From the IMG/VR virus record IMGVR_UViG_3300011113_000492, positions 59,082-123,081 of that record: a DNA stretch of 64,000 nt, one strand, 5' to 3'. Below, piece after piece: positions 1-64,000 of the stretch; positions within the stretch are counted from its first letter, which is position 1; each line of letters begins with the position of its first letter. The DNA is from a virus. Position numbers and translations under genes: made by a program. The notes below the pieces were generated by a model. It was not told where the DNA came from. It ran no database searches and was given only the letters and a program-made list of their open reading frames with translations.

Positions 1-1914
1 AATGAACTACAGCCCTTTTTCAATGACGCTAGAGATTGGCACAGAGCAGAAAATGACGGTGCCTGGGACGAAAGCGACTGGTTGGACGAGGCAGATCTTG
101 ACCGTATGAGTGCCATTGAAAACGCCTACCAGATCACTTGGCCGCACTGGACCTATAGTAGCGGCGAAGACAACGTAGATGTAGATCAAGTTGCCGATGA
201 ATTTGGAACAGCCATGCAACGTCCAGTAAATGCCAGTAGATCATATCACGGTGCTCGTCGTGAAGCTGGCCATTATGTAGTAGAGCCCGACGGCAGTTTA
301 GACCCAGACGGAGATGATGACATGGGTTTGGAATTTGTAAGTCCACCCTTGCCTCTAGAAGAAATGTTCAGTGACTTAGACAAAGTTAAAACATGGGCAG
401 ATAGAACAGGATGTTATACAAATGAAAGTACGGGTTTGCACATCAATGTCAGCGTACCTGGATTCAACATTGATAATTTAGACTACATAAAATTGGCATT
501 ATTAATGGGTGACAAATATGTGCTGGAACAATTTGACAGATTGGGTAATACCTATGCCAAAAGTGCCATGGACAAAATTATCGACCGTGTCAGACAAAGA
601 CCTGAAGATGCTGAAATGCTGCTGGTTAAGATGAAAGAAGGATTAGGCAAGCTAGCAACTAAAGTAATTCACAGCGGTATAACTGACAAATATACCAGTA
701 TCAATACAAAAACGGGTTATGTGGAATTTCGGAGTCCGGGCGGTGATTGGTTAGGCGATAAATTTTTTAATCAAATAAAACCAACACTACTAAGATTTGT
801 AGTTGCATTAGACGCTGCCATGGATCCAGAAAAATATAGAGACGAGTATCTTAAAAAACTTTATAAACTACTGCAACCTAAAAGCAAAGAAGATACACTA
901 AGTTACTTTGCCAAGTACGCCGCAGGAGAAATGCCTAAGGCAGCATTAAAGAGTTTCATTAAACAAGCACAATTAGAACGTAAAATTTCCAAAGACCCCA
1001 CTGGTGGAGAGAAGTATTGGTGGCGTGTGGGGCGTCCAGGTTACGGTGGATCTGTTGAGGTAGTAGCCACTAGTCGAGCAGAAGCTATTGCAGCAGGAAA
1101 GAAAGAAATTCCTGAATGGGATTATGCCAAGGACATGACTGCTACTCCGATTCGTCCGTACAGCGACAGTCCGATAATCGGCAGAATACGTGAACCCGAG
1201 CCGGTTGGCGCAATGCGTCCAACCAATCCTGATGGCAACTATGTAATTTTTGCCAATAACAGCAGAGCCGGCGATCCTCCTGCTTACCGCTTTATGGCCG
1301 CAGACGGGGACGATGCAGAAACAGTGTTGAATCAATGGAGACGTGCAAATCCTGGTGATTGGGAAGTACATTATGATGCCAACCAAAGACTAGGACAGCC
1401 TCCTGTGCCGGGCAGTACCCTGGACCGTCAACGTCAGCGAGCTGCACAATCGGGCGGCAGCTTTGAATTTGAATTGAGTCAAACTGATATAGAAAATCGC
1501 CTGGGTTGGCCTGATCAAACTGCTGATGCCAACTATGAAGTTGTAAATAGAAATACCTTGCAGCCAGTGTATTTGTTCATTGCCAATACCGACCAGGATG
1601 CTGCAAGAAAATACAGTCAAATCATAGATGCCATGGGCATGCCTGGCGCAGCCGAAAACTATGGCTACAGAGCCAGGGGCAGTGTAATGCCACCCGTGGA
1701 TCGCCAAGGAGCTCAATCAAGTGACCGGCGTCCTGCCACCGGTGGTAACTTCACTGGTGTTTGGCTGATTTTAGATCCCGATGGCAATGTCATACATAGT
1801 TTTGCTGGGGTAGGCAACGTGCAGAGTGATGCCAACCGTGTGGCCATTCAATGGCTGCGAGCACACCCTGGCGCCATGCAGGCTGGTGTCACAGTGGTAC
1901 CAGAGATGAGATAA
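1..1914 (+). CDS. Putative amidoligase (COOH-NH2 ligase-type) with C-terminal repeated modules; 5'-truncated by window edge
   Basis: Frame is open from base 1. Motifs VEPDGSL, GLEFVSPP, TNESTGLHINVS, KYTSIN and YVEFRSPGG match the phage amidoligase family. Confidence 0.7.
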   Translation, partial: NELQPFFNDARDWHRAENDGAWDESDWLDEADLDRMSAIENAYQITWPHWTYSSGEDNVDVDQVADEFGTAMQRPVNASRSYHGARREAGHYVVEPDGSLDPDGDDDMGLEFVSPPLPLEEMFSDLDKVKTWADRTGCYTNESTGLHINVSVPGFNIDNLDYIKLALLMGDKYVLEQFDRLGNTYAKSAMDKIIDRVRQRPEDAEMLLVKMKEGLGKLATKVIHSGITDKYTSINTKTGYVEFRSPGGDWLGDKFFNQIKPTLLRFVVALDAAMDPEKYRDEYLKKLYKLLQPKSKEDTLSYFAKYAAGEMPKAALKSFIKQAQLERKISKDPTGGEKYWWRVGRPGYGGSVEVVATSRAEAIAAGKKEIPEWDYAKDMTATPIRPYSDSPIIGRIREPEPVGAMRPTNPDGNYVIFANNSRAGDPPAYRFMAADGDDAETVLNQWRRANPGDWEVHYDANQRLGQPPVPGSTLDRQRQRAAQSGGSFEFELSQTDIENRLGWPDQTADANYEVVNRNTLQPVYLFIANTDQDAARKYSQIIDAMGMPGAAENYGYRARGSVMPPVDRQGAQSSDRRPATGGNFTGVWLILDPDGNVIHSFAGVGNVQSDANRVAIQWLRAHPGAMQAGVTVVPEMR

Positions 1915-1930
1915 GTTTAAAGGATGAATT

Positions 1931-2875
1931 ATGAAAGCTAAAGAAATTATTCCAGAAGTCCGAAGAAGACCAGACATAGAAAATATTCCCTATGGTTTTG
2001 GCTCAGGGGCTCCAGTTGGTGGTGGCATTCCTGCAGGAAGAATAGAACCTACACTGGGACAAATTGGATCTCAGGCTGCACAATCTGCGGCACGAATTAA
2101 ATCAGTGAGTCCTAACCAGCCATTGCCAAGCCCAAACGTTTGGCGCAGTGGAAGAGATAATACTCCAATGAGATCTCCAGGAGATAAAGCACAAAACATA
2201 GACGATGTTGTGCTACGACAAACACATCAAGCCGCTGGACGAGGGCCTCAAGGCGGACCAATCCCAGTACCTGGTTCGACTACTGGAGAAAAGATAGCAG
2301 CCGTTGCTGGTGCAACAGGAGCAGTCGGAGGCATAGGAGCGTTGTTAACAGCACCACTGGGTACTAAACCTACAAGTGGTCAATCAACTCCGCAGGCTCC
2401 AGCAAGAGATCCAAATATGACTCAGCAGACGCAGGATAGATTGGGGATATCATTGGACAGTCGGGGACGAACAGCTTCCGGAGCCACTTCGCCACCAGCA
2501 GCCAAACCCGCTGGACCACAACAGGGCGTGGTTGGCTCAGATCTGGCCCGCCTCAGTGGTGGTGAATTTGCTAGCCGAGCCGATAGATTGAATCAGGCCA
2601 GAGTTGATGCTATATTAGGTTCTGGGTACAAAGCTGGCAGTGCTGCTGCCAACACAGCATTGAGAGATTATTACAAAGCCAACCCACCCATGTCAGACGC
2701 CCAAAGACAAGAGTTAGGACAGGAAATTTTCAATCGGAGCATGGAACGTCTTCGTCAGCAGGCTGCTGACGCCAATGTCACAGTACGACCAGCTGGCAGT
2801 GACAATTCCACCGAGCCTGTGCCCGAAGATAAAAATGCATTGACGAGATTGATGAAATTGTCGGGTCAACGTTGA
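1931..2875 (+). CDS. P/A/G/Q-rich low-complexity protein, probable head/internal virion protein
   Basis: Composition; N-terminus MKAKEIIPE resembles a capsid-targeting leader; C-terminus RLMKLSG. Confidence 0.5.
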   Translation: MKAKEIIPEVRRRPDIENIPYGFGSGAPVGGGIPAGRIEPTLGQIGSQAAQSAARIKSVSPNQPLPSPNVWRSGRDNTPMRSPGDKAQNIDDVVLRQTHQAAGRGPQGGPIPVPGSTTGEKIAAVAGATGAVGGIGALLTAPLGTKPTSGQSTPQAPARDPNMTQQTQDRLGISLDSRGRTASGATSPPAAKPAGPQQGVVGSDLARLSGGEFASRADRLNQARVDAILGSGYKAGSAAANTALRDYYKANPPMSDAQRQELGQEIFNRSMERLRQQAADANVTVRPAGSDNSTEPVPEDKNALTRLMKLSGQR

Positions 2876-2878
2876 AAA

Positions 2879-3544
2879 ATGATTCTAGCAGATTTTTTAA
2901 TAGAAGCAGAAGCAGGTACTAAAAATTCTGCTGCAATTTTCAGGAAGTTAAAAGCAGCCGGCTATAAAAAGCTAGGATCTGGCGCAGATTCTGTGGTATG
3001 GGCCAAAGACGACGCCAGTGTTATTAAAATTCTAATGCCTGAAGACAGCAACAGTTTAGCAGAAAAAACTTTTTTAAAATTTTATGATTTTGTGCAAGCA
3101 AACAAAGACATTGCCAATTTACCTAAATTTTTAGAATCTAGTCAGACCATGAATATAAATGGCAAAGACTATACCTTTGTGGTCATGGAAAGATTACAAC
3201 ACATACCGCGTGGCAGTATCCAGGAAGCCATGGTCTGGATACTCAGCGACTATGCTGCTAAAAAAATGCAATGGAAAGATGTATTCAAAGAATTAACTCA
3301 ACCCAACACATGGAAACATTGGGAACCTCCTCCTGCCAAAGAAAAAATAATTAATATTATAAAGAACATGAATCAGCAAGATATTCTACAATATGCTGTT
3401 TTATATTCTGTAATGACCTTGCTATACCATACCGGAAGAATAAACAAACTAGGATGGGATTTGCATACAGAAAATGTAATGCAACGACAAGATGGGACTT
3501 TAGTTATAATAGATCCTTGGTTTGCTTTAAATGATGGCATTTAA
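2879..3544 (+). CDS. Protein kinase-like enzyme
   Basis: Gly-rich loop LGSGADSVVW, VIK lysine, hinge VVMERL, catalytic loop WDLHTENVM, Mg-binding IIDP. Confidence 0.8.
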   Translation: MILADFLIEAEAGTKNSAAIFRKLKAAGYKKLGSGADSVVWAKDDASVIKILMPEDSNSLAEKTFLKFYDFVQANKDIANLPKFLESSQTMNINGKDYTFVVMERLQHIPRGSIQEAMVWILSDYAAKKMQWKDVFKELTQPNTWKHWEPPPAKEKIINIIKNMNQQDILQYAVLYSVMTLLYHTGRINKLGWDLHTENVMQRQDGTLVIIDPWFALNDGI

Positions 3545-3570
3545 TATTTTAGTACTACAAAAAAATTTGA

Positions 3571-3599
3571 TTGACTGATAATCAAAATAACCGTATAAT
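3571..3599 (+). promoter_or_regulatory. sigma70-type promoter
   Basis: TTGACT-17bp-TATAAT. Confidence 0.75.
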
Positions 3600-3620
3600 A
3601 ACGACTTGTTTATTTAACCA

Positions 3621-4733
3621 TTGGGGTTTATTGTGGCAACTAAAATCAGCAAGACTAAACAAAAAGAGCAGCGTATTCGCAATTTCTTGAGTAACTATAC
3701 TGTTCCTTTTGAAATGGAAGATGCTGCCATTGATTTGCGTACTATGGCGCAGAATTACCAAAATGGTATTATTCCAAATAAAGACATTGGAGATGCCGTT
3801 AATGCAATTTTAGGACCTAGTGCAATTCCTCGTTGTAGCATTGATCCTCGACAATTGGGTGTACCACAATTTGCATGGGCGCCCATGGATGATGTAGGCA
3901 TTGACCCTCGCTTTCAGCGTGATGTGGCTCCAAATCATGTGCAAAAGATTGAAGCAGATTTTCAGGCTGACATGATTATTGTGCCCTGTGCTATTAAAGA
4001 TCCTAAAACTGGCAAATATTTGCTGTGGGACGGGCACCACACGACTCGAGTCTGCGAACGTATGGGTTGGACTCATGTGCCTGTTTGGTACACTGAAGCA
4101 GACATTGACGACGAACACAGCCTGCAGGAAGCAGAACGTATCCTTATCCTTAAAGCAGGACGCAGTTTCCTTACTATTAATAAAAAGAACAAACGGCCTG
4201 TAAGTAATTACGATGCTCATATGATCAGTGTTGAGTGCGGCGAGCCCGAAGCAGTCACAGTGCAGAGAATTGTAGACGCTAACACTTGTCAAGTTAAACG
4301 TGCTAGTACAAAAGCCGGTGACATCAGTCACATTGAACACCTTTATGGTGCTTATGACCTTGTGCAGGCCAGTTCAGGCATCAAAGGCATTTACCTTGCT
4401 CGTAGTCTGAAGTTTCATCGTGACACTTGGCCTAAAGAAGAAGTGCGCGGCATTATGATGTTGGCGATGGCCCGTTTGTATCAGCAAACGGAATTGCAAA
4501 CTGGTCAGCTACTGTCCAACGAATTTGATGTTGAATTTGGAAACATCCTTAAAAAGGTCTATGGACAAAGCGAAAAAGTTCATACTCGTATCAAGGAACA
4601 ATTTGAAAATCATTTCGGCAGTCTAGGTGCTCACCCTGTTGTGGTTACCAGTGGCTTGGTGCTAACTTATTTGAAACATAATAAGAAAGGCTTTAAACTT
4701 AGTCAGCCCGAAGCTACTTATCCTGTGAAATAA
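3621..4733 (+). CDS. ParB/Srx-like N-terminal domain protein
   Basis: PRFQR...HVQKI...KYLLWDGHHT motif of ParB-like domains, followed by a helical C-terminal region. Confidence 0.65.
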   Translation: MGFIVATKISKTKQKEQRIRNFLSNYTVPFEMEDAAIDLRTMAQNYQNGIIPNKDIGDAVNAILGPSAIPRCSIDPRQLGVPQFAWAPMDDVGIDPRFQRDVAPNHVQKIEADFQADMIIVPCAIKDPKTGKYLLWDGHHTTRVCERMGWTHVPVWYTEADIDDEHSLQEAERILILKAGRSFLTINKKNKRPVSNYDAHMISVECGEPEAVTVQRIVDANTCQVKRASTKAGDISHIEHLYGAYDLVQASSGIKGIYLARSLKFHRDTWPKEEVRGIMMLAMARLYQQTELQTGQLLSNEFDVEFGNILKKVYGQSEKVHTRIKEQFENHFGSLGAHPVVVTSGLVLTYLKHNKKGFKLSQPEATYPVK

Positions 4734-4734
4734 A

Positions 4735-5151
4735 ATGCGTCCTTATGTTCTATATCTTCGCAAGTGCCCTGGGGTCAAAGACCCTAGGCACTTTAAGATC
4801 GGCATTGCGGCATTGGACAAAGTTCGTACACGTCTTGCGGCATATCAAAATGCCGTGGGTCCAGTGTACACTGAAGAATTCATGCATATTTGGCTAGGTG
4901 AAGATATTGATGTTAAAGAAGCAGAAAAAAAGATTAAATTAAATTTCAAAGATCGAATCAGCAGTGCTGAAGCAGGATTAAGTGAATGGATCTGCGACAT
5001 CAACAAACAAGAAATTCTTGATTTCATTGTCGAATTACGCACCGATTATTTTATCAAGCTTCAAGACGGGCCCGGTGAACTGCAACCTTTGACAATGAAT
5101 AATTGTGAGGACTTGCAGGATTGGTATGATGAAAATTTTATAACTGAATAG
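4735..5151 (+). CDS. GIY-YIG/T5orf172-like nuclease-domain protein
   Basis: YVLYL...FKIGIA...RTRLAAYQ...EAEKKIK pattern. Confidence 0.55.
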   Translation: MRPYVLYLRKCPGVKDPRHFKIGIAALDKVRTRLAAYQNAVGPVYTEEFMHIWLGEDIDVKEAEKKIKLNFKDRISSAEAGLSEWICDINKQEILDFIVELRTDYFIKLQDGPGELQPLTMNNCEDLQDWYDENFITE

Positions 5152-5172
5152 TCATAAAAAGTAGTACAATTT

Positions 5173-5195
5173 TAGGGCTTTTGAGCCCTATTTTT
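5173..5195 (+). terminator. Intrinsic terminator
   Basis: TAGGGCT-TTTG-AGCCCTA followed by TTTTT. Confidence 0.75.
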
Positions 5196-5268
5196 GTTGT
5201 ATTTTTACAACAAATATTTTGGTTGACCAATATTCCCAATTTTGCTATAATAATGGAATAGTAAGTAA
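5190..5268 (+). repeat. 79-bp direct repeat copy 1 (palindrome plus early promoter cassette)
   Basis: Identical to 16107-16185; contains TTGTTGTA-tttt-TACAACAA and TTGACC-17-TATAAT. Confidence 0.95.
5223..5251 (+). promoter_or_regulatory. Strong early sigma70 promoter with extended -10
   Basis: TTGACC-17bp-TATAAT preceded by TGc; same family at 5648, 6171, 6960, 16140 and 16538. Confidence 0.85.
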
Positions 5269-5281
5269 ACAGGAGCTGGAA

Positions 5282-5458
5282 ATGAACTTTGAACAAGCAC
5301 TGAATGTCGTAGAGCAATACCAGCAAGATTGGGCCTTGCCCGGACTGCTAGAAACCTTGATGCAGATGCAGGATTCTTTGGACGAACTGACCTTCAACGA
5401 GGCTCGTGCCTATCGCGTGGTTTTTCGTGCAATGGGCAAGCTCTTTGCCCCGGTTTAA
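5282..5458 (+). CDS. Small early hypothetical protein (58 aa)
   Basis: AGGAG SD then ATG 5282. The longer ORF-track start runs through the promoter. Confidence 0.7.
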   Translation: MNFEQALNVVEQYQQDWALPGLLETLMQMQDSLDELTFNEARAYRVVFRAMGKLFAPV

Positions 5459-5487
5459 TAATACCGTTTCAACTCAAAGGAATTCAA

Positions 5488-5655
5488 ATGCAATATCCTG
5501 AATATTTCACCGCAGACGATATCATGGAATTTGAGTACGAATATAACCGTATTCGCGATATCGAAGAAAACGTGGGTTTTTGGAAAATCAACGCTGAACT
5601 TCAACTTGTTGCACAAAAACAACAAGAAGAACTAGAAGAACTTTTGGTTGACTGA
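5488..5655 (+). CDS. Small acidic hypothetical protein (55 aa)
   Basis: AAAGGA SD, ATG 5488. Confidence 0.65.
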   Translation: MQYPEYFTADDIMEFEYEYNRIRDIEENVGFWKINAELQLVAQKQQEELEELLVD

Positions 5656-5676
5656 AATTCCCAAATTTGCTATAAT
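5648..5676 (+). promoter_or_regulatory. Early sigma70 promoter
   Basis: TTGACT-17-TATAAT with TGc extension. Confidence 0.8.
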
Positions 5677-5707
5677 AATGGCATACAGTAACAAGACGGA
5701 GTAAGAA

Positions 5708-5992
5708 ATGACTGCAATTTATCAAGCACTCACTGAGCAAGAAAAACGTGAAGTTCGCATGTACGGTTGCACCGAAGCACAGATGCGCGAAGCTGTCGAA
5801 GAAAGCATTACATTCCGTTTTTCAGGTCCTGCTATGATGGCCGCAAGCCTCATGAGCGACTGCCAAGAGATGGTCAGCTACGGTCCTTACGATGGCGACA
5901 CACTGGCCAACATTCTCGAAGATCAGCGCCAAACACTGAACCGCGCCAAGTGGATTTTGTTTACATACTGCATGAACAAGGAGACTGCATAA
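5708..5992 (+). CDS. Hypothetical early protein
   Basis: ORF behind a promoter, with SD. Confidence 0.65.
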   Translation: MTAIYQALTEQEKREVRMYGCTEAQMREAVEESITFRFSGPAMMAASLMSDCQEMVSYGPYDGDTLANILEDQRQTLNRAKWILFTYCMNKETA

Positions 5993-6162
5993 TGAGTAAA
6001 ATGAGCGAACTTAGCATTGACATCCAGGGTATGCTAGTAGAAGGGCACGACCCCCGGGCCATTGCACGATATCTTGAAATTCCTGTGGAATGGGTCTACG
6101 AAGAACTGTCTAGGGAATCTGAAGAAGAATCCTTTAGCCCTTTTGAAACTTGCAATAGTTAA
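5992..6162 (+). CDS. Small hypothetical protein with possible HTH (AIARYLEIPVEWV)
   Basis: AAGGAG SD, coupled start at 5992. Confidence 0.6.
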   Translation: MSKMSELSIDIQGMLVEGHDPRAIARYLEIPVEWVYEELSRESEEESFSPFETCNS

Positions 6163-6170
6163 AATTTTGG

Positions 6171-6199
6171 TTGACCAAAATTCTCAATTCTGCTATAAT
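6171..6199 (+). promoter_or_regulatory. Early sigma70 promoter
   Basis: TTGACC-17-TATAAT with TGc extension. Confidence 0.8.
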
Positions 6200-6222
6200 T
6201 TAATTTTAAACAAGGAACTGCA

Positions 6223-6396
6223 ATGATTAAATCTTTTGTTACTCATCTGGGCGGCACTGTTACTTTTACCCCTACTGGTTTGATTCACAAGGCAGGCAGC
6301 GGTGCGTATAGCGGTCGACTGGCTGAACTGAATCAGAATGCTGTGGTCACTGATCAGCCCAAGCGTGGTCGTGGTCGTCCTCGTAAAGCTAAGTAA
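6223..6396 (+). CDS. 57-aa AT-hook protein (absent from ORF track)
   Basis: MIKSFVTHLGG...QPKRGRGRPRKAK; AAGGAA SD; directly after a promoter. Confidence 0.75.
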   Translation: MIKSFVTHLGGTVTFTPTGLIHKAGSGAYSGRLAELNQNAVVTDQPKRGRGRPRKAK

Positions 6397-6408
6397 TAGG
6401 AGACTGCA

Positions 6409-6561
6409 ATGAAAGAATATCTACGGCGTGTGGATCTTGTAGTCAGTATATGGATTGATGAAGATGCGGATGTACAAGAAGTAGTGCAAGAAATGAACTA
6501 TTCTTTTGACCATCCTGCTATTCATGAACACTGTATTGAAGACATCTTAACCGAAATTTGA
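6409..6561 (+). CDS. 50-aa acidic hypothetical protein (absent from ORF track)
   Basis: AGGAG SD; MKEYLRRVDLVVSIW... Confidence 0.6.
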   Translation: MKEYLRRVDLVVSIWIDEDADVQEVVQEMNYSFDHPAIHEHCIEDILTEI

Positions 6562-6572
6562 AAGAAATATAA

Positions 6573-6932
6573 ATGAACAGTTTGAACACTTGCATGAGTT
6601 GTGCCAGACAGCACGATAGTTGGCGTGCATATTGCACCAACTGTATGCAGACTCAGGCTATTATTAAACAAATGGAAGAAGCTGAGCGGCGTCGAAATTT
6701 TAATTCGCCAGCCAATTCGCCTTTGCCGCCACCTAATTATTCGGGTTACAGTGGCGGGTCCTATGAACCAAGTCGATTTTCTTGGCTGTGGACCAGCGGA
6801 ATCGGTGCATTTGGGTTTTTCTGTTGGATATTGTATATGTTTTGGACTTTGTTGTTCAATGGCGCCAATTTTACGGGCATGGACCTTGTTGCCGGATTGG
6901 TATTCTTGTCTTGGTATGGCAACGAATACTAA
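6573..6932 (+). CDS. Hypothetical membrane protein with N-terminal CxxC...CxxC and two TM segments
   Basis: CMSC/CTNC pair and hydrophobic C-terminus. Confidence 0.55.
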   Translation: MNSLNTCMSCARQHDSWRAYCTNCMQTQAIIKQMEEAERRRNFNSPANSPLPPPNYSGYSGGSYEPSRFSWLWTSGIGAFGFFCWILYMFWTLLFNGANFTGMDLVAGLVFLSWYGNEY

Positions 6933-6959
6933 TTTGGTAAACCAGAATTCATAATATGG

Positions 6960-6988
6960 TTGACATCAATTTCGTTTTCAACTATAAT
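6960..6988 (+). promoter_or_regulatory. sigma70 promoter
   Basis: TTGACA-17-TATAAT. Confidence 0.8.
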
Positions 6989-7054
6989 TTGAATATGTTA
7001 GCAAATGGATGTTAACATTTTTTTCAACTAACTTGTTTTTTCTAGGAGTATTTT

Positions 7055-7390
7055 ATGTTTAAAGTTGCTGGTGTTTCCGTTCTCAAGGGTGAAGTCAAAG
7101 TTCGTTTTGCCAACGACATGACTCGTGTTAAGGTGTTGGCTAAAAATGGCCACACTGATATTGAACTGCTTGAGCTGCCCGAGGCCATGGACAAGCCTGC
7201 TGTGGTCACTTATCTCAAGTCCACTGCACTGTATCAAGACAGTCGCTTTACGGCTGCAATTGATGCTGCTGATTCTAAGTACAACAGTTCTGCAACTGTT
7301 AAAATCAGCAAGCCCAAGGCAGAAAAGCCCAGAATTGACGCTATCAAGGCTCGTGCTAAAACAGCTAAGACTGAGCCCGTGGCAGAGTGA
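7055..7390 (+). CDS. Basic hypothetical protein with K/A-rich tail
   Basis: AGGAG SD; terminator follows. Confidence 0.65.
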   Translation: MFKVAGVSVLKGEVKVRFANDMTRVKVLAKNGHTDIELLELPEAMDKPAVVTYLKSTALYQDSRFTAAIDAADSKYNSSATVKISKPKAEKPRIDAIKARAKTAKTEPVAE

Positions 7391-7410
7391 TCGGCACAAG
7401 TGTGCAGGAC

Positions 7411-7430
7411 AAGGCCCGTATGGGCCTTTT
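7411..7430 (+). terminator. Intrinsic terminator
   Basis: AAGGCCC-GTAT-GGGCCTT followed by TT. Confidence 0.65.
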
Positions 7431-7451
7431 CCATTGAATAAATATGATAAA

Positions 7452-7595
7452 ATGGTAATACTTAATTTAATTTTTTTGTTGGCACTAATTGGTATCATTG
7501 GATTTTGGATTCATTCGGTGGCCACCTACGATTGGTCAAAATTTGATGAAGACAGCAAAGATGATGATTTCTTAAAGCCATATGATGACAAATAA
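7452..7595 (+). CDS. Small single-TM membrane protein (47 aa)
   Basis: ATAAATA late promoter just upstream; hydrophobic N-terminus, acidic tail. Confidence 0.55.
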   Translation: MVILNLIFLLALIGIIGFWIHSVATYDWSKFDEDSKDDDFLKPYDDK

Positions 7596-7605
7596 GGAAT
7601 AAATT

Positions 7606-7998
7606 ATGAAACAAATTCTTGTAGGATTATTATTTGCATCAAGTGCTGCCATGGCCCAAGATGTTTATGTAGTGTCTGTGCAACCAAGATTTACTACAGT
7701 CTATCAACAACAGTGTCAGATAGTCGGTGTACGCGAAGACAACAGCGGTGTGGGTACCGTCATCGGTTTAATTGCGGGCGGTATTATCGGCAATCAAGTC
7801 GGCGGTGGCAGTGGTCGAGATATTGCCACAGTGATCGGTGCTGGAGTAGGAGCCAGTGTAGGTAACAGGATCGGACAGGATCAAGTTTCTAATGGTCAGC
7901 GGCAAGTGTGCCAAAATGTGCCGGTGACTGTGCAGAATGGTGAAACCGTGACATTTAACTATCGAGGTAGGGTGTTCACGCAAGTATTCACTCATTGA
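7606..7998 (+). CDS. Glycine-zipper (YcfJ-like) exported protein
   Basis: Signal peptide; GTVIGLIAGGIIGNQVGGGSGRDIATVIGAGVGASVG. Confidence 0.8.
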   Translation: MKQILVGLLFASSAAMAQDVYVVSVQPRFTTVYQQQCQIVGVREDNSGVGTVIGLIAGGIIGNQVGGGSGRDIATVIGAGVGASVGNRIGQDQVSNGQRQVCQNVPVTVQNGETVTFNYRGRVFTQVFTH

Positions 7999-8109
7999 TA
8001 AATATTTGACACACAGATAATGGCTAGGTGAAACATCTCAAAGAAGTCAACATGGGATATTTCTAAAGGTTTTAGTAGTGGCAGACTTAAATCAAGTATG
8101 TTGCAAAAA

Positions 8110-8486
8110 AGTATAGTAGTTTAACGCTTCGATAGAAAGAAGTTCTGGACCCGGCTAGCATATGCCGGCAGGTCCACCAAGTATGCTAGTCCGGTAGCGA
8201 TAGTGTGAGTGACTACAGTCTTGTGCGAGTCAAGACCATACCTGATGGGCCTGAAAAGATTCGACAGGGCAACAAGTATTGACAAGATCTACTCGGCAAT
8301 GTAGAAGCCGTTAGGATTGGGGTCACCCGGTCGAAGACACACAAACCGTAAATGCAAAAGCATCTACATCTGGTAGCTTCAAGTTCAGCGGAAAAGGCGT
8401 AAAGCTTGCTTCTGCTCGTCGTGAAGCTGTATTGGCCTAAGTAGCCAAACCCGGGGTTGGTAACCTTGTAACTCAATAACCTAATT
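8110..8486 (+). ncRNA. ssrA: Circularly permuted (two-piece) tmRNA: acceptor piece ~8110-8179, intervening segment 8180-8246, coding piece from 8247, tag ORF 8354-8440
   Basis: T-arm plus CAGGTCC-ACCA (ends 8179) lies before GGGCCTGAAAAGATTCGAC (8247). The acceptor stem pairs 7/7 with a G3:U70 pair. Helix-2 segments pair (8266-70/8142-46, 8277-82/8129-34, 8289-93/8115-19). TAAAT then a GCA resume codon; tag AKASTSGSFKFSGKGVKLASARREAVLA*. Outer ends approximate. Confidence 0.9.
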
Positions 8487-8506
8487 AGGACCTTCGGGTC
8501 CTTTTT
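8487..8506 (+). terminator. Intrinsic terminator of tmRNA
   Basis: AGGACC-TTCG-GGTCCT plus T tract. Confidence 0.85.
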
Positions 8507-8526
8507 ATTTGTTCGAATGTTCGAGA

Positions 8527-8555
8527 TTGTAATCTTTCTGTAATCAATTTGACAT
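8527..8555 (+). promoter_or_regulatory. Pho box (PhoB-binding direct repeats) upstream of pstS
   Basis: TTGTAAT / CTGTAAT / TTGACAT at exact 11-bp period. Confidence 0.75.
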
Positions 8556-8586
8556 TAAATATCATTACAACTATCAAGGAGATTAA

Positions 8587-9594
8587 ATGAAAAAAATCAC
8601 AGCATTTATTAGTGCATTACTAATTTCTACATCTGCATTTAGTGCAGACATTACCGGTGCAGGTGCAACATTCCCTTTCCCAATCTATGCTAAATGGGCA
8701 GAAGCATATAAAAAGGCCACTGGCACAGGTATGAACTATCAAAGTATTGGCAGTTCAGGTGGCATTAGACAAATCAATGCTAGAACTGTGGATTTTGGTG
8801 CAACTGATGCTCCAGTTAAAGGTGAAGACCTAGACAAGCAGGGTCAAGTTCAGTTTCCTGCTATCATTGGCGGAACAGTGCCAGTGGTAAACCTAGATGG
8901 TTTTAAACCAGGCGAACTACGCATCACCGGACCAGTTATGGCCGAAGTGTTCATGGGAACTATTTCTAAATGGAATGATCCTAAACTGGTAGCATTGAAT
9001 CCAGGCAAGATTCTGCCCAACACAGAAATCACTGTGGTTCATCGTGCTGATGGTAGTGGCACAACATTTAACTGGACAGATTATCTTACTACTGTGAGTC
9101 CCGAGTGGGAGAAGCGTGTGGGTCGTGGTGCCGCAGTTAAATGGCCAGCAGCCACATCGGTAGGTGGCAAAGGCAACGAAGGTGTTGCTGCTAATGTGAA
9201 CAGAATTAAAGGTTCGATCGGTTATGTAGAGTATGCTTATGTTAAAAAGAACAACATGACATTTCTACAACTACAGAATAAAGCAGGTCGATGGGTAAGT
9301 CCAGATGACTTAACATTTGCCGCAGCAGCAGATGGTGCTGATTGGTTTAGTGTTCCAGGCATGGGATTGAGTATTGTGGATCAGCGTAATCCTAATGCGT
9401 GGCCAGTGAGTTCAGCAAGTTTCATCATCATGTACAAAGAGCCAAAGAACAAAGCTGCCAGCGATGAAGTATTAAAGTTCTTTGATTGGGCATTTAAGAA
9501 TGGTAAGAAGATGAGTGAGGAATTAGATTATGTACATTTACCTACCGTATTACAAGATCAGATTCGTCAGCGAGTTTGGAGCCAGATAAAGTAA
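8587..9594 (+). CDS. pstS: Phosphate ABC transporter substrate-binding protein
   Basis: ITGAGATFP, YQSIGSSGG, DFGATD, HRADGSGTT, IGYVEYAY; signal peptide. Confidence 0.97.
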   Translation: MKKITAFISALLISTSAFSADITGAGATFPFPIYAKWAEAYKKATGTGMNYQSIGSSGGIRQINARTVDFGATDAPVKGEDLDKQGQVQFPAIIGGTVPVVNLDGFKPGELRITGPVMAEVFMGTISKWNDPKLVALNPGKILPNTEITVVHRADGSGTTFNWTDYLTTVSPEWEKRVGRGAAVKWPAATSVGGKGNEGVAANVNRIKGSIGYVEYAYVKKNNMTFLQLQNKAGRWVSPDDLTFAAAADGADWFSVPGMGLSIVDQRNPNAWPVSSASFIIMYKEPKNKAASDEVLKFFDWAFKNGKKMSEELDYVHLPTVLQDQIRQRVWSQIK

Positions 9595-9636
9595 ACCGAC
9601 CACAAAGATAGAGTGGCGCTGGAACTCGTAACCAGT

Positions 9637-9661
9637 ATAGGACCTATAGGGTCCTATTTTT
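9637..9661 (+). terminator. Intrinsic terminator
   Basis: ATAGGACC-TATAG-GGTCCTAT plus T tract. Confidence 0.8.
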
Positions 9662-9676
9662 ATTTCAACGGGTACA

Positions 9677-9694
9677 TTGTAATAATCTTGTAAC
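9677..9694 (+). promoter_or_regulatory. Pho box upstream of plcP-like gene
   Basis: TTGTAAT and TTGTAAC 11 bp apart; TACAGT -10-like hexamer at 9711. Confidence 0.6.
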
Positions 9695-9726
9695 ACTGAG
9701 ACGCAACATTTACAGTAAATATGATT

Positions 9727-10620
9727 ATGTCAACACAACCTAAAACTTATCGAAGTATTTTTATCAGCGATGTTCATTTAGGGACTAAAGACAGTCAAGC
9801 GGACAAGTTAAACAACTTTCTCAAACACAATACCTGCGACACGCTATATCTAATAGGCGACATCATCGACGCTTGGCGTATACAACAAAACAAGTGGCGT
9901 TGGAAACAAAGCCATACCAATGTGGTCCGTCGTGTGCTAGGACATGCTAAACGAGGCACTCGGGTGGTTTATGTAGCAGGTAATCATGATGAGTTCCTAC
10001 GTCCAATGATACCTTACGGGTTCAGTTTTGGTCTAGTAGAAATACACAATCAAATTGAACATATAGGTGCTGACGGTAAACACTATCTAGTCACTCATGG
10101 CGATTTGTTTGATGGTATTACTAGACTAGCACCTTGGATCAGTTTTTTAGGCGACAAGGCCTATGACTTTGTCTTAATGTTAAATGCTAAATTCAATTGG
10201 TTCAGACACAAAATGGGATTTGGTTATTGGAGTCTATCAAAGTATCTAAAACATCGCGTTAAAAAAGCTGTAGATTTTATGTTTCAGTTTGAAAAGAATC
10301 TAGCAGGCTATTGCAAGAAGCGTGGTTTTGATGGAGTGATCTGTGGGCACATACATCACGCAGAAATTAAAGAAATAGACGGGGTAACATATATGAATGA
10401 CGGCGACTGGGTTGAATCATGTACTGCACTAGTAGAGCATTGGAACGGCCGTTGGGAGATAGTAATTTGGACCAAGGAGAGAGATGATGTGGATAATGAT
10501 ACTGCTAGCGATTCATTCAAAAAATCCAAACGACATCCCAGGAAGAATAACGCTGACATTCCCGGACCAGGTATCGTGCGAATCGGTGCTCAAGACGATG
10601 TCGTATCAACTAAAGTTTGA
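9727..10620 (+). CDS. plcP: PlcP-like metallophosphoesterase (LpxH-like family; Pi-starvation phospholipase C)
   Basis: FISDVHLG, GDIID, GNHDE, HGDLFD, YWSLS, CGHIHHAEI, YMNDGDWVESCTALVE; Pho box; adjacent GT4. Confidence 0.75.
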   Translation: MSTQPKTYRSIFISDVHLGTKDSQADKLNNFLKHNTCDTLYLIGDIIDAWRIQQNKWRWKQSHTNVVRRVLGHAKRGTRVVYVAGNHDEFLRPMIPYGFSFGLVEIHNQIEHIGADGKHYLVTHGDLFDGITRLAPWISFLGDKAYDFVLMLNAKFNWFRHKMGFGYWSLSKYLKHRVKKAVDFMFQFEKNLAGYCKKRGFDGVICGHIHHAEIKEIDGVTYMNDGDWVESCTALVEHWNGRWEIVIWTKERDDVDNDTASDSFKKSKRHPRKNNADIPGPGIVRIGAQDDVVSTKV

Positions 10621-10663
10621 AAGTTTTAAGGTAGTAGGCGAATGCAAAAAACAATTCTCATAG
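10484..10663 (+). CDS. 59-aa hypothetical protein overlapping plcP 3' end and GT4 start (absent from ORF track)
   Basis: AAGGAGA SD; MMWIMILLAIHSKNPNDIPGRITLTFPDQVSCESVL...VVGECKKQFS*. Confidence 0.6.
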   Translation: MMWIMILLAIHSKNPNDIPGRITLTFPDQVSCESVLKTMSYQLKFESFKVVGECKKQFS

Positions 10664-11652
10664 TAACAGACAATTTACCGGAGCAGATCAATGGCGTGGT
10701 TACGACCTACAAAAATATTGAGGTTATGGCGGTTCTCAACGGTTATCGTGTTGTTTATCTTGATCCCGGGCGGTTCCGCTATGTTGATTGCCCTGGCTAC
10801 AACGAAGTCAAGATTGCCTTTCCCCGGAAAGTGGGCCAGATACTTGAGGAGATCAATCCGGATCATATCCACATCGCCACGGAGGGTCTTGTGGGTCTGC
10901 GTGTTAGACAATATCTTGACAAACACGGTTATCGCTACAATACTGCTTATCACACTAAGTTTCCAGAAGGAATTAAGAAGCTGTTTGGAATACCTGAGGC
11001 CCTTACTTGGCCTTTAGTGCGTTGGTTTCATAAGCATAGCGGCAAGGTGTTAACCACCACAGACTCAATGGTCAAGGAGCTACAACAACATGGATTTGAT
11101 GGAGATATTGTATCTTGGACAAGAGGTGTTGATAGGAACATTTTCTATCCTAGCGATTCTTTTACTAACACTGGCATTCTCTTGTGCGTTAGTAGAGTTT
11201 CTAGAGAAAAAAACTTAGAAGATTTTTTTAAACTAGACTACCCGGGTTATCGTAAAGTCATGGTGGGTGATGGACCTATGTTGGAAACATATCAATATCA
11301 GTACCCTGATGTTGAATTCGTGGGTTATAAAACTGGTAAAGAATTGGCTGACTACTATAGACAAGCTGATGTATTTGTATTCCCTAGCCATTGGGAGACA
11401 TTTGGTATAGTTATGATTGAGGCAATGGCCTGCGGTACTCCGGTCGCAGCATATCCTGTACAAGGTCCCCTGGATGTAATAGACCAAAATATAACTGGTT
11501 GTATGAATGATAATCTGATTCAAGCAATCAATGACGCAATCTTGCTTGATCGACGAAAAGTTTGGAATGGCAGTCACCGTTGGAGCTGGAGTCGAGCTTG
11601 GGAAATTTTTAGAGATAATTTAATTGAAAAATCTTCTACTAGAATCAATTGA
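10642..11652 (+). CDS. GT4 glycosyltransferase, Agt-like (glyco-diacylglycerol synthase)
   Basis: QINGVVTT, HIATEG, YHTKFPE, WTRGVD, REKNL, VGDGP, DVFVFPSHWETFGIVMIEAMACG. Confidence 0.8.
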   Translation: MQKTILIVTDNLPEQINGVVTTYKNIEVMAVLNGYRVVYLDPGRFRYVDCPGYNEVKIAFPRKVGQILEEINPDHIHIATEGLVGLRVRQYLDKHGYRYNTAYHTKFPEGIKKLFGIPEALTWPLVRWFHKHSGKVLTTTDSMVKELQQHGFDGDIVSWTRGVDRNIFYPSDSFTNTGILLCVSRVSREKNLEDFFKLDYPGYRKVMVGDGPMLETYQYQYPDVEFVGYKTGKELADYYRQADVFVFPSHWETFGIVMIEAMACGTPVAAYPVQGPLDVIDQNITGCMNDNLIQAINDAILLDRRKVWNGSHRWSWSRAWEIFRDNLIEKSSTRIN

Positions 11653-11735
11653 AACTCATGACTAGCACCAAAGACTGTAAGGTCCTTTTTATTTTAATGT
11701 AATTAGTGTAAATACTATTTTAAGGATGAGCCACT

Positions 11736-12056
11736 ATGAAAAAATCGGCAGTGGCGTTCCTATTCTGCTTAACCAGCACCATAGCCAACGCTCAAAATAA
11801 TTCTAATTTTACACAAGTACCCAAACCTGTCGTCTGTGGTCCCACTGAACTAATTTTTAAAGCGTTGATTAATTCTGAGATAAACGAACAACCGGTATGG
11901 ACAGGAAAGAATGAAGATGATCGAAGTGATTACGCATTATTCATTAATCCTAAAACTAATACGTTTACCATAGTTCAGTTTGCAAAAGAATGGGCCTGTA
12001 TTTTAGGCACCGGTTTTAAATCACAAAAATTTAGTAATTTTACCAAAAGTCTTTGA
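11736..12056 (+). CDS. Exported hypothetical protein
   Basis: Signal peptide ending ANA; two Cys; TAAATA upstream. Confidence 0.6.
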   Translation: MKKSAVAFLFCLTSTIANAQNNSNFTQVPKPVVCGPTELIFKALINSEINEQPVWTGKNEDDRSDYALFINPKTNTFTIVQFAKEWACILGTGFKSQKFSNFTKSL

Positions 12057-12117
12057 ATATTACTGTTGTACATGTATAATACTTAATTGGTATTTGTTTT
12101 TAAATTAAGGAGAAAAT

Positions 12118-12669
12118 ATGAAAACAGTTGGCGACCGCCTAGAACCTTTTGTTGTGACCGGTGTGAATCCTGGCAGCGACAAGTTTTTTGACATCACAGA
12201 AAAGAGTTTTGAAGGCAAGTGGAAAGTAATCGTTTACTATCCCAAGGACTTTACATTCGTTTGCCCTACAGAAATTGTGGCCTATGATAAGTTGGCCAAA
12301 GACTTTGCAGATCGTGATGCTGTATTGCTCACAGGCAGCACTGACAATGAGTTCTGTAAACTGGCATGGCAGAAAGCCCATCCTGATCTGGCCAAGATCA
12401 CTCACATTCAATTTGCTGACACTCAGCGTTGGAATGATCATACAGGTCATAATATGAGTTTGATTGAACAGCTGGGTGTGTTCTATGCTCCAGCAGGTGC
12501 TGCACTTCGCGCAACATTCATCGTTGATCCAAACAATGAAATTCAGCATGTCACTGTGAACAACTTGAATGTTGGTCGTAGCCCAGAAGAAACTCTGCGT
12601 GTTCTTGATGCGCTACAAACTGGCGAGTTGTGTGCATGTAACCGTACCGTCGGCGGCGAGACTCTATAA
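12118..12669 (+). CDS. ahpC: Peroxiredoxin AhpC
   Basis: YPKDFTFVCPTEI and C-terminal GELCAC. Confidence 0.95.
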   Translation: MKTVGDRLEPFVVTGVNPGSDKFFDITEKSFEGKWKVIVYYPKDFTFVCPTEIVAYDKLAKDFADRDAVLLTGSTDNEFCKLAWQKAHPDLAKITHIQFADTQRWNDHTGHNMSLIEQLGVFYAPAGAALRATFIVDPNNEIQHVTVNNLNVGRSPEETLRVLDALQTGELCACNRTVGGETL

Positions 12670-13334
12670 TGCTTGAAATGCTGTGGGCCCTGTTGGCCAT
12701 TGTGTTAATCGATGTTGTATTAGGCGGCGAAAATGCTCTGGTTATTGCTATGGCTAGCCGCGGCTTGCCCGAGCACCTACGGCGCCGAGCATTGATTTGG
12801 GGCACATTTGGTGCTGTAGCTGTGCGTTTCTTATGTGTAGCAGTACTGACTTATCTGCTGATGATTCCAGGACTTCGATTAGTCGGTGGATTGATGCTGA
12901 TTTACATTGCATGGAAACTTACAGCCAATGAACAAAACCACGGTGATGTCAGGGCTGCCACTACATTTTGGGGTGCTATGGCAACCATTGTTTGGGCTGA
13001 TGCCGTAATGGGCTTGGACAATGCACTAGCCATTGCAGGTGCCGCAGGGGGTAATTGGTTACTGATTATCTTTGGTCTATTACTCAGTGTGCCCATCATT
13101 TTGTTTGGCAGTACTATTGTTGCTAAAGTTATAGACAAGTATCCAGACAGTATTTTTGTTGGTGCATTTGTGTTGTATGTTGTGGCCATTAAAATGATTG
13201 TACACGAGCCTTTCATCGATAATCATCTAGATCCGTTACACGATTTTTACGAACATATTTTGCCGTGGGCCGGTGCTGTAATTTTAACTGCTAAACAGTA
13301 TTACAGATCACGAATCAGGAGTAAACATGCTTGA
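12669..13334 (+). CDS. TerC/YjbE-family membrane protein
   Basis: IDVVLGGENALVIAMA, DAVMGLDNALAIAGAA; multiple TM helices. Confidence 0.85.
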   Translation: MLEMLWALLAIVLIDVVLGGENALVIAMASRGLPEHLRRRALIWGTFGAVAVRFLCVAVLTYLLMIPGLRLVGGLMLIYIAWKLTANEQNHGDVRAATTFWGAMATIVWADAVMGLDNALAIAGAAGGNWLLIIFGLLLSVPIILFGSTIVAKVIDKYPDSIFVGAFVLYVVAIKMIVHEPFIDNHLDPLHDFYEHILPWAGAVILTAKQYYRSRIRSKHA

Positions 13335-13989
13335 AACCATCTGCGAAACACTGGTAGAAGCTTACCGACGTAATTGGATTACCAGTCGCGATGGTAATGT
13401 TAGCATACGCCACCACGATCGTGATCACTTTTATATCACACCTAGTGGTGTGCGTAAACAAACTTTGCAACCAGATCAGTTTAAGAAGATTGCAATTCAT
13501 AAACATATTCAAAGCGGATTTGGCACCGCATCTTTTAACTATGCTTGGCAAGATGTTCCCTACACTGACATTAGTTCTAACTTAAAACCCAGCGGAGAAA
13601 TTCCACTACATTTCGGACTACAACGAGAAATGGGACAACACAAAGATGATGTTAGAGTCGTAGTTCACTTGCACCCCACTTACTGTGTTGCAGCCATGCA
13701 TGCCGGTATTAATTTGAGTACCATTGTCAACGACTTTCCTGAGCTAAGTCGTTATACGCGAGTGGCACCCAATGTGCCAGATGTGCCGCCCATCAGTCAA
13801 GAGCTGGCAGATCGTTGCCATCATAACTTACAACTGGATAAGGATGGCAACATTTACTATGACATTGTGGGCATCAAAGGTCACGGTGTTGTGGCCATTG
13901 ACACCAGCCCGTGGCGTGCATTTGAACATATTGAACGTCTTGAGCACATTTCTAAAATTGTATTAGCCAGTAAAGGTTATCATGATTGA
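13327..13989 (+). CDS. Class II aldolase/adducin family protein
   Basis: GNVS, ITPSG, PSGEIPLH, VVHLHP, GHGVVA. Confidence 0.85.
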   Translation: MLETICETLVEAYRRNWITSRDGNVSIRHHDRDHFYITPSGVRKQTLQPDQFKKIAIHKHIQSGFGTASFNYAWQDVPYTDISSNLKPSGEIPLHFGLQREMGQHKDDVRVVVHLHPTYCVAAMHAGINLSTIVNDFPELSRYTRVAPNVPDVPPISQELADRCHHNLQLDKDGNIYYDIVGIKGHGVVAIDTSPWRAFEHIERLEHISKIVLASKGYHD

Positions 13990-15127
13990 TCCAAAAATAG
14001 AATTAGCACTGCTCAATGAGAGTATTAGACAGAATCAAACCATTGAACTGATTGCCAGTGAAAACTATACCAGTCAAGCAGTCATGGACTTGTGCGGCAG
14101 TATATTGACTAACAAGTATGCCGAAGGCCTCCCAGGCAAGCGTTACTACAATGGATGTCGTAATGTAGACGAGATTGAAAACATTGCTATTGAGTATGCT
14201 ACTAAGTTGTTTGACTGTGCGTTTGCCAATGTGCAACCACACAGTGGTGCCAATGCCAACCTAGCAGTGTTCAAAGCATTCTTGAACATGGGAGACACAG
14301 TGGTGGGCATGGACTTGGCCAGCGGAGGACATTTGAGTCATGGCGCTAAAGTCAACATCAGCGGCAACTGGTTTTTCAGTCACAGTTACGGAGTCGACCC
14401 GCAGGGTTTTATCGACTATGATAAAGTGGCACAGTTAGTATGGGATACAAGGCCCAAACTAGTTATTGCTGGCGCTAGTGCCTATAGTCAAATCATTGAT
14501 TGGGCCAGGTTTCGTGAGATCGCTGATTCAGTTGGAGCACTGCTACTAGCAGATGTGGCTCATTATTCAGGATTAATCGTGGGCGGAGAGTATCCCAGTC
14601 CTTTTCCCTATGCAGATGTTGTTACCACTACAACACACAAAGGTCTACGTGGACCACGAGGCGGTTTAATTTTGTGGAATGATGCAGAGTTTTCAAAACA
14701 ACTTAATAGTGCTGTATTTCCAGGTACACAGGGCGGCCCACTGATGCATATCATTGCTGGCAAGGCACAGTGTTTCTATGAAGCACTGCAACCAGAGTTT
14801 AAAGACTATGCTAGGCAGGTTAGACTAAATGCTGACGCTATGGCAGAGACTTTTATCAATGCTGGTATCAATATTGTCAGTGGCGGTACTCGGTGTCATA
14901 TGTTTACCATTGATCTACGCAATGAGTCATTGAGTGGGCGCGAGTATGCCGACAAATTAGAAGCACAGGGCATCACTGTAAACAAAAACGGTGTACCAGG
15001 TGAAACTCGGAGCTTTGCCGAAACATCGGGTGTGCGTATCGGTGTAGCAGCAGAAACAACTCGTGGTCATGATGAAAAATGGTTTCGCGATTTAGCGCAT
15101 CGTATGATTAAAATTCTAAGAGGTTAA
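13982..15127 (+). CDS. glyA: Serine hydroxymethyltransferase
   Basis: LIASENY, NKYAEGLPGKRYY, GGHLSHG, TTTTHKGLRGPRGG (PLP lysine), SGVRIG. Confidence 0.96.
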   Translation: MIDPKIELALLNESIRQNQTIELIASENYTSQAVMDLCGSILTNKYAEGLPGKRYYNGCRNVDEIENIAIEYATKLFDCAFANVQPHSGANANLAVFKAFLNMGDTVVGMDLASGGHLSHGAKVNISGNWFFSHSYGVDPQGFIDYDKVAQLVWDTRPKLVIAGASAYSQIIDWARFREIADSVGALLLADVAHYSGLIVGGEYPSPFPYADVVTTTTHKGLRGPRGGLILWNDAEFSKQLNSAVFPGTQGGPLMHIIAGKAQCFYEALQPEFKDYARQVRLNADAMAETFINAGINIVSGGTRCHMFTIDLRNESLSGREYADKLEAQGITVNKNGVPGETRSFAETSGVRIGVAAETTRGHDEKWFRDLAHRMIKILRG

Positions 15128-15129
15128 CA

Positions 15130-15543
15130 ATGATAGAATGTTTAATTATTGGTGATAGTATTGCTGTAGGTACTGCTATGGCTCGTAAAGAATGCGTAAG
15201 TTATGCCAAGGGCGGTTGGAACAGTTGGCAATGGAACAAAGATTATTTGTCTCAGGCCGCCGCCCAACCTGCTCGAACTGTGATTATCAGCTTAGGTGCT
15301 AATGATCACAAAGGTGTAAAGACTGAGTTTGAGTTGCGTAAGATGCGTGAAGCAGTTCGAGGTCAGCGTGTTTTCTGGATTGATCCTGGAAAAGATCGCA
15401 AGCCTGTGCCGCACGATGCAATTGTAAAAATCGCACAAGAATATGGAGATACAATTCTGCCTCGACCCAAAGATCATATGAGCGCCGACGGCATTCACCC
15501 TACAGGCCGAGGATATAAAATTTTAGGAGAACAGGCACGATGA
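15130..15543 (+). CDS. SGNH/GDSL hydrolase-like protein
   Basis: GDSI, ISLGAND, DGIHP blocks. Confidence 0.75.
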   Translation: MIECLIIGDSIAVGTAMARKECVSYAKGGWNSWQWNKDYLSQAAAQPARTVIISLGANDHKGVKTEFELRKMREAVRGQRVFWIDPGKDRKPVPHDAIVKIAQEYGDTILPRPKDHMSADGIHPTGRGYKILGEQAR

Positions 15544-16058
15544 CACAATGGGTAGATGCATTAAAGGAATCTAGTATTCCTGATTATGCAAAGGATACTA
15601 AACTTAATTTGGATGCCGTAATCAAACGCAGCACATTACCTGCAGAAGAAGCCGAAGCAGTTGCAGTTGCAGCCGCATTTGCCACAGGTAATAGTAAATT
15701 TTGGACTTGGTTACACAGTCAAATTGCAGATCGCAAAGAAGCAGACGCGGCACTGACTGCCGCAAGCATTATGTCAATGAACAATACTTGGTACCCATAT
15801 GTTGAAATGGCCAACGACGAAAATCTAAAAGGTCTGCCAGCACAGTTACGCATGAACGCTATTGCCAGCCACGGTGGTACAACTAAAGCCAAATTTGAAG
15901 CATACAGTTTAGCTGCCAGTATTGTTGGCAAGTGTCACTTCTGTGTAAAAGCACATTATGAAACGTTAAAAAAAGAAGGATACACAGTGGAGCAACTTCG
16001 TGACATTGGGCGTATCGCCGCAGTAATTGTCAGCGTGTCTAGGGTATTAAGTTCTTAA
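15540..16058 (+). CDS. ahpD: Alkyl hydroperoxide reductase AhpD
   Basis: MNNTWYPY, LRMNAI, SIVGKCHFCVKAH. Confidence 0.92.
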   Translation: MTQWVDALKESSIPDYAKDTKLNLDAVIKRSTLPAEEAEAVAVAAAFATGNSKFWTWLHSQIADRKEADAALTAASIMSMNNTWYPYVEMANDENLKGLPAQLRMNAIASHGGTTKAKFEAYSLAASIVGKCHFCVKAHYETLKKEGYTVEQLRDIGRIAAVIVSVSRVLSS

Positions 16059-16088
16059 TACTATTTTGTTATATAAAAAATAACAGAT

Positions 16089-16112
16089 TTGGGGCTTTTT
16101 GGCCCCATTTTT
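16089..16112 (+). terminator. Intrinsic terminator
   Basis: TGGGGC-TTTTTG-GCCCCA plus TTTTT. Confidence 0.7.
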
Positions 16113-16185
16113 GTTGTATTTTTACAACAAATATTTTGGTTGACCAATATTCCCAATTTTGCTATAATAATGGAATAGTAAGTAA
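16107..16185 (+). repeat. 79-bp direct repeat copy 2 (palindrome plus early promoter cassette)
   Basis: Identical to 5190-5268. Confidence 0.95.
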
Positions 16186-16198
16186 CAAGGAGCTGGCG

Positions 16199-16339
16199 AT
16201 GACTGTAAAAGAAATGATGGAAGTGTTGAAGCAGCTGGATCCGAACCAAGAAGTTTCGATCTATGATCCAGAGTGGGAAAACACCTTTCCTGTGGAACGC
16301 ATCGAAGTTGAGCAGGATGGCGAGGTTGTACTGTACTAA
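16199..16339 (+). CDS. 46-aa early hypothetical protein
   Basis: AAGGAG SD, ATG 16199. Confidence 0.65.
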   Translation: MTVKEMMEVLKQLDPNQEVSIYDPEWENTFPVERIEVEQDGEVVLY

Positions 16340-16349
16340 GGAGCTGACC

Positions 16350-16541
16350 ATGAAGACCTACAAAGAAGCGATCTGGGAACTGGCTCTGGACAAAGCTCAC
16401 CAGTATCATAGCGGTGCTTTGTGGCCCGTGGCAGAAGGAGCAGAGACTGTGGCTTGGATCTTCGAAGTGTCTTTGACGACAGTTCACAAAGACATCCGTG
16501 AAGTGTTCCCAGCAGCCTGCAAAAAAGTCTCGCACGGTTGA
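16350..16541 (+). CDS. 63-aa hypothetical protein
   Basis: AAGGAG SD, ATG 16350. Confidence 0.65.
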   Translation: MKTYKEAIWELALDKAHQYHSGALWPVAEGAETVAWIFEVSLTTVHKDIREVFPAACKKVSHG

Positions 16542-16566
16542 CTAGACTATCCAAATCTGCTATACT
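16538..16566 (+). promoter_or_regulatory. Early sigma70 promoter
   Basis: TTGACT-17-TATACT with TGc extension. Confidence 0.75.
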
Positions 16567-16586
16567 ACACACATAGACATACTGTC

Positions 16587-16943
16587 ATGCAATTCTATCA
16601 AGAAACTACTAAGTGGAAAGATGCTGTTCCCAACGGCATCTACTTGCTGGATGACAGCAAAAGCAAAATGTATGCTTTTATTAAGGCCGGCGAAAAGTCT
16701 GTGTTTACGTTCAAGAACCCTATTCGAATTAGCACTAGGGGTCGTACTTTCGTTCCGGTCAAGAATACATTCAACTATAAAATTAAAGAAGATACCACTG
16801 AACAGAAATGGACAGTTACCGGTAGTAAAGGCGACAAATATATTGTCCGGCTCATTGATAATGTGCTACAATGTAGCTGTACCGGTTACAAATACCACGG
16901 CAAGTGCAAACATGCTGCTCAAATTCAAAAGGAAATTAAATGA
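16587..16943 (+). CDS. SWIM zinc-finger protein
   Basis: CSCTGYKYHGKCKH. Confidence 0.75.
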   Translation: MQFYQETTKWKDAVPNGIYLLDDSKSKMYAFIKAGEKSVFTFKNPIRISTRGRTFVPVKNTFNYKIKEDTTEQKWTVTGSKGDKYIVRLIDNVLQCSCTGYKYHGKCKHAAQIQKEIK

Positions 16944-18256
16944 CTGATCCCTGTCACAGTGTTATTGCTAGCCTCGAAGATCATAACAGCCGATTGAATA
17001 AAGAAGCTATTATTTTGATGCAGGCTGAACAAGGCAATGATGAACTTTTTCAAGGATTCCGGCTGGCCTTGGATCCTATGATTACTTTTGGGCTTAAACA
17101 AATTCCGGAGAAAAAAGATGCGGATGGTCCTGGGTTGGATTGGGATAGTTTTATTTTCATTATCGATGGTTTTATTAATCGTTCAGTCACCGGTAATGCT
17201 GCCCGAGACACTGTGGTTGAACTAATGGATCGAGCTACTAAGGCGCAATGGAACCGATGGTACCGTCGTATCCTTATCAAAGATCTGCGGTGCGGTGTCA
17301 GTGAAAAAACTGTTAATAAAGTAGTAGAAAAGAAATGGCCTGACTATGCCGTTCCGGTGTTTAGTTGTCAACTAGCGCACGACAGTGCCAATCACGAAAG
17401 CAAAGTCACTGGACGAAAACTCATTGAAGTCAAACTTGACGGCGTTCGAGTTCTAACCATTGTGTATCCTGACGGTCGAGTTGATCAGTTCAGTCGCAAC
17501 GGTAAAGAGTTTGCTAACTTTCCGCACATTAAAGAACAGTTTGCCAAAGTAGCATCTGGGTTGGCTGCACCTTATGTGTTTGACGGCGAAGTAATGAGCA
17601 GTAGTTTTCAGGATCTCATGAAACAAGTGCATCGCAAAGACAATGTCAATGCCGGCGATGCCATCTTGTATCTGTTTGATATTGTTCCACTTGAAGACTT
17701 CCAAAAAGGTGCTTGGAATATGAAGCAGTCAGAACGCACTGCTATTCTACAGAATTGGTTTGATAATGAACAAACTAATCTGCCCAGTGTTCGTGTTCTC
17801 GAGCAAGAGGAAGTGGATCTTGGCACCGAAGAAGGCAACAAAGTCTTTAAGCAAATCAATCAAGACGCCATCGACGGAGGCTACGAAGGCATCATGATTA
17901 AAGACCTCAATGCGCCCTATGAATGTAAACGCAGTCATGCTTGGCTTAAACTTAAACCTTTTATCGAAGTCAGCTTAAATGTTGTTGCTGTAGAAGAAGG
18001 CACAGGTAAGAACATAGGCAAGTTGGGTGCCTTGGTCTGCGAGGGTGTGGACGACAATAAGAAAATCGTCGTTAATGTAGGCAGCGGGTTTACTGACGAA
18101 CATCGTGACGACTATTGGATCAATAAAAATAAGTTGTTGGGCATGGTCGCCGAAGTTCGCGCAGATGCAATAACACAGAATCAAGATAGTACTTATAGTC
18201 TGCGATTCCCTCGCTTCAAAGGCTTTCGCGGATTTGCAATTGGAGAAAAACTGTGA
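16940..18256 (+). CDS. ATP-dependent DNA ligase
   Basis: EVKLDGVR, FDGE, GYEGIMIK, WLKLKP, VGSG, LRFPRF. Confidence 0.95.
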   Translation: MTDPCHSVIASLEDHNSRLNKEAIILMQAEQGNDELFQGFRLALDPMITFGLKQIPEKKDADGPGLDWDSFIFIIDGFINRSVTGNAARDTVVELMDRATKAQWNRWYRRILIKDLRCGVSEKTVNKVVEKKWPDYAVPVFSCQLAHDSANHESKVTGRKLIEVKLDGVRVLTIVYPDGRVDQFSRNGKEFANFPHIKEQFAKVASGLAAPYVFDGEVMSSSFQDLMKQVHRKDNVNAGDAILYLFDIVPLEDFQKGAWNMKQSERTAILQNWFDNEQTNLPSVRVLEQEEVDLGTEEGNKVFKQINQDAIDGGYEGIMIKDLNAPYECKRSHAWLKLKPFIEVSLNVVAVEEGTGKNIGKLGALVCEGVDDNKKIVVNVGSGFTDEHRDDYWINKNKLLGMVAEVRADAITQNQDSTYSLRFPRFKGFRGFAIGEKL

Positions 18257-18486
18257 ACGAACGAATTAAAGAACTTGAAAAACGGGCAACCGAAGAAGTG
18301 ATGAGGAACACTCCCAGTTTTCTGGTCACAAATGAAATGTGGAAGGAAAAGTTCGCCGAGTTAATTGTTAAGCGAATGATTGACAATGTTGAATGTCACG
18401 CTGATTTATATGACTCGCCTGACATTAAGTTTATTTGCGAGAAAATTGTAAATTCTATAAAGTTTGATTTTGGAGTTGAAGAATGA
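18253..18486 (+). CDS. Hypothetical protein
   Basis: Coupled ORF with GTG start. Confidence 0.55.
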   Translation: MNERIKELEKRATEEVMRNTPSFLVTNEMWKEKFAELIVKRMIDNVECHADLYDSPDIKFICEKIVNSIKFDFGVEE

Positions 18487-18605
18487 GCCAAGAATTTATC
18501 CGTAGTCAGATAGAGTATTATAGAAAGCATTTGAACTGTGGTTCCAGTCGAGATTGGAATCAAATTCTTGGACTGTATCAGTATTATAAAGGATTACTGA
18601 AATGA
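18483..18605 (+). CDS. 40-aa hypothetical protein (absent from ORF track)
   Basis: ATGA overlaps at both ends, exactly filling the gap. Confidence 0.5.
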   Translation: MSQEFIRSQIEYYRKHLNCGSSRDWNQILGLYQYYKGLLK

Positions 18606-19045
18606 AACTATTCCTCGACACAGAATTCAATGGATTCAACGGTCGCTTGATCTCCATGGCGCTTGTACCTGAGAAACAAACTGATTTTGAATTCTATAAA
18701 GAACTTGAAATTAAAGATCAACTACATCCGTGGGTCCGCGAGAATGTCGTACCACATTTGATTCTGCCACCGATTGGTTATGGAGAGTTTCAGAATTCTT
18801 TGGCTAATTACCTTTGGGAAATCGGCGACTGTACGATTATTGCCGATTGGCCAGATGATATTCGCCATTTCTGCGAAGCGTTGATCACTGGGCCCGGCCA
18901 AATGATTAGACTGATGCATAATGTAAAATTCGAATTGGATCTTGGTATTGAGTACGAATCTTTGGTGCCGCATAATGCACTGCATGATGCAAGGGCAATC
19001 CGTGATTTCTATATGAAACGAGAGGCAACTAATGAAATTCAGTGA
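18602..19045 (+). CDS. DEDD-family 3'-5' exonuclease
   Basis: FLDTEF, ADWPDD, HNALHDA. Confidence 0.75.
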   Translation: MKLFLDTEFNGFNGRLISMALVPEKQTDFEFYKELEIKDQLHPWVRENVVPHLILPPIGYGEFQNSLANYLWEIGDCTIIADWPDDIRHFCEALITGPGQMIRLMHNVKFELDLGIEYESLVPHNALHDARAIRDFYMKREATNEIQ

Positions 19046-19358
19046 ACTAAAACGATTGGTTGATTTACATCATCGGCCTGATCATTATGAAGATCCAGAG
19101 GTAGTTATTCAAATTAAACTACCATACTCTACAGTAGGCGGTATGCCTACTGTAAAACTCAAAAGTGTTCAGATGGGATTTGATTGGGATCATGGCAAAT
19201 TTATTTTAGTTCCTGAAGAAAATCTTACACCCAGTGATCGAGACTTTGCTGAACAAATGAAAAAGATGCAGGAACGGGCAGGTTGGGCAGATTATGAAAA
19301 TCGTAATCTAAAAGCGGAAATTAAACGATTGAAAAAACAATTGAAGGTAGAAGAATGA
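19032..19358 (+). CDS. Hypothetical protein with C-terminal coiled coil
   Basis: ORF in operon. Confidence 0.6.
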   Translation: MKFSELKRLVDLHHRPDHYEDPEVVIQIKLPYSTVGGMPTVKLKSVQMGFDWDHGKFILVPEENLTPSDRDFAEQMKKMQERAGWADYENRNLKAEIKRLKKQLKVEE

Positions 19359-19528
19359 AAGATAAAATTTTTGAATGGATTGGACGTAATAGACAAACTA
19401 TTGGATACACTGCTGGTGCATGTAGTATGCTGGCAGCACTAAGTTATGCATTGCAGGGAAATAACGGTCTTGCACTACTTTGGTTGGTAATCGGTGGCAT
19501 GATTGTTATTGACACTCGGAGACTGTAA
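19355..19528 (+). CDS. 57-aa two-TM membrane protein (absent from ORF track)
   Basis: ATGA and TAATG overlaps; hydrophobic. Confidence 0.55.
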   Translation: MKDKIFEWIGRNRQTIGYTAGACSMLAALSYALQGNNGLALLWLVIGGMIVIDTRRL

Positions 19529-19809
19529 TGAGCATCGATTTGCAAGGAAGTACCGCGGAAGAACGCGGGCAGTGGATTAAAACTCTATTAGATACAGGTA
19601 CATACGAAATTACATTTACCAAAGTAGATGGCAGTAAAAGGATCATGCCCTGTACTTTGAAATCAGATCTGTTGCCACAACGTGAGCTAACAGAAAATCG
19701 TCGCACCAAAGCAAACAATCACGAGGTATTGAGTGTTTGGTGCGTGGACAAATCAGAATGGCGTAGTTTTCGTGTAATGAATGTTACCGAAATTAAGCCT
19801 ATTTTGTAA
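19528..19809 (+). CDS. WYL_2/SH3-like conserved T4-type phage protein
   Basis: ITFTKVDGSKRIMPCTL...VWCVDKSEWRSFR. Confidence 0.7.
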   Translation: MSIDLQGSTAEERGQWIKTLLDTGTYEITFTKVDGSKRIMPCTLKSDLLPQRELTENRRTKANNHEVLSVWCVDKSEWRSFRVMNVTEIKPIL

Positions 19810-19882
19810 ACCAATGCCTAAGTCAGGCGTTAAATATTAAGCAAAGACAAATTTTGCAACTTAACTTTATAAAGGTAAAAAA

Positions 19883-20071
19883 ATGAAAAAACTTATCGCT
19901 CTTATTGCTACTGCATTTGCAGTAACTGCATTTGCTCAAGCACCTGCTAAGAAAGAAGAAAAGAAAGCTGATGCCAAACCAGCTGCTGCTGCACCTGCTG
20001 CTGCACCTGCTGCTGCACCTGCTGCTGCACCTGCTAAGAAAGAAGAAAAGAAAGCTGACGCTAAGAAGTAA
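19883..20071 (+). CDS. Small exported A/K/P-rich protein
   Basis: Signal peptide AFA-Q; 4x PAAA flanked by duplicated APAKKEEKKAD. Confidence 0.7.
   Translation: MKKLIALIATAFAVTAFAQAPAKKEEKKADAKPAAAAPAAAPAAAPAAAPAKKEEKKADAKK
19940..20058 (+). repeat. 4x 12-bp tandem GCTGCTGCACCT (19985-20032) and a 32-bp direct repeat (19940-19971, 20027-20058)
   Basis: Read directly. Confidence 0.9.
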
Positions 20072-20087
20072 TCTTAAAGACTATTTC

Positions 20088-20116
20088 AAAAAATTGGGGG
20101 TGACCCCAATTTTTTT
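20088..20116 (+). terminator. Intrinsic terminator (possibly bidirectional)
   Basis: AAAAATTGGGG...CCCCAATTTTTTT. Confidence 0.75.
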
Positions 20117-20223
20117 GGCTATACAGATACTAAGAACGGTAATCTAGACTATTGCAGATTTTCGGCTAGTAGTGCATAATAGATCTAACTGTTAACAACA
20201 GTACTTTTAAAAGGAAATCTATT

Positions 20224-20490
20224 ATGATGTTTTCAACTGAAACTAAAACTGGCAAGCTACTTGCCGCTCTGCAAAACGGTGAAGCACTGACCGAAGGTCA
20301 AATGCGTGTTCGATTCGGTCTTAAGAATCCCCGTGCAACTGTTAGCGATATTCGCTATGCAGGTTTTGCTGTCTATGCTAATCAGCATAAGGACACCAAA
20401 GGCCGCGTTACTACCAAGTATCGCATTGGCCGTCCTAGCCGTGCAATCGTAGCCGCTGGCTATCGTGCAATGGCCATGGGCATTGTTTAA
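20224..20490 (+). CDS. Winged-HTH-like DNA-binding protein
   Basis: KLLAALQNGEALT...RFGLKNPRATVSDIR...KYRIG. Confidence 0.65.
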   Translation: MMFSTETKTGKLLAALQNGEALTEGQMRVRFGLKNPRATVSDIRYAGFAVYANQHKDTKGRVTTKYRIGRPSRAIVAAGYRAMAMGIV

Positions 20491-20511
20491 TACCAAACGG
20501 TATTTTACATC

Positions 20512-20536
20512 AAAAGGCGCTTAGGCGCCTTTTTTA
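20512..20536 (+). terminator. Intrinsic terminator
   Basis: AAAAGGCGC-TTAG-GCGCCTTTT; followed by TTGACG-17-TATAAT (20537-20565). Confidence 0.8.
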
Positions 20537-20599
20537 TTGACGTTAAATATTCAATTTGTTATAATAAAACATTGTAAATAATTCTTATACGGCGGTAAA

Positions 20600-20896
20600 A
20601 TGAAATACCATTGGATCGGACATTTTAAAGAAGGCACTTCAGATAAGGTATGGGGTCTAATTAGATTGACAGACTATCCTAGGTACAATGACTATGCAGC
20701 CGTGTGGGGGCGACGTGGGCGAGCCTTACAGACAAAAATTCACAGTGACATCGATGCGTGGGATGCTGATAAACTGTGCAACAAAAAAGAAGACAAAGGA
20801 TATACGGTGATCGATCTCGCGAGACTAGATCAAGTATATCCTGAGTTTGAAGAAGATTTACAAAAAACAGCCGTGTGGGCCATGCTGAAAGTATAA
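20600..20896 (+). CDS. WGR-domain-like protein
   Basis: GTSDKVWG...AVWGRRG. Confidence 0.65.
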   Translation: MKYHWIGHFKEGTSDKVWGLIRLTDYPRYNDYAAVWGRRGRALQTKIHSDIDAWDADKLCNKKEDKGYTVIDLARLDQVYPEFEEDLQKTAVWAMLKV

Positions 20897-20897
20897 G

Positions 20898-21722
20898 ATG
20901 AAAGTTAATGTTATCAGCGATTTACATTTAGAGTTTGCAGACCTTGTCTTGCCAGGTGGGGACGTACTCATTTTGAGTGGAGATATCTGCGAGGCTAAAA
21001 ATGTAAAACGTGATCACTATAACCAAGATCATGTCCAATTTAATTTTGAACAGAAACGCAGTGATCGCTACGTTAGATTTTTCGTAGAAGAATGTATCAA
21101 GTATAAACATGTGATTTATGTAATGGGCAATCACGAACATTATGGTTTTAGATTTGACAAAACATATAACCATCTTAAAGAAAATTTGCCTGACAACATT
21201 CTTTTATTGGAAAAGGAAAGTGTGGAGATCGACGGTGTTATTTTTGTAGGAGCCACTCTTTGGACTGACTGCAACAATGCTGATCCTATTACCATGTATA
21301 CACTAAAGCATGGAATGAATGATTATAGGGTAGTTCAAAATTTCTACCCGGACAAAAATCAGTATTTTAAATTGATACCCGAATTTACCTATGCAGATCA
21401 TATCAAAGCTAAAAGTTTTATTTCAACAACTGCCAAGAAAAACCCAGATAAAACCATTGTGGTGGTAACTCATCACAGTCCAAGTAAACGTAGCATTAAG
21501 CCCAGGTATGAAAAAGACTTTCATATGAACGGTGGTTATAGCAGTAACTTGGATGAGTTTATCATGGATCATCCCAACATTAAATTTTGGACGCATGGAC
21601 ATACTCATGATGATTTCAATTACATGATTGAGCAGTGTCGGGTGATCTGCAACCCACGAGGATATGTTGGCTACGAAGAACGTGCCCAAAATTTTGATCC
21701 TACTGTAGGTTTCGACCTGTAA
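20898..21722 (+). CDS. Calcineurin-like metallophosphoesterase
   Basis: SDLH, GD, GNHEHY, THH, HGHTH, NPRGY. Confidence 0.88.
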   Translation: MKVNVISDLHLEFADLVLPGGDVLILSGDICEAKNVKRDHYNQDHVQFNFEQKRSDRYVRFFVEECIKYKHVIYVMGNHEHYGFRFDKTYNHLKENLPDNILLLEKESVEIDGVIFVGATLWTDCNNADPITMYTLKHGMNDYRVVQNFYPDKNQYFKLIPEFTYADHIKAKSFISTTAKKNPDKTIVVVTHHSPSKRSIKPRYEKDFHMNGGYSSNLDEFIMDHPNIKFWTHGHTHDDFNYMIEQCRVICNPRGYVGYEERAQNFDPTVGFDL

Positions 21723-21752
21723 AATACTAATATTTCGGTAGTTAACTGCTAT

Positions 21753-21760
21753 TATAAATA
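21753..21760 (+). promoter_or_regulatory. T4-type late promoter
   Basis: TATAAATA; also at 30846, 42004, 44056 (+) and 41407-41414 (-), with ATAAATA variants at 7998, 31774, 52501, 54158 and 57126. Confidence 0.7.
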
Positions 21761-21854
21761 TTAATTCAACTGATTTATGAGTATATAAGTGTTGACACTG
21801 ACTCGTAAATAAACTAGAATATTTGTTATTCATTAAAAAAGGAAATTTGAACTT

Positions 21855-22751
21855 ATGAAGAAAATTGCAATCATCGCGGCTTTGTCCGCTCTTAGTTTTG
21901 CGGCCACTGCTCAGGTCACTGTTTCGGGTAAAGTCAGCGAATGGGTTGATAATACCAAAACAGGCAGCATCAGTGCAACTGGTTTGACTGCGGATCCAAC
22001 TAGTAACATTACTGTCAGGGCTTCGGAAAACTTAGGCAAAGGACTAACTGCTCGTGTCGTCGTTGACACACGAATTTTAGCCAATGATCCAACATCAGCA
22101 GGCACACAAATTGGTGATCGTCAAAGCACTGTTGGCCTAGCCAGCAAGGTTGGCAGTGTCGACTTAGGCCGTAATGTACATAGTCAGTTCTTGGCAGTCA
22201 GTAACAATGATGCTTTTGGCACATTGTATGGCAGCGTAGCTGGTGATGTTCATAACCTTCGTGGTCTGCGTTTTAGTAATGGTGCGTTTGTTGCAGTAAC
22301 TCCAATGAAAAACGTGTCAGTGACCTATGACCGCTCTAGTAATTCTGCTGCTGTGGCAGAGTCAACCAGTTATAGCCTAAGTGCTAAAGTTGCATCAATT
22401 GATGCAACGTATGCTCGCTTTGAACAAGGTTCTGCAGAAGTCAGCGACGTAGTTGGTGTTAAAACTAGCTTTGGTGCTACCACAGTGTTCTATAGTCACA
22501 GTGATAACAAGAGCGCAGTTACAGGCGAAACCAAAAAAGGTAACTTGATCGGCGTCACACAAAAGGTCGGAGTAATCACTGCTAAAGCCAGCTATGGTGA
22601 AACCAATACAAAAGTCACTGCTTACAACGTAGGCTTAGACTATGCATTGAGCAAGCGTACCGACGTCGGTGTCGCGTATCGTAGTGTTAATCTAACAGGA
22701 GCAACAAACGATGTTAAACAACTTGGTGTCGGTCTAACTCATCGCTTCTAA
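21855..22751 (+). CDS. Gram-negative general porin
   Basis: Signal peptide, amphipathic strands, ENLGKGL, RQSTVGL, DYALSKRT, C-terminal GLTHRF. Confidence 0.9.
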   Translation: MKKIAIIAALSALSFAATAQVTVSGKVSEWVDNTKTGSISATGLTADPTSNITVRASENLGKGLTARVVVDTRILANDPTSAGTQIGDRQSTVGLASKVGSVDLGRNVHSQFLAVSNNDAFGTLYGSVAGDVHNLRGLRFSNGAFVAVTPMKNVSVTYDRSSNSAAVAESTSYSLSAKVASIDATYARFEQGSAEVSDVVGVKTSFGATTVFYSHSDNKSAVTGETKKGNLIGVTQKVGVITAKASYGETNTKVTAYNVGLDYALSKRTDVGVAYRSVNLTGATNDVKQLGVGLTHRF

Positions 22752-22808
22752 TTAGTTGACATTTCTCTAAAAAACGCCTATACTGCTAATAACGGTATAG
22801 GCTTTTTA

Positions 22809-23273
22809 ATGACTGAAAACAATAGCGCAAAAGGTCGCACAAGTTTTGATGCCAACGTAGGCGGACAACTTGTAAACTTTATAAACAAAAATGTATCAGA
22901 ATACCCAACTGAGGCAGGCAGCCCTAAGTTTGATTTAGTACCAGTTACTAAACAAAAAGATATCATGATCAATGTGGCAAGGATGCATGCCAAACAAGAA
23001 TATGATAGAATCATGGAATTGGTCACTGTTCTACAACGGCAAGCCGCTGATATTAAAAAACGGCTGGACATAACTGACATGGTTCATGCTGCCAAATATG
23101 ATTTTCAATTATATCATGGTCAAGCTTATTGGTTAGTGTTCGATCAAAGAAAACAAATAACTAGATTAAGTCGCATGGGGCCCAATGATTGGTGTACGGG
23201 CAAACCCACAGAATACGAATACATCTGCCAGGTACAATGGTTAGGTGATCACACATGGATAGAGGTTAATTAA
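22809..23273 (+). CDS. DUF2452-like protein
   Basis: PKFDLVP...AKQEYDRI...YHGQAYWL...LSRMGPNDW...WLGDHTW. Confidence 0.6.
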   Translation: MTENNSAKGRTSFDANVGGQLVNFINKNVSEYPTEAGSPKFDLVPVTKQKDIMINVARMHAKQEYDRIMELVTVLQRQAADIKKRLDITDMVHAAKYDFQLYHGQAYWLVFDQRKQITRLSRMGPNDWCTGKPTEYEYICQVQWLGDHTWIEVN

Positions 23274-23710
23274 TGTCTTACACAAATTACGGAAATATTA
23301 CCATAGATAATTCATATTACACAGGAACATCCTATACCATTGACACCACCACAAATCCCCTGGGAATTTCACCGATGAGCGGCACTGTGCTAGGTGGTGC
23401 AATAGGCAACCCATATACTATTACTGGTTCCAATGGTACTTGGGGAGGGTTATACAGCAGCAATAGCCCTACGGTAAAACTAGATCAAAAGGGCATCGAA
23501 GTCCTTGAATCAGCCGATATTAAATTAGGCAACGTCAGTCTTAAAGATTTCATTAATAGAATCGAGCAAAGATTAGCATTATTAAATCCCAACCCTGAAC
23601 TTGAAAAAGAATGGACCGAACTCAAAGAATTGGGCGATAGATACAGAGAGTTAGAAAAACAAATCACCGAGAAAATGAAAACTTGGGATATTCTAAATCG
23701 TGAAGATTAA
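23273..23710 (+). CDS. Hypothetical protein (T/G/S-rich N-half, coiled-coil C-half)
   Basis: Coupled ORF. Confidence 0.6.
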   Translation: MSYTNYGNITIDNSYYTGTSYTIDTTTNPLGISPMSGTVLGGAIGNPYTITGSNGTWGGLYSSNSPTVKLDQKGIEVLESADIKLGNVSLKDFINRIEQRLALLNPNPELEKEWTELKELGDRYRELEKQITEKMKTWDILNRED

Positions 23711-23918
23711 ACAAGTCGAAGACAAATATTGGTTAACTTGGCCTGCTCATATTTTAACAGCACAAGAGGTTAAACGTTGGTGCTGGGAAACGTTTGGTTC
23801 AGGGTGGGGTTCTATAAAATTAGGCGTACCAAACAATCAAGGTAATGCAAATCATATTCTTGTATTTCACAGACTAGCTCACGCTGAATGGTTTTTATTG
23901 CAGTGGAACGTTGACTGA
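23700..23918 (+). CDS. FxL[RK]W-family short protein 1
   Basis: VKRWCWETFG ... AEWFLLQW. Confidence 0.65.
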   Translation: MKIKQVEDKYWLTWPAHILTAQEVKRWCWETFGSGWGSIKLGVPNNQGNANHILVFHRLAHAEWFLLQWNVD

Positions 23919-23927
23919 AATTCAATT

Positions 23928-24122
23928 ATGCAGTATAATGACGAGATGAAATCCATTATAATTGACGGTGATCGCGTTAGTACCTATGACGCAATACAAT
24001 GGGCCAGTAAACAATTTGGTTCGAATTTTAGTATTCAACATGAATTTCCAGGTAAAAAATGGCGATTTGAGTTCAACGATTCTAAAGAAGCAATGTTATT
24101 TGCACTAAAATGGTCTCACTGA
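23928..24122 (+). CDS. FxL[RK]W-family short protein 2
   Basis: AIQWASKQFG ... EAMLFALKW; TTGACT-17-TATAAT overlaps the start region. Confidence 0.7.
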   Translation: MQYNDEMKSIIIDGDRVSTYDAIQWASKQFGSNFSIQHEFPGKKWRFEFNDSKEAMLFALKWSH

Positions 24123-24125
24123 ATC

Positions 24126-24554
24126 ATGAATAGAGACATGGAAAAATACGAAGAATTCGAAAAACGCATGAAGGAAAGATTTCCTAAAATGTTCAGCCAA
24201 CCATATGGCGGTTTTGCTGTAGGCCCAGGCTGGTGGCCTATCCTGGAATCATTGTGTGCTAACATTCAGCATCACAGTGATTGGAAAGAAAAACAAGGCA
24301 ATTTTATTCCCCAGGTCACTGTGGAGCAGATCAAAGAGAAATTTGGTGGACTGCGGTTTTATTACAGCGGCGGGGACGATGCTATTGACGGCATGGTTCG
24401 TATGGCAGAGTCTTGGGCCGAACATGCTTGCGAAGAATGTGGCAAGCCTGGCCAGAGTCGCGGAGGCGGTTGGATTAAAACTTTATGTGACGAACATGAT
24501 GCAGAGCGTCAAGCTCGTTATCGAGAAAGATTCAAAAACAATGATCAGTCTTAA
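24126..24554 (+). CDS. Conserved phage hypothetical protein with C-terminal CxxC
   Basis: GPGWWPI, QIKEKFGGLRFY, CEECGKPG. Confidence 0.7.
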   Translation: MNRDMEKYEEFEKRMKERFPKMFSQPYGGFAVGPGWWPILESLCANIQHHSDWKEKQGNFIPQVTVEQIKEKFGGLRFYYSGGDDAIDGMVRMAESWAEHACEECGKPGQSRGGGWIKTLCDEHDAERQARYRERFKNNDQS

Positions 24555-24810
24555 TTTCAACTTACGCAATCCTTGGAGCAATACATTTAAAAACTTGTGG
24601 TGCTGTGTGTACCATACGCCATTCAAGAACAAGTTTATTGAACTAGAAATTATTCATGACTTTACTTTGATATCGTTTATGTTTAACTGGACTGTACGGC
24701 AAAGTCATGCTGGGTTAGATATTGAGTTAGGCCTGCTTGGCTATAACATACATTTTAACTTTTATGATAACCGTCATTGGGATGGGAAATCAAACCGCTG
24801 GGAGTCATAA
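24541..24810 (+). CDS. Hypothetical protein
   Basis: ATG 24541 overlaps the previous gene. Confidence 0.55.
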   Translation: MISLNFNLRNPWSNTFKNLWCCVYHTPFKNKFIELEIIHDFTLISFMFNWTVRQSHAGLDIELGLLGYNIHFNFYDNRHWDGKSNRWES

Positions 24811-25076
24811 TGCCCAACTACGCAGAATATTTTGCCAAAAAGGCATACAAACCTAAGTATCAGATTGGCGACAGAGTGTTTGGATACTACAAGAAAATTC
24901 CATTTATCGGAAGTGTGGGTAATGACACTTTAATCAGTGAAATCGAAGGTCCGCGCATAAGTGTGCATTTAGACCTGCCTATGAAAATAGATCAAGAAAT
25001 TCGTAGGGTAATAATAGTTAAACATAAAGATATAAAATCAAAGTTAGTTAACTATTTCGACACTAAAACTGCATGA
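24810..25076 (+). CDS. Hypothetical protein, SH3/KOW-like
   Basis: KYQIGDRVFG; TAATG coupling. Confidence 0.55.
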   Translation: MPNYAEYFAKKAYKPKYQIGDRVFGYYKKIPFIGSVGNDTLISEIEGPRISVHLDLPMKIDQEIRRVIIVKHKDIKSKLVNYFDTKTA

Positions 25077-25297
25077 AGTATAGAATCGAAGTTCGTAATT
25101 TTCAATCTAAGTCAATCTCAGTGAGAGTTTCTAAATCAACTATGTTTGATGGAACCTTTATTGAAATTGATAAAACAGTTGCAGACGAAATCGATGAGTG
25201 GGTAGTATCGTCTAAAATAGGTCGACGAATTGCTTGGGATATGTGGCAACTAAAAAACAAACAAGCAGTGACATTGTTTATGATGAAATGGTCATGA
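25073..25297 (+). CDS. FxL[RK]W-family short protein 3
   Basis: IDEWVV ... AVTLFMMKWS. Confidence 0.7.
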   Translation: MKYRIEVRNFQSKSISVRVSKSTMFDGTFIEIDKTVADEIDEWVVSSKIGRRIAWDMWQLKNKQAVTLFMMKWS

Positions 25298-25548
25298 CTA
25301 TAACCTATAAACCTTTAGATTTAATTCCCAGCGTTCGTGTACCAGTTTTGCATAAGGTGGTCTATGCTTACACTGCGGACCATGTGCAGGCATTTTATCA
25401 ACGCAGTTACAAGGATCACTTAGTAGATGAATGGTTAGAAAAAAACTGCCGGCATCGTTATTATCACAGTCCAGGCTATCTTCAAGAAAAATTTATACAG
25501 TTTGAAGATGACCAAGAAGCAATGTTATTTGCACTGAGGTGGGCATGA
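25294..25548 (+). CDS. FxL[RK]W-family short protein 4
   Basis: VDEWLEKNC ... EAMLFALRWA; ATGA overlap. Confidence 0.72.
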   Translation: MTITYKPLDLIPSVRVPVLHKVVYAYTADHVQAFYQRSYKDHLVDEWLEKNCRHRYYHSPGYLQEKFIQFEDDQEAMLFALRWA

Positions 25549-25793
25549 CCACTGTAACTCGATACCGTAGCAGTGATTTTGTTTACAAAATCTTGATGCC
25601 AAAAGAAAAGAATCAGTGGCAGATTGATCAATGGTGTATGTATCAGTTTGGGCCCAGATGGAGTGTAACTGAAAATAGACAAGGCCGATGGTGTTGTTTT
25701 TGGCGTGGCCCAAGATCCGAAGACGGCGCTCACTACGAGTGGTTGTTTGTGAACGAAGCCGATGCCTTGTTGTTCGCCTTGAGGTGGTCATGA
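25545..25793 (+). CDS. FxL[RK]W-family short protein 5
   Basis: IDQWCMYQFG ... DALLFALRWS; ATGA overlap. Confidence 0.72.
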   Translation: MTTVTRYRSSDFVYKILMPKEKNQWQIDQWCMYQFGPRWSVTENRQGRWCCFWRGPRSEDGAHYEWLFVNEADALLFALRWS

Positions 25794-25990
25794 GAGAACT
25801 TAAAAAAGAACTATGGCCGCATAAAGTAGTGCTTGACACGCCGGATTCAATAACTGAAATAGAGATATGGTTAGGGTCACGATTGGGAACATTCAAAGGT
25901 CGATGGAACGTAGTCTACTATCATAATCAAACACATTTTTATTTTCGACTGGGCGAGGATGCAACGTTATTTTCTTTGAGGTGGGCGTGA
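25790..25990 (+). CDS. FxL[RK]W-family short protein 6
   Basis: IEIWLGSRLG ... DATLFSLRWA; ATGA overlap. Confidence 0.72.
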   Translation: MRELKKELWPHKVVLDTPDSITEIEIWLGSRLGTFKGRWNVVYYHNQTHFYFRLGEDATLFSLRWA

Positions 25991-26211
25991 TTCAAGCCAG
26001 CGTTCGATTATATCATCCACCTCAACGCAACCGTTGGATAGACGAAAGTCCGATCAATGAGTGGTTGCTGGCACATGTGGGAGTTCACGCGAGATTCAAA
26101 GATCTTGTAGATGAGGATCGGCCGTGGCACGTGGATCATGAACAAAAATATCTTGAGTATCATTTTGCCCGTGAGCAGGATGCCATGATGTTTAGTTTGA
26201 GGTGGGTATGA
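25987..26211 (+). CDS. FxL[RK]W-family short protein 7
   Basis: INEWLLAHVG ... DAMMFSLRWV; GTGA overlap. Confidence 0.72.
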   Translation: MIQASVRLYHPPQRNRWIDESPINEWLLAHVGVHARFKDLVDEDRPWHVDHEQKYLEYHFAREQDAMMFSLRWV

Positions 26212-26411
26212 AAAATTATGTTGTAATACCCTACGACCCAACTTGGCGAGCATTAGAGTGGGCCAAAGAACATTGTCCAAGTTACATCACTAATGATCGC
26301 GAAGTTACGCAGCCGAGACCTTATCCCGATCATAATATTGACGATATTAAAATTCGCTTTTATTTCGGCAACGAACGGGATGCAACAGCATTTGCACTTA
26401 AATGGGCGTGA
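26208..26411 (+). CDS. FxL[RK]W-family short protein 8
   Basis: ALEWAKEHC ... DATAFALKWA; ATGA overlap. Confidence 0.72.
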   Translation: MKNYVVIPYDPTWRALEWAKEHCPSYITNDREVTQPRPYPDHNIDDIKIRFYFGNERDATAFALKWA

Positions 26412-26671
26412 ACACTATGTCAGTAATTAAATTATCTCAATTTGAGTGGGACAGTATTTTAGTAAAAATAGAGAATGACTATGGTAAAGCTGTGGCACTG
26501 ATTCGAACAGCTATGCGACGAGAGCTGGGCTGTACCCCAAGAACACATAGATTTTGGAAGCCCGATGAAGGTACAGGTGTCTACGACGGTTATGGGAATT
26601 ATGTAGAAGAAATTCATTTGGATTTTTATGATGATGCCAAAGAAACCATGTTCAGATTAAAATATCTATAG
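26408..26671 (+). CDS. FxL[RK]W-family short protein 9 (divergent)
   Basis: ...KETMFRLKYL; GTGA overlap. Confidence 0.62.
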   Translation: MNTMSVIKLSQFEWDSILVKIENDYGKAVALIRTAMRRELGCTPRTHRFWKPDEGTGVYDGYGNYVEEIHLDFYDDAKETMFRLKYL

Positions 26672-26673
26672 TT

Positions 26674-26937
26674 ATGAAAAAGAAAAGAATGTTAACTAAT
26701 AAAGATATATTTGCTGATTGGAAAAATATGCGATTTATTGTTGCGCCTAATTATACATTCAGAGACGATAAGATTAATTTTAAACATTTAATTATTTTAA
26801 CCGACATTAAATTTTGGGCATTGGCCTCAGATGACTTAGACTGTTGGTGCGAAGAAAATAACTGTAAAACAAAGGGAATGACCGTAGAAATCCCATCTGA
26901 CAGGGAATTAACACTGTTTTGTTTACGATGGGCTTAA
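26674..26937 (+). CDS. FxL[RK]W-family short protein 10
   Basis: LDCWCEENNC ... ELTLFCLRWA. Confidence 0.7.
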   Translation: MKKKRMLTNKDIFADWKNMRFIVAPNYTFRDDKINFKHLIILTDIKFWALASDDLDCWCEENNCKTKGMTVEIPSDRELTLFCLRWA

Positions 26938-26944
26938 ATAATAG

Positions 26945-27664
26945 ATGAAGTATATTTTTTCATTACTACTGTTACTGTGTTCTAATTCGTGGGCATGGAC
27001 AAATGCTTCATCGATTTTGGTAATCGATGCCAGCACTGCTCGAATCATTCACGAATATAATTCCAACTCTGTTCGGCCAATTGCTAGCATAACTAAATTA
27101 ATGACAGCTATGGTAAGTTTAGAATTGTATAGTCTTGATGATTATGTTATGATAACCAAAAAACAAAAGATATCAGTCAAAGAACTGTTGACCCGATTAC
27201 TGATCCGCAGCGATAATAATGCAGCAGAACTTTTGGCAAAACATCATCCGCAGGGCCGTAATGGATTTTTAGCTGCAATGAATACCAAGGCTAAAAATTT
27301 AAATTTGCATGACACTGTGTTTAATGATCCCAGCGGATTAAGATCTGACAATATTAGCACTGCGACAGAAGTTGCGGCACTGACCATAGAAGCATCAAAG
27401 TTTGATTTTATACGAGAAATCAGTGTTGTTCCACAGACAAAACAACTCACCAATACTAATTTTCAAATTCTTAAAGACTATCACAACATTTTAGTTAGCA
27501 AAACAGGATTTACCACAGCCGCAGGTAGATGTCTTACAATGTTGGTTGACCATGGACAAACTCGTTACGTAATTATAATTTTGGGAGAATTAACCAAAAT
27601 GGCTCGAGAAACCACTGCTCGAACTTTATTACAGGTCAGCGCCAATAAATACAGTTATAATTGA
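26945..27664 (+). CDS. Peptidase S11 (PBP7/DacA-like D-Ala-D-Ala endo/carboxypeptidase)
   Basis: Signal peptide; SxxK (SITK), SDN and KTG all intact. Confidence 0.9.
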   Translation: MKYIFSLLLLLCSNSWAWTNASSILVIDASTARIIHEYNSNSVRPIASITKLMTAMVSLELYSLDDYVMITKKQKISVKELLTRLLIRSDNNAAELLAKHHPQGRNGFLAAMNTKAKNLNLHDTVFNDPSGLRSDNISTATEVAALTIEASKFDFIREISVVPQTKQLTNTNFQILKDYHNILVSKTGFTTAAGRCLTMLVDHGQTRYVIIILGELTKMARETTARTLLQVSANKYSYN

Positions 27665-27695
27665 CATATTTTACAGAAACCAGTAAAATAACACT

Positions 27696-28196
27696 ATGAC
27701 CGCAATGAGCAGAAGTCGACAAAGACATACCTTTCAGGCAAGACGTGCAAACAGCGACGAGTTTACCAAGATTATGGAAGAAATTCGAAATCAAGATTTC
27801 TCAAGAGATAACGATGAGGAATGGCAGAAAAATAATATGGAATATGATCTACGCACCACTGATTGGATTTTGGAAAAAGTTCGAAATAGTAAAACTTATT
27901 CCCAAAATTTATATGCTGCTATGTGCAACAACGATTTCCAACGAAATGATGTATTACCGATTCTTAAAGATCAATACTGGCATTGCAGTTGGAGATACGC
28001 CGGAGGTATCATTGCTGACATGCGTGAAGAAGGGGACTACATTGATTGGTACTGTTCAGGCATAGTGGGAGATTCTGACATCGATGAGGGCGAATATCGT
28101 ACCAAAACAGGATATGTACCTGAGTGTACCATCACCGACGAAATTCGAGAAGACCTATTCAAATTGGGATGGTTGTGTTTTTCTGATAAAGATTAA
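27696..28196 (+). CDS. Conserved phage hypothetical protein
   Basis: YSQNLYAAMCNN, SWRYAGGIIADM, DYIDWYCSG. Confidence 0.7.
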   Translation: MTAMSRSRQRHTFQARRANSDEFTKIMEEIRNQDFSRDNDEEWQKNNMEYDLRTTDWILEKVRNSKTYSQNLYAAMCNNDFQRNDVLPILKDQYWHCSWRYAGGIIADMREEGDYIDWYCSGIVGDSDIDEGEYRTKTGYVPECTITDEIREDLFKLGWLCFSDKD

Positions 28197-28212
28197 TTAA
28201 CAAGGAGACTGT

Positions 28213-28899
28213 ATGTTTGCAACTGTGGAAACAAAATTATGGCGAACTGCCAGCGAAGTAAATGAAGCAATGGTTCGAGTTTATAATCATATGCTCATGG
28301 CCATTGTAACCAGCGGTGTAGTAAGTTATTTGGTTAGTTCTAGTCCTGGGCTCATGGCATTTTTCTTCACTGGATTTATGAAATGGGTTGTGCTGTTTGC
28401 ACCATTGGCTTTTGTGTTTTTGGTGCCTGTATTGCTAAATTCGGGAATTTCCAGAACGGGCAAAATTTTAACTCTGCACGGCTTTGCTGGACTAATGGGA
28501 CTGAGCATGGCCAGTATCTTTGTGGTCTATACACTAGGCAGTATTGTATCGGCATTTTTGGGTGCTGGGGTACTGTTTGGCACTATGAGTCTTTATGGCT
28601 ATTTTACCAAACAAAGTTTGGACAGTATCGGTAAATGGTGTTTTGTGGGCTTGATCGCAATTGTGATTGCTAGTATAATTAATATCTTTGTTGGCAGTAG
28701 TCTAGCACAAATGGTAATCAGTGCATTGGCTATCATTATCTTTTTGGGATTGACTGCCTACGATACTCAACAAATCCGAGAAATGGTCAGCGAACACACA
28801 GACGACAGCATTGAAATCAGTGCGGCGTTGACTTTGTATTTGAATTTTATTAACTTGTTTATCAGCTTACTTCAACTATTTGGCGGGAAAAAAGATTAA
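28213..28899 (+). CDS. Bax inhibitor-1/YccA family membrane protein
   Basis: About 7 TM segments; LTAYDTQQI, ALTLYLNFINLFISLL. Confidence 0.9.
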   Translation: MFATVETKLWRTASEVNEAMVRVYNHMLMAIVTSGVVSYLVSSSPGLMAFFFTGFMKWVVLFAPLAFVFLVPVLLNSGISRTGKILTLHGFAGLMGLSMASIFVVYTLGSIVSAFLGAGVLFGTMSLYGYFTKQSLDSIGKWCFVGLIAIVIASIINIFVGSSLAQMVISALAIIIFLGLTAYDTQQIREMVSEHTDDSIEISAALTLYLNFINLFISLLQLFGGKKD

Positions 28900-29745
28900 A
28901 TGGCACAATACGCACATTACTGGAGTTGTTCAAATTTTGCAGACTGGGTTCGCGGTACTAAGAAACTCGGTGCTGGCACATCCGAGGAATGGGATGAATG
29001 GACCACTGCGGCAAAAATGAAACACAACTTCCGATATTGGTTAGCAGAAGACGGGTTAGATCATCTTCAAAACTTTGTTTATTACATTCCCAATTGCTTA
29101 AATGATATACGATATTACATTAATAATCGCTGGGTCTCTCATAGTCATCGCCTTACAGCAAGCCCTAAGGACATCAAACCGGGTTCATGGTGTGATGTGG
29201 GCAATCGTTTTTTGCCTTGTCTATTTAACGAGCTTGTGGATTTTGTTGAAATAGAACAAGCATGGCATCACTGTATGTGGAGTGACGAGGCTAAGACTAA
29301 GTTCAACGTGCCTTGGTATCGTAAAGGTTGGCTGCGCTGGCGTACATGGCGTTGCCCAGAAGCTGGTCTAGAATATTTGAAATGGGCCGCAGGTCTTAAA
29401 GTCGATGAAACTATGGGAGTCGAGCCTGGTGAAAAAGGCTACGGAGAGCCCACATACCAAGCCAAAGCTGCTAAAGAAATTATTGATCTTTACACTTGGT
29501 GGACTGTGACTTATCGCAATCGCCCTGATCCCTATGATGCCAGTGGTTGGACTGCTCACTGTGACGCTATGCGAGCAAAGTACCCAGGCAGTTTCTTGTC
29601 TAGTATAAACTCAAAAGATCCGGTAGATCGTCGAGCCAGCGATAAAGCACACAAGCTGCTTCAAAAGATAGAAGCAGCCTACGCTAAGGAAGACGAAGCT
29701 ATGATGATTCGTTTAATTAGAATTCGTGAATCACTGTGGACTTAA
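28900..29745 (+). CDS. Trp-rich conserved phage hypothetical protein
   Basis: Long coupled ORF. Confidence 0.7.
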   Translation: MAQYAHYWSCSNFADWVRGTKKLGAGTSEEWDEWTTAAKMKHNFRYWLAEDGLDHLQNFVYYIPNCLNDIRYYINNRWVSHSHRLTASPKDIKPGSWCDVGNRFLPCLFNELVDFVEIEQAWHHCMWSDEAKTKFNVPWYRKGWLRWRTWRCPEAGLEYLKWAAGLKVDETMGVEPGEKGYGEPTYQAKAAKEIIDLYTWWTVTYRNRPDPYDASGWTAHCDAMRAKYPGSFLSSINSKDPVDRRASDKAHKLLQKIEAAYAKEDEAMMIRLIRIRESLWT

Positions 29746-29746
29746 C

Positions 29747-30103
29747 ATGAGCTCGGATACTTTTTTTGAATTTCTTGCTTTTTTTGTACAAGTTATTTTT
29801 TGGTGGTTTATATTTCAAACAGTGTTGGCTGTTCTCTTGCGTATGCGAGAAAACAAAGAACAACGTTTCAAAAACATGATCGAAAAATTAGACGAAGTTA
29901 CTCATCGAGTTTTGGTTGAAAAACACGGGGATATGTATTATTGGTTTGATGCAGATGATAACGAATTTTTAGCACAGGGTAAGAGTCTCGAAGACACCAT
30001 AGATATCCTTAAAAAGCGTTTCCCCACCCATATGTTTTTTGTAACCACCGGGGACAAAAAATATAAAATTGCTAGTCCGAATTGGAATTTAGAGCCCTAT
30101 TAA
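29747..30103 (+). CDS. Single-TM hypothetical protein
   Basis: N-terminal hydrophobic helix. Confidence 0.6.
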   Translation: MSSDTFFEFLAFFVQVIFWWFIFQTVLAVLLRMRENKEQRFKNMIEKLDEVTHRVLVEKHGDMYYWFDADDNEFLAQGKSLEDTIDILKKRFPTHMFFVTTGDKKYKIASPNWNLEPY

Positions 30104-30176
30104 TAAAAAGTATTACTTGCTCAAAAACATTAATTCTGCTATAATGTACACAGTTTAACACTGTCGGGTCATTTAT

Positions 30177-30575
30177 ATGAGTATGCATCTCCATCATCCC
30201 AGTCTCAGTCTCAACGGCAAGAAAAAAGGCAAAGTTAAATTTCGCAATGCCGAAGAAGCTCGCCGAGCTCGCGAACTGGAGGATTCTTGGAAAGATCTAC
30301 AGAAAAAATGGGGAGTAGATGAGCAGGAGCGTAAGCGCAAACGTGCATTGGCTGCGCCGCCCTTGCAGGGGAATTATAAACTCAGTGTGCCCCCTGGCCG
30401 AAGTACTGCTCATATTCCCAGTCTTAACAGCGGTGCTGGAGTAGCAACTTTGGCGCCAGCAAAAGTATACACGGGCACAAAAGTCAAAGGTATTGCAACC
30501 ATGCATAAATCTAATGCAGTTCCAGTCTTCAGTGACGAAGAAGCAGTTGAAATTTCTAGAATGAGGCGTGGTTAA
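30177..30575 (+). CDS. Conserved T4-like phage hypothetical protein
   Basis: VYTGTKVKGIATMHKSNAVPVFS...MRR; sigma70 promoter upstream. Confidence 0.7.
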   Translation: MSMHLHHPSLSLNGKKKGKVKFRNAEEARRARELEDSWKDLQKKWGVDEQERKRKRALAAPPLQGNYKLSVPPGRSTAHIPSLNSGAGVATLAPAKVYTGTKVKGIATMHKSNAVPVFSDEEAVEISRMRRG

Positions 30576-30622
30576 AACTTGTATTGGTAGGTAAATAGAC
30601 ATTTAAGGAGAAATATTAAAAA

Positions 30623-30841
30623 GTGGCAAAAGAAGAAGGTATGAAAATGAATGGTGTTGTAACCGAAGTGTTAGGTAACGCCATGTTTCGTGTTAAAATT
30701 GAAAACAGCGAGTATCTAGTTACCGCTTATATCGGCGGAAAATTGCGTAAGCATGACATTAAAGTTATTGCAGGCGATAAAGTAGTCATGGAAATGAGCC
30801 CATACGATCTCACTAAAGGCAGAATTATGTATAGAAATTAA
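30623..30841 (+). CDS. infA: Translation initiation factor IF-1
   Basis: [15 protein letters not shown]...GDKV...[13 protein letters not shown]; AAGGAG SD. Confidence 0.93.
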
Positions 30842-30858
30842 CTTCTATAAATAGTTGT

Positions 30859-31419
30859 ATGTCCGATCTAAGAAACTTAATTAACCTAGTAGAAGCAAAA
30901 AGCAAACAAGATTTAGTATTAGAGAAACTTCCTTATACTAGATCGGGATTGGCTCCAGTAATGAGTCAAGCCACCGTCGATTATCACTACGGTGATCTTG
31001 CCAAAGGTTATGTGGATCGTTACAATAAAGGGGAAGGGGATCCTGTTTTCAATGAAGCAGGTGCATTTCTACATAATATTTTCTTCCCACAGCTAATGGC
31101 TCCAAAAAATGCCAATTCCCCAAAAGGTGCCAGTTTAAGTCTAATAAATCGACGTTACGGTGATTTTAAAAGCTTCAAAGAAGAATTTAAAAAAGAAGCC
31201 ATGAAGATACAAGGTTCTGGTTGGATCTACATGGCCCGCAACGGTGATATCAAGACTATAAAAAATCATCAAATAAAAAATGATATTGCCTTGCTTATTG
31301 ACTGGTGGGAACATGCATGGGCCAAAGACTACGGCGCCAATAAAAGCAAATATCTAGATAATATTTGGCGTTGTATCAATTGGGACAAAGTAAACATTAG
31401 AATCTACGCTGGAAAATAA
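30859..31419 (+). CDS. Fe/Mn superoxide dismutase with N-terminal extension
   Basis: LPY, YHY, LHN, QGSGW, DWWEHAW (metal ligands retained); TATAAATA at 30846. Confidence 0.88.
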
Positions 31420-31420
31420 T

Positions 31421-31747
31421 ATGCTAACTTTAACAGAAAATGCAGTACAAAAAATTAAAGAACTTCTGGCTGAAGAAAACAACCCAAGTCTAAAACTTAG
31501 AAGTTTCGTTCAGGGCGGTGGTTGTAGCGGTATGCAGTACGGTTTTACATTCGATGAAACACAAAACGAAGACGATTTTGTAATAGAAAATGATGGTATA
31601 GCAGTGTTGGTAGACTCAATGAGTATGCAATATATGGATGGTGCTAAAATCGATTATAAAAACGATTTAATGGGTTCGAGTTTTAGTATTGATAATCCAA
31701 ATGCCCAAACTAGTTGCGGTTGTGGTAGTAGTTTTAGCCCTTATTAA
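31421..31747 (+). CDS. erpA: A-type Fe-S carrier (ErpA/IscA, HesB family)
   Basis: [25 protein letters not shown]. Confidence 0.88.
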
Positions 31748-31800
31748 GGTTTAGACTAATTAGTCTAAACCCGATAAATAAGTTAAATGGGTTTTAGACT

Positions 31801-32667
31801 ATGACAGATTTCGTTTATGTATACACCGGTGCTGCACCAAATGACGGCACAGGTAATTCTATCAGGGATAGCTTTACTATCCTAAATGAAAATTTTCGCT
31901 GGTTTCACGGCAATATTTGGCCGGATCAAAGCCAAAACGATTTAACTGCTAATATTACCAGTACTTACATCAGTAGATTTAACTTAGTACAGTCTGGTGA
32001 AGTACAAAGCGGCAGTTTTGGAAATACAGATGCATCTTCTACTTACTTAGGCAACGTTTTTACTGCTAGTAATTCATTTCAAGGAAGGTTAGGCGCACAT
32101 GGTGGAAATGCTGCTATTGTATCAACTTTAAGTGCAACAGGAAATGTAGCTGTAGCAAATTTAACAGTTAATGGATCCGCTACATTAAGTTCTCTTACTA
32201 TCAATAGTTTAAATAATACCGTAATAGGCAACATTACTCCAGCAACTGGTGCGTTTACTACTATATCGTCAACTGGAAGTATAACTACAGGCGGGGATGT
32301 AATTTTAACCAATGCAAATGTTACCAATGTTAGATATCTGAGCAGAAATGTATCAAATTTTCTATCAGCTAATTTACAGTCTAGTGCCACAATTTCATTA
32401 TCAATAGGTAGCGTCGGACAATTCAATGCTGTTAGTATTAATACCAATGCCACACTTGGGTATTCTACTATTTCTACTGGAGTTGAAAGGATATTAGTTG
32501 TAAAAAATCAAAACGACGGTGTAGTTAGACAGATAACATTACCCAGTGCATTTAATAACAAAGGTAATGCCACCATACTAATTGGAGCAAATAGTTCTGC
32601 AATGTTACAATTCATACCATTCAACACTGATTCCGCAAATGTATACGTAAACATTACTAATACTTAA
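31801..32667 (+). CDS. Virion structural protein (baseplate/tail fibre-like)
   Basis: GAAPNDGTGNSIRDSF...NENF N-terminal motif; T/S/N-rich beta repeats; late promoter. Confidence 0.7.
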   Translation: MTDFVYVYTGAAPNDGTGNSIRDSFTILNENFRWFHGNIWPDQSQNDLTANITSTYISRFNLVQSGEVQSGSFGNTDASSTYLGNVFTASNSFQGRLGAHGGNAAIVSTLSATGNVAVANLTVNGSATLSSLTINSLNNTVIGNITPATGAFTTISSTGSITTGGDVILTNANVTNVRYLSRNVSNFLSANLQSSATISLSIGSVGQFNAVSINTNATLGYSTISTGVERILVVKNQNDGVVRQITLPSAFNNKGNATILIGANSSAMLQFIPFNTDSANVYVNITNT

Positions 32668-32670
32668 AAT

Positions 32671-35286
32671 ATGTCAGCACCAATTTGGTTAACCAACCCC
32701 GGCGATCTCGGTATTATACCAGAACAAGAATATTTTGAATTCTTTTTCGATGCTTATAATCCGGGTGGTGGTTCATTGACTTACAGTGTAATCGCAGGCC
32801 AATTACCCACTGGATTAGAAATTAAATCCAATGGGTCTATGTTAGGTATACCTAGCGGAAAAGTGGGCGGTGTACCCAGTGCTGTGGAAAAAGTGACTGT
32901 CAGTGAATTTACAATTCGTATTACAAATTCTAATTATCTTGTTGCTGATAGAACTTTTACACTTACAGTAGCTGGTATATTGCCGCAGACTATAACACCA
33001 ACAGCCACTGATCTAGGTACCTTTGTTGATGGCACTTTTATTGAGATCGATATCAATACCATAGAGCCCAATCCTTATTTAGATTCTACATTTTCTATTA
33101 TCGAAGGAGAATTGCCTCTTGGACTATCACTGGACCCTATAACCGGCATTATATCAGGTTATGCTGAACCTGTGCAAACAGGGCAGTCATCGGGTAATTC
33201 AAATTTTGACATGAGCCCGTGGGATGAATATGCATTTGATTTTACAGGTATAAGCAGTAGTAAAAATTATCAATTTACCATCAAAGCAGACAACGGTGTA
33301 ACCATTGAAACTAAAATTTACACCATATATATTATTGCTATCTCAAATCTAACAGCAGACAATGATATTTTAAAAGCAGACAACGTAAGTTTAATCACTG
33401 CCGATTATGCGCCCCCTTACCATACTCCTGTCATTTTAAATACAGCAGGATCTCTGGGACAAGTCAGACAGAACACAGAAGTTAATGTCGAAATAAACGG
33501 AAAAGATTTTGATAACGATGCTATTAACTATGTCCTTATCAGCGGATCTTTGCCGCCAGGATTATCACTGAACACCACATCAGGGTGGATTACAGGAATT
33601 GTTCCTTTCGGACAATTGGGTAGCACAACTTACACTTTTTCAATCAGTGTTTTTAAAACAGACATTCCCGAATATATAAGCCCAGCTAAGACATTTACAT
33701 TAGATGTTTTAGGACAAGTTGACGACATTGTTACTTGGATTACTGACAGTGATTTAGGAATTTTATATGGTGGCGAAATCAGCGAACTGTATATAGAAGC
33801 TACCACACCCAGCGGTCGATTGTTAAATTATAACATTACTGCGGGCAGCTATGGAAGACTCCCCCCAGGACTAACACTGACTACTAGTGGGTTACTGTCT
33901 GGTAGAGTAAGTTTTGAAAGCTTCATGTTAGACAGTGGAACCACAACATTCGACAACAATACCACACTAACTACATTTGATAGAGTTTTTACTTTTACAA
34001 TATCTGCAGCAGATATAGAAAACTATGTTTACAGTACAAAAACATTTACACTAAAAATTAGCGTAAATGATATTAAACCTTTTGAAAACTTATACATATC
34101 AATTTTACCAAACAAAGAACAAAGAGCTATATACAATTCTATTGTGAATAACGGGGACATTTTTCCCGATAGTTATTTGTATCGTTCTACAGATCCGTGG
34201 TTCGGTAAAAATATACAGAGAAGAAGTTTATTTTTGGCAGGATTAAATCCAGATACTGCGGCTGAATATATTAGCGCAATGACTTTAAATCATTACTGGA
34301 AAACTTTGTATTTTGGAGAAATCAAAACAGCACAGGCCTTGGATAATAATTTTAATTCGATTTATGAAGTTGTTTACGTAGAAATTTTAGATAGAGGGGT
34401 AAATGATCAAGGGCTGGGGCCGAATTTAAGCATATCATTGCCATCTAATAGTAGAAACATTAGCACTGTTTATCCCAATAGTTTCCCCAATATGGCTCAG
34501 AGAATAGAAAATAGCGTTGGATATGAAAATCGAAGTATATTACCCAAATGGATGACTAGTAGACAACGCGACGGAACTGTGTTAGGATTTACAAGGGCAC
34601 TGGTGCTGTGTTACGCCAAACCCGGAAAAGCTGAAGAAATAGCTTATAGAGTAAGACAGATACAACGCGAATTACAATATATAGATTTTACTATTGACAG
34701 ATACGAATGGGATAATTCACTGAGTGACAGTTTTAATAAATCCACTGGATCATTTATTCCAAATAATTTTGCTTATGCATCTGGAAACATTACTGCTAAT
34801 ACAAACAGCAATATTATTACAGGATTAACAACAACAATCAATGGTGCAGGAACTATCAGTGGAACTGTCGGAACTACTACACTAATCGGCACAAACACAT
34901 CATTCGGTACTGAATTTAGGATAGGAAGGCCTGTGTATAGAGCAGACACTAATCAAGAGATTGGCATAATCAAAAGTATATCTAGTTCAACCAGTTGTAA
35001 TGTAGTAAATCCACTAGTGTCTACTATTTCAAATATTTCGTATTTTGCCGAAACAAATACCACAGAATTCAGCACTGAAATTTTTGTTGGAGATACAATA
35101 CTTGTTGGTAATGTACGGTTAGGTACTGTAAAATCTGTTAACAGTGATTCCAATATCACATTGTACGCAAACAGTCTTGCAAACGTAACCAATGTGCAAT
35201 TCTTGCACAACAATAAAGATCCTAGTAATCTGCCTGGAGAAGGAGATAAATATCTCAAGTATCCTCAAGTTGGAGTAATAACATAA
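32671..35286 (+). CDS. Large baseplate wedge-like protein with repeated Ig-like (LPxGL...G.I.G) modules
   Basis: Four LP(T/L/P)GL repeats; ends KYLKYPQ. Confidence 0.7.
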   Translation: MSAPIWLTNPGDLGIIPEQEYFEFFFDAYNPGGGSLTYSVIAGQLPTGLEIKSNGSMLGIPSGKVGGVPSAVEKVTVSEFTIRITNSNYLVADRTFTLTVAGILPQTITPTATDLGTFVDGTFIEIDINTIEPNPYLDSTFSIIEGELPLGLSLDPITGIISGYAEPVQTGQSSGNSNFDMSPWDEYAFDFTGISSSKNYQFTIKADNGVTIETKIYTIYIIAISNLTADNDILKADNVSLITADYAPPYHTPVILNTAGSLGQVRQNTEVNVEINGKDFDNDAINYVLISGSLPPGLSLNTTSGWITGIVPFGQLGSTTYTFSISVFKTDIPEYISPAKTFTLDVLGQVDDIVTWITDSDLGILYGGEISELYIEATTPSGRLLNYNITAGSYGRLPPGLTLTTSGLLSGRVSFESFMLDSGTTTFDNNTTLTTFDRVFTFTISAADIENYVYSTKTFTLKISVNDIKPFENLYISILPNKEQRAIYNSIVNNGDIFPDSYLYRSTDPWFGKNIQRRSLFLAGLNPDTAAEYISAMTLNHYWKTLYFGEIKTAQALDNNFNSIYEVVYVEILDRGVNDQGLGPNLSISLPSNSRNISTVYPNSFPNMAQRIENSVGYENRSILPKWMTSRQRDGTVLGFTRALVLCYAKPGKAEEIAYRVRQIQRELQYIDFTIDRYEWDNSLSDSFNKSTGSFIPNNFAYASGNITANTNSNIITGLTTTINGAGTISGTVGTTTLIGTNTSFGTEFRIGRPVYRADTNQEIGIIKSISSSTSCNVVNPLVSTISNISYFAETNTTEFSTEIFVGDTILVGNVRLGTVKSVNSDSNITLYANSLANVTNVQFLHNNKDPSNLPGEGDKYLKYPQVGVIT

Positions 35287-36522
35287 ATGGCAAGCCAAAT
35301 TAATTATGACATAATCGACGGCACATACCCTGTTGCTGGTCAAGACAATAGTAGTCAAGGTTTCAGAGATAATTTTACTAATATTAAAAACAACTTTGAA
35401 AGTGCCTACGACGAAATCACCGATCTACAAAACAAAGTAATTCTAAAATCTCCGCTTAACAACGGTATTTTTGATAATAATATGCAGGGTAATGTAATTA
35501 CCAATGCAAAGACTCAAGGATTCCGAGATCTGAGATATAATAGAAATAGTGTAAGTGGCTCCATTAATGTAGACTTTAACACAGGATCTTATCAAACAAT
35601 TAACTTAGTGGGAAACACCACTATCAGTCAGTTTGCAAATTTTCCAACAACCACGGATACATTCAGTAGAATCAAACTTCAATTTGAGGTTCCTAGTTCT
35701 GGTTATACTGTGACGTTACCAAACAGTCCAACCTCTAATGTCAATATTAATACTAGTTCTATTGCAGGATTGAATCCATCTACAAATTTATTGAGATTTG
35801 ATGGGCCTGGTACTTATACCTACGAATTTGGAACCACAGACGGTATAAATTTTAATATCATCGATTTAACTAATAATCGAGACACGGTGCCAGGGGGTAG
35901 TTTAACAATTACTACAGGTGTGGGCGGTGCTGCTACTGCAGGTATCACTATGTCTGTTACCAATATAGGGGGCGTTGCGGTAGGTAATATCACTGCAACA
36001 AACTTTTTTGGCAATATTACAACTCTTGGCGGCAACTCTGCATCATTTGCCAGCAATGTAACTGCTGGAAATTTAATTGCCAATACTGGCATTGTTGGTA
36101 CCTTGAAAACCGCACTGCAACCTAACATTACATTATTAGGCACATTATCGACATTGTCAGTAACTGGCAATGCTAACGTCGGAAATCTTACTGTTACTGG
36201 CATGACAGATATGTGCGGTGGCTCAATGTATGGTTATCAGTTTGTTGCTGACGCTGCAAACGGTGCAAGCACACAAATTCTCAGTAACGTTGGTTGGTGT
36301 TTAATTGCACCGAATTCAGTGATTTCGAGTTACACTATCATTATGCCGTCAACGCCCAGGGATGGTCACGCTATTAAAATCAGTTTTGCCAACACTATTA
36401 CAGCATTAACGCATACTACAGGCGGAGCATTACTTAAAGGTGGATTTTCTACTGCCAATGCTAATGTGGGCGGTGAATGGATTTATCACTACACAACCAA
36501 TACTTGGTATAAGTCTTCTTAA
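35287..36522 (+). CDS. Virion structural/tail fibre-like protein
   Basis: YPVAGQDNSSQGFRDNF N-terminus; GNITA/GNLIA/GNLTV repeats. Confidence 0.7.
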   Translation: MASQINYDIIDGTYPVAGQDNSSQGFRDNFTNIKNNFESAYDEITDLQNKVILKSPLNNGIFDNNMQGNVITNAKTQGFRDLRYNRNSVSGSINVDFNTGSYQTINLVGNTTISQFANFPTTTDTFSRIKLQFEVPSSGYTVTLPNSPTSNVNINTSSIAGLNPSTNLLRFDGPGTYTYEFGTTDGINFNIIDLTNNRDTVPGGSLTITTGVGGAATAGITMSVTNIGGVAVGNITATNFFGNITTLGGNSASFASNVTAGNLIANTGIVGTLKTALQPNITLLGTLSTLSVTGNANVGNLTVTGMTDMCGGSMYGYQFVADAANGASTQILSNVGWCLIAPNSVISSYTIIMPSTPRDGHAIKISFANTITALTHTTGGALLKGGFSTANANVGGEWIYHYTTNTWYKSS

Positions 36523-36589
36523 CATAATCAAATTGATTGATCTCCTAGTTTAAATATTGTATAATTGCAGTATACTAGGAGTTTCTTTT

Positions 36590-37003
36590 ATGCAAATTGA
36601 TCTTAACAAATACGCTAAATTCGTTGATGCAGTTACTTCGAAGGAATCAAATAATTACGATTATTTACATCGAAGAATTGAAGATCTAAGACATCAGACC
36701 GATTCGACACTTAATCCCAGTCTGTTGTTGACTGCTGCCATTGGATTGGCAGCTGAAGGTGGGGAGTTTGCCGAAATTCCTAAAAAGATCTTTTTTCAAG
36801 GCAAACCGTACAATGAAGATGCTCGTTTTCATATGAAAAGAGAATTGGGAGATATTATGTGGTATTGGATTAATGCTTGTAGAGCATTGAACTTAGATCC
36901 CAATGATGTTATTGCAGAAAATGTAAATAAATTAGAAAGTCGTTATCCCGGCGGCAAATTTGATGCCTATTATAGTGAAAATCGTAAAGACAATGACCTC
37001 TAA
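36590..37003 (+). CDS. MazG-like NTP pyrophosphohydrolase
   Basis: GLAAEGGEFAE, RELGDIMWY, ENVNKLESRYP. Confidence 0.85.
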   Translation: MQIDLNKYAKFVDAVTSKESNNYDYLHRRIEDLRHQTDSTLNPSLLLTAAIGLAAEGGEFAEIPKKIFFQGKPYNEDARFHMKRELGDIMWYWINACRALNLDPNDVIAENVNKLESRYPGGKFDAYYSENRKDNDL

Positions 37004-37136
37004 AAATTATAAAATTAACGAAGATACATATCATGCATTGCTGGATATGTATGGATTCTTTTGCGATGGTAGAATATTTTTAGCCAGAGAGCTACTTGAG
37101 CAGATACTGGGATTCGAAAATAAGGAAAAAGCATAA
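36993..37136 (+). CDS. 47-aa hypothetical protein (absent from ORF track)
   Basis: Fills the gap; TAATG coupling to the next gene. Confidence 0.45.
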   Translation: MTSKNYKINEDTYHALLDMYGFFCDGRIFLARELLEQILGFENKEKA

Positions 37137-37372
37137 TGCATCCCCTAACGCCAGACTTAAGTCAATTAAAAGATGACGAACTGCACAAAAAAATCTATGA
37201 GCTCACTCAACGACTAACACAATCTTATAGATTTGGTAATTACGAAATAGTAGGTCAAATACATATGATCTTGGAGGATTACACAGAAGAATCTAATAGA
37301 CGTCAACGCAAAGTATTAGACGAACTTGCACAAAAAAATAATAAATTTGACGGTATCATTGATATTAAATGA
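37136..37372 (+). CDS. Helical hypothetical protein
   Basis: Coupled ORF. Confidence 0.6.
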   Translation: MHPLTPDLSQLKDDELHKKIYELTQRLTQSYRFGNYEIVGQIHMILEDYTEESNRRQRKVLDELAQKNNKFDGIIDIK

Positions 37373-37887
37373 AACAGTACGACGAATACGGCCAAACGCA
37401 TTTTTCAGCCGACGATCTTTGTGATCTGCTATATCAAAATCCTGACATCGAATTAACAAATTTTTTAGTAGACGATCCCGAACTCTTTAATAAAAGTGTT
37501 CGAAATTTATATGCAGATTTTTCTAAGTTAAAAAAATATCTAACAAATTACAGCATCGATATGGCAGAATTTGATGCCACTAATCAAATCTCATGGCATA
37601 TGCCACAGGAGTATAAAGATTTTGATATTGCACAATACGTATTAGAGCTTTGTAAAACACAAGAAGAACTGCAAAGAGTTGGGCAAGAATTGTTGTTATA
37701 TCAAGATCGAAATCTGTTTATGTTGTTGCGCTTTATGAAATACCTGGTAGATACACTTCGAAAAAATAATATTGTTTGGGGTGTTGGCAGAGGCAGTAGT
37801 GTAGCCAGCTATGTATTATATTTGATTGGTGTTCATAAAATAAACAGTCTCTATTATGATCTTGACATTACAGAGTTTCTTAAATAA
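37369..37887 (+). CDS. Stand-alone fragment of DNA polymerase III alpha (DnaE) palm region
   Basis: RVGQEL...VWGVGRGSSVASYVLYLIGVHKI...EFLK parallels DnaE GRGSAAGSLVAY.LGIT...ERFL. Confidence 0.8.
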   Translation: MKQYDEYGQTHFSADDLCDLLYQNPDIELTNFLVDDPELFNKSVRNLYADFSKLKKYLTNYSIDMAEFDATNQISWHMPQEYKDFDIAQYVLELCKTQEELQRVGQELLLYQDRNLFMLLRFMKYLVDTLRKNNIVWGVGRGSSVASYVLYLIGVHKINSLYYDLDITEFLK

Positions 37888-37903
37888 AATAAAGGAAATA
37901 ACA

Positions 37904-38101
37904 ATGTCTAGAATTTACAAAACAGCAAGTGGCAGATCCATTGACATGGATAAATTTCGATTACAAAACGAAAAAGAACAAGCTATTGGCAATATGAAAG
38001 TTAATGCTCGGGGGGACGAGGTCGATAACAGCAACAAAATTGTTCGTAACAGAAATGAAGTTATGAGAGAACATTATAAAAACAAAACTGGTAGGAATTA
38101 A
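37904..38101 (+). CDS. Conserved hypothetical protein
   Basis: AAGGA SD; GNMKVNARGD. Confidence 0.65.
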   Translation: MSRIYKTASGRSIDMDKFRLQNEKEQAIGNMKVNARGDEVDNSNKIVRNRNEVMREHYKNKTGRN

Positions 38102-38103
38102 AA

Positions 38104-38526
38104 ATGGCTATTGAAAATCCATTCGATCAAAAATTAAAATTTAAATTTACAAACAAAATTAAAGGATTGAAGCCTTTAAGAGATCATGTCATTGTAACAG
38201 ATATGAATTTTGGCCAACGTACTCTTAGCAGTGGCATTGTTCTGTTGGGCGATGATGCGAAAACAGACGGAATTAGGCCCAGGTGGTGCCGCGTTTATGT
38301 AGTAGGACCAGAACAAAAAGATGTAGTACCAGGTCAGTGGATTCTAGTGGAACACGGACGATGGACAAGGGGTATTGAAGTAGAAATCGACGACGTTGAA
38401 TTTACTATTCGCAGAATAGATGCTAGTGCAATCATGCTGGTCAGTGATCACGCACCCGAAGCTGACGACATGATATCAACTGCTGTTCATGCAGAGAGAA
38501 AACAAAGAGAATATTATGGCGAATAA
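38104..38526 (+). CDS. GroES/Cpn10-like co-chaperonin
   Basis: LKPLRDHVIV, TLSSGIVL, VYVVGP, VVPGQWILV. Confidence 0.8.
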   Translation: MAIENPFDQKLKFKFTNKIKGLKPLRDHVIVTDMNFGQRTLSSGIVLLGDDAKTDGIRPRWCRVYVVGPEQKDVVPGQWILVEHGRWTRGIEVEIDDVEFTIRRIDASAIMLVSDHAPEADDMISTAVHAERKQREYYGE

Positions 38527-38686
38527 AAGTTGGACGTTGACCACTGAAGAAGACCCGGATGACTCTGAAAGTCTTTTACTAACACTTCCGCCAGACTTAT
38601 TGGAATCAGTGGGGTGGAAGACTGGTGATACATTAAACTGGAAAGATAACGGCGACGGATCCTGGTCTTTAACTAAAAAAGAATAA
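38516..38686 (+). CDS. AbrB/MazE-like small DNA-binding protein
   Basis: LTLPPDLLESVGWKTGDTLNW. Confidence 0.65.
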   Translation: MANKSWTLTTEEDPDDSESLLLTLPPDLLESVGWKTGDTLNWKDNGDGSWSLTKKE

Positions 38687-38687
38687 C

Positions 38688-38933
38688 ATGGGTTTTCGAA
38701 TAACGTGGGATGCTGCTAAAATTATCAGCGATCTTCATGCCTGTACAGCTCAAGCAGCGTCCCCTTATAATGATGGTTATAGTGCGTGGTATTGTAAAAA
38801 AGACTTACTTACAATTAAGTATGCATTAGAAGAACTATTAGACCGTTGTCCGACTTTTTCTCACGAAGAAGAGAAGTTTCATGACGAAATGGCTAAACAA
38901 AAAACTTGGAAAACTCTCAATGACAAAATGTAA
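38688..38933 (+). CDS. Hypothetical protein
   Basis: ORF in operon. Confidence 0.6.
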   Translation: MGFRITWDAAKIISDLHACTAQAASPYNDGYSAWYCKKDLLTIKYALEELLDRCPTFSHEEEKFHDEMAKQKTWKTLNDKM

Positions 38934-39084
38934 GACATGCAATAAAGAATACACAATTACCTGCGACTATAATCAAGGTCGCTGCCCGCATCACCCACCG
39001 CAGGTTAATGCATATAATATGCGGTACTATAATTTGTACAAAATCTTAAAAAATCTTTTTAGTAGAACTAAATCTAACCCGTAA
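38920..39084 (+). CDS. Small Cys-containing hypothetical protein
   Basis: CKTC...C...CPHHP. Confidence 0.5.
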   Translation: MTKCKTCNKEYTITCDYNQGRCPHHPPQVNAYNMRYYNLYKILKNLFSRTKSNP

Positions 39085-39097
39085 CCAAGGAATTATT

Positions 39098-39328
39098 ATG
39101 CCTTATAAGTATGTGACCGCAGAAGTAGAAGTTGATATCGAAGATTTTGACACGGACGAACTCATCGAGGAACTAGAAAGACGTGGTGTTGACTATAATA
39201 CCAGTGGGGTAGACGGCGATGAAATGCGAGAAGTTCTGGATCAAATCTGGCAAAAACGTCGACTCGGTCAAAATTATCAATCACAGTTAGATAAATTGAT
39301 TTATGGTGTGTTAGGTAAAATTGTATGA
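39098..39328 (+). CDS. Acidic hypothetical protein
   Basis: AAGGA SD. Confidence 0.6.
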   Translation: MPYKYVTAEVEVDIEDFDTDELIEELERRGVDYNTSGVDGDEMREVLDQIWQKRRLGQNYQSQLDKLIYGVLGKIV

Positions 39329-39792
39329 TATTCAATCATATTAAGAATCTTAAAAAAGAAGGCAAACGCATCGGCATTACCTTCAGCACATTTGATTTAC
39401 TGCATGCCGGACACATTGCTATGTTGTCTGAATCTAAAAATCACTGTGATTATTTAATTTGCGGATTACAAACAGATCCCACAATTGATAGGCCCGACAC
39501 AAAAAATAAACCAGTGCAAACAATAGTAGAACGTCAAATACAATTATCGGCTTGTAGATATGTAGATGAAGTAGTTATATATCAAACTGAAAAAGACCTC
39601 GAAGATCTATTGCTTATTTTGCCTGTAGATGTTAGAATACTGGGTATCGAGTATGCAGACAAAGAATTCACAGGTAAACAAATTTGCGTGAACAGAAAAA
39701 TTGAAATTGTATATAACGGTCGAGATCATAGTTTTAGCTCCAGCAGTCTAAGAAAGCGTGTGGCTAACGCAGAGGCCAGTAAGCAAACGTAA
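39325..39792 (+). CDS. Cytidylyltransferase (TagD-like, HIGH family)
   Basis: FSTFDLLHAGH, ERQIQLSACRYVDEV, HSFSSS. Confidence 0.85.
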   Translation: MIFNHIKNLKKEGKRIGITFSTFDLLHAGHIAMLSESKNHCDYLICGLQTDPTIDRPDTKNKPVQTIVERQIQLSACRYVDEVVIYQTEKDLEDLLLILPVDVRILGIEYADKEFTGKQICVNRKIEIVYNGRDHSFSSSSLRKRVANAEASKQT

Positions 39793-39811
39793 ATTATCAA
39801 AAAGGCAAACA

Positions 39812-40735
39812 ATGAAAGAACTTTGGACAGAAAAATACAGGCCAAAAACTATCGACGGCTATGTGTTCACTGACACAGGCACAAAAGATCAGATTGAAAC
39901 TTGGATCAAAGAAAAAGCTTGCCCGCATCTCTTATTGTACGGGCCAGCAGGCACAGGAAAAACTACTTTAGCAAAAATTCTTGTTAATCAGCTAAACATT
40001 GACGACTATGATTTTTTACAAGTTAATGCCAGTCGGGATAACGGTGTAGATTTCCTTAAGGATAAGATTGAAGGCTTTGTAAGCACATTGCCGTTTGGCG
40101 ATCTTAAGATTGTGCTGCTAGACGAAGCAGATTATCTTAGTCCCAATGCACAGGGACTACTCAGGGGCTTAATGGAAACTTATCAAGCACAGGCAAGATT
40201 TATTCTAACCTGTAATATGGTACATAAAATTATTACTCCCTTAAAATCTCGTTGCACAGAACTACACATTAACAAAACAGATCAGACTGAGTTCACTGCT
40301 CGAGCAGCAACAGTGCTTATGTCCGAAGGCATTGATTTTGATCTAGAAACGTTGGACAGTTATATTAGAGCAACTTACCCGGATTTGCGTAAGTGTCTGA
40401 ATTTACTTCAACCCAACAGCAGTACAGGTGTATTAATTAGTCCCAAAGAAAGTGACGGCGGCACAGCAGACTATAAACTGGCCATGGTTGATTTATTCAA
40501 AGCTGGCCGCATCAAAGATGCTCGTAAATTGTTATGCAGTCAAGCAAGACCTGAAGAGATGGAAGAAATTTTCCGCTGGAGTTATGATAACTTAGATTTA
40601 TGGAGTAGAACTGAAGAAGGTCAAGACGAAGCAATTTTAATTATTAGAAAAGCCTTGGTAAATCATAGCCTATGTGGAGATCCAGAAATCAATCTTTCGG
40701 CAATGATTGTTGAACTGTCTCAAATTGATCAGTAA
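39812..40735 (+). CDS. Clamp loader AAA+ subunit (RFC small/gp44-like)
   Basis: LWTEKYRP, GPAGTGKTT, NASRDNG, DEADYL, LKSRC, DLRK. Confidence 0.93.
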   Translation: MKELWTEKYRPKTIDGYVFTDTGTKDQIETWIKEKACPHLLLYGPAGTGKTTLAKILVNQLNIDDYDFLQVNASRDNGVDFLKDKIEGFVSTLPFGDLKIVLLDEADYLSPNAQGLLRGLMETYQAQARFILTCNMVHKIITPLKSRCTELHINKTDQTEFTARAATVLMSEGIDFDLETLDSYIRATYPDLRKCLNLLQPNSSTGVLISPKESDGGTADYKLAMVDLFKAGRIKDARKLLCSQARPEEMEEIFRWSYDNLDLWSRTEEGQDEAILIIRKALVNHSLCGDPEINLSAMIVELSQIDQ

Positions 40736-41345
40736 TACATTTTGGAAAATGCCAACGCTTCATATTTAATTGATGCCCAACTTTTCCACAATGCGGACAC
40801 GTAATATACCTATTAGCATGAGCCTTAGAAAGGTTACTTTTCCACTCGTTCGAGAATTCCCTCCCTTTTAACGAAGCAGAGCACTTATCTTTATGATCTT
40901 GACTGTTTTGTTTACCTTTTCGGGCGATCTTTAATCTAGTAGCAATATCATCGGGTTTGGGTTTACCTTTTTTGGCGAGACTCATTTTCTGCCTAGTTTC
41001 GCTTGTAAAGGTTCTTCCTTTAAGTTGCAAATTAAGATGTAATTTTAATTGTGCATATCTAGTAGAATTAATGAAATATCTTTCATGATGTTTGCTACTG
41101 GTCATCATTCGTTTACATGCATACACCATTTTTCTTTTTGATTCTCCTTCTACCATCTTTGTTAATAATAAATGACAAATAAAATGTTCCCTTGCTGTCA
41201 ACCTTGCGAGATTTTCTTTTTCATTTGTGCCACCTAAACATTTAGGAATAATGTGATGCATTTCGATGTACGAATTAATATTTCTTGACTTTGAAGAAAT
41301 TATTATGTTAAAATACCACTTGGTATACTTATTTTGTAAATACAT
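40689..41345 (-). mobile_element. Free-standing HNH homing endonuclease with NUMOD3-like basic repeats
   Basis: HHIIPKCLGG...NLARLTAREHFICH; repeated S.E(T/H)..K.S...KG; antisense to its neighbours; overlaps the clamp loader 3' end by 47 nt. Confidence 0.85.
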
Positions 41346-41426
41346 GTGCTGGTGCTCCCTAAAGCATTAGAGTAGTTGGGAATCCCCATTCCGCGAACTA
41401 CAATTTTATTTATATATTCATCAATA

Positions 41427-41783
41427 ATGAAGCCTAAACACATTTATCTCGTAGCATATTATCATATGAAACCCAAGGATCCTAAACGTACTAAAGAACC
41501 AGGATACATGACTAATACAGATAATATCGAATTTGACGAATCTATAAATATTACTAGAGGATTAAAAACAAGGGACGAACTCGGTGCTAAAGTTATTTTA
41601 GATTTAACTAACCAAGTAGTTAAGAAAAATACTTTTAACGATAATTTGGACTTTCCTAGCATACTGGCTCACTACCAAGAGGGGTATCCCAAGTATATCA
41701 ATCCTTTATTAGCACAATTATATCCGGAGCAAGTCGATGCCAATGCCAATGTACACAGCAAAGAAGAAAAAGAAGGAAGTTGA
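41427..41783 (+). CDS. Hypothetical protein
   Basis: ATG 41427; overlaps the next gene. Confidence 0.6.
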   Translation: MKPKHIYLVAYYHMKPKDPKRTKEPGYMTNTDNIEFDESINITRGLKTRDELGAKVILDLTNQVVKKNTFNDNLDFPSILAHYQEGYPKYINPLLAQLYPEQVDANANVHSKEEKEGS

Positions 41784-41976
41784 TCCAAATGCTCCTCCCC
41801 GACCTTCCTTGTTAGGACATGAAAAAGAAATGAAAGTTTGGAGAGAACAATTTGGAAGATTGGCTCAACAAAACACAGATCAAGCTATTACTATAACTAC
41901 TCTCCAGAGAAAAATCAATAGACTAGAATCGCAATTAGACGCTGTCACAAGTTTTGTAAATAGAAAATTAAGGTAA
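41737..41976 (+). CDS. Coiled-coil hypothetical protein
   Basis: Heptad pattern in the C-half. Confidence 0.6.
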   Translation: MPMPMYTAKKKKKEVDPNAPPRPSLLGHEKEMKVWREQFGRLAQQNTDQAITITTLQRKINRLESQLDAVTSFVNRKLR

Positions 41977-42016
41977 AATAAATCCCAATTTAGGAGTACC
42001 TTGTATAAATACTTGT

Positions 42017-42550
42017 ATGAAACAAGTATTACATAAACATCATATTATCCCAAAGCACGCCGGTGGCACAGACGATCCATCTAATCTAATAGAACTGACA
42101 TTAGAAGAACATGCCAACGCACATAAAAAATTGTTTGAGCAGTATGGTAGACAAGAAGATTTTCTAGCATGGAAAGGTCTTGCTGGGTTAATCGGCAAAG
42201 ACGAGATGTTCTTATTGAAATGTTCTCTGAATTCATCAAGACCCGGAGAACTTAATACTTTTTATGGTATGAAACATACAGACGAAACAAAAAGAAAAAT
42301 ATCAGAAAAGAATAAAGGTCATTCTTACAATAAAGGAATCCTTAAATCAGAAGAACATAAAAAGAAAATAAGTGCAAGAAGAAAAGCAGAGTCAAAAAAA
42401 TATACATTTGAGCACAAAGACGGAAGAGTACTTACTGGAACTACAGGTGACTTAGCCAAAATAACTGGATCACAAACTGCCGAAGCATGGAAACTTGTTG
42501 TCGGCATCTATAAAACACATAAAGGATGGATTTTCAAAAATGCCGAATAA
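42017..42550 (+). mobile_element. Free-standing HNH homing endonuclease with NUMOD3-like repeats
   Basis: HKHHIIPKHAGG...NLIELTLEEHANAH; FYGMKHTDETKRKIS; TATAAATA at 42004. Confidence 0.85.
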
Positions 42551-43124
42551 AATTATATTAGTCGATTGTGACGGCGTCTTGTTGGATTGGGAGTACGCAT
42601 TTGATGTTTGGATGCAACAACATGGATTTACTAAATTAGATTCACTGAAATACAATATTGGTAAACGTTACGGAATCGACGAAGATCGGGGGCGTAAGTT
42701 AATTAAAATTTTTAATGAGTCGGCCCATATAGGGTTTTTGCCTCCGTTGCGTGATGCCATGCATTATGTTAAACGATTGCACGAAGAACATGGATATGTA
42801 TTTCACTGCATTACTAGTTTGACTAAAGATGAAAATGCTCAAGAATTACGTAGGATGAATCTACGCAAGCTATTCGGAAAAACCGCATTTGAAAAATTTA
42901 TATTCTTAGATACTGGCGCCGACAAGGATCAAGCATTAGAGCCATATCGAGACTCGGAACTTTGGTGGATTGAAGATAAAATTGATAACTGCCAAGTTGG
43001 CACATCGTTGGGTCTTAAAAGTCTATTAATGGAACATGGACATAACATGGATTATAACGATCCTGAAATTCCTCGAATGAAGAATTGGCGTGATATCTAT
43101 ACTACCATAGTAGCGGGGAGGTAA
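42540..43124 (+). CDS. HAD-family 5'(3')-nucleotidase-like protein
   Basis: ILVDCDGVLLDW, ITS, WIED. Confidence 0.8.
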   Translation: MPNKIILVDCDGVLLDWEYAFDVWMQQHGFTKLDSLKYNIGKRYGIDEDRGRKLIKIFNESAHIGFLPPLRDAMHYVKRLHEEHGYVFHCITSLTKDENAQELRRMNLRKLFGKTAFEKFIFLDTGADKDQALEPYRDSELWWIEDKIDNCQVGTSLGLKSLLMEHGHNMDYNDPEIPRMKNWRDIYTTIVAGR

Positions 43125-43134
43125 ACTCCCCGCT
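43112..43134. terminator. Hairpin between convergent genes
   Basis: AGCGGGGAG-GTAAA-CTCCCCGCT. Confidence 0.7.
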
Positions 43135-43139
43135 TATGA

Positions 43140-43877
43140 TTAAATCTCCCGATAAATTTTAAGTACTTCAATAACGGCAGGGTGTCTTTGTATATCCTTG
43201 CCGGTCAGTTCTATACCATCAACATATTGTGTATGTTTGTATTCTTCGACCAGTGCTTTAAAGTCTAATAATCCGTTGTCGGGGTCTTTTCTGTCTGCTT
43301 GTCGAGTATCTCCGGTTACAACCATTTTACTATTTTCGCCTAAACGTGTTAACAGCATTTTCATTTGATTGGGTGTCGCGTTTTGCATCTCGTCTGCAAT
43401 GATCCACGAATTTTTAAATGTCCGTCCACGCATGAACGCTAGGGGAGATATCTCTATTATTTGTTCATCTAGCATTCGGGCTATCTCTTTACGATCGTAA
43501 TACTCTGATAAAACGTCAAACAAGGGTCTGGTCCATGGTTCCATTTTTTGATTAAGATCTCCTGGCAGAAATCCGTGTTTTTCGTCATCTACTCCAACGG
43601 CCGGTCTGGTCAGCACAATTTTAGTAATCACCCCCTCTTTGAGTGCTTTAATCCCAGCTAACATAGCCAACATAGTTTTACCTGTACCAGCAGGTCCCGT
43701 GGCAAAAACAATAATTTTGCTGGGATCTGTTAACAGATTAATATATGTTTCTTGATTTAGTGTTTTGGGAAGTAAATGAACTTGACGCTTTTTTGTGTTG
43801 TTGTAATAAGTGTTTATACTTACTACATTATTTTCTACTGCTTCAGCTTGGTAGAATTTGCTTTTTCTCTTTGACAA
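43140..43877 (-). CDS. phoH: PhoH-family ATPase
   Basis: GPAGTGKT, GFLPGDL, PLAFMRGRTF, DEMQN, GDTRQAD, RHP; AGGAGG SD and TTG start. Confidence 0.95.
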   Translation of the reverse strand: MSKRKSKFYQAEAVENNVVSINTYYNNTKKRQVHLLPKTLNQETYINLLTDPSKIIVFATGPAGTGKTMLAMLAGIKALKEGVITKIVLTRPAVGVDDEKHGFLPGDLNQKMEPWTRPLFDVLSEYYDRKEIARMLDEQIIEISPLAFMRGRTFKNSWIIADEMQNATPNQMKMLLTRLGENSKMVVTGDTRQADRKDPDNGLLDFKALVEEYKHTQYVDGIELTGKDIQRHPAVIEVLKIYREI

Positions 43878-44068
43878 TGTATCCTCCTGATAAGAGAATG
43901 AACTTTAGTTGTTAGCAGACCATCTAACAACACGGTCCACGTAAATATTTAAGAGGATACAAGATCAGCAATCACTAGCTTTAATTATTTTTTCTAAAGT
44001 ATAAGTATTAGGCTATTCGAAACGTTTCTATTAGAAAAACTATTGCAACCATTTGTATAAATATTGCT

Positions 44069-44620
44069 ATGCCTGCAAATATAAAAGACGTATTACAAAA
44101 TATTAAAACCATTTACATGACTGACAGTAGTCTAGAAACTCTATTAGACTATGAGCGTGTGCTTGACGAAATGGACTTATACGCATTCGACCATTGGAAA
44201 CTTGGGGAATTGGTAGAAGGCCCAGTATACGAAAAATATTTCGTAACTTGTACGTGGATGTTTCCATTTAGGAAAATGCCTGACCCCAGGGGTGGCGAGA
44301 GATTGTTAAATTATGGATGCGAAATCAGTTATAAAAAAGACTCTTTTGAATATCCTATTACTGTAAAAAGTCCCGACGATTTCGAACCAGGTACCAAAGT
44401 TCCAAGAATGGTGTCTAAGCCAGTCTGGCTAGTATCTATTACTATACCTAAAAAATTAATGAGTGATATACAACAAGGCAGCATTGAATTAGAAAATGAA
44501 ACGTTGGACACCGAAGACATCGAAACTGCATATGAGCAAGGATTAGATGACGAAACCAACGTTAATGCGGGTGAAGAACAAAATGCACAACAACAAGCTC
44601 AACCAGCCCCAGCTATTTGA
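44069..44620 (+). CDS. Conserved jumbo-phage late protein
   Basis: TATAAATA at 44056; LLDYERVLDEMDLYAF...MPDPRGG. Confidence 0.7.
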   Translation: MPANIKDVLQNIKTIYMTDSSLETLLDYERVLDEMDLYAFDHWKLGELVEGPVYEKYFVTCTWMFPFRKMPDPRGGERLLNYGCEISYKKDSFEYPITVKSPDDFEPGTKVPRMVSKPVWLVSITIPKKLMSDIQQGSIELENETLDTEDIETAYEQGLDDETNVNAGEEQNAQQQAQPAPAI

Positions 44621-45167
44621 AGGCTTAGAAAAAGACGATCTGGCTAGATTAGTCTTTTCAGAACTTCATATCGACGAATTTAAAAGTAAAATGGGAGATG
44701 ACGCCGACATCATTGTGTTAAGTTTTCTCGTCGATGGGAAAGAACCTGCCACTGACTTAATGAATTTTATTGAGCGAGGCTATGATTGGGTGTTTGATGC
44801 TGACATTAGTTCGGGAGAGCTCGATGACGGGCAATACCTAGTGTTTGTTGAACTAGAAAGAAGTCCCGAAGCAGCAGCAGAAATCTACGAACTAGTGGAA
44901 AATGTGTTAAATCTGACAGGGCAAACTTTTAGTGATTGGACGTTTCAATATCGAAAAAATTCGAGAAAGTTTGACATTACACTAGATAATTTTAATCAGC
45001 ACGTACCGTTGACCCCTGACGCATATATAGAAAAATTCGGAGATCAGGAAACAGATATCGACGGGAACATAGATGCTATGCTAGAAGCTGCTAGAGTCCC
45101 TTTTGTTAAAAAAGCACCAGTTAATGATTTCACTGAAAGTCTGAGAGTTGCAGCCGGCTTAAAATAA
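44583..45167 (+). CDS. Conserved jumbo-phage late protein
   Basis: IDEFKSKMGDD, FIERGY..VFDADIS; ends LRVAAGLK. Confidence 0.7.
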   Translation: MHNNKLNQPQLFEGLEKDDLARLVFSELHIDEFKSKMGDDADIIVLSFLVDGKEPATDLMNFIERGYDWVFDADISSGELDDGQYLVFVELERSPEAAAEIYELVENVLNLTGQTFSDWTFQYRKNSRKFDITLDNFNQHVPLTPDAYIEKFGDQETDIDGNIDAMLEAARVPFVKKAPVNDFTESLRVAAGLK

Positions 45168-45214
45168 CCATTTTTTTACTAAATACTTGAGTAGAAACAC
45201 TCAAGGAGTTTAGT

Positions 45215-45856
45215 ATGTCGCAGGGATTCAATTTTGAGTTTACGTTAACTCAATTAAAAGAAATGGTACCAGGCAATCCATACATTGATCATTGGTACGA
45301 AGCAATTTGTAAAATATTACCCGATTACGATATTAACACAAAACCTAGGATAGCCGCATTCATTGCCCAATGTGCTCACGAGTCGGGCGGATTTAAAGCT
45401 ATTAAAGAAAATTTAAATTATCGCGCAGTGACGCTAAGAAAAATATTTCCCAAATACTTTCCCGATGATGCTATAGCTAATAGATATGCAAATATGCCCA
45501 ATAAGCAAGAAGCTATTGCTAATCGAGTTTACGCAAATAGAATGGGCAATGGACCTGAAGAATCTGGAGACGGATACAAATATTGTGGCCGGGGGCTGAT
45601 ACAATTAACAGGTAAAGATAATTACACAAGATACGCACAAAGTTTAGAAATTAGTGTAGAAGAAGCCAGCGAACATCTACTTACTTTCGAAGGATGTGTG
45701 CAAAGCGCAGCTTGGTTTTGGGAAGCTAACAATTTAAATCAATGGGCAGACAAAGGTGACATCCTAACACTGACAAAGCGTATTAATGGTGGTACTATCG
45801 GTCTTGAAGATCGTATCAAACACTATAATCACGCACTTCATGTTTTAGGACACTGA
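45215..45856 (+). CDS. GH19 chitinase-like endolysin
   Basis: AAFIAQCAHESGGF, ENLNY, GRGLIQLTGKDNY, INGGTIGLEDR. Confidence 0.92.
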   Translation: MSQGFNFEFTLTQLKEMVPGNPYIDHWYEAICKILPDYDINTKPRIAAFIAQCAHESGGFKAIKENLNYRAVTLRKIFPKYFPDDAIANRYANMPNKQEAIANRVYANRMGNGPEESGDGYKYCGRGLIQLTGKDNYTRYAQSLEISVEEASEHLLTFEGCVQSAAWFWEANNLNQWADKGDILTLTKRINGGTIGLEDRIKHYNHALHVLGH

Positions 45857-45857
45857 T

Positions 45858-46334
45858 ATGTGGATGCTTGCATGGGTACCGGATAGCATGTTGCTGTGGG
45901 CAGTCCATGTTGTTCTTATTACTGGACTCATTGGTACATTCTTTAGTTTTTTCTTACTACATAGAATTGTTAGATGGTTGCCAGCACTAGCACCGTATCA
46001 TTTATTATTTCAAATTGTTAGTATTGTTCTTTTAGTTGCCGGTGTGTATTTTAAAGGCAGCTACGATACTGAAGCTAGTTGGAGAGCTAAAGTTAAAGAA
46101 GCAGAAGACAAAGTTGCTGTTGCTGAACAACAAGCCAAGGAAGCAAACATAGAGCTAGAGAAAAAAGGCGGCGAAAAAATTAAATACATTCGTGGCCGCA
46201 CAGAATATATTACACAATATGTTGATAGAGAAGTTGTAAAGTATGATGTAAAATTCGCACCAGGTGGGGAGTGCGAACTACCAAAAGAATTTGTAAAATC
46301 TTTGAATTTGGCTGCAGAAAGACCTGCTAAATGA
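45858..46334 (+). CDS. Putative i-spanin (Rz-like)
   Basis: N-terminal TM helices, coiled coil, one C-terminal Cys; follows the endolysin. Confidence 0.6.
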   Translation: MWMLAWVPDSMLLWAVHVVLITGLIGTFFSFFLLHRIVRWLPALAPYHLLFQIVSIVLLVAGVYFKGSYDTEASWRAKVKEAEDKVAVAEQQAKEANIELEKKGGEKIKYIRGRTEYITQYVDREVVKYDVKFAPGGECELPKEFVKSLNLAAERPAK

Positions 46335-46606
46335 AAATTATATTCGCATTTGTTTTTCCATTAATGTTGTCAGGCTGTTTGTTTGCCACTGCACCAGTAT
46401 TACCTAAATTTCCCGAACCTCCCGGACAAAATATGATGGAAAAATGTCCGGACCTGGCAAAGATTAAAGAAGATGCAACACTGAGTGATATAGCCAAAAC
46501 TATTAATGCTAATTATGCTGAATACTATGTATGTGCAGTAAAACTAGATACATGGGTCGAATGGTATCAGATTCAACGTAAAATTTTCGAGGATATGAAA
46601 AAATGA
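46331..46606 (+). CDS. Putative o-spanin (Rz1-like) lipoprotein
   Basis: Lipobox LSG-C; Pro-rich; ATGA overlap with the i-spanin. Confidence 0.65.
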   Translation: MKIIFAFVFPLMLSGCLFATAPVLPKFPEPPGQNMMEKCPDLAKIKEDATLSDIAKTINANYAEYYVCAVKLDTWVEWYQIQRKIFEDMKK

Positions 46607-46962
46607 AATATTTAATAATTCCATTGGTATTTTTAATTAGTGGTTGTAGCACAATTGACACCATTAAAGAGTATTGGCCCAAGCCTCACGATCCTGTAAT
46701 GTTTAACAATCTAGTCAGAGTGGATATTGCCATAGATAATGTTGACTGTGACAAACCCGAGTGGACTATTGCACAAGCAGAATCTCAGCAATTAGCTAGA
46801 TATACAGAATGGCGCAAAGATCCTCAGAGAGAAAATATTAAAGGTCTTGCGGCTCACACCGAACGTATGAGCAAAGGTGGTAGCAAAACATTCTGTGAAT
46901 TAGGCAAGAAAACAGCAAAACAACGAATTCAAGCAGCAAAATCTGCATGGGAGGGAAGATAA
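46603..46962 (+). CDS. Lipoprotein in lysis cluster
   Basis: Lipobox ISG-C. Confidence 0.65.
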   Translation: MKYLIIPLVFLISGCSTIDTIKEYWPKPHDPVMFNNLVRVDIAIDNVDCDKPEWTIAQAESQQLARYTEWRKDPQRENIKGLAAHTERMSKGGSKTFCELGKKTAKQRIQAAKSAWEGR

Positions 46963-47150
46963 TGCATCCGTTAGAACAAGAAATACAAACCATAGTGGAA
47001 CAGTGTCGTATGGGTAATATCAGTGAACAAGAACAAAATTATTTGCTGCAAGAAATCAGAGATATTAGGGCAGCAAATGAATGTGCAGGCAATGAACAAC
47101 TTTTTCGATATGTGGTTCAAGCCTGCAATATAGCAATGAAGTTAGTTTAA
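46962..47150 (+). CDS. Small helical hypothetical protein
   Basis: TAATG coupling. Confidence 0.55.
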   Translation: MHPLEQEIQTIVEQCRMGNISEQEQNYLLQEIRDIRAANECAGNEQLFRYVVQACNIAMKLV

Positions 47151-47151
47151 T

Positions 47152-47514
47152 ATGATCGGTGATTTTGATTGGACTACAGTATTTAAAATGCACGTCAGCA
47201 TGAGTGTAGTGTTGGGAATTATAATTCTGTTTTTACTGACATTACTTTATGTTTGGCACAAGGACAGTAAAAGCAAAGTAAACTTGACTGATCTAATTTG
47301 CAAAAACGGTGTGCTAGATGAAAAAAAATTTACCCGACTGGGCGCATGGATTGTCAGCACTTGGGGATTTGTTTACCTAATGCTGGATAATAAATTCACA
47401 GAATGGTATTTTACTGGTTATATGGCCATATGGGTTGGCAACGCAATTGTAGACAAATACTTAAATAATAAAAACGTCGAACATCAAGGATTAGTTGGAG
47501 AGAAGAATGCATGA
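47152..47514 (+). CDS. Holin-like membrane protein (about 3 TM)
   Basis: Hydrophobic helices; lysis-cluster context. Confidence 0.5.
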   Translation: MIGDFDWTTVFKMHVSMSVVLGIIILFLLTLLYVWHKDSKSKVNLTDLICKNGVLDEKKFTRLGAWIVSTWGFVYLMLDNKFTEWYFTGYMAIWVGNAIVDKYLNNKNVEHQGLVGEKNA

Positions 47515-47803
47515 TCATAAATTAGTTAAATACTTATTGGTATTATTGGCATTGCCTATTGGTATGGCAATGTGCAGCGGCGACAGATATCGATATCCCT
47601 GCCAGGATCCATCAAATTGGGATAAAGATTTTTGTAAACTACCAATTTGTGATGTAAATCGCACCTGCCCAGAACACATTTTTAAAGGGCAGCGCGATCC
47701 AAGACTAGGACCCCAAAAAGATGAACCGAATAAAACAGTTAATATATCGCCTGCGCCGGCGTGTACACCCGCAATATCACAAGGAGCAAATTGTGGAAAA
47801 TAA
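47507..47803 (+). CDS. Exported Cys-rich protein
   Basis: Hydrophobic leader; RYRYPCQDP...FCKLPICDVNRTCPE. Confidence 0.6.
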   Translation: MHDHKLVKYLLVLLALPIGMAMCSGDRYRYPCQDPSNWDKDFCKLPICDVNRTCPEHIFKGQRDPRLGPQKDEPNKTVNISPAPACTPAISQGANCGK

Positions 47804-48404
47804 TAATACCCCCATTTTTTATACAGAAGAGCAGTTAATGGCTCGACTAAAATTCTTTATAGGCGTTTGTCTTGCACTTACGCTGACAGGAATTGTTTTT
47901 GTTGTGTTATATTCATTGATATTTGTAACTCAACCGCTTAATGCAATCAGTCCAATCGATCAAAAGTTTTTTGAATTAATTGTGCCTATTGCTACATTTT
48001 TAACAGGTACACTGTCTGGTATTATGTTAGCAGGAGGAGATAAAGATGCACAAAAGCAAGCATTAACAGCAGCAAATAAAGGGTGGGATAAACCCCCTAC
48101 ACCTACTGCCCCATCAAGCGGAGGATTTGGAAATGGATCTACAACAAACTTTTCATCAGGCGGCGCTTCAACATTTGGCGCATCTACGGCAGGAGGATTC
48201 GGCACAACCAGTCCAGGTTTTGGTGCAGTTCCCCCAGTTACTAATTCATGGGGATCACAATCCCTGGGAGGCGGAAGCGGCTTTGGAAGCCCATCTGCGG
48301 GCCCAACAAATTTTGGCAGCGGATTCGACAATCAACCAGCATCAATAACTACAACAGCAAGTGGTAAGAAAATAGTACCACAACAAGATTTTCCAGAAAT
48401 TTAA
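47793..48404 (+). CDS. Two-TM membrane protein with FG-rich G/S/T low-complexity tail
   Basis: AAGGAG SD and GTG 47793; two TM helices; six FG dipeptides. Confidence 0.65.
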   Translation: MENNNTPIFYTEEQLMARLKFFIGVCLALTLTGIVFVVLYSLIFVTQPLNAISPIDQKFFELIVPIATFLTGTLSGIMLAGGDKDAQKQALTAANKGWDKPPTPTAPSSGGFGNGSTTNFSSGGASTFGASTAGGFGTTSPGFGAVPPVTNSWGSQSLGGGSGFGSPSAGPTNFGSGFDNQPASITTTASGKKIVPQQDFPEI

Positions 48405-48413
48405 GGAGTTAAC

Positions 48414-48617
48414 ATGAAAAAATTATTAGCACTATTGACCATTGCATTTGCCGGTACAGCATTTGCAGGTGGAGAAATGAAAGAAGTTTGCACAGATAAA
48501 AAAGACAGTAAAGGTAACGTAATCAAGAAAGCAGATGGAACACCTGCTCGAGACTGTAAAAAAATCAAAGTACACAAAAAAGTAGAAGGCGAGAAAGTTC
48601 CAGACGGTAAGAAATAA
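48414..48617 (+). CDS. Small exported basic protein with one disulfide
   Basis: Signal peptide AFA; two Cys. Confidence 0.65.
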   Translation: MKKLLALLTIAFAGTAFAGGEMKEVCTDKKDSKGNVIKKADGTPARDCKKIKVHKKVEGEKVPDGKK

Positions 48618-48635
48618 TTTATTTTATTTCAACTT

Positions 48636-48675
48636 AAAAAAGGCAGTTGACTACTGCCTTTTTTCACTATATAAT
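48636..48675 (+). terminator. Terminator with embedded sigma70 promoter for the dnaJ-clpA operon
   Basis: AAAAAAGGCAGT-TGACT-ACTGCCTTTTTT; TTGACT (48647)-17-TATAAT (48670). Confidence 0.75.
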
Positions 48676-48682
48676 TAGATCA

Positions 48683-49510
48683 ATGAGCCATTATGAAACT
48701 CTGGGCATATCGAAAACTGCGGCGGCCGAAGAAATAAAACGTGCATATCGAAAGTTAGCCAGTCAGCATCATCCCGACAAAGGCGGAGACACGGCTAAAT
48801 TTCAACAAGTTGAAGAAGCATATCGTATATTAAGCGATCCTCAAAAAAGAGCTGAATACGATAATTCCCCTCAACAAATGGGGCCAAATCATTTCCATTT
48901 TGATTTCGGAGGAGGAAATTTACATGATATATTTTCTCAGTTTGGGTTTGGGCCCGGTAGTCCGTTTGGGAGACAGCCGCAACCTAGAAGAAATTCTGAC
49001 CTTAGAACTTCTATTAATCTAGGACTTCAAGAAACATTGGTCGATACTCTTAAAGTGTTGAGTATTAAAAATGCCAATAATGATAGACAAAATGTGGACA
49101 TTCGTATCCCACGAGGCATTACTTCGGGCACAACAATAAAATATCCAGGCTTGGGCGATTCCATGTTTCCAAATTTGCCCAGTGGGGATTTATTGGTAAC
49201 AGTTAATGTGTTGCAACATCCTAGTTATCAAGTCAATGGTCTTGATCTTACAACAAACTTGACTATAGATTGTTTTCAAGCTATACTAGGCAGTGAACAA
49301 ACTGTGGTGGGACTAGATGGAAAAACATTTTTAATTAAAACTCCTGCAGGATGTCAACCAAATTTAAAATTAAAAATTTCTGGTGAAGGGCTCTGGGGAT
49401 TTCAAAATGATATTAAAGGACATTTGTTTGTAAAAGTCAATATAACGATTCCCACTAACTTAACAGAAGATCAAAAAAACTTAATTCAAGCTATTGCAAA
49501 TCAACGGTAA
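48683..49510 (+). CDS. DnaJ/CbpA-type J-domain co-chaperone (no Zn finger)
   Basis: HYETLG, HHPDKGG (HPD), GDLLVTV, KTPAGCQP. Confidence 0.92.
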   Translation: MSHYETLGISKTAAAEEIKRAYRKLASQHHPDKGGDTAKFQQVEEAYRILSDPQKRAEYDNSPQQMGPNHFHFDFGGGNLHDIFSQFGFGPGSPFGRQPQPRRNSDLRTSINLGLQETLVDTLKVLSIKNANNDRQNVDIRIPRGITSGTTIKYPGLGDSMFPNLPSGDLLVTVNVLQHPSYQVNGLDLTTNLTIDCFQAILGSEQTVVGLDGKTFLIKTPAGCQPNLKLKISGEGLWGFQNDIKGHLFVKVNITIPTNLTEDQKNLIQAIANQR

Positions 49511-49518
49511 ATATTTTT

Positions 49519-51813
49519 ATGTTACAACCAAATCCTGAAATTGATGTTATTATCCAATCAGCAACTAATACAGCAGCACAAAAAAATCACGAGTACGTGA
49601 CTTTAGAACATTTGCTGTTTGCCATGGTAACACACGAACCATTTGCTAATATTATTGGCAATTTTGGTTGTGATGTTGACAATATGTCTAAAGAAATCGA
49701 ACAATATTTAGATAAGCAAACATATCTTGTTAACAAAGGATATGACATAGTTCCCAAGAAAACACACAGCCTAGAACGTGTTTTTAATCGTGCATTTACG
49801 CAGGTGTTGTTTAGTGGTCGACAACATTTACAAGTAATCGATTTATTCTTGAGTATTAACACTGAAGAAAAAAGTCATGCACGATACTTTATGATTAAAT
49901 TCGGCCTGGACCGAAGTCGTGTTGTGGACTACTGGAATAAAAATTATGTAGATCCTAAAGGTAAAAAGAAAGTAAGGAATGCTGTTGACAACATCCTTGA
50001 AGAATACTGCGATAATCTAAACGAATTGGCAGAAGCAGGAAAGATTGACCCAGTTATCGGCAGGGAAGCAGAGATTGATGAAATATCACATGTGCTGGCT
50101 AAAAGAAATAAAAGTAATGTGTTAATGGTGGGAGATCCTGGCGTTGGTAAAACTGCTATTGCTGAAGGTCTTGCACTTAACATTGTCACCGGAGACGTTC
50201 CAAAATACCTAGCAGATTATACAGTATATAATTTAGATATTGGTAGCTTGTTGGCTGGTAGTAAGTATCGTGGAGAATTTGAAGAGAAACTCAAAGACGT
50301 TATTAAAGCCTTAAATGCTAAAGGTAAATGTATTCTGTTTATCGATGAAGCTCATCAAATGCGAGGCGCAGGTGGCGGATCGCAGAGTAGCGTAGATTTT
50401 GCCAACATGATTAAACCTGCACTGACTAGAGGTCGGATTAAAGTCATTGCTTCAACAACTTGGGAAGAATATACTCAAAGTTTTGAAAAAGATCGCGCAT
50501 TGATGCGCCGCTTTTATAGGCTTACTGTAGAAGAGCCCACCCCAGATGTTGCAAAACAAATTCTTCGAGGTCTTAAAGATCATTTTGAAGAATTTCATAA
50601 TGGCACTATCAGTGAAGAAGCCATTGATGCCGCAGTTGATTTGAGTGTACGATATCAAACAGACAAGAGACTGCCAGACAAGGCCATTGATTTAGTGGAC
50701 ACCGCGGCAGCTAAACTAAAAATTAGCACTCTTGATTTTGTGGTTCGCAAAAGTCACATCATCGATGCTATCAGCAAATTTACAAAAATTCCAGTTGAAC
50801 AATTAGACAACGAAACAGTTAAGAACTTAGAAAGTCTTGAAGATAATATCAGATCTAATTTGTACGGCCAAGATCAGGCTGTAATAGATGTACTAGATAA
50901 AATTTATGTGAGTAGGGCTGGACTTAAAGCCTTGAATAAACCAGTGGGATCTTTCTTATTTTTAGGTCCCACTGGTACAGGTAAAACAGAGTTAGCAAAG
51001 TTGCTGGCTGAAAATCTCGGGATGAAATTATTAAGATATGATATGAGTGAATACCAAGAGCGCCATTCAGTTGCGAAATTGATCGGCGCTCCTCCCGGGT
51101 ACATAGGCTATGACGACGGAAATCTTGGCGGCGGCCTTTTAATCAGTGACGTTGAAAAGAATCCAAACTGCATCATATTGTTTGATGAAATAGAAAAAGC
51201 TCATCCAGACGTCAGTAACCTTTTGCTCAGTCTCATGGATGAAGGGATGATTACTAGTAGTAATGGAAAAAAGGCAGATTGTCGCAATGCTGTGGTCATT
51301 CTGACCAGTAATTTGGGTGCAGCAGACAATGAACGAAACAACATTGGGTTTGGGCGTAGTTTAGAACGCACAGGTGAAGATGATAAAGCTGTAAAAGATT
51401 TCTTTAAACCTGAGTTTAGAAATAGATTAGACGCTATTATTAAGTTTAACAAACTAGAACAAATCAGTATTCGTAAAATTGTAGGTAAGTTTGTACAAGA
51501 AATGAATGACTTGCTCAGTGACAAACATATTAAAGTGATCCTGTCAGAAAAAACAACTGACTATATTATCAGTCAGGGATATGATAGCAAAATGGGAGCC
51601 AGACCATTGGCTCGAAAGATCAATGAATTAATTAAAGTACCTTTGAGTAAAAAAATTCTATTTGATAATATTAATAATTGCACAGTACACGTAGACTTCA
51701 ATGATAAAATTGAATTTGATATTAAAGAAAAACAATTTGTAGTTTATCCTACAAATAATGTAATTGACGAAAATGGCTATGTTATCTTGGACCAAATTAA
51801 ATCCAACTGTTAA
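49519..51813 (+). CDS. clpA: ClpA-family AAA+ ATPase
   Basis: Clp N-domain; GDPGVGKT and GPTGTGKT Walker A motifs; RYDMSEY, GAPPGY, FKPEFRNRLD, MGARP. Confidence 0.9.
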   Translation: MLQPNPEIDVIIQSATNTAAQKNHEYVTLEHLLFAMVTHEPFANIIGNFGCDVDNMSKEIEQYLDKQTYLVNKGYDIVPKKTHSLERVFNRAFTQVLFSGRQHLQVIDLFLSINTEEKSHARYFMIKFGLDRSRVVDYWNKNYVDPKGKKKVRNAVDNILEEYCDNLNELAEAGKIDPVIGREAEIDEISHVLAKRNKSNVLMVGDPGVGKTAIAEGLALNIVTGDVPKYLADYTVYNLDIGSLLAGSKYRGEFEEKLKDVIKALNAKGKCILFIDEAHQMRGAGGGSQSSVDFANMIKPALTRGRIKVIASTTWEEYTQSFEKDRALMRRFYRLTVEEPTPDVAKQILRGLKDHFEEFHNGTISEEAIDAAVDLSVRYQTDKRLPDKAIDLVDTAAAKLKISTLDFVVRKSHIIDAISKFTKIPVEQLDNETVKNLESLEDNIRSNLYGQDQAVIDVLDKIYVSRAGLKALNKPVGSFLFLGPTGTGKTELAKLLAENLGMKLLRYDMSEYQERHSVAKLIGAPPGYIGYDDGNLGGGLLISDVEKNPNCIILFDEIEKAHPDVSNLLLSLMDEGMITSSNGKKADCRNAVVILTSNLGAADNERNNIGFGRSLERTGEDDKAVKDFFKPEFRNRLDAIIKFNKLEQISIRKIVGKFVQEMNDLLSDKHIKVILSEKTTDYIISQGYDSKMGARPLARKINELIKVPLSKKILFDNINNCTVHVDFNDKIEFDIKEKQFVVYPTNNVIDENGYVILDQIKSNC

Positions 51814-52501
51814 GCAAATATCAACAAAGAAAAAATTCTTTGGAAAATATTTGTTTAAAGTTAATGTGTGGTGTCCTGCTGCAAGAATTATAGTAGATCA
51901 AAGCGGTAACAATGTAGACGAACTATTAGAGCAAAGAATAAATGCAATGGATTGGCGTTATCGAAATTATGGGGGTAGTTGGGATGCTGCAAGAAATGCT
52001 CAAATCAAGCAACATGCCGACGTTAAACAATTACAAAATTTTATAGATATTAAACATCAATTCAAAGATCAAATAAAAATTCGAGTCGAAGAACCTCATA
52101 TTTCTGTGTACAGCAACGACGAAGCGTTTCTTTATAGTTTAGTATCTAAGGTGTTGCCTGACAGAATACTAGAAGTTCATGCACCTTCTTCCAAAGCAGC
52201 AGAAGATGCCCTAAATGACGGCAACGTTATCACTAAACGAATTTCTGATTATAATTATAAGGTGGTGCTTAAAGAAAGAATGTTGGCTGATTCTTCATTG
52301 AAAGAAAACGTCAAAGATTATCTATATAATTTGAATGAAGAAGTAAAGATGACTAAATCGTTAACGAAAAATCTAAGCAGCAAATACAGTTATTTTTTAG
52401 GCGGATACTTTTATTGTAAAGATATTAACATTACCACTTTTTTAACGTTAATGTGCCCAGATTTAATTTCCGGAATTTTTAAACTCACTACAGTGGATTA
52501 A
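51773..52501 (+). CDS. Hypothetical protein with two similar halves
   Basis: Overlaps the clpA end; KYLFKV and YNYKV-initiated halves. Confidence 0.6.
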   Translation: MAMLSWTKLNPTVKQISTKKKFFGKYLFKVNVWCPAARIIVDQSGNNVDELLEQRINAMDWRYRNYGGSWDAARNAQIKQHADVKQLQNFIDIKHQFKDQIKIRVEEPHISVYSNDEAFLYSLVSKVLPDRILEVHAPSSKAAEDALNDGNVITKRISDYNYKVVLKERMLADSSLKENVKDYLYNLNEEVKMTKSLTKNLSSKYSYFLGGYFYCKDINITTFLTLMCPDLISGIFKLTTVD

Positions 52502-52531
52502 TAAATATTTGTGTATTTCAAGGAGCCATGC

Positions 52532-52699
52532 ATGGCCAAGATTATCGAAGATATTATTGTAATTAAATTTTCAAAAATTGTTCCAGAAAAGGAACAGGAT
52601 CCCACACCAGCAGTAACCAACGATCATGTTACTGCTTTAATACAAGTTGCACAAGAATTAGTCGGCGAAGGCGTGGTTGTCGAAGTCGAAAGAGCTTAA
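52532..52699 (+). CDS. Small late hypothetical protein
   Basis: ATAAATA and AAGGAG upstream. Confidence 0.65.
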   Translation: MAKIIEDIIVIKFSKIVPEKEQDPTPAVTNDHVTALIQVAQELVGEGVVVEVERA

Positions 52700-52722
52700 T
52701 CTAACCTAATAGAAAGAAATCA

Positions 52723-53652
52723 ATGAGCGATAGCAAAAAACCAATTGACGCAAAGTTAATTCAACCCAAATCAACATCTACTCCTGTTCCCAAATTAACA
52801 AAACCAATTATGCCTGTGCCCGGAGCACCACAGACCGCAGTGGCGGCACCACAAGGTCAACAATTTGATTTTACAAAAGTTCACGTGCATTTTGCTGTAC
52901 CCTGCTACGGTGGAATGGTCAGCGAACCCACTATGACCAGCTTCTTGCGATTTACCCTAATGGCTAGCAAAGTTGGTCTGAACTGGAGTTTAGACACCAT
53001 GGTTAACGAATCTTTGGTCACAAGGGCTCGTAACAATTTATGTGCTAAAATGATGACTAATGCCGCTGCAACTCATTTTATGTTCATTGATGCAGATATT
53101 CGTTTCGAACCCGAATCCATTTTTGGTATGATCGCTGCTGACAAAGATGTTATTGGAGGTCTGTATCCTAAGAAAAGTTTGCCCATTGACTATGTTATTA
53201 ATTTGAAGAACGGTGGACGTATCGAAGGACCGATCTTCCAAGTAGACACACAGGGTACAGGATTCTTGTTGTTTAAAAAACATGTATACGAAAAATTAAT
53301 TGTTGCTCATCCAGAGTGCAAATATGTGGACGATATCGGATTAGGCAAACAGTTTGAACCGTTCATGTACAGTATCTTTGATACAGTGATCGACGAACGA
53401 GGTCATTACCTCAGCGAAGACTGGACGTTCTGCCGTCGTTGGCAAGCAATGGGCGGAGATATTTGGGCCGATAGCCGAGTATTATTGAATCACATTGGAC
53501 ACTACGAATTCAAAGGAGATCTTGCAGCCTTGGAACGAAAAGGACTTAAGCGAGTAGATGTTAACAGCCCCGAAGGCAAAGCAGCAGTAGAAGCTCAGAT
53601 GAAAGCTGCACAAGAAGCTCAGGGAAAACAACATGAATCAAATCCAGCCTGA
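52723..53652 (+). CDS. GT-A-fold glycosyltransferase-like protein
   Basis: VPCYGG, ESLVTRARN, FIDADI, YLSEDWTFCRRW, HIG. Confidence 0.75.
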   Translation: MSDSKKPIDAKLIQPKSTSTPVPKLTKPIMPVPGAPQTAVAAPQGQQFDFTKVHVHFAVPCYGGMVSEPTMTSFLRFTLMASKVGLNWSLDTMVNESLVTRARNNLCAKMMTNAAATHFMFIDADIRFEPESIFGMIAADKDVIGGLYPKKSLPIDYVINLKNGGRIEGPIFQVDTQGTGFLLFKKHVYEKLIVAHPECKYVDDIGLGKQFEPFMYSIFDTVIDERGHYLSEDWTFCRRWQAMGGDIWADSRVLLNHIGHYEFKGDLAALERKGLKRVDVNSPEGKAAVEAQMKAAQEAQGKQHESNPA

Positions 53653-54127
53653 TTTAGAAAGTTTAAAATTTAAAATAGGCTTAAGCGGAACATACTGGGG
53701 GAAAAAGCCCCAGTATTCCGTTTTATTAAACAAAATTAAATTACATTCTAGTGAAATAACTGAACCCAGTGATCAAGTTTTCTACATAGAATTTCAGGCT
53801 GATTGCACTGAAAACTCTGATAATATCTTAGAAATCAGACTAGAAAATAAAGAAGATTCAGACACTGTCCAAAATTCAGAAAGAACTGAAATTCTTAAAG
53901 ACATGCTATTGAATATACATAGCATAGAAATAGACGAAATTAGTATGGATCAATTAATATGGTCAAAAAGTCAATTTTTGCCCGATGATTCTAGTAGACC
54001 TATCTTAGATAACTGTGTTAATTTAGGTTGGAATGGTGCTTATACATTTAAATTTACCAGCCCTTTTTATCTATGGTTATTAGAATCTGAATGGTGCCCT
54101 TTAGAAGGCACCATTGACGGTGTGTAA
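53633..54127 (+). CDS. Hypothetical protein
   Basis: Overlapping ORF; NLGWNG...SPFYLWLLE. Confidence 0.6.
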   Translation: MNQIQPDLESLKFKIGLSGTYWGKKPQYSVLLNKIKLHSSEITEPSDQVFYIEFQADCTENSDNILEIRLENKEDSDTVQNSERTEILKDMLLNIHSIEIDEISMDQLIWSKSQFLPDDSSRPILDNCVNLGWNGAYTFKFTSPFYLWLLESEWCPLEGTIDGV

Positions 54128-54187
54128 TTTCAAAAAACAATCAATACATCCAAATCAATAAATACTACATTAACTAATAATGTAAGT

Positions 54188-56851
54188 ATGTACGCTCACG
54201 AATTATACGAACAAAATAAACCCAGAGTTGTTGTAACATATCCTGGAAGATTTCAGCCTTTTCACCAAGGACACGCCGGTGTTTTTGCACAATTACAAAA
54301 GAAATTTGGAAGGGACAGTGTTTATATTCTAACTAGCAACGACACTAGTTCAGCAAAAAGTCCGTTTAATTTCTCAGACAAATATCAGCTAATGACCGCA
54401 GCTGGAGTGCCGGGAGATAAAATAATCGAAACTAATCAGATGTACAAGTTACCTGATTCCATTGATGCTGCTAACACTATATTCATAACTGCGGTGGGCG
54501 CACCAGATGCTGATAGATTAAATCCCGACACATATACTAAAAGAGATCAAAAAGACAAAGAAGGCAATATTACTAAGCCTGCAGGCAGTCCCAGTTACTA
54601 TAAAACTTGGGGAGGGGCCGAAACACCAGTGACCGCAGATCAGCACGGTTATGTTATTATTATTCCAGAAATACACAAAGAAGTAACTATTAAAGGTCAA
54701 AAATATGATGTAAGTCACGGTACAGAATGTCGTAACTTATGGAATTCTATTAGAAATGATGCTAAGGCTAGAACAGAGTTTCTGACTCAGATGTATGCTA
54801 GACCCAGTCAAGAACTAGCTGCTATCTTTGATAAGATACCTCAGACTACCTCAGAAGACGTCAGTGCTGACAATCAAACCAGTACCAGTCCTATTCATGG
54901 AGGACAAGTAACGCAAGGCGTGGCGGAAAGTGACCATCAATCTAGTTCTAAAACTGGCATTTATCAGACTGATGTTCTCGGAGCAAAAGCTTATCATAGT
55001 AAATGTTTAGAAAAAGGCTGCGACTGGGAATCTCGCAGATATGATCGTATCAAACAGGCACAAGACGCTGCTAAAAAACACGCTCAAACACACATCAAGT
55101 CAGGTGTGGCGGAAGGTGATCTACAAGAAATACAACGAACCAAAGGTGACAAAGAAGGACTAAGCACCAAAGGTCAGAACTGGGGCAAAGAAACTTTAGC
55201 AAAGATCAAGATGCTGCCAGGTAGTCAAAGGTTTGGTTATACTGCAAGTGATGCCGGACGTGCCGCCTCTTTCTTGACAGGTGCTGATACTATCATTGAA
55301 CTATTTGATGTAAAACATCCACAAGACGGTTTGAGAAAAGCAGGCTTTTTGTCATTGCGTTCAGCTCCGTGGTTCCCTATCAAAAACAGCTATCAAGTCG
55401 CCAACGTTGGATTAGACAGTGAATATCGCGGCACAGGCTTAGGACAAAGTCTCTACGGTATAGCAATGAAATTGTTGGGCATGACCATTGTGGCAGATGA
55501 TACACAAACCCCACAGGCTCGTAGTTCATGGCTTAGACTGTCACAGGTGCCAGGGGTAGCAATCAATGGCTACACATCTGTGTTTTCCGAAGACTGGGCA
55601 TTGAGAAACAATCGTAATGAAATCTATGACGACAGTGCCAAACGACTTATCAGTGCGCTATTGAAGGCAAGTGGACAAGAGATTGGCAAAAACTCAACAT
55701 TTGTATATGTAAGTTTCCCAGTGGGTGCCAACGCTGACCAAAATGAATTACAGGCTCTACAAAAAGGCATTACTATTTACAGTGCTCGACATCCCGAAGA
55801 TGGTGGTACTCAAAATGGGTTGTACGCTAGATGGAGTGGCCAAGTTAAGGAGCAAGGTCTGGCAGAAGATGCTGCCGGAGTTGGTGTTGTAGCTAAAAAC
55901 AAAAAGATGGCACGTGACCCAAGATACAGTATGAGTATTACTAAGGACGTAAAACCGTCGACTCCTAAAAATATGTTGCGAGCTTTTAGATTGTCTGAAG
56001 ATTCGGCAGTCAGTGAAGAGCAGATTATGAATATGGTAAAAAGTTTCTTACCATTGGCCATGAAAGAACTTAATCTAGAAAAGCTGCCAAAAATTGTTAT
56101 AAAGAAACATATCGAAACACACGATGGACAGGCTACCTTTGGCCGTTTTGTCAATGAAGAAGAAAAAATATATCTTGGCATTGCCGATAGGCACCCTGTG
56201 GATATACTGAGAACACTGGCGCACGAACTGGTACACTTCAAACAACACGAGCAAGGCAGAATGGAGCCTGACTCAGGCGACACTGGTAGCCCCATTGAAA
56301 ATGAAGCCAATGCTGTTGCTGGTGTGCTGATGCGGTATTTTAATAAAAAATATCCCAACGCAGTCAAGTCTTCAGCAGTATCCTTAGATGAAAGTCTTTT
56401 TGAGCGATATCAGCAGTTCAAAGAAAACGGCGATGAAGCAGACGAAATTAAAAAACAAAAAAATCTAATACCTTTTCCCAAAGGCACAGTCAAAGTAGAT
56501 GTCAGTGATGTCTACGATTGGTATAAAATAGGGCAGGAAATCAGCGACCTAGACGATGCTGATCCCGCAGACTTTGGCAAAGGTCCCCCACAAACAGTTA
56601 TGGCATTTGGCAGCGAACCCGAAGAACATCGATATCTAAAAGATCTAAAAAGATTGGGCTTAAAAACGCATGACATAGATGAAAACTTTGCTGATGGTCG
56701 CAATCCCCAGGACAAAGGCGACAGTAAAAGATACAATGTACCAACTAAAGGTAAAATATCTACTCTGAGAAAGATTGCTAAACAAGGCGGCCGTCGAGGA
56801 CAATTAGCCCATTGGATGGCCAATATGCGTAGTGGTAAAAACAAAAAATGA
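54188..56851 (+). CDS. Polyvalent/polyprotein: nucleotidyltransferase-like, C2H2-like, GNAT-like, HExxH metallopeptidase-like and small modules
   Basis: YPGRFQPFHQGH; C-x4-C...H-x3-H; EYRGTGLGQSLY; LAHELVH; modules separated by GVAE/GLAE/L-x-E linkers. Confidence 0.8.
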   Translation: MYAHELYEQNKPRVVVTYPGRFQPFHQGHAGVFAQLQKKFGRDSVYILTSNDTSSAKSPFNFSDKYQLMTAAGVPGDKIIETNQMYKLPDSIDAANTIFITAVGAPDADRLNPDTYTKRDQKDKEGNITKPAGSPSYYKTWGGAETPVTADQHGYVIIIPEIHKEVTIKGQKYDVSHGTECRNLWNSIRNDAKARTEFLTQMYARPSQELAAIFDKIPQTTSEDVSADNQTSTSPIHGGQVTQGVAESDHQSSSKTGIYQTDVLGAKAYHSKCLEKGCDWESRRYDRIKQAQDAAKKHAQTHIKSGVAEGDLQEIQRTKGDKEGLSTKGQNWGKETLAKIKMLPGSQRFGYTASDAGRAASFLTGADTIIELFDVKHPQDGLRKAGFLSLRSAPWFPIKNSYQVANVGLDSEYRGTGLGQSLYGIAMKLLGMTIVADDTQTPQARSSWLRLSQVPGVAINGYTSVFSEDWALRNNRNEIYDDSAKRLISALLKASGQEIGKNSTFVYVSFPVGANADQNELQALQKGITIYSARHPEDGGTQNGLYARWSGQVKEQGLAEDAAGVGVVAKNKKMARDPRYSMSITKDVKPSTPKNMLRAFRLSEDSAVSEEQIMNMVKSFLPLAMKELNLEKLPKIVIKKHIETHDGQATFGRFVNEEEKIYLGIADRHPVDILRTLAHELVHFKQHEQGRMEPDSGDTGSPIENEANAVAGVLMRYFNKKYPNAVKSSAVSLDESLFERYQQFKENGDEADEIKKQKNLIPFPKGTVKVDVSDVYDWYKIGQEISDLDDADPADFGKGPPQTVMAFGSEPEEHRYLKDLKRLGLKTHDIDENFADGRNPQDKGDSKRYNVPTKGKISTLRKIAKQGGRRGQLAHWMANMRSGKNKK

Positions 56852-57126
56852 GACAAATTGAACTGACCTGCGAAGTACGCTGCTTGGATGAAGCAGAAAA
56901 TCAATCATATCGACTATACATCGACGATAATTTAATAACCGAAAGAACGTGGATTTGGCCGTGGCATTTTCGTATAAAAGAACATGTATATCTAGATATA
57001 GAGCCCGGCGAACATACAATAAGAGTAGAACCAGTAGACAAAAAGTTTACTAAATTTTATGTAAATGCCCTGCATTTAGATGGTTACCCCACTGGCAAAG
57101 TCAGCGGAGTATTTAAAGCTATCTAA
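56848..57126 (+). CDS. Hypothetical beta-rich protein
   Basis: ATGA overlap. Confidence 0.6.
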   Translation: MRQIELTCEVRCLDEAENQSYRLYIDDNLITERTWIWPWHFRIKEHVYLDIEPGEHTIRVEPVDKKFTKFYVNALHLDGYPTGKVSGVFKAI

Positions 57127-57155
57127 TAAATATAGTAATATTACGGATTAAAACT

Positions 57156-58007
57156 ATGAAAAGTGAACATTTTTTAAAAGAAGGCTTTGTGGAAGACGCA
57201 TCAGAGGTACATGCTGATCACGAAGTACAAATGGCTAGGTCAGATTTATTTCATGCTGCGGAAGATGCGCTGGTATTACATAAATTATTAAGAAATATCA
57301 GTGAACAGCAGGGACTAGAAGGGTGGGTAGCTGCTAAGATTACCCTAGCCAGTGACTATTTAAAAACTGTTCGTGAATACATAGAGTATGAATTAATGAC
57401 TGCGGCCAGCGAACAACCCATGCTGCCAATAGCAGAAGATCGGCAAGGTGTGGCGGAAGGCTCGGATGAAAAACAATCATTTAAAGTATCTTACCATAAT
57501 CCTAAAACAAGACAAGACAAAGTAGTAACAATTAAAGCCCCTAATAAAGACGAAGTATTGGATTATTGTGCCAATAAAGGTTATAAAAATGTACACGTTG
57601 AGCAGGGTGTCTCAGAAGATGATTCAGCGGTACAATCGTTTTTAAGTAAAGGCGGAAAGATTCAACAACTGCCATATAAAAAGCCTCGCAAAGCAGATAA
57701 AACCGATTACGGCAGTAAACACATTGGCGGTAGCGGTGATAAGATGAAAGCCAGTCGTACAGGTACTGCTGCTAAAACACAGGGTAACAAGGTAGCAGGA
57801 ATGTCAGAAGGGTCGGCCTGTAACCACACCATGGAAGGTAAAAGTTGTCCAATGCATGGATTAAAGGAATGCCCTGGTTATAAATCTAGTATAGAAGAAA
57901 CCACCGCTGGTAGTGTTGCTGGTGTAGTCAACCCCACACCAAAAAACAAAGCCAAAGTTGGTACATTGTTTGGTGGAACATACAAGCAGAAAAAAACAAA
58001 GGCATAA
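57156..58007 (+). CDS. Modular (GVAE-linked) late protein
   Basis: AATAAATA upstream; modules bounded by GVAEG, GVSED and GMSEG; Cys/His cluster CNH...CPMHG...C. Confidence 0.75.
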   Translation: MKSEHFLKEGFVEDASEVHADHEVQMARSDLFHAAEDALVLHKLLRNISEQQGLEGWVAAKITLASDYLKTVREYIEYELMTAASEQPMLPIAEDRQGVAEGSDEKQSFKVSYHNPKTRQDKVVTIKAPNKDEVLDYCANKGYKNVHVEQGVSEDDSAVQSFLSKGGKIQQLPYKKPRKADKTDYGSKHIGGSGDKMKASRTGTAAKTQGNKVAGMSEGSACNHTMEGKSCPMHGLKECPGYKSSIEETTAGSVAGVVNPTPKNKAKVGTLFGGTYKQKKTKA

Positions 58008-58008
58008 T

Positions 58009-59397
58009 ATGTCAGACATGCGCCGCCTAATAGAAACTGTTGATTCTGGTACTGCTAAAACAAAAGTCGACGAAGCTTTACCATTGATAGGTGCAGGCAT
58101 TGCAGCAGGTGCAAGATTAGCTGCACCTTATGTGGCAAGAGCAGGTAGTGCTATAATGAAAGGTCTAAGAGGAACTCCAAAGCCCCCAACTACGCCTCCA
58201 ACAGTTACCCCCTCTGGAGTAACTCCAACTATTCCTACTAATGTAAATGTTCCGGCTGTAGTAAGAAATAGGCCTGGACAGCCTGTACCGGGATCTACTC
58301 CCCCTGCAAGTACTCCTGCACCCACAACAACTACCCCACCCGCGGCACAATCCACAGTGGCTAAACCAAGAATAGAAAGACGTCCTGGCGAATCTGTAGA
58401 GGATGCTATCAAAAGAGCGCAAGGTGAAAAATCAGCTCCTACAGCAAGACCAGCCGAACCTGCACCTGCTACTACATCTGCACCCACACCCGCGTCACAA
58501 ACAGGACAAGGCCCAGCAGTATGGCGTGATCCCAGAACTGGTGAAGTTAGCAGTACACCCCCCGGAGGCGGGAGTCCGCCAACTGTCAGGGATCCTTTTG
58601 CAAATCCAACATTTCCTTTTAGAGATACGACGAGAGCTGAAAGAGCTGCCGTGGGCAGGGCTCGAAGTCAAGAAAGACAAGCAGGGGAAATAATTCCAAA
58701 GCCAATTGGAGGGAAACCAGGCGATGTTCTTAAACAAAGAAGAAAATTAATATCTCCTGTGGCACTTGATACACAAACTCAACCTATTAGGGGAGGTGGT
58801 GGCGGAGGAGGTGGTGGCAGCGATCAATCTGGTGACGATGCAAGCCCTTCGGCTCCTAGTCCACAAACTAACACTGATACATCTCAGGCTATAGATTGGG
58901 ATAAAGTGGTATGGGTCGATCAATCAGCAGCCCAATCAGTATCACCAACGATTAGCAACGTGGCGCCCCAATCATCGGCACCAATTAGAACAGAACCACC
59001 AGCCCAATCAGCACCAGCCAGAGAACCAGCCAAAGTAGAACCAGCCAGAGAACCAGCCAGAGAACCAGCCAGAGAACCAGCCAGAGAACCAGCCAAAGTA
59101 GAACCAACTAAAGTAGAACCAGTCAAAACACCGTCTGTCGGTACAGGTGGTGGTCAAGGATCAGGCAGCGGAACTGGAACAGGAAGCGGACAAGGATCAG
59201 GCAGTGGTTCTGGATCGGGCACTGGATCAGGCTCTGGCAGTGGTTCAGGATCAGGCTCTGGCAGTGGTGCGGGAGAAGGACCTATAGATAGATATCAATG
59301 GCTTAAACAACAAGGAGTGACCGGGGTGCGAGAATATCGCAGTACAAAAAAATTAATGCGAGAATTTAGCAGACATTTAAACAGGATCCAACGATGA
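58009..59397 (+). CDS. P/A/T/G-rich low-complexity protein, probable internal virion protein
   Basis: Starts MSDMRRLIE; EPAR repeats and a (GS)n tract. Confidence 0.7.
   Translation: MSDMRRLIETVDSGTAKTKVDEALPLIGAGIAAGARLAAPYVARAGSAIMKGLRGTPKPPTTPPTVTPSGVTPTIPTNVNVPAVVRNRPGQPVPGSTPPASTPAPTTTTPPAAQSTVAKPRIERRPGESVEDAIKRAQGEKSAPTARPAEPAPATTSAPTPASQTGQGPAVWRDPRTGEVSSTPPGGGSPPTVRDPFANPTFPFRDTTRAERAAVGRARSQERQAGEIIPKPIGGKPGDVLKQRRKLISPVALDTQTQPIRGGGGGGGGGSDQSGDDASPSAPSPQTNTDTSQAIDWDKVVWVDQSAAQSVSPTISNVAPQSSAPIRTEPPAQSAPAREPAKVEPAREPAREPAREPAREPAKVEPTKVEPVKTPSVGTGGGQGSGSGTGTGSGQGSGSGSGSGTGSGSGSGSGSGSGSGAGEGPIDRYQWLKQQGVTGVREYRSTKKLMREFSRHLNRIQR
59014..59118 (+). repeat. Tandem 12/15-bp repeats CCAGCCAGAGAA / CCAGCCAAAGTAGAA (PARE/PAKVE)
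   Basis: Four perfect 12-mers at 59041-59088 plus flanking variants. Confidence 0.9.
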
Positions 59398-62288
59398 GCG
59401 ACATTAAAAAGTTATTAGAAACCATGGATCGCATGTCTGCAGCGGAACGTAAACCCGCAGGTCCAAAGTTTCCTGGTTATTGGAAAGGCACAGATCCTGC
59501 CAGCAAAGCCAAAGATAAAATGGTGGGCGGTGCAGAAGAAAGTATTATAAAAGATCTTCATAGTACTGCCAAAGAACGAGTCACTGAGTGGCAACTTCAA
59601 GAAAAATATGCAAGGTTCAAAGAACAAGACAGCAAAGCATACACAGGCATAGATCCAATTGTTCGACAAAGAATGGGCATGCCACCAGCTACAGCAGATG
59701 AAATTCAATCTTATTTTAACAAAAATCCACCAGCAATAAAAGCAGGGGATGGGTATCTTCATAGTAATACTGCTGTAAGTCTTGATCCGAAAAAAGATTT
59801 TGGACCCGATGCCGTTAGGTCTGGCGGACAAATGGATGTAATAAGTGCGGCAGCAGGTGCGGCAAAAAAAGCAGCAGGAATAAATGAACCTTCCGTGAAT
59901 GTAACTGACCGTCCAGTACAACCAGTTTCATCACAAGCTCAGCCACCTGCGTCAGCAGTGGCACCAGCAGCTAGACCTCAGCCACCTGTGTCAGCATCAT
60001 CTGCAACTTCCAGTTCCAATAATTCAACCACTGACAATTTCGTTAAACCCCCACCGGGGTTAATTTTGACCCCTGAACCTAATAAAAATAATGGAGCATC
60101 TGCAACTTCATCAGGACCCAATACTCAGGGGCAAGGAATGTTGAGTGGTGGTGGTAGCGCAACTTGGGCAACTAGTCCGTTAAATCCTGCCAATCGTCGA
60201 GATAGTTCATCGGCACCAGCAGTGGCGCCGTTTGGATCTGGCCCCCCTGACACTAGATTATTAATAAATCCACCTCAAGGAAATGCAGCATTAAATCCTG
60301 CCAAAAACACAGATAGTGCAACTAACATCCCTGGTGGTCAATCAGCTGGCGGGCCTGGAGTAGTACCTCCAGCCGCAAGACCCTCGTCAACAGCCACTCC
60401 TTATCGAGGCAATCAAGGCGCAAGAGAAATTCAAGCAGTAAATCCATCTATTAAAGATGTAAATAAAATTCAAGCAGGACAACGATTAAAATTGCCCGAC
60501 AGCGACAAAGATTATGTTGTACAAAAAGGCGACACTTTAGATAAAATTGGAAAAATGTATCGCAGTGGGGAAATAGGCGGGCGAGTAGTGGGAGGAGAAG
60601 GTCCAACATCATCCTCAGATTCCAGACCTCAACCTGCTGCTCCTGCTGCCGCAGCTCAACCTGCTGCTCCTGCGGCTAGACCTCAACCTGCTGCATCGGG
60701 GCCACAACCTGCTGCTCCTACAGCCAGACCAGCACCTGCTGCATCGGGGCCACAACCTGCTGCTCCTGCGGCTGCGACTCAACCCAATGCTGGAACATCG
60801 CAGACAAATTTAACTCATCCACCGGGCACTCAAGTCCAATTAAAAATCCATAATGTAAAAGATCGAGGCAAATTAGTAAATGGTGGAAAACCAATGGATA
60901 TAACTGTAATGAAAGGCGCCGACGGTAAATGGTATAATCCAAAAGGTCAACCAGTTACTTTTAATAAACCAAGCGACTTAGACCATCTAGAACGAATGCC
61001 AGCACTACAACTTCCGCGAATAACATACGATAATCCAAGGCCCCCCGGTGTGCCTGCAGGTTCAATGTCTACGCCAAATTTTTTAAAAGCTCCATTGGGC
61101 AGTTTCCAAAATTACAGAAAAGGCAGTGACGGCGAATGGTACAGAGAAGATGGTACTAGGGTAGACAGATTAGACCTGATACAGAATTTAGAAAAAAATG
61201 CAAAGACTCCGCAAGCTCCATCAGCCAGACCACAACCTGCTGCCCCAAGAGAGCCTGCTGGTCAAACCAGTAAAGTTCCTGAGGCATCTAAATCTTCCGA
61301 CGCAATGGCATCTTATGCTGCAAGGGGAGGTAGAGTTTATGCAGCAGACTTTAACAATCCCAGTGGCTTAGGCTGGGACGGTAAAGGAAAATACACTAGT
61401 TATAAGACTCCCGAGGAAGGAGTTAATGCTACCAAAGATTTAGTTGCACGATACTTAACCGATCAAACTCCATATATTAAAGGTTCTCCTACTCCGGATC
61501 AAGTGGTCAGTACATGGGTGTCGGGGGGTAAAACACCGGCTGACAAAATTCAAGGTGGAAGATATCTTCAATCAGTTAAAGATGAGCTGGCCGCGGCTGG
61601 TGTTAAATTAGATGCCAAGGGAAGAATACCTTATTCACAGGCCGCAAGAGATGCTATTACACGAGCCATTGTTCGTCACGAGACTGCCCCTAAGCATATG
61701 GAAAAATTTGCACCTTTTCTAACTGCGCCAAAAGATGCAAAAGGGTCGATTGAAGAATCGAACAAAGAAGATGAAAAAATTGCAGGACGATACGATCCCG
61801 ACGACTTTGACCTTATGGTTAAACGTTTAGGTCAACGAGCTCGAGAACAAGATCGTAAGCACGGGCCTGTTGATATTGCCGCATTAGCAAAAAGATTACG
61901 TGAATTAGAAAAAAGACATCAAACTAATGAAGTAGAAGATCCTGCGGTGAACATGCAAGATCCCGATGTACAACAGACTAGTCAAACCAGTCCGCAACAA
62001 GATCCTGCGGCTGTTAGACAGCAACAATTAGATCAAACAGTGGACATGGCCACTGCCAAAGGCACTATGACTGGTTTAAAAAATGTACTAGGACCCAAAG
62101 TAGACACAAACGCATTGGCCAGTGCTGTTACAAAAATCAGTGACGGTAAACCTTTATCTGGCCCTGAGTCGATGTCAATGAGTGCTCTTACACCTTTGAT
62201 AAGTAAAGCAGCAGAGACTCCACAAACTGCAATGGCATTAAAAACAGCATTAAGTAATGCTGGTATGTTAGCCAAGCAAGGAAAATAA
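59394..62288 (+). CDS. Large low-complexity virion protein with permuted LysM and a putative lysozyme-like domain
   Basis: Starts MSDIKKLLE; QPAAP repeats; NPSIKDVNKIQAGQRLKL then YVVQKGDTLDKI; NNPSGL...YKTPEEGVNA...AIVRHE. Confidence 0.7.
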   Translation: MSDIKKLLETMDRMSAAERKPAGPKFPGYWKGTDPASKAKDKMVGGAEESIIKDLHSTAKERVTEWQLQEKYARFKEQDSKAYTGIDPIVRQRMGMPPATADEIQSYFNKNPPAIKAGDGYLHSNTAVSLDPKKDFGPDAVRSGGQMDVISAAAGAAKKAAGINEPSVNVTDRPVQPVSSQAQPPASAVAPAARPQPPVSASSATSSSNNSTTDNFVKPPPGLILTPEPNKNNGASATSSGPNTQGQGMLSGGGSATWATSPLNPANRRDSSSAPAVAPFGSGPPDTRLLINPPQGNAALNPAKNTDSATNIPGGQSAGGPGVVPPAARPSSTATPYRGNQGAREIQAVNPSIKDVNKIQAGQRLKLPDSDKDYVVQKGDTLDKIGKMYRSGEIGGRVVGGEGPTSSSDSRPQPAAPAAAAQPAAPAARPQPAASGPQPAAPTARPAPAASGPQPAAPAAATQPNAGTSQTNLTHPPGTQVQLKIHNVKDRGKLVNGGKPMDITVMKGADGKWYNPKGQPVTFNKPSDLDHLERMPALQLPRITYDNPRPPGVPAGSMSTPNFLKAPLGSFQNYRKGSDGEWYREDGTRVDRLDLIQNLEKNAKTPQAPSARPQPAAPREPAGQTSKVPEASKSSDAMASYAARGGRVYAADFNNPSGLGWDGKGKYTSYKTPEEGVNATKDLVARYLTDQTPYIKGSPTPDQVVSTWVSGGKTPADKIQGGRYLQSVKDELAAAGVKLDAKGRIPYSQAARDAITRAIVRHETAPKHMEKFAPFLTAPKDAKGSIEESNKEDEKIAGRYDPDDFDLMVKRLGQRAREQDRKHGPVDIAALAKRLRELEKRHQTNEVEDPAVNMQDPDVQQTSQTSPQQDPAAVRQQQLDQTVDMATAKGTMTGLKNVLGPKVDTNALASAVTKISDGKPLSGPESMSMSALTPLISKAAETPQTAMALKTALSNAGMLAKQGK

Positions 62289-62289
62289 T

Positions 62290-64000
62290 ATGAATTTGTT
62301 TGATATATTTGAATCCGGCGATCAAGAATTAGATGAAAATTTGCGTAAATGGTTCAAAGACAAATGGGTGAGATTCGGACCGGATGGCGAGATTCGAGGT
62401 GACTGTGCCAGAGGTGATGACAGCGAAGGCAAGCCAAAGTGCTTACCACAAAGTAAAGCACATGCGTTAGGCAAAAAAGGTCGTGCTAGTGCTGCTGCTC
62501 GTAAACGTAGAGAAGATCCCGATCCAGAACGCAGAGGTCCTGCTAAGAATGTTGCTACTAAGAAAAAGAGTAATGAAGGTGTGGCGGAAGGCTCCGGGGG
62601 GCAAAAGTTTATTGTTACCTATAACAATAGCCTATCGAATGATTCGTATACTGTTATGGTGTCAGCTGATGACGAATATGATGCTAAAGACAAAGTTAGT
62701 CATGCACTAGGCATGGGTGACAGAATTACTGATGTCAAATCTGCTCGTGGCACTGAGCCCACAGACCGTGAATATAAAGTGTTTGTTGATCCCAGAACTA
62801 GTCAAAAAAGATCAGGTATCTATGACAGGCAACAAGGGTTGGCGGAGGATGAATTAGACGAAGCATGTTGGAAAGGTTATCATAAGGAAGGTATGAAAAC
62901 CATGTTTGGCAAACGTTATCCAAACTGTGTTAAAAATACAAATGAAGAACAAACAGTAAAAGAAGACACTAACATACCTTTTAATACTTGTCCTGGTTGT
63001 GGTGGTGATATAGTACACGAATCAGAACTACAAGAAAAACAAGATGCTTGTTATCACAAAGTAAAAAGTCGTTACAAAGTTTGGCCCAGTGCATATGCTA
63101 GCGGTGCATTAGTTCAGTGCCGTAAAAAAGGTGCTAGTAACTGGGGTAATAAATCCGAAGGTGTGGCGGAAGGTTCCGATATCCCTCAATGGAGAGTTGA
63201 GCAGTCAGATGCTACTGGTCGTTATTATGTAGTGAGTGGTTATAGTGACAAATCTCGCAAAGTATGGAAAAGTAAACTAGGTGCTATAGACTTTGTGAAA
63301 AAAGCAGACGCGGAAGCAAAGGCACAAGAATTAAATCAAGGTGTGGCGGAAGGCAAAATCAAACTAAGCACAGACCCTAACTGGTACGGAGCCGAAGTAG
63401 GTAATTATAAATCTAACAGTCCTGTCGTCAACATTCCAGCAAATCAATTAGTAGGATTCGAACCTGATGACAAAATGAATCAACCTGCTAGTAAAGCCAA
63501 TGTTGAAAAGATTGTTGTCGGCCTAAAACAAGGTGCTAAACTTCCTCCTTTGCTGGTTCGCAAATACAAAAACGGATATCAAGTATTAGATGGGCACCAT
63601 AGATTTTGGGCATACAAATTATTAGGAGTCAAATCAATACCAGCACAGGTTGTTCCTGATAGTGATATTGAAGAAAAAGGTCAGCAAGGTGTGGCGGAGG
63701 CAGAGTTAGACGAAGCATGTTGGAAAGGTTACCACAAAGAAGGTATGAAAACTATGTTTGGTAAAAAATATCCAAACTGTGTAAAGAATACTAACGAAGA
63801 ACAAGAACAACATAGCGAAAAATGTCCACATTGCGGCGGCGAAATGGTTAGTGAAGAACTAATGAATGAAAAGAAAGATGCTTGCTACTATAAAGTAAAG
63901 AGTCGTTATAAAGTATGGCCTAGTGCTTATGCAAGTGGTGCATTAGTTCAATGTCGTAAGAAGGGTGCTAGTAACTGGGGTACCAAGAGTGAAGGTGTGG
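62290..64000 (+). CDS. Modular GVAE-linked polyprotein with ParB-like domain and internal duplication; 3'-truncated (absent from ORF track)
   Basis: ATG 62290 (MNLFDIFE), open to the window end; LRKWFKDKWV, ACWKGY..PNCV x2, VWPSAYASG x2, PPLLVR...VLDGHHR. Confidence 0.85.
   Translation, partial: MNLFDIFESGDQELDENLRKWFKDKWVRFGPDGEIRGDCARGDDSEGKPKCLPQSKAHALGKKGRASAAARKRREDPDPERRGPAKNVATKKKSNEGVAEGSGGQKFIVTYNNSLSNDSYTVMVSADDEYDAKDKVSHALGMGDRITDVKSARGTEPTDREYKVFVDPRTSQKRSGIYDRQQGLAEDELDEACWKGYHKEGMKTMFGKRYPNCVKNTNEEQTVKEDTNIPFNTCPGCGGDIVHESELQEKQDACYHKVKSRYKVWPSAYASGALVQCRKKGASNWGNKSEGVAEGSDIPQWRVEQSDATGRYYVVSGYSDKSRKVWKSKLGAIDFVKKADAEAKAQELNQGVAEGKIKLSTDPNWYGAEVGNYKSNSPVVNIPANQLVGFEPDDKMNQPASKANVEKIVVGLKQGAKLPPLLVRKYKNGYQVLDGHHRFWAYKLLGVKSIPAQVVPDSDIEEKGQQGVAEAELDEACWKGYHKEGMKTMFGKKYPNCVKNTNEEQEQHSEKCPHCGGEMVSEELMNEKKDACYYKVKSRYKVWPSAYASGALVQCRKKGASNWGTKSEGV

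Follow-up and report, generated by a model that had tools for sequence, protein, structure and literature searches.

What keeps a short protein linker identical as DNA, silent positions included, at the borders of otherwise unrelated modules? The question is raised by a 64-kb window (the whole 64,000-nt stretch analysed here) of a 123-kb contig from an uncultured giant T4-type phage, in which six residues, Q-G-V-A-E-G, join small unrelated protein modules and are encoded by DNA kept letter for letter. The 11-mer GGTGTGGCGGA occurs in six exact copies (55103, 57447, 62578, 63160, 63340 and 63688), all on the plus strand, all in Gly-Val-Ala-Glu phase and confined to three late-type genes (54188-56851, 57156-58007 and 62290-end); five copies extend to the 14-mer GGTGTGGCGGAAGG, the copy at 63688 reading ...GAGGC instead. 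We verified in the sequence each of these copies and extensions, the near-copies at 54917 and 62836 and the copy cut off at 63994 that the initial annotation had listed, and the ORF placement of every copy bore out its claim of a single codon phase in three genes. The 11-mer was absent from all 100 dinucleotide shuffles of the sequence, and the remaining 59 kb of the contig held no further copies, so that a contig-wide count by strand and frame, set against codon usage, places the motif on the plus strand, in frame and in these genes only. DNA flanking the linkers was unrelated from site to site in the window. The genes, linkers and promoter-like boxes lie as follows.

54157..54164, plus strand, late-promoter-like box (T4 type) AATAAATA, about 30 nt upstream of gene A; pattern match only
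54188..56851, plus strand, putative polyprotein gene A (P0001, 887 aa), N-terminus MYAHELYE; orthologue L207:6001-8604
54917..54928, plus strand, linker variant GVAE-S, GGCGTGGCGGAA, one mismatch
55103..55116, plus strand, canonical linker S-GVAE-G, GGTGTGGCGGAAGG
55856..55867, plus strand, degenerate linker Q-GLAE-D, GGTCTGGCAGAA; downstream limit of the stretch that the G004 orthologue has replaced
57125..57132, plus strand, late-promoter-like box AATAAATA upstream of gene B; pattern match
57156..58007, plus strand, putative polyprotein gene B (P0002, 283 aa), one module with a weak SutA-RBD-like match
57447..57460, plus strand, canonical linker Q-GVAE-G, exact motif
57606..57617, plus strand, degenerate linker Q-GVSE-D, GGTGTCTCAGAA
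57798..57809, plus strand, degenerate linker A-GMSE-G, seen in the sequence
58009..59397, plus strand, P/T/S/G-rich low-complexity protein (P0004 from its ATG), N-terminus MSDMRRLIE↓T, a CTS-like leader; syntenic homologue in L207
59394..62288, plus strand, P/A/S-rich 964-aa protein (P0005) with a LysM match, N-terminus MSDIKKLLE↓T
62290..63999, plus strand, putative polyprotein gene C (P0003, at least 570 aa, truncated where the contig ends), N-terminus MNLFDIFE
62578..62591, plus strand, canonical linker E-GVAE-G; a 1.3-kb match (89% identity) with L172, L181 and L068 stops here
62836..62847, plus strand, degenerate linker Q-GLAE-D, near-copy, GGGTTGGCGGAG
63160..63173, plus strand, canonical linker E-GVAE-G, exact motif
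63340..63353, plus strand, canonical linker Q-GVAE-G, upstream edge of the ParB cassette
63688..63699, plus strand, linker Q-GVAE-A, GGTGTGGCGGAG, downstream edge of the ParB cassette
63994..64000, plus strand, first letters of one more linker, GGTGTGG, truncated by the contig end

The three linker-bearing genes probably encode late-expressed, head-packaged polyproteins of the 'polyvalent protein' class, in which small effector-type modules, most of them unrelated, are strung together. Gene A runs from a cytidylyltransferase-like head, where a CTP_transf_like match was confirmed, through a C2H2-like module, a module of about 250 aa with an RGxGxG motif and a HExxH zincin-like region (weak matches to Peptidase_M78 and Tox-MPTase3, under Pfam cut-offs) to a tail, and an orthologue carries a deaminase-like insert. 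Gene C consists of a head, an 86-aa module, a Cys-rich module, a 56-aa module, a ParB_N module and a second Cys-rich module. Unrelated conflict-type domains thus share a polypeptide, as in polyvalent proteins (ParB_N and CTP_transf_like; the zincin weakly). Among the domain labels first given to these modules, ParB stands (ParB_N, E = 1.4e-6, passing its cut-off), C2H2 matches in the window proteins are weak and under Pfam cut-offs, and the 'GNAT-like' module, labelled solely by its RGxGxG-type motif, returned nothing in Pfam and PDB sequence searches. P0004 is likely a co-packaged head or ejection protein.

Several features point to processing in the prohead. T4-family proteases cut after Glu (PMC5694885), and T4 internal proteins use a capsid-targeting sequence (PMC3012670). 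Each of the five genes in the block opens with a brief leader whose last residues are [LI]-x-E (MYAHELYE, MKSEHFLKE, MNLFDIFE, MSDMRRLIE and MSDIKKLLE), a resemblance in hydrophobic-x-Glu pattern only, as the leaders are not homologous to T4 MKTYQEFIAE. Peptidase_S77 (gp21-type) and Gp23 were found in all five near-complete linker-bearing relatives, including the syntenic G004, and the contig that holds the window, 35% complete, showed neither gp21 nor gp23. The major capsid protein of G002 contains ...LLAE↓SSAG, two ORFs of relatives end exactly at ...GVAE-stop, and in a cyanophage the module homologue S-SCSM1_29 carries a virion-protein annotation. The late-promoter-like AATAAATA boxes ahead of genes A and B agree with this. 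Because V-A-E↓G fits gp21 processing, as do the [LI]-x-E leaders at the N-termini, we infer cleavage at the linkers.

Cleavage would constrain the peptide, and the constraint that we observed reaches silent positions. Two of the linker's codons are rare, GCG making up 6.6% of Ala codons and GTG 21% of Val codons, and contig codon usage (GGT 0.335, GTG 0.21, GCG 0.066, GAA 0.84) predicts the canonical spelling at only about 0.005 per GVA site. Across 82 related IMG/VR loci, chosen by domain peptides without use of the linker, the exact 12-mer GGTGTGGCGGAA stood at 69 of 117 GVAE sites versus about 0.6 expected from codon usage, and the Ala codon in GVAE was GCG in 82% of cases versus 7.9% in the background. 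At orthologous junctions the linker codons were 89% identical and flanking four-fold codons 30% identical, indicating that the nucleotides themselves are constrained. The fixed string reaches past GVAE, silent positions included, to NAG-CAA upstream and GGC downstream, giving an adaptor consensus [K/Q/E]-[Q/E/K]-G-V-A-E-[G/A/E/D] spelled NAG-CAA-GGT-GTG-GCG-GAA-GGC. Losses of the Val and Ala wobble bases tend to go together (odds ratio 6, P = 0.0016), which is the behaviour predicted for a string that acts as a unit. One canonical spelling dominates every lineage, and lineage-specific drift was not seen; the one-step non-synonymous variants GMAE and GLAE retain GCG. The duplicated Cys-rich module differs at 32 synonymous and 20 non-synonymous positions over 104 codons with an identical 3' linker, close to the 25 of 75 synonymous differences counted earlier. 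The freezing of GGT-GTG-GCG against an AT-ending codon habit, which the initial annotation had singled out, therefore exceeds both codon usage and recent duplication, and linker codons do not vary freely among orthologues.

The motif is also restricted in where it occurs. Among 152 matches to the 14-mer in IMG/VR loci, 137 lay within an open frame and 116 were preceded by Q, E or K, and the five near-complete relatives carried two to six copies each, mostly clustered within 10 kb, with one or two copies away from the cluster in three of them. Because the motif is confined to these genes and in frame, it is not a Chi-like or genome-wide element, and the alternative raised earlier, that it is equally common out of frame or between genes, went against the counts. 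We found no cultured phage carrying the motif and no paper on the linker. Cassettes bounded by a linker at both ends had a median length of 83 aa and fell into 362 clusters, mostly singletons.

Homology between relatives frequently ends at the linkers. Protein matches between phages stopped there in 61% of cases, compared with 15% at random positions. Homologues ended at 143 of 187 linkers; at the DNA level, 11.6% of match ends (at least 85% identity) fell within 10 nt of the motif versus 0.45%, an enrichment of about 26-fold. In the window, the homology to L172, L181 and L068 stops exactly at the 62578 linker, and orthologues in G004 retain head and tail domains with the middle modules swapped, as in gene B, whose head (aa 1-85) and C-terminal tail are kept. 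Gain, loss and replacement breakpoints of relatives thus coincide with the motif, statistically and in explicit cases, and cassette order is not fixed. This much supports the original suggestion of a recombination or insertion site; a dedicated integron-like system gained no support, as the motif is unlike a palindromic attC and neither a recombinase nor a homing endonuclease turned up in the window or in 96 non-redundant neighbouring ORFs of relatives. Profile matches to the window ORFs gave no recombinase family, in agreement with the first reading of this DNA.

The linker is not the only place at which modules part. Between 65 and 85% of homology breakpoints were not at a GVAE site, sites with one to four mismatches to the canonical DNA were breakpoints as often as exact sites, many module breakpoints lay at degenerate [VLIM]-x-E sites, and cyanophage homologues, none of which carries GVAEG, also shuffle the Cys-rich modules. 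Exact DNA is therefore not required for shuffling, and linker breakpoints could reflect selection for domain-boundary junctions rather than cross-overs within the string. A string of 14-21 nt is, moreover, short for T4-type homologous recombination, and selection for 'exchangeability' is second-order and, as a rule, weak.

The best explanation, which we hold with moderate confidence, is a dual-use joint that combines a protease site with microhomology for in-frame module exchange, a reading backed by six exact in-frame copies where none is expected by chance. As protein, V-A-E↓G would be a T4-type prohead-protease (gp21) site at which modules are cut apart in the prohead, one N-terminal capsid-targeting-like leader having loaded the whole string of modules. 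As DNA, the identical 14-21-nt string would offer microhomology at every module boundary, at which the general recombination machinery of the phage could remove, copy, add or swap entire modules without loss of frame, both inside one genome and among relatives infecting the same cell. Breakpoints do fall at the linker, and crossing-over would take place inside the string. Silent positions would then be held by selection on the nucleotide string itself, most likely because only the common spelling stays compatible with a shared cassette pool; mutated linkers would still serve as protease sites, leave the exchange and decay.

Could the peptide suffice? If the linker were only a protease site or spacer, its DNA identity would be passive descent and breakpoints would gather there by tolerance of domain boundaries, the DNA having no mechanistic role. 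The independence of breakpoint frequency from DNA exactness, the swapped segments delimited by degenerate junctions, the linker-free cyanophage shuffling and the GCG kept by GMAE and GLAE, as expected of descent, all suit this account, which we nevertheless consider unlikely: linker codons stay 89% identical where flanking silent sites are saturated, the spelling is the same in every lineage without drift, and silent conservation takes in two codons before GVAE and one after.

A similarly low probability attaches to the opposite view, in which the string of about 20 nt is a nucleic-acid element that starts recombination, either by folding as a G-quadruplex or because a nuclease or recombinase encoded elsewhere in these genomes recognises its sequence. 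Such an element would account for the strong nucleotide constraint, the universal canonical form and the enrichment of DNA breakpoints. GG-TGT-GG-C-GG-AA-GG contains GG four times, as expected of a two-tetrad G-quadruplex; only 32 of 512 synonymous spellings keep these runs, for which the rare wobble bases of GTG and GCG are exactly those required, and G4-aware folding predicts a weak quadruplex (-2.7 kcal/mol). Against this, a two-tetrad quadruplex is marginally stable, 42% of linkers lack Gly at +1 and hence the fourth GG run yet have GTG and GCG at 73%, positions unneeded by the fold (GGT, GGC, NAG-CAA) are conserved too, and recombinase, HNH and GIY-YIG genes were absent from the window and the 96 neighbouring ORFs. 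It is equally doubtful that an active site drives in-frame capture, excision and exchange as a true intragenic 'integron', diversifying injected effectors whose cassettes would stay protease-releasable.

Less probable still is another cutter, or none: the HExxH zincin-like domain of gene A might cut, for example, before Val, or the linker might be an uncleaved flexible spacer of a large virion protein. The weak Peptidase_M78 and Tox-MPTase3 matches, together with the autoprocessing by MPTase domains proposed for polyvalent proteins and the unprocessed packaging of phage N4 vRNAP (both from PMC5512222), lend this some plausibility, but genes B and C have no zincin-like domain, gene A's own matches to zincins fall short of Pfam cut-offs, the final residue of the motif is Glu, as in T4-family protease substrates, and two ORFs end at GVAE-stop. 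A translation signal, in which a rare-codon or Shine-Dalgarno-like ribosome pause aids co-translational folding, would fit the domain-boundary position and the two rare codons but is very improbable, as Gly and Glu use their commonest codons and so form no rare-codon cluster, predicted anti-SD pairing ranks 334th of 512 synonymous spellings (-7.2 kcal/mol versus a median of -8.0 and -12.2 for a true SD), the string has no Rfam match and a pause needs no exact 20-nt string.

If the linker is such a dual-use joint, giant T4-type phages would possess a standard plug-in format for head-packaged effectors, in which a single leader would load modules, a single protease site release them and a single DNA adaptor carry them between genes and phages with the frame intact, explaining quick renewal of anti-host or anti-defence cargo. 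It would also supply a simple rule for metagenomes, whereby segments between linkers are read as small cargo modules, potentially hundreds (219 doubly bounded cassettes were gained here), and a clear natural case of a sequence constrained as protein and DNA alike.

Known systems share parts of this arrangement. Integron attC/IntI arrays likewise consist of exchangeable units bounded by a recognisable site, an analogy only: we found no IntI tyrosine recombinase in the scanned window ORFs or the 96 neighbour ORFs of relatives, GGTGTGGCGGAAGG contains no internal inverted repeat such as the hairpin-forming imperfect palindrome of attC, its flanks are unrelated between sites, and promoter-driven separate ORFs are also absent. 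PeSL cassettes of T4-type phages (Arbiol et al. 2010, PMC2839356; PMC4122927) are closer in that short conserved repeats flank variable units and recombination shuffles modules, also yielding mini-circles; however, PeSLs are intergenic promoter-terminator elements (a sigma-70 promoter and a terminator stem-loop) flanking whole genes, whereas the GVAEG string lies inside ORFs, is translated and shuffles gene parts in frame. In T-even tail-fibre gp38, exchanges fall within or near glycine-rich motifs (Tetart et al. 1996, 1998, as cited in PMC3157838), short conserved coding motifs between hypervariable segments; those motifs are the structural core of one family in fixed order, whereas the GVAEG linker is common to unrelated genes, stands between whole independent domains, keeps its silent sites constant and is a probable cleavage site. 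Polyvalent proteins (Iyer et al. 2017, PMC5512222) resemble our genes in joining 2-15 unrelated effector domains, ParB-like and zincin (MPTase) among them, in late or virion contexts with extensive mosaicism; the cleavage passages of that paper, in whose text the word 'linker' is absent, name no shared junction peptide or DNA-level motif and ascribe processing to the proteins' own MPTase domain, whereas here a prohead protease is the predicted cutter. The T4 internal proteins IPI-III and Alt (PMC3012670, PMC5694885), which combine a capsid-targeting sequence with gp21 processing, have in common with the present system short leaders ending in hydrophobic-x-E, a predicted cut after Glu and diverse small cargo that is probably anti-host, and relatives of the window phage carry T4-type head genes. 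The T4 proteins are separate genes with their own leaders and degenerate sites (L/I-x-E) not conserved as DNA, whereas here many modules follow one leader, and the standard internal site between them is fixed as DNA.

The exact 11-mer GGTGTGGCGGA occurs at positions 55103, 57447, 62578, 63160, 63340 and 63688 of the window, on the + strand throughout, and is absent from every shuffled version of the window. This bears out the six exact copies on one strand, at the same positions, that the initial annotation had described, and its near-copies and end-cut copy are also real: 54917 encodes GVAES, 62836 encodes GLAED (as does 55856), and 63994 is a copy cut off at the contig end. The linker these sites encode, Gly-Val-Ala-Glu(-Gly) (GVAE/GVAEG), lies between the modules of three polyprotein genes, which form a block with two further proteins:

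54188-56851, gene A: a cytidylyltransferase-like head, a small C2H2-like module, a 250-aa module and a HExxH zincin-like region
57156-58007, gene B: small modules, one of them a weak match to SutA-RBD
58009-62288, between genes B and C: two long P/A/S/T/G-rich proteins, one of which matches LysM
62290-end, gene C: a ParB_N module flanked by two linkers, and two Cys-rich modules

All five proteins carry a short N-terminal leader ending in [LI]-x-E, and genes A and B each have a AATAAATA box ~30 nt upstream. The 338-kb relative contig G004 keeps the order of the window: DnaJ, a ClpB-like gene, three small ORFs, A, a small ORF, B, two low-complexity proteins and C. A double AAA+ ATPase of ClpB/ClpA type (764 aa; window 49519-54127 and L207:528-5964, the G004 locus) lies shortly before the polyprotein block at a syntenic position in both, with DnaJ ahead of it in G004. 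The P/A/S/T/G-rich pair, also syntenic in G004, has a higher G+C content (0.46-0.48) and near-identical leaders (MSDMRRLIE and MSDIKKLLE); these are possibly head-internal or ejection proteins. In the gene B protein (P0002), residues 156-214 (window 57621-57797) match the SutA RNAP-binding domain weakly (E 2e-4, below the cut-off), and in two related loci, L171 and L113, this module again comes after a linker, within different polyprotein backbones; judged by this match, it is a possible injected RNA-polymerase binder. AlphaFold2 modelled the gene C protein (P0003) poorly from a mosaic alignment (mean pLDDT 53.6), and the placement of four of its five linkers in low-confidence stretches carries little weight.

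The source contig spans 123,081 bp (IMG/VR; CheckV completeness 35%), of which the window is the final 64 kb; the remaining 59 kb contain no copy of GGTGTGGCGGA. Counted by strand across this contig, as the initial annotation had advised, copies are confined to the polyprotein genes and to the + strand, and six-frame translation places seven GVAE peptides in coding frames of the three ORFs and one elsewhere. A Chi-like or other genome-wide DNA signal is thereby ruled out, as it is by five near-complete relatives (335-525 kb), which hold just 2-6 copies each, mostly clustered inside 10 kb. The DNA on either side of the linkers shows no relatedness from site to site. Given the codon usage of the contig (GGT 0.335, GTG 0.21, GCG 0.066, GAA 0.84), the spelling GGT-GTG-GCG is expected at ~0.5% of GVA sites and was observed at 6 of 7. 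Searching Rfam with the linker gave no match, and a tRNA search of the window found none.

Beyond this contig, the exact 14-mer recurs in at least 120 IMG/VR stretches. Among the matches listed, 137 of the 152 with enough flank sit, in the GVAEG phase, within a frame that runs without a stop for 20 codons or more to either side, the residue before the linker is Q, E or K in 116 of 152, and 28 of 114 loci have between two and four copies. For an unbiased sample, we fetched 82 loci by querying with domain peptides from genes C and A instead of the linker. These contain 117 distinct GVAE sites, without exception on the coding strand, and the exact 12-mer GGTGTGGCGGAA is present at 69 of them (~0.6 expected); the Ala codon is GCG in 82%, against a background of 7.9%. 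Constancy reaches further: two codons ahead of GVAE the third base is G (AAG, CAG or GAG), the next codon is CAA, and the following Gly is encoded by GGC instead of the usual GGT. The fixed string exceeds the length that the peptide requires. Tandem linkers with nothing between them also occur (GVAE-GVAEN and GMAEQ-GVAED; L157:6094-6120 and L130:181-210) and could mark vacant cassette slots or places where a module was lost. Among cultured phages, those closest in their capsid protein (Vibrio 2.275.O, PA5oct, Phosso and Turkey5) have no linker copy, a blastn search of 50,697 phage records with the string returned two chance matches only, megablast with the region gave no match, and we found no deposited phage carrying the motif.

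To separate DNA-level constraint from recency, we took junctions at which two loci are homologous on both sides and compared the four-fold codons wherever the residue is the same. In near-saturated flanks, 56 of 187 codons were identical (30%), against 66 of 74 linker Gly, Val and Ala codons (89%), so the claim that the linker's silent positions are frozen holds. Within the ParB cassette, silent sites vary freely (typical modal codon share ~0.4-0.7); the Ala codon of its flanking linkers is GCG in 17 of 18. Most variants change GTG to GTA or GCG to GCA, and these changes co-occur (odds ratio 6, p = 0.0016). Linkers of the same contig share variants no more than those of different contigs (identical pairs 0.369, versus 0.38 after permutation; p = 0.61). 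Given this lack of within-contig sharing, the ParB alignment and the disparity in codon identity, the lineages share one maintained canonical string, which is neither a relic of recent copying nor the outcome of genome-specific homogenization.

Another, less likely account of the frozen spelling is a G-quadruplex: the two rare frozen wobble bases coincide exactly with those giving four GG runs (GG-TGT-GG-C-GG-AA-GG), where they create runs 2 and 3, and just 32 of 512 spellings keep all four. The first seven bases also equal the central GGTGTGG of the thrombin-binding aptamer. However, the fourth run is missing from 42% of linkers, which nonetheless have GTG and GCG at 73%, and positions of no relevance to a quadruplex are fixed as well. 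A Shine-Dalgarno-like pause is unlikely, with the anti-SD pairing of the canonical spelling ranking 334th of 512. Genome-specific concerted evolution finds no support in the permutation result. Recent duplication is excluded by the unrelated flanks and by the two Cys-rich paralogous modules (104 codons), which, as the initial annotation had noted, diverged silently beside a constant linker (32 synonymous and 20 non-synonymous differences; identical 3′ linkers). The linker is no rare-codon pause, because only Ala uses its rarest codon.

The linkers coincide with module breakpoints, as had been proposed. Protein matches nearing a linker end within 8 residues of it in 61% of cases, versus 15% at random internal positions, and at least one homologue terminates at 143 of 187 informative linkers. 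For DNA matches (≥85% identity, ≥150 bp), 11.6% of the internal ends are no more than 10 nt from the motif, versus 0.45%. The window aligns with three related loci (L172, L181 and L068) for 1.3 kb with 89% identity as far as the 62578 linker, after which similarity ceases, and homology of the ParB module begins and stops at linkers, with both neighbours differing in nearly every locus. In the G004 orthologue of gene A (L207:6001-8604), the head and zincin parts are kept, an unrelated 100-aa segment replaces two window modules, and a 170-aa deaminase-like insert absent from the window gene stands at an E|D junction (...RLSE|D, ...FRLAE|D); this insert has a cytidine-deaminase-type motif, HAE...PCxxC. 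Gene B there keeps its head and tail and has exchanged its middle modules. Cutting 194 non-redundant polyproteins at linkers yielded 219 doubly bounded modules (median 83 aa), and module clustering gave 362 clusters, 297 of them singletons. Homology ends lie away from any GVAE site in 65-85% of cases, and exact and mutated linkers served as breakpoints at frequencies that did not differ. In cultured cyanomyoviruses, the same Cys-rich modules are arranged in different orders and with no GVAEG (L209:5134-7308, L210:5368-6921, L218:2449-4563 and L219:2812-4347). Their mosaic gene follows the small terminase gene in three of four phages; in S-SCSM1 and S-SCSM2R it also lies upstream of the large terminase gene, and in S-PRM1 its neighbours are all hypothetical.

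Peptidase_S77 and Gp23 are encoded in all five near-complete relatives, and the relative G002 has a head module in T4 gene order and a capsid protein reading ...KQLLAE|SSAG where T4 gp23 is trimmed. The head proteases of T4, phiKZ and SPN3US cut after Glu (PMC5694885), and T4 internal proteins are loaded via a capsid-targeting sequence (PMC3012670). The V-A-E|G linkers and N-terminal leaders match T4-type head-protease processing, and we predict cleavage at these sites. Two ORFs in relatives end exactly at Q-GVAE-stop (L149:6841 and L055:2903), as if the natural C-terminus equalled the predicted product, consistent with a protease site. S-SCSM1_29, a cyanophage protein with shared modules, carries a virion-protein annotation.

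Searches for a recombinase or homing endonuclease close to the locus found none, either in the window or among neighbouring ORFs in relatives, in keeping with the initial annotation's failure to see a recombinase. The commonest neighbours of the polyprotein loci (L127-L208) are ferritin-like genes (11 of 96 non-redundant ORFs). Of the overall reading first advanced, the frozen DNA and its coincidence with breakpoints stand; dedicated integron-like machinery is unsupported, the array differing from an integron in lacking both a recombinase and attC structure. We favour, with moderate confidence, a dual-use adaptor, at once a protease site and a DNA microhomology for in-frame module exchange. 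Our literature search found no phage paper with 'GVAEG' and nothing similar on polyproteins together with a prohead protease. Among the closest known things are polyvalent proteins (PMC5512222, which does not use the word 'linker' or describe a common junction motif), T4 internal proteins with their capsid-targeting sequence and gp21 processing, exchanges that take place at conserved motifs within the gp38 and gp37 adhesins (PMC3157838), and PeSL-mediated shuffling (PMC2839356).
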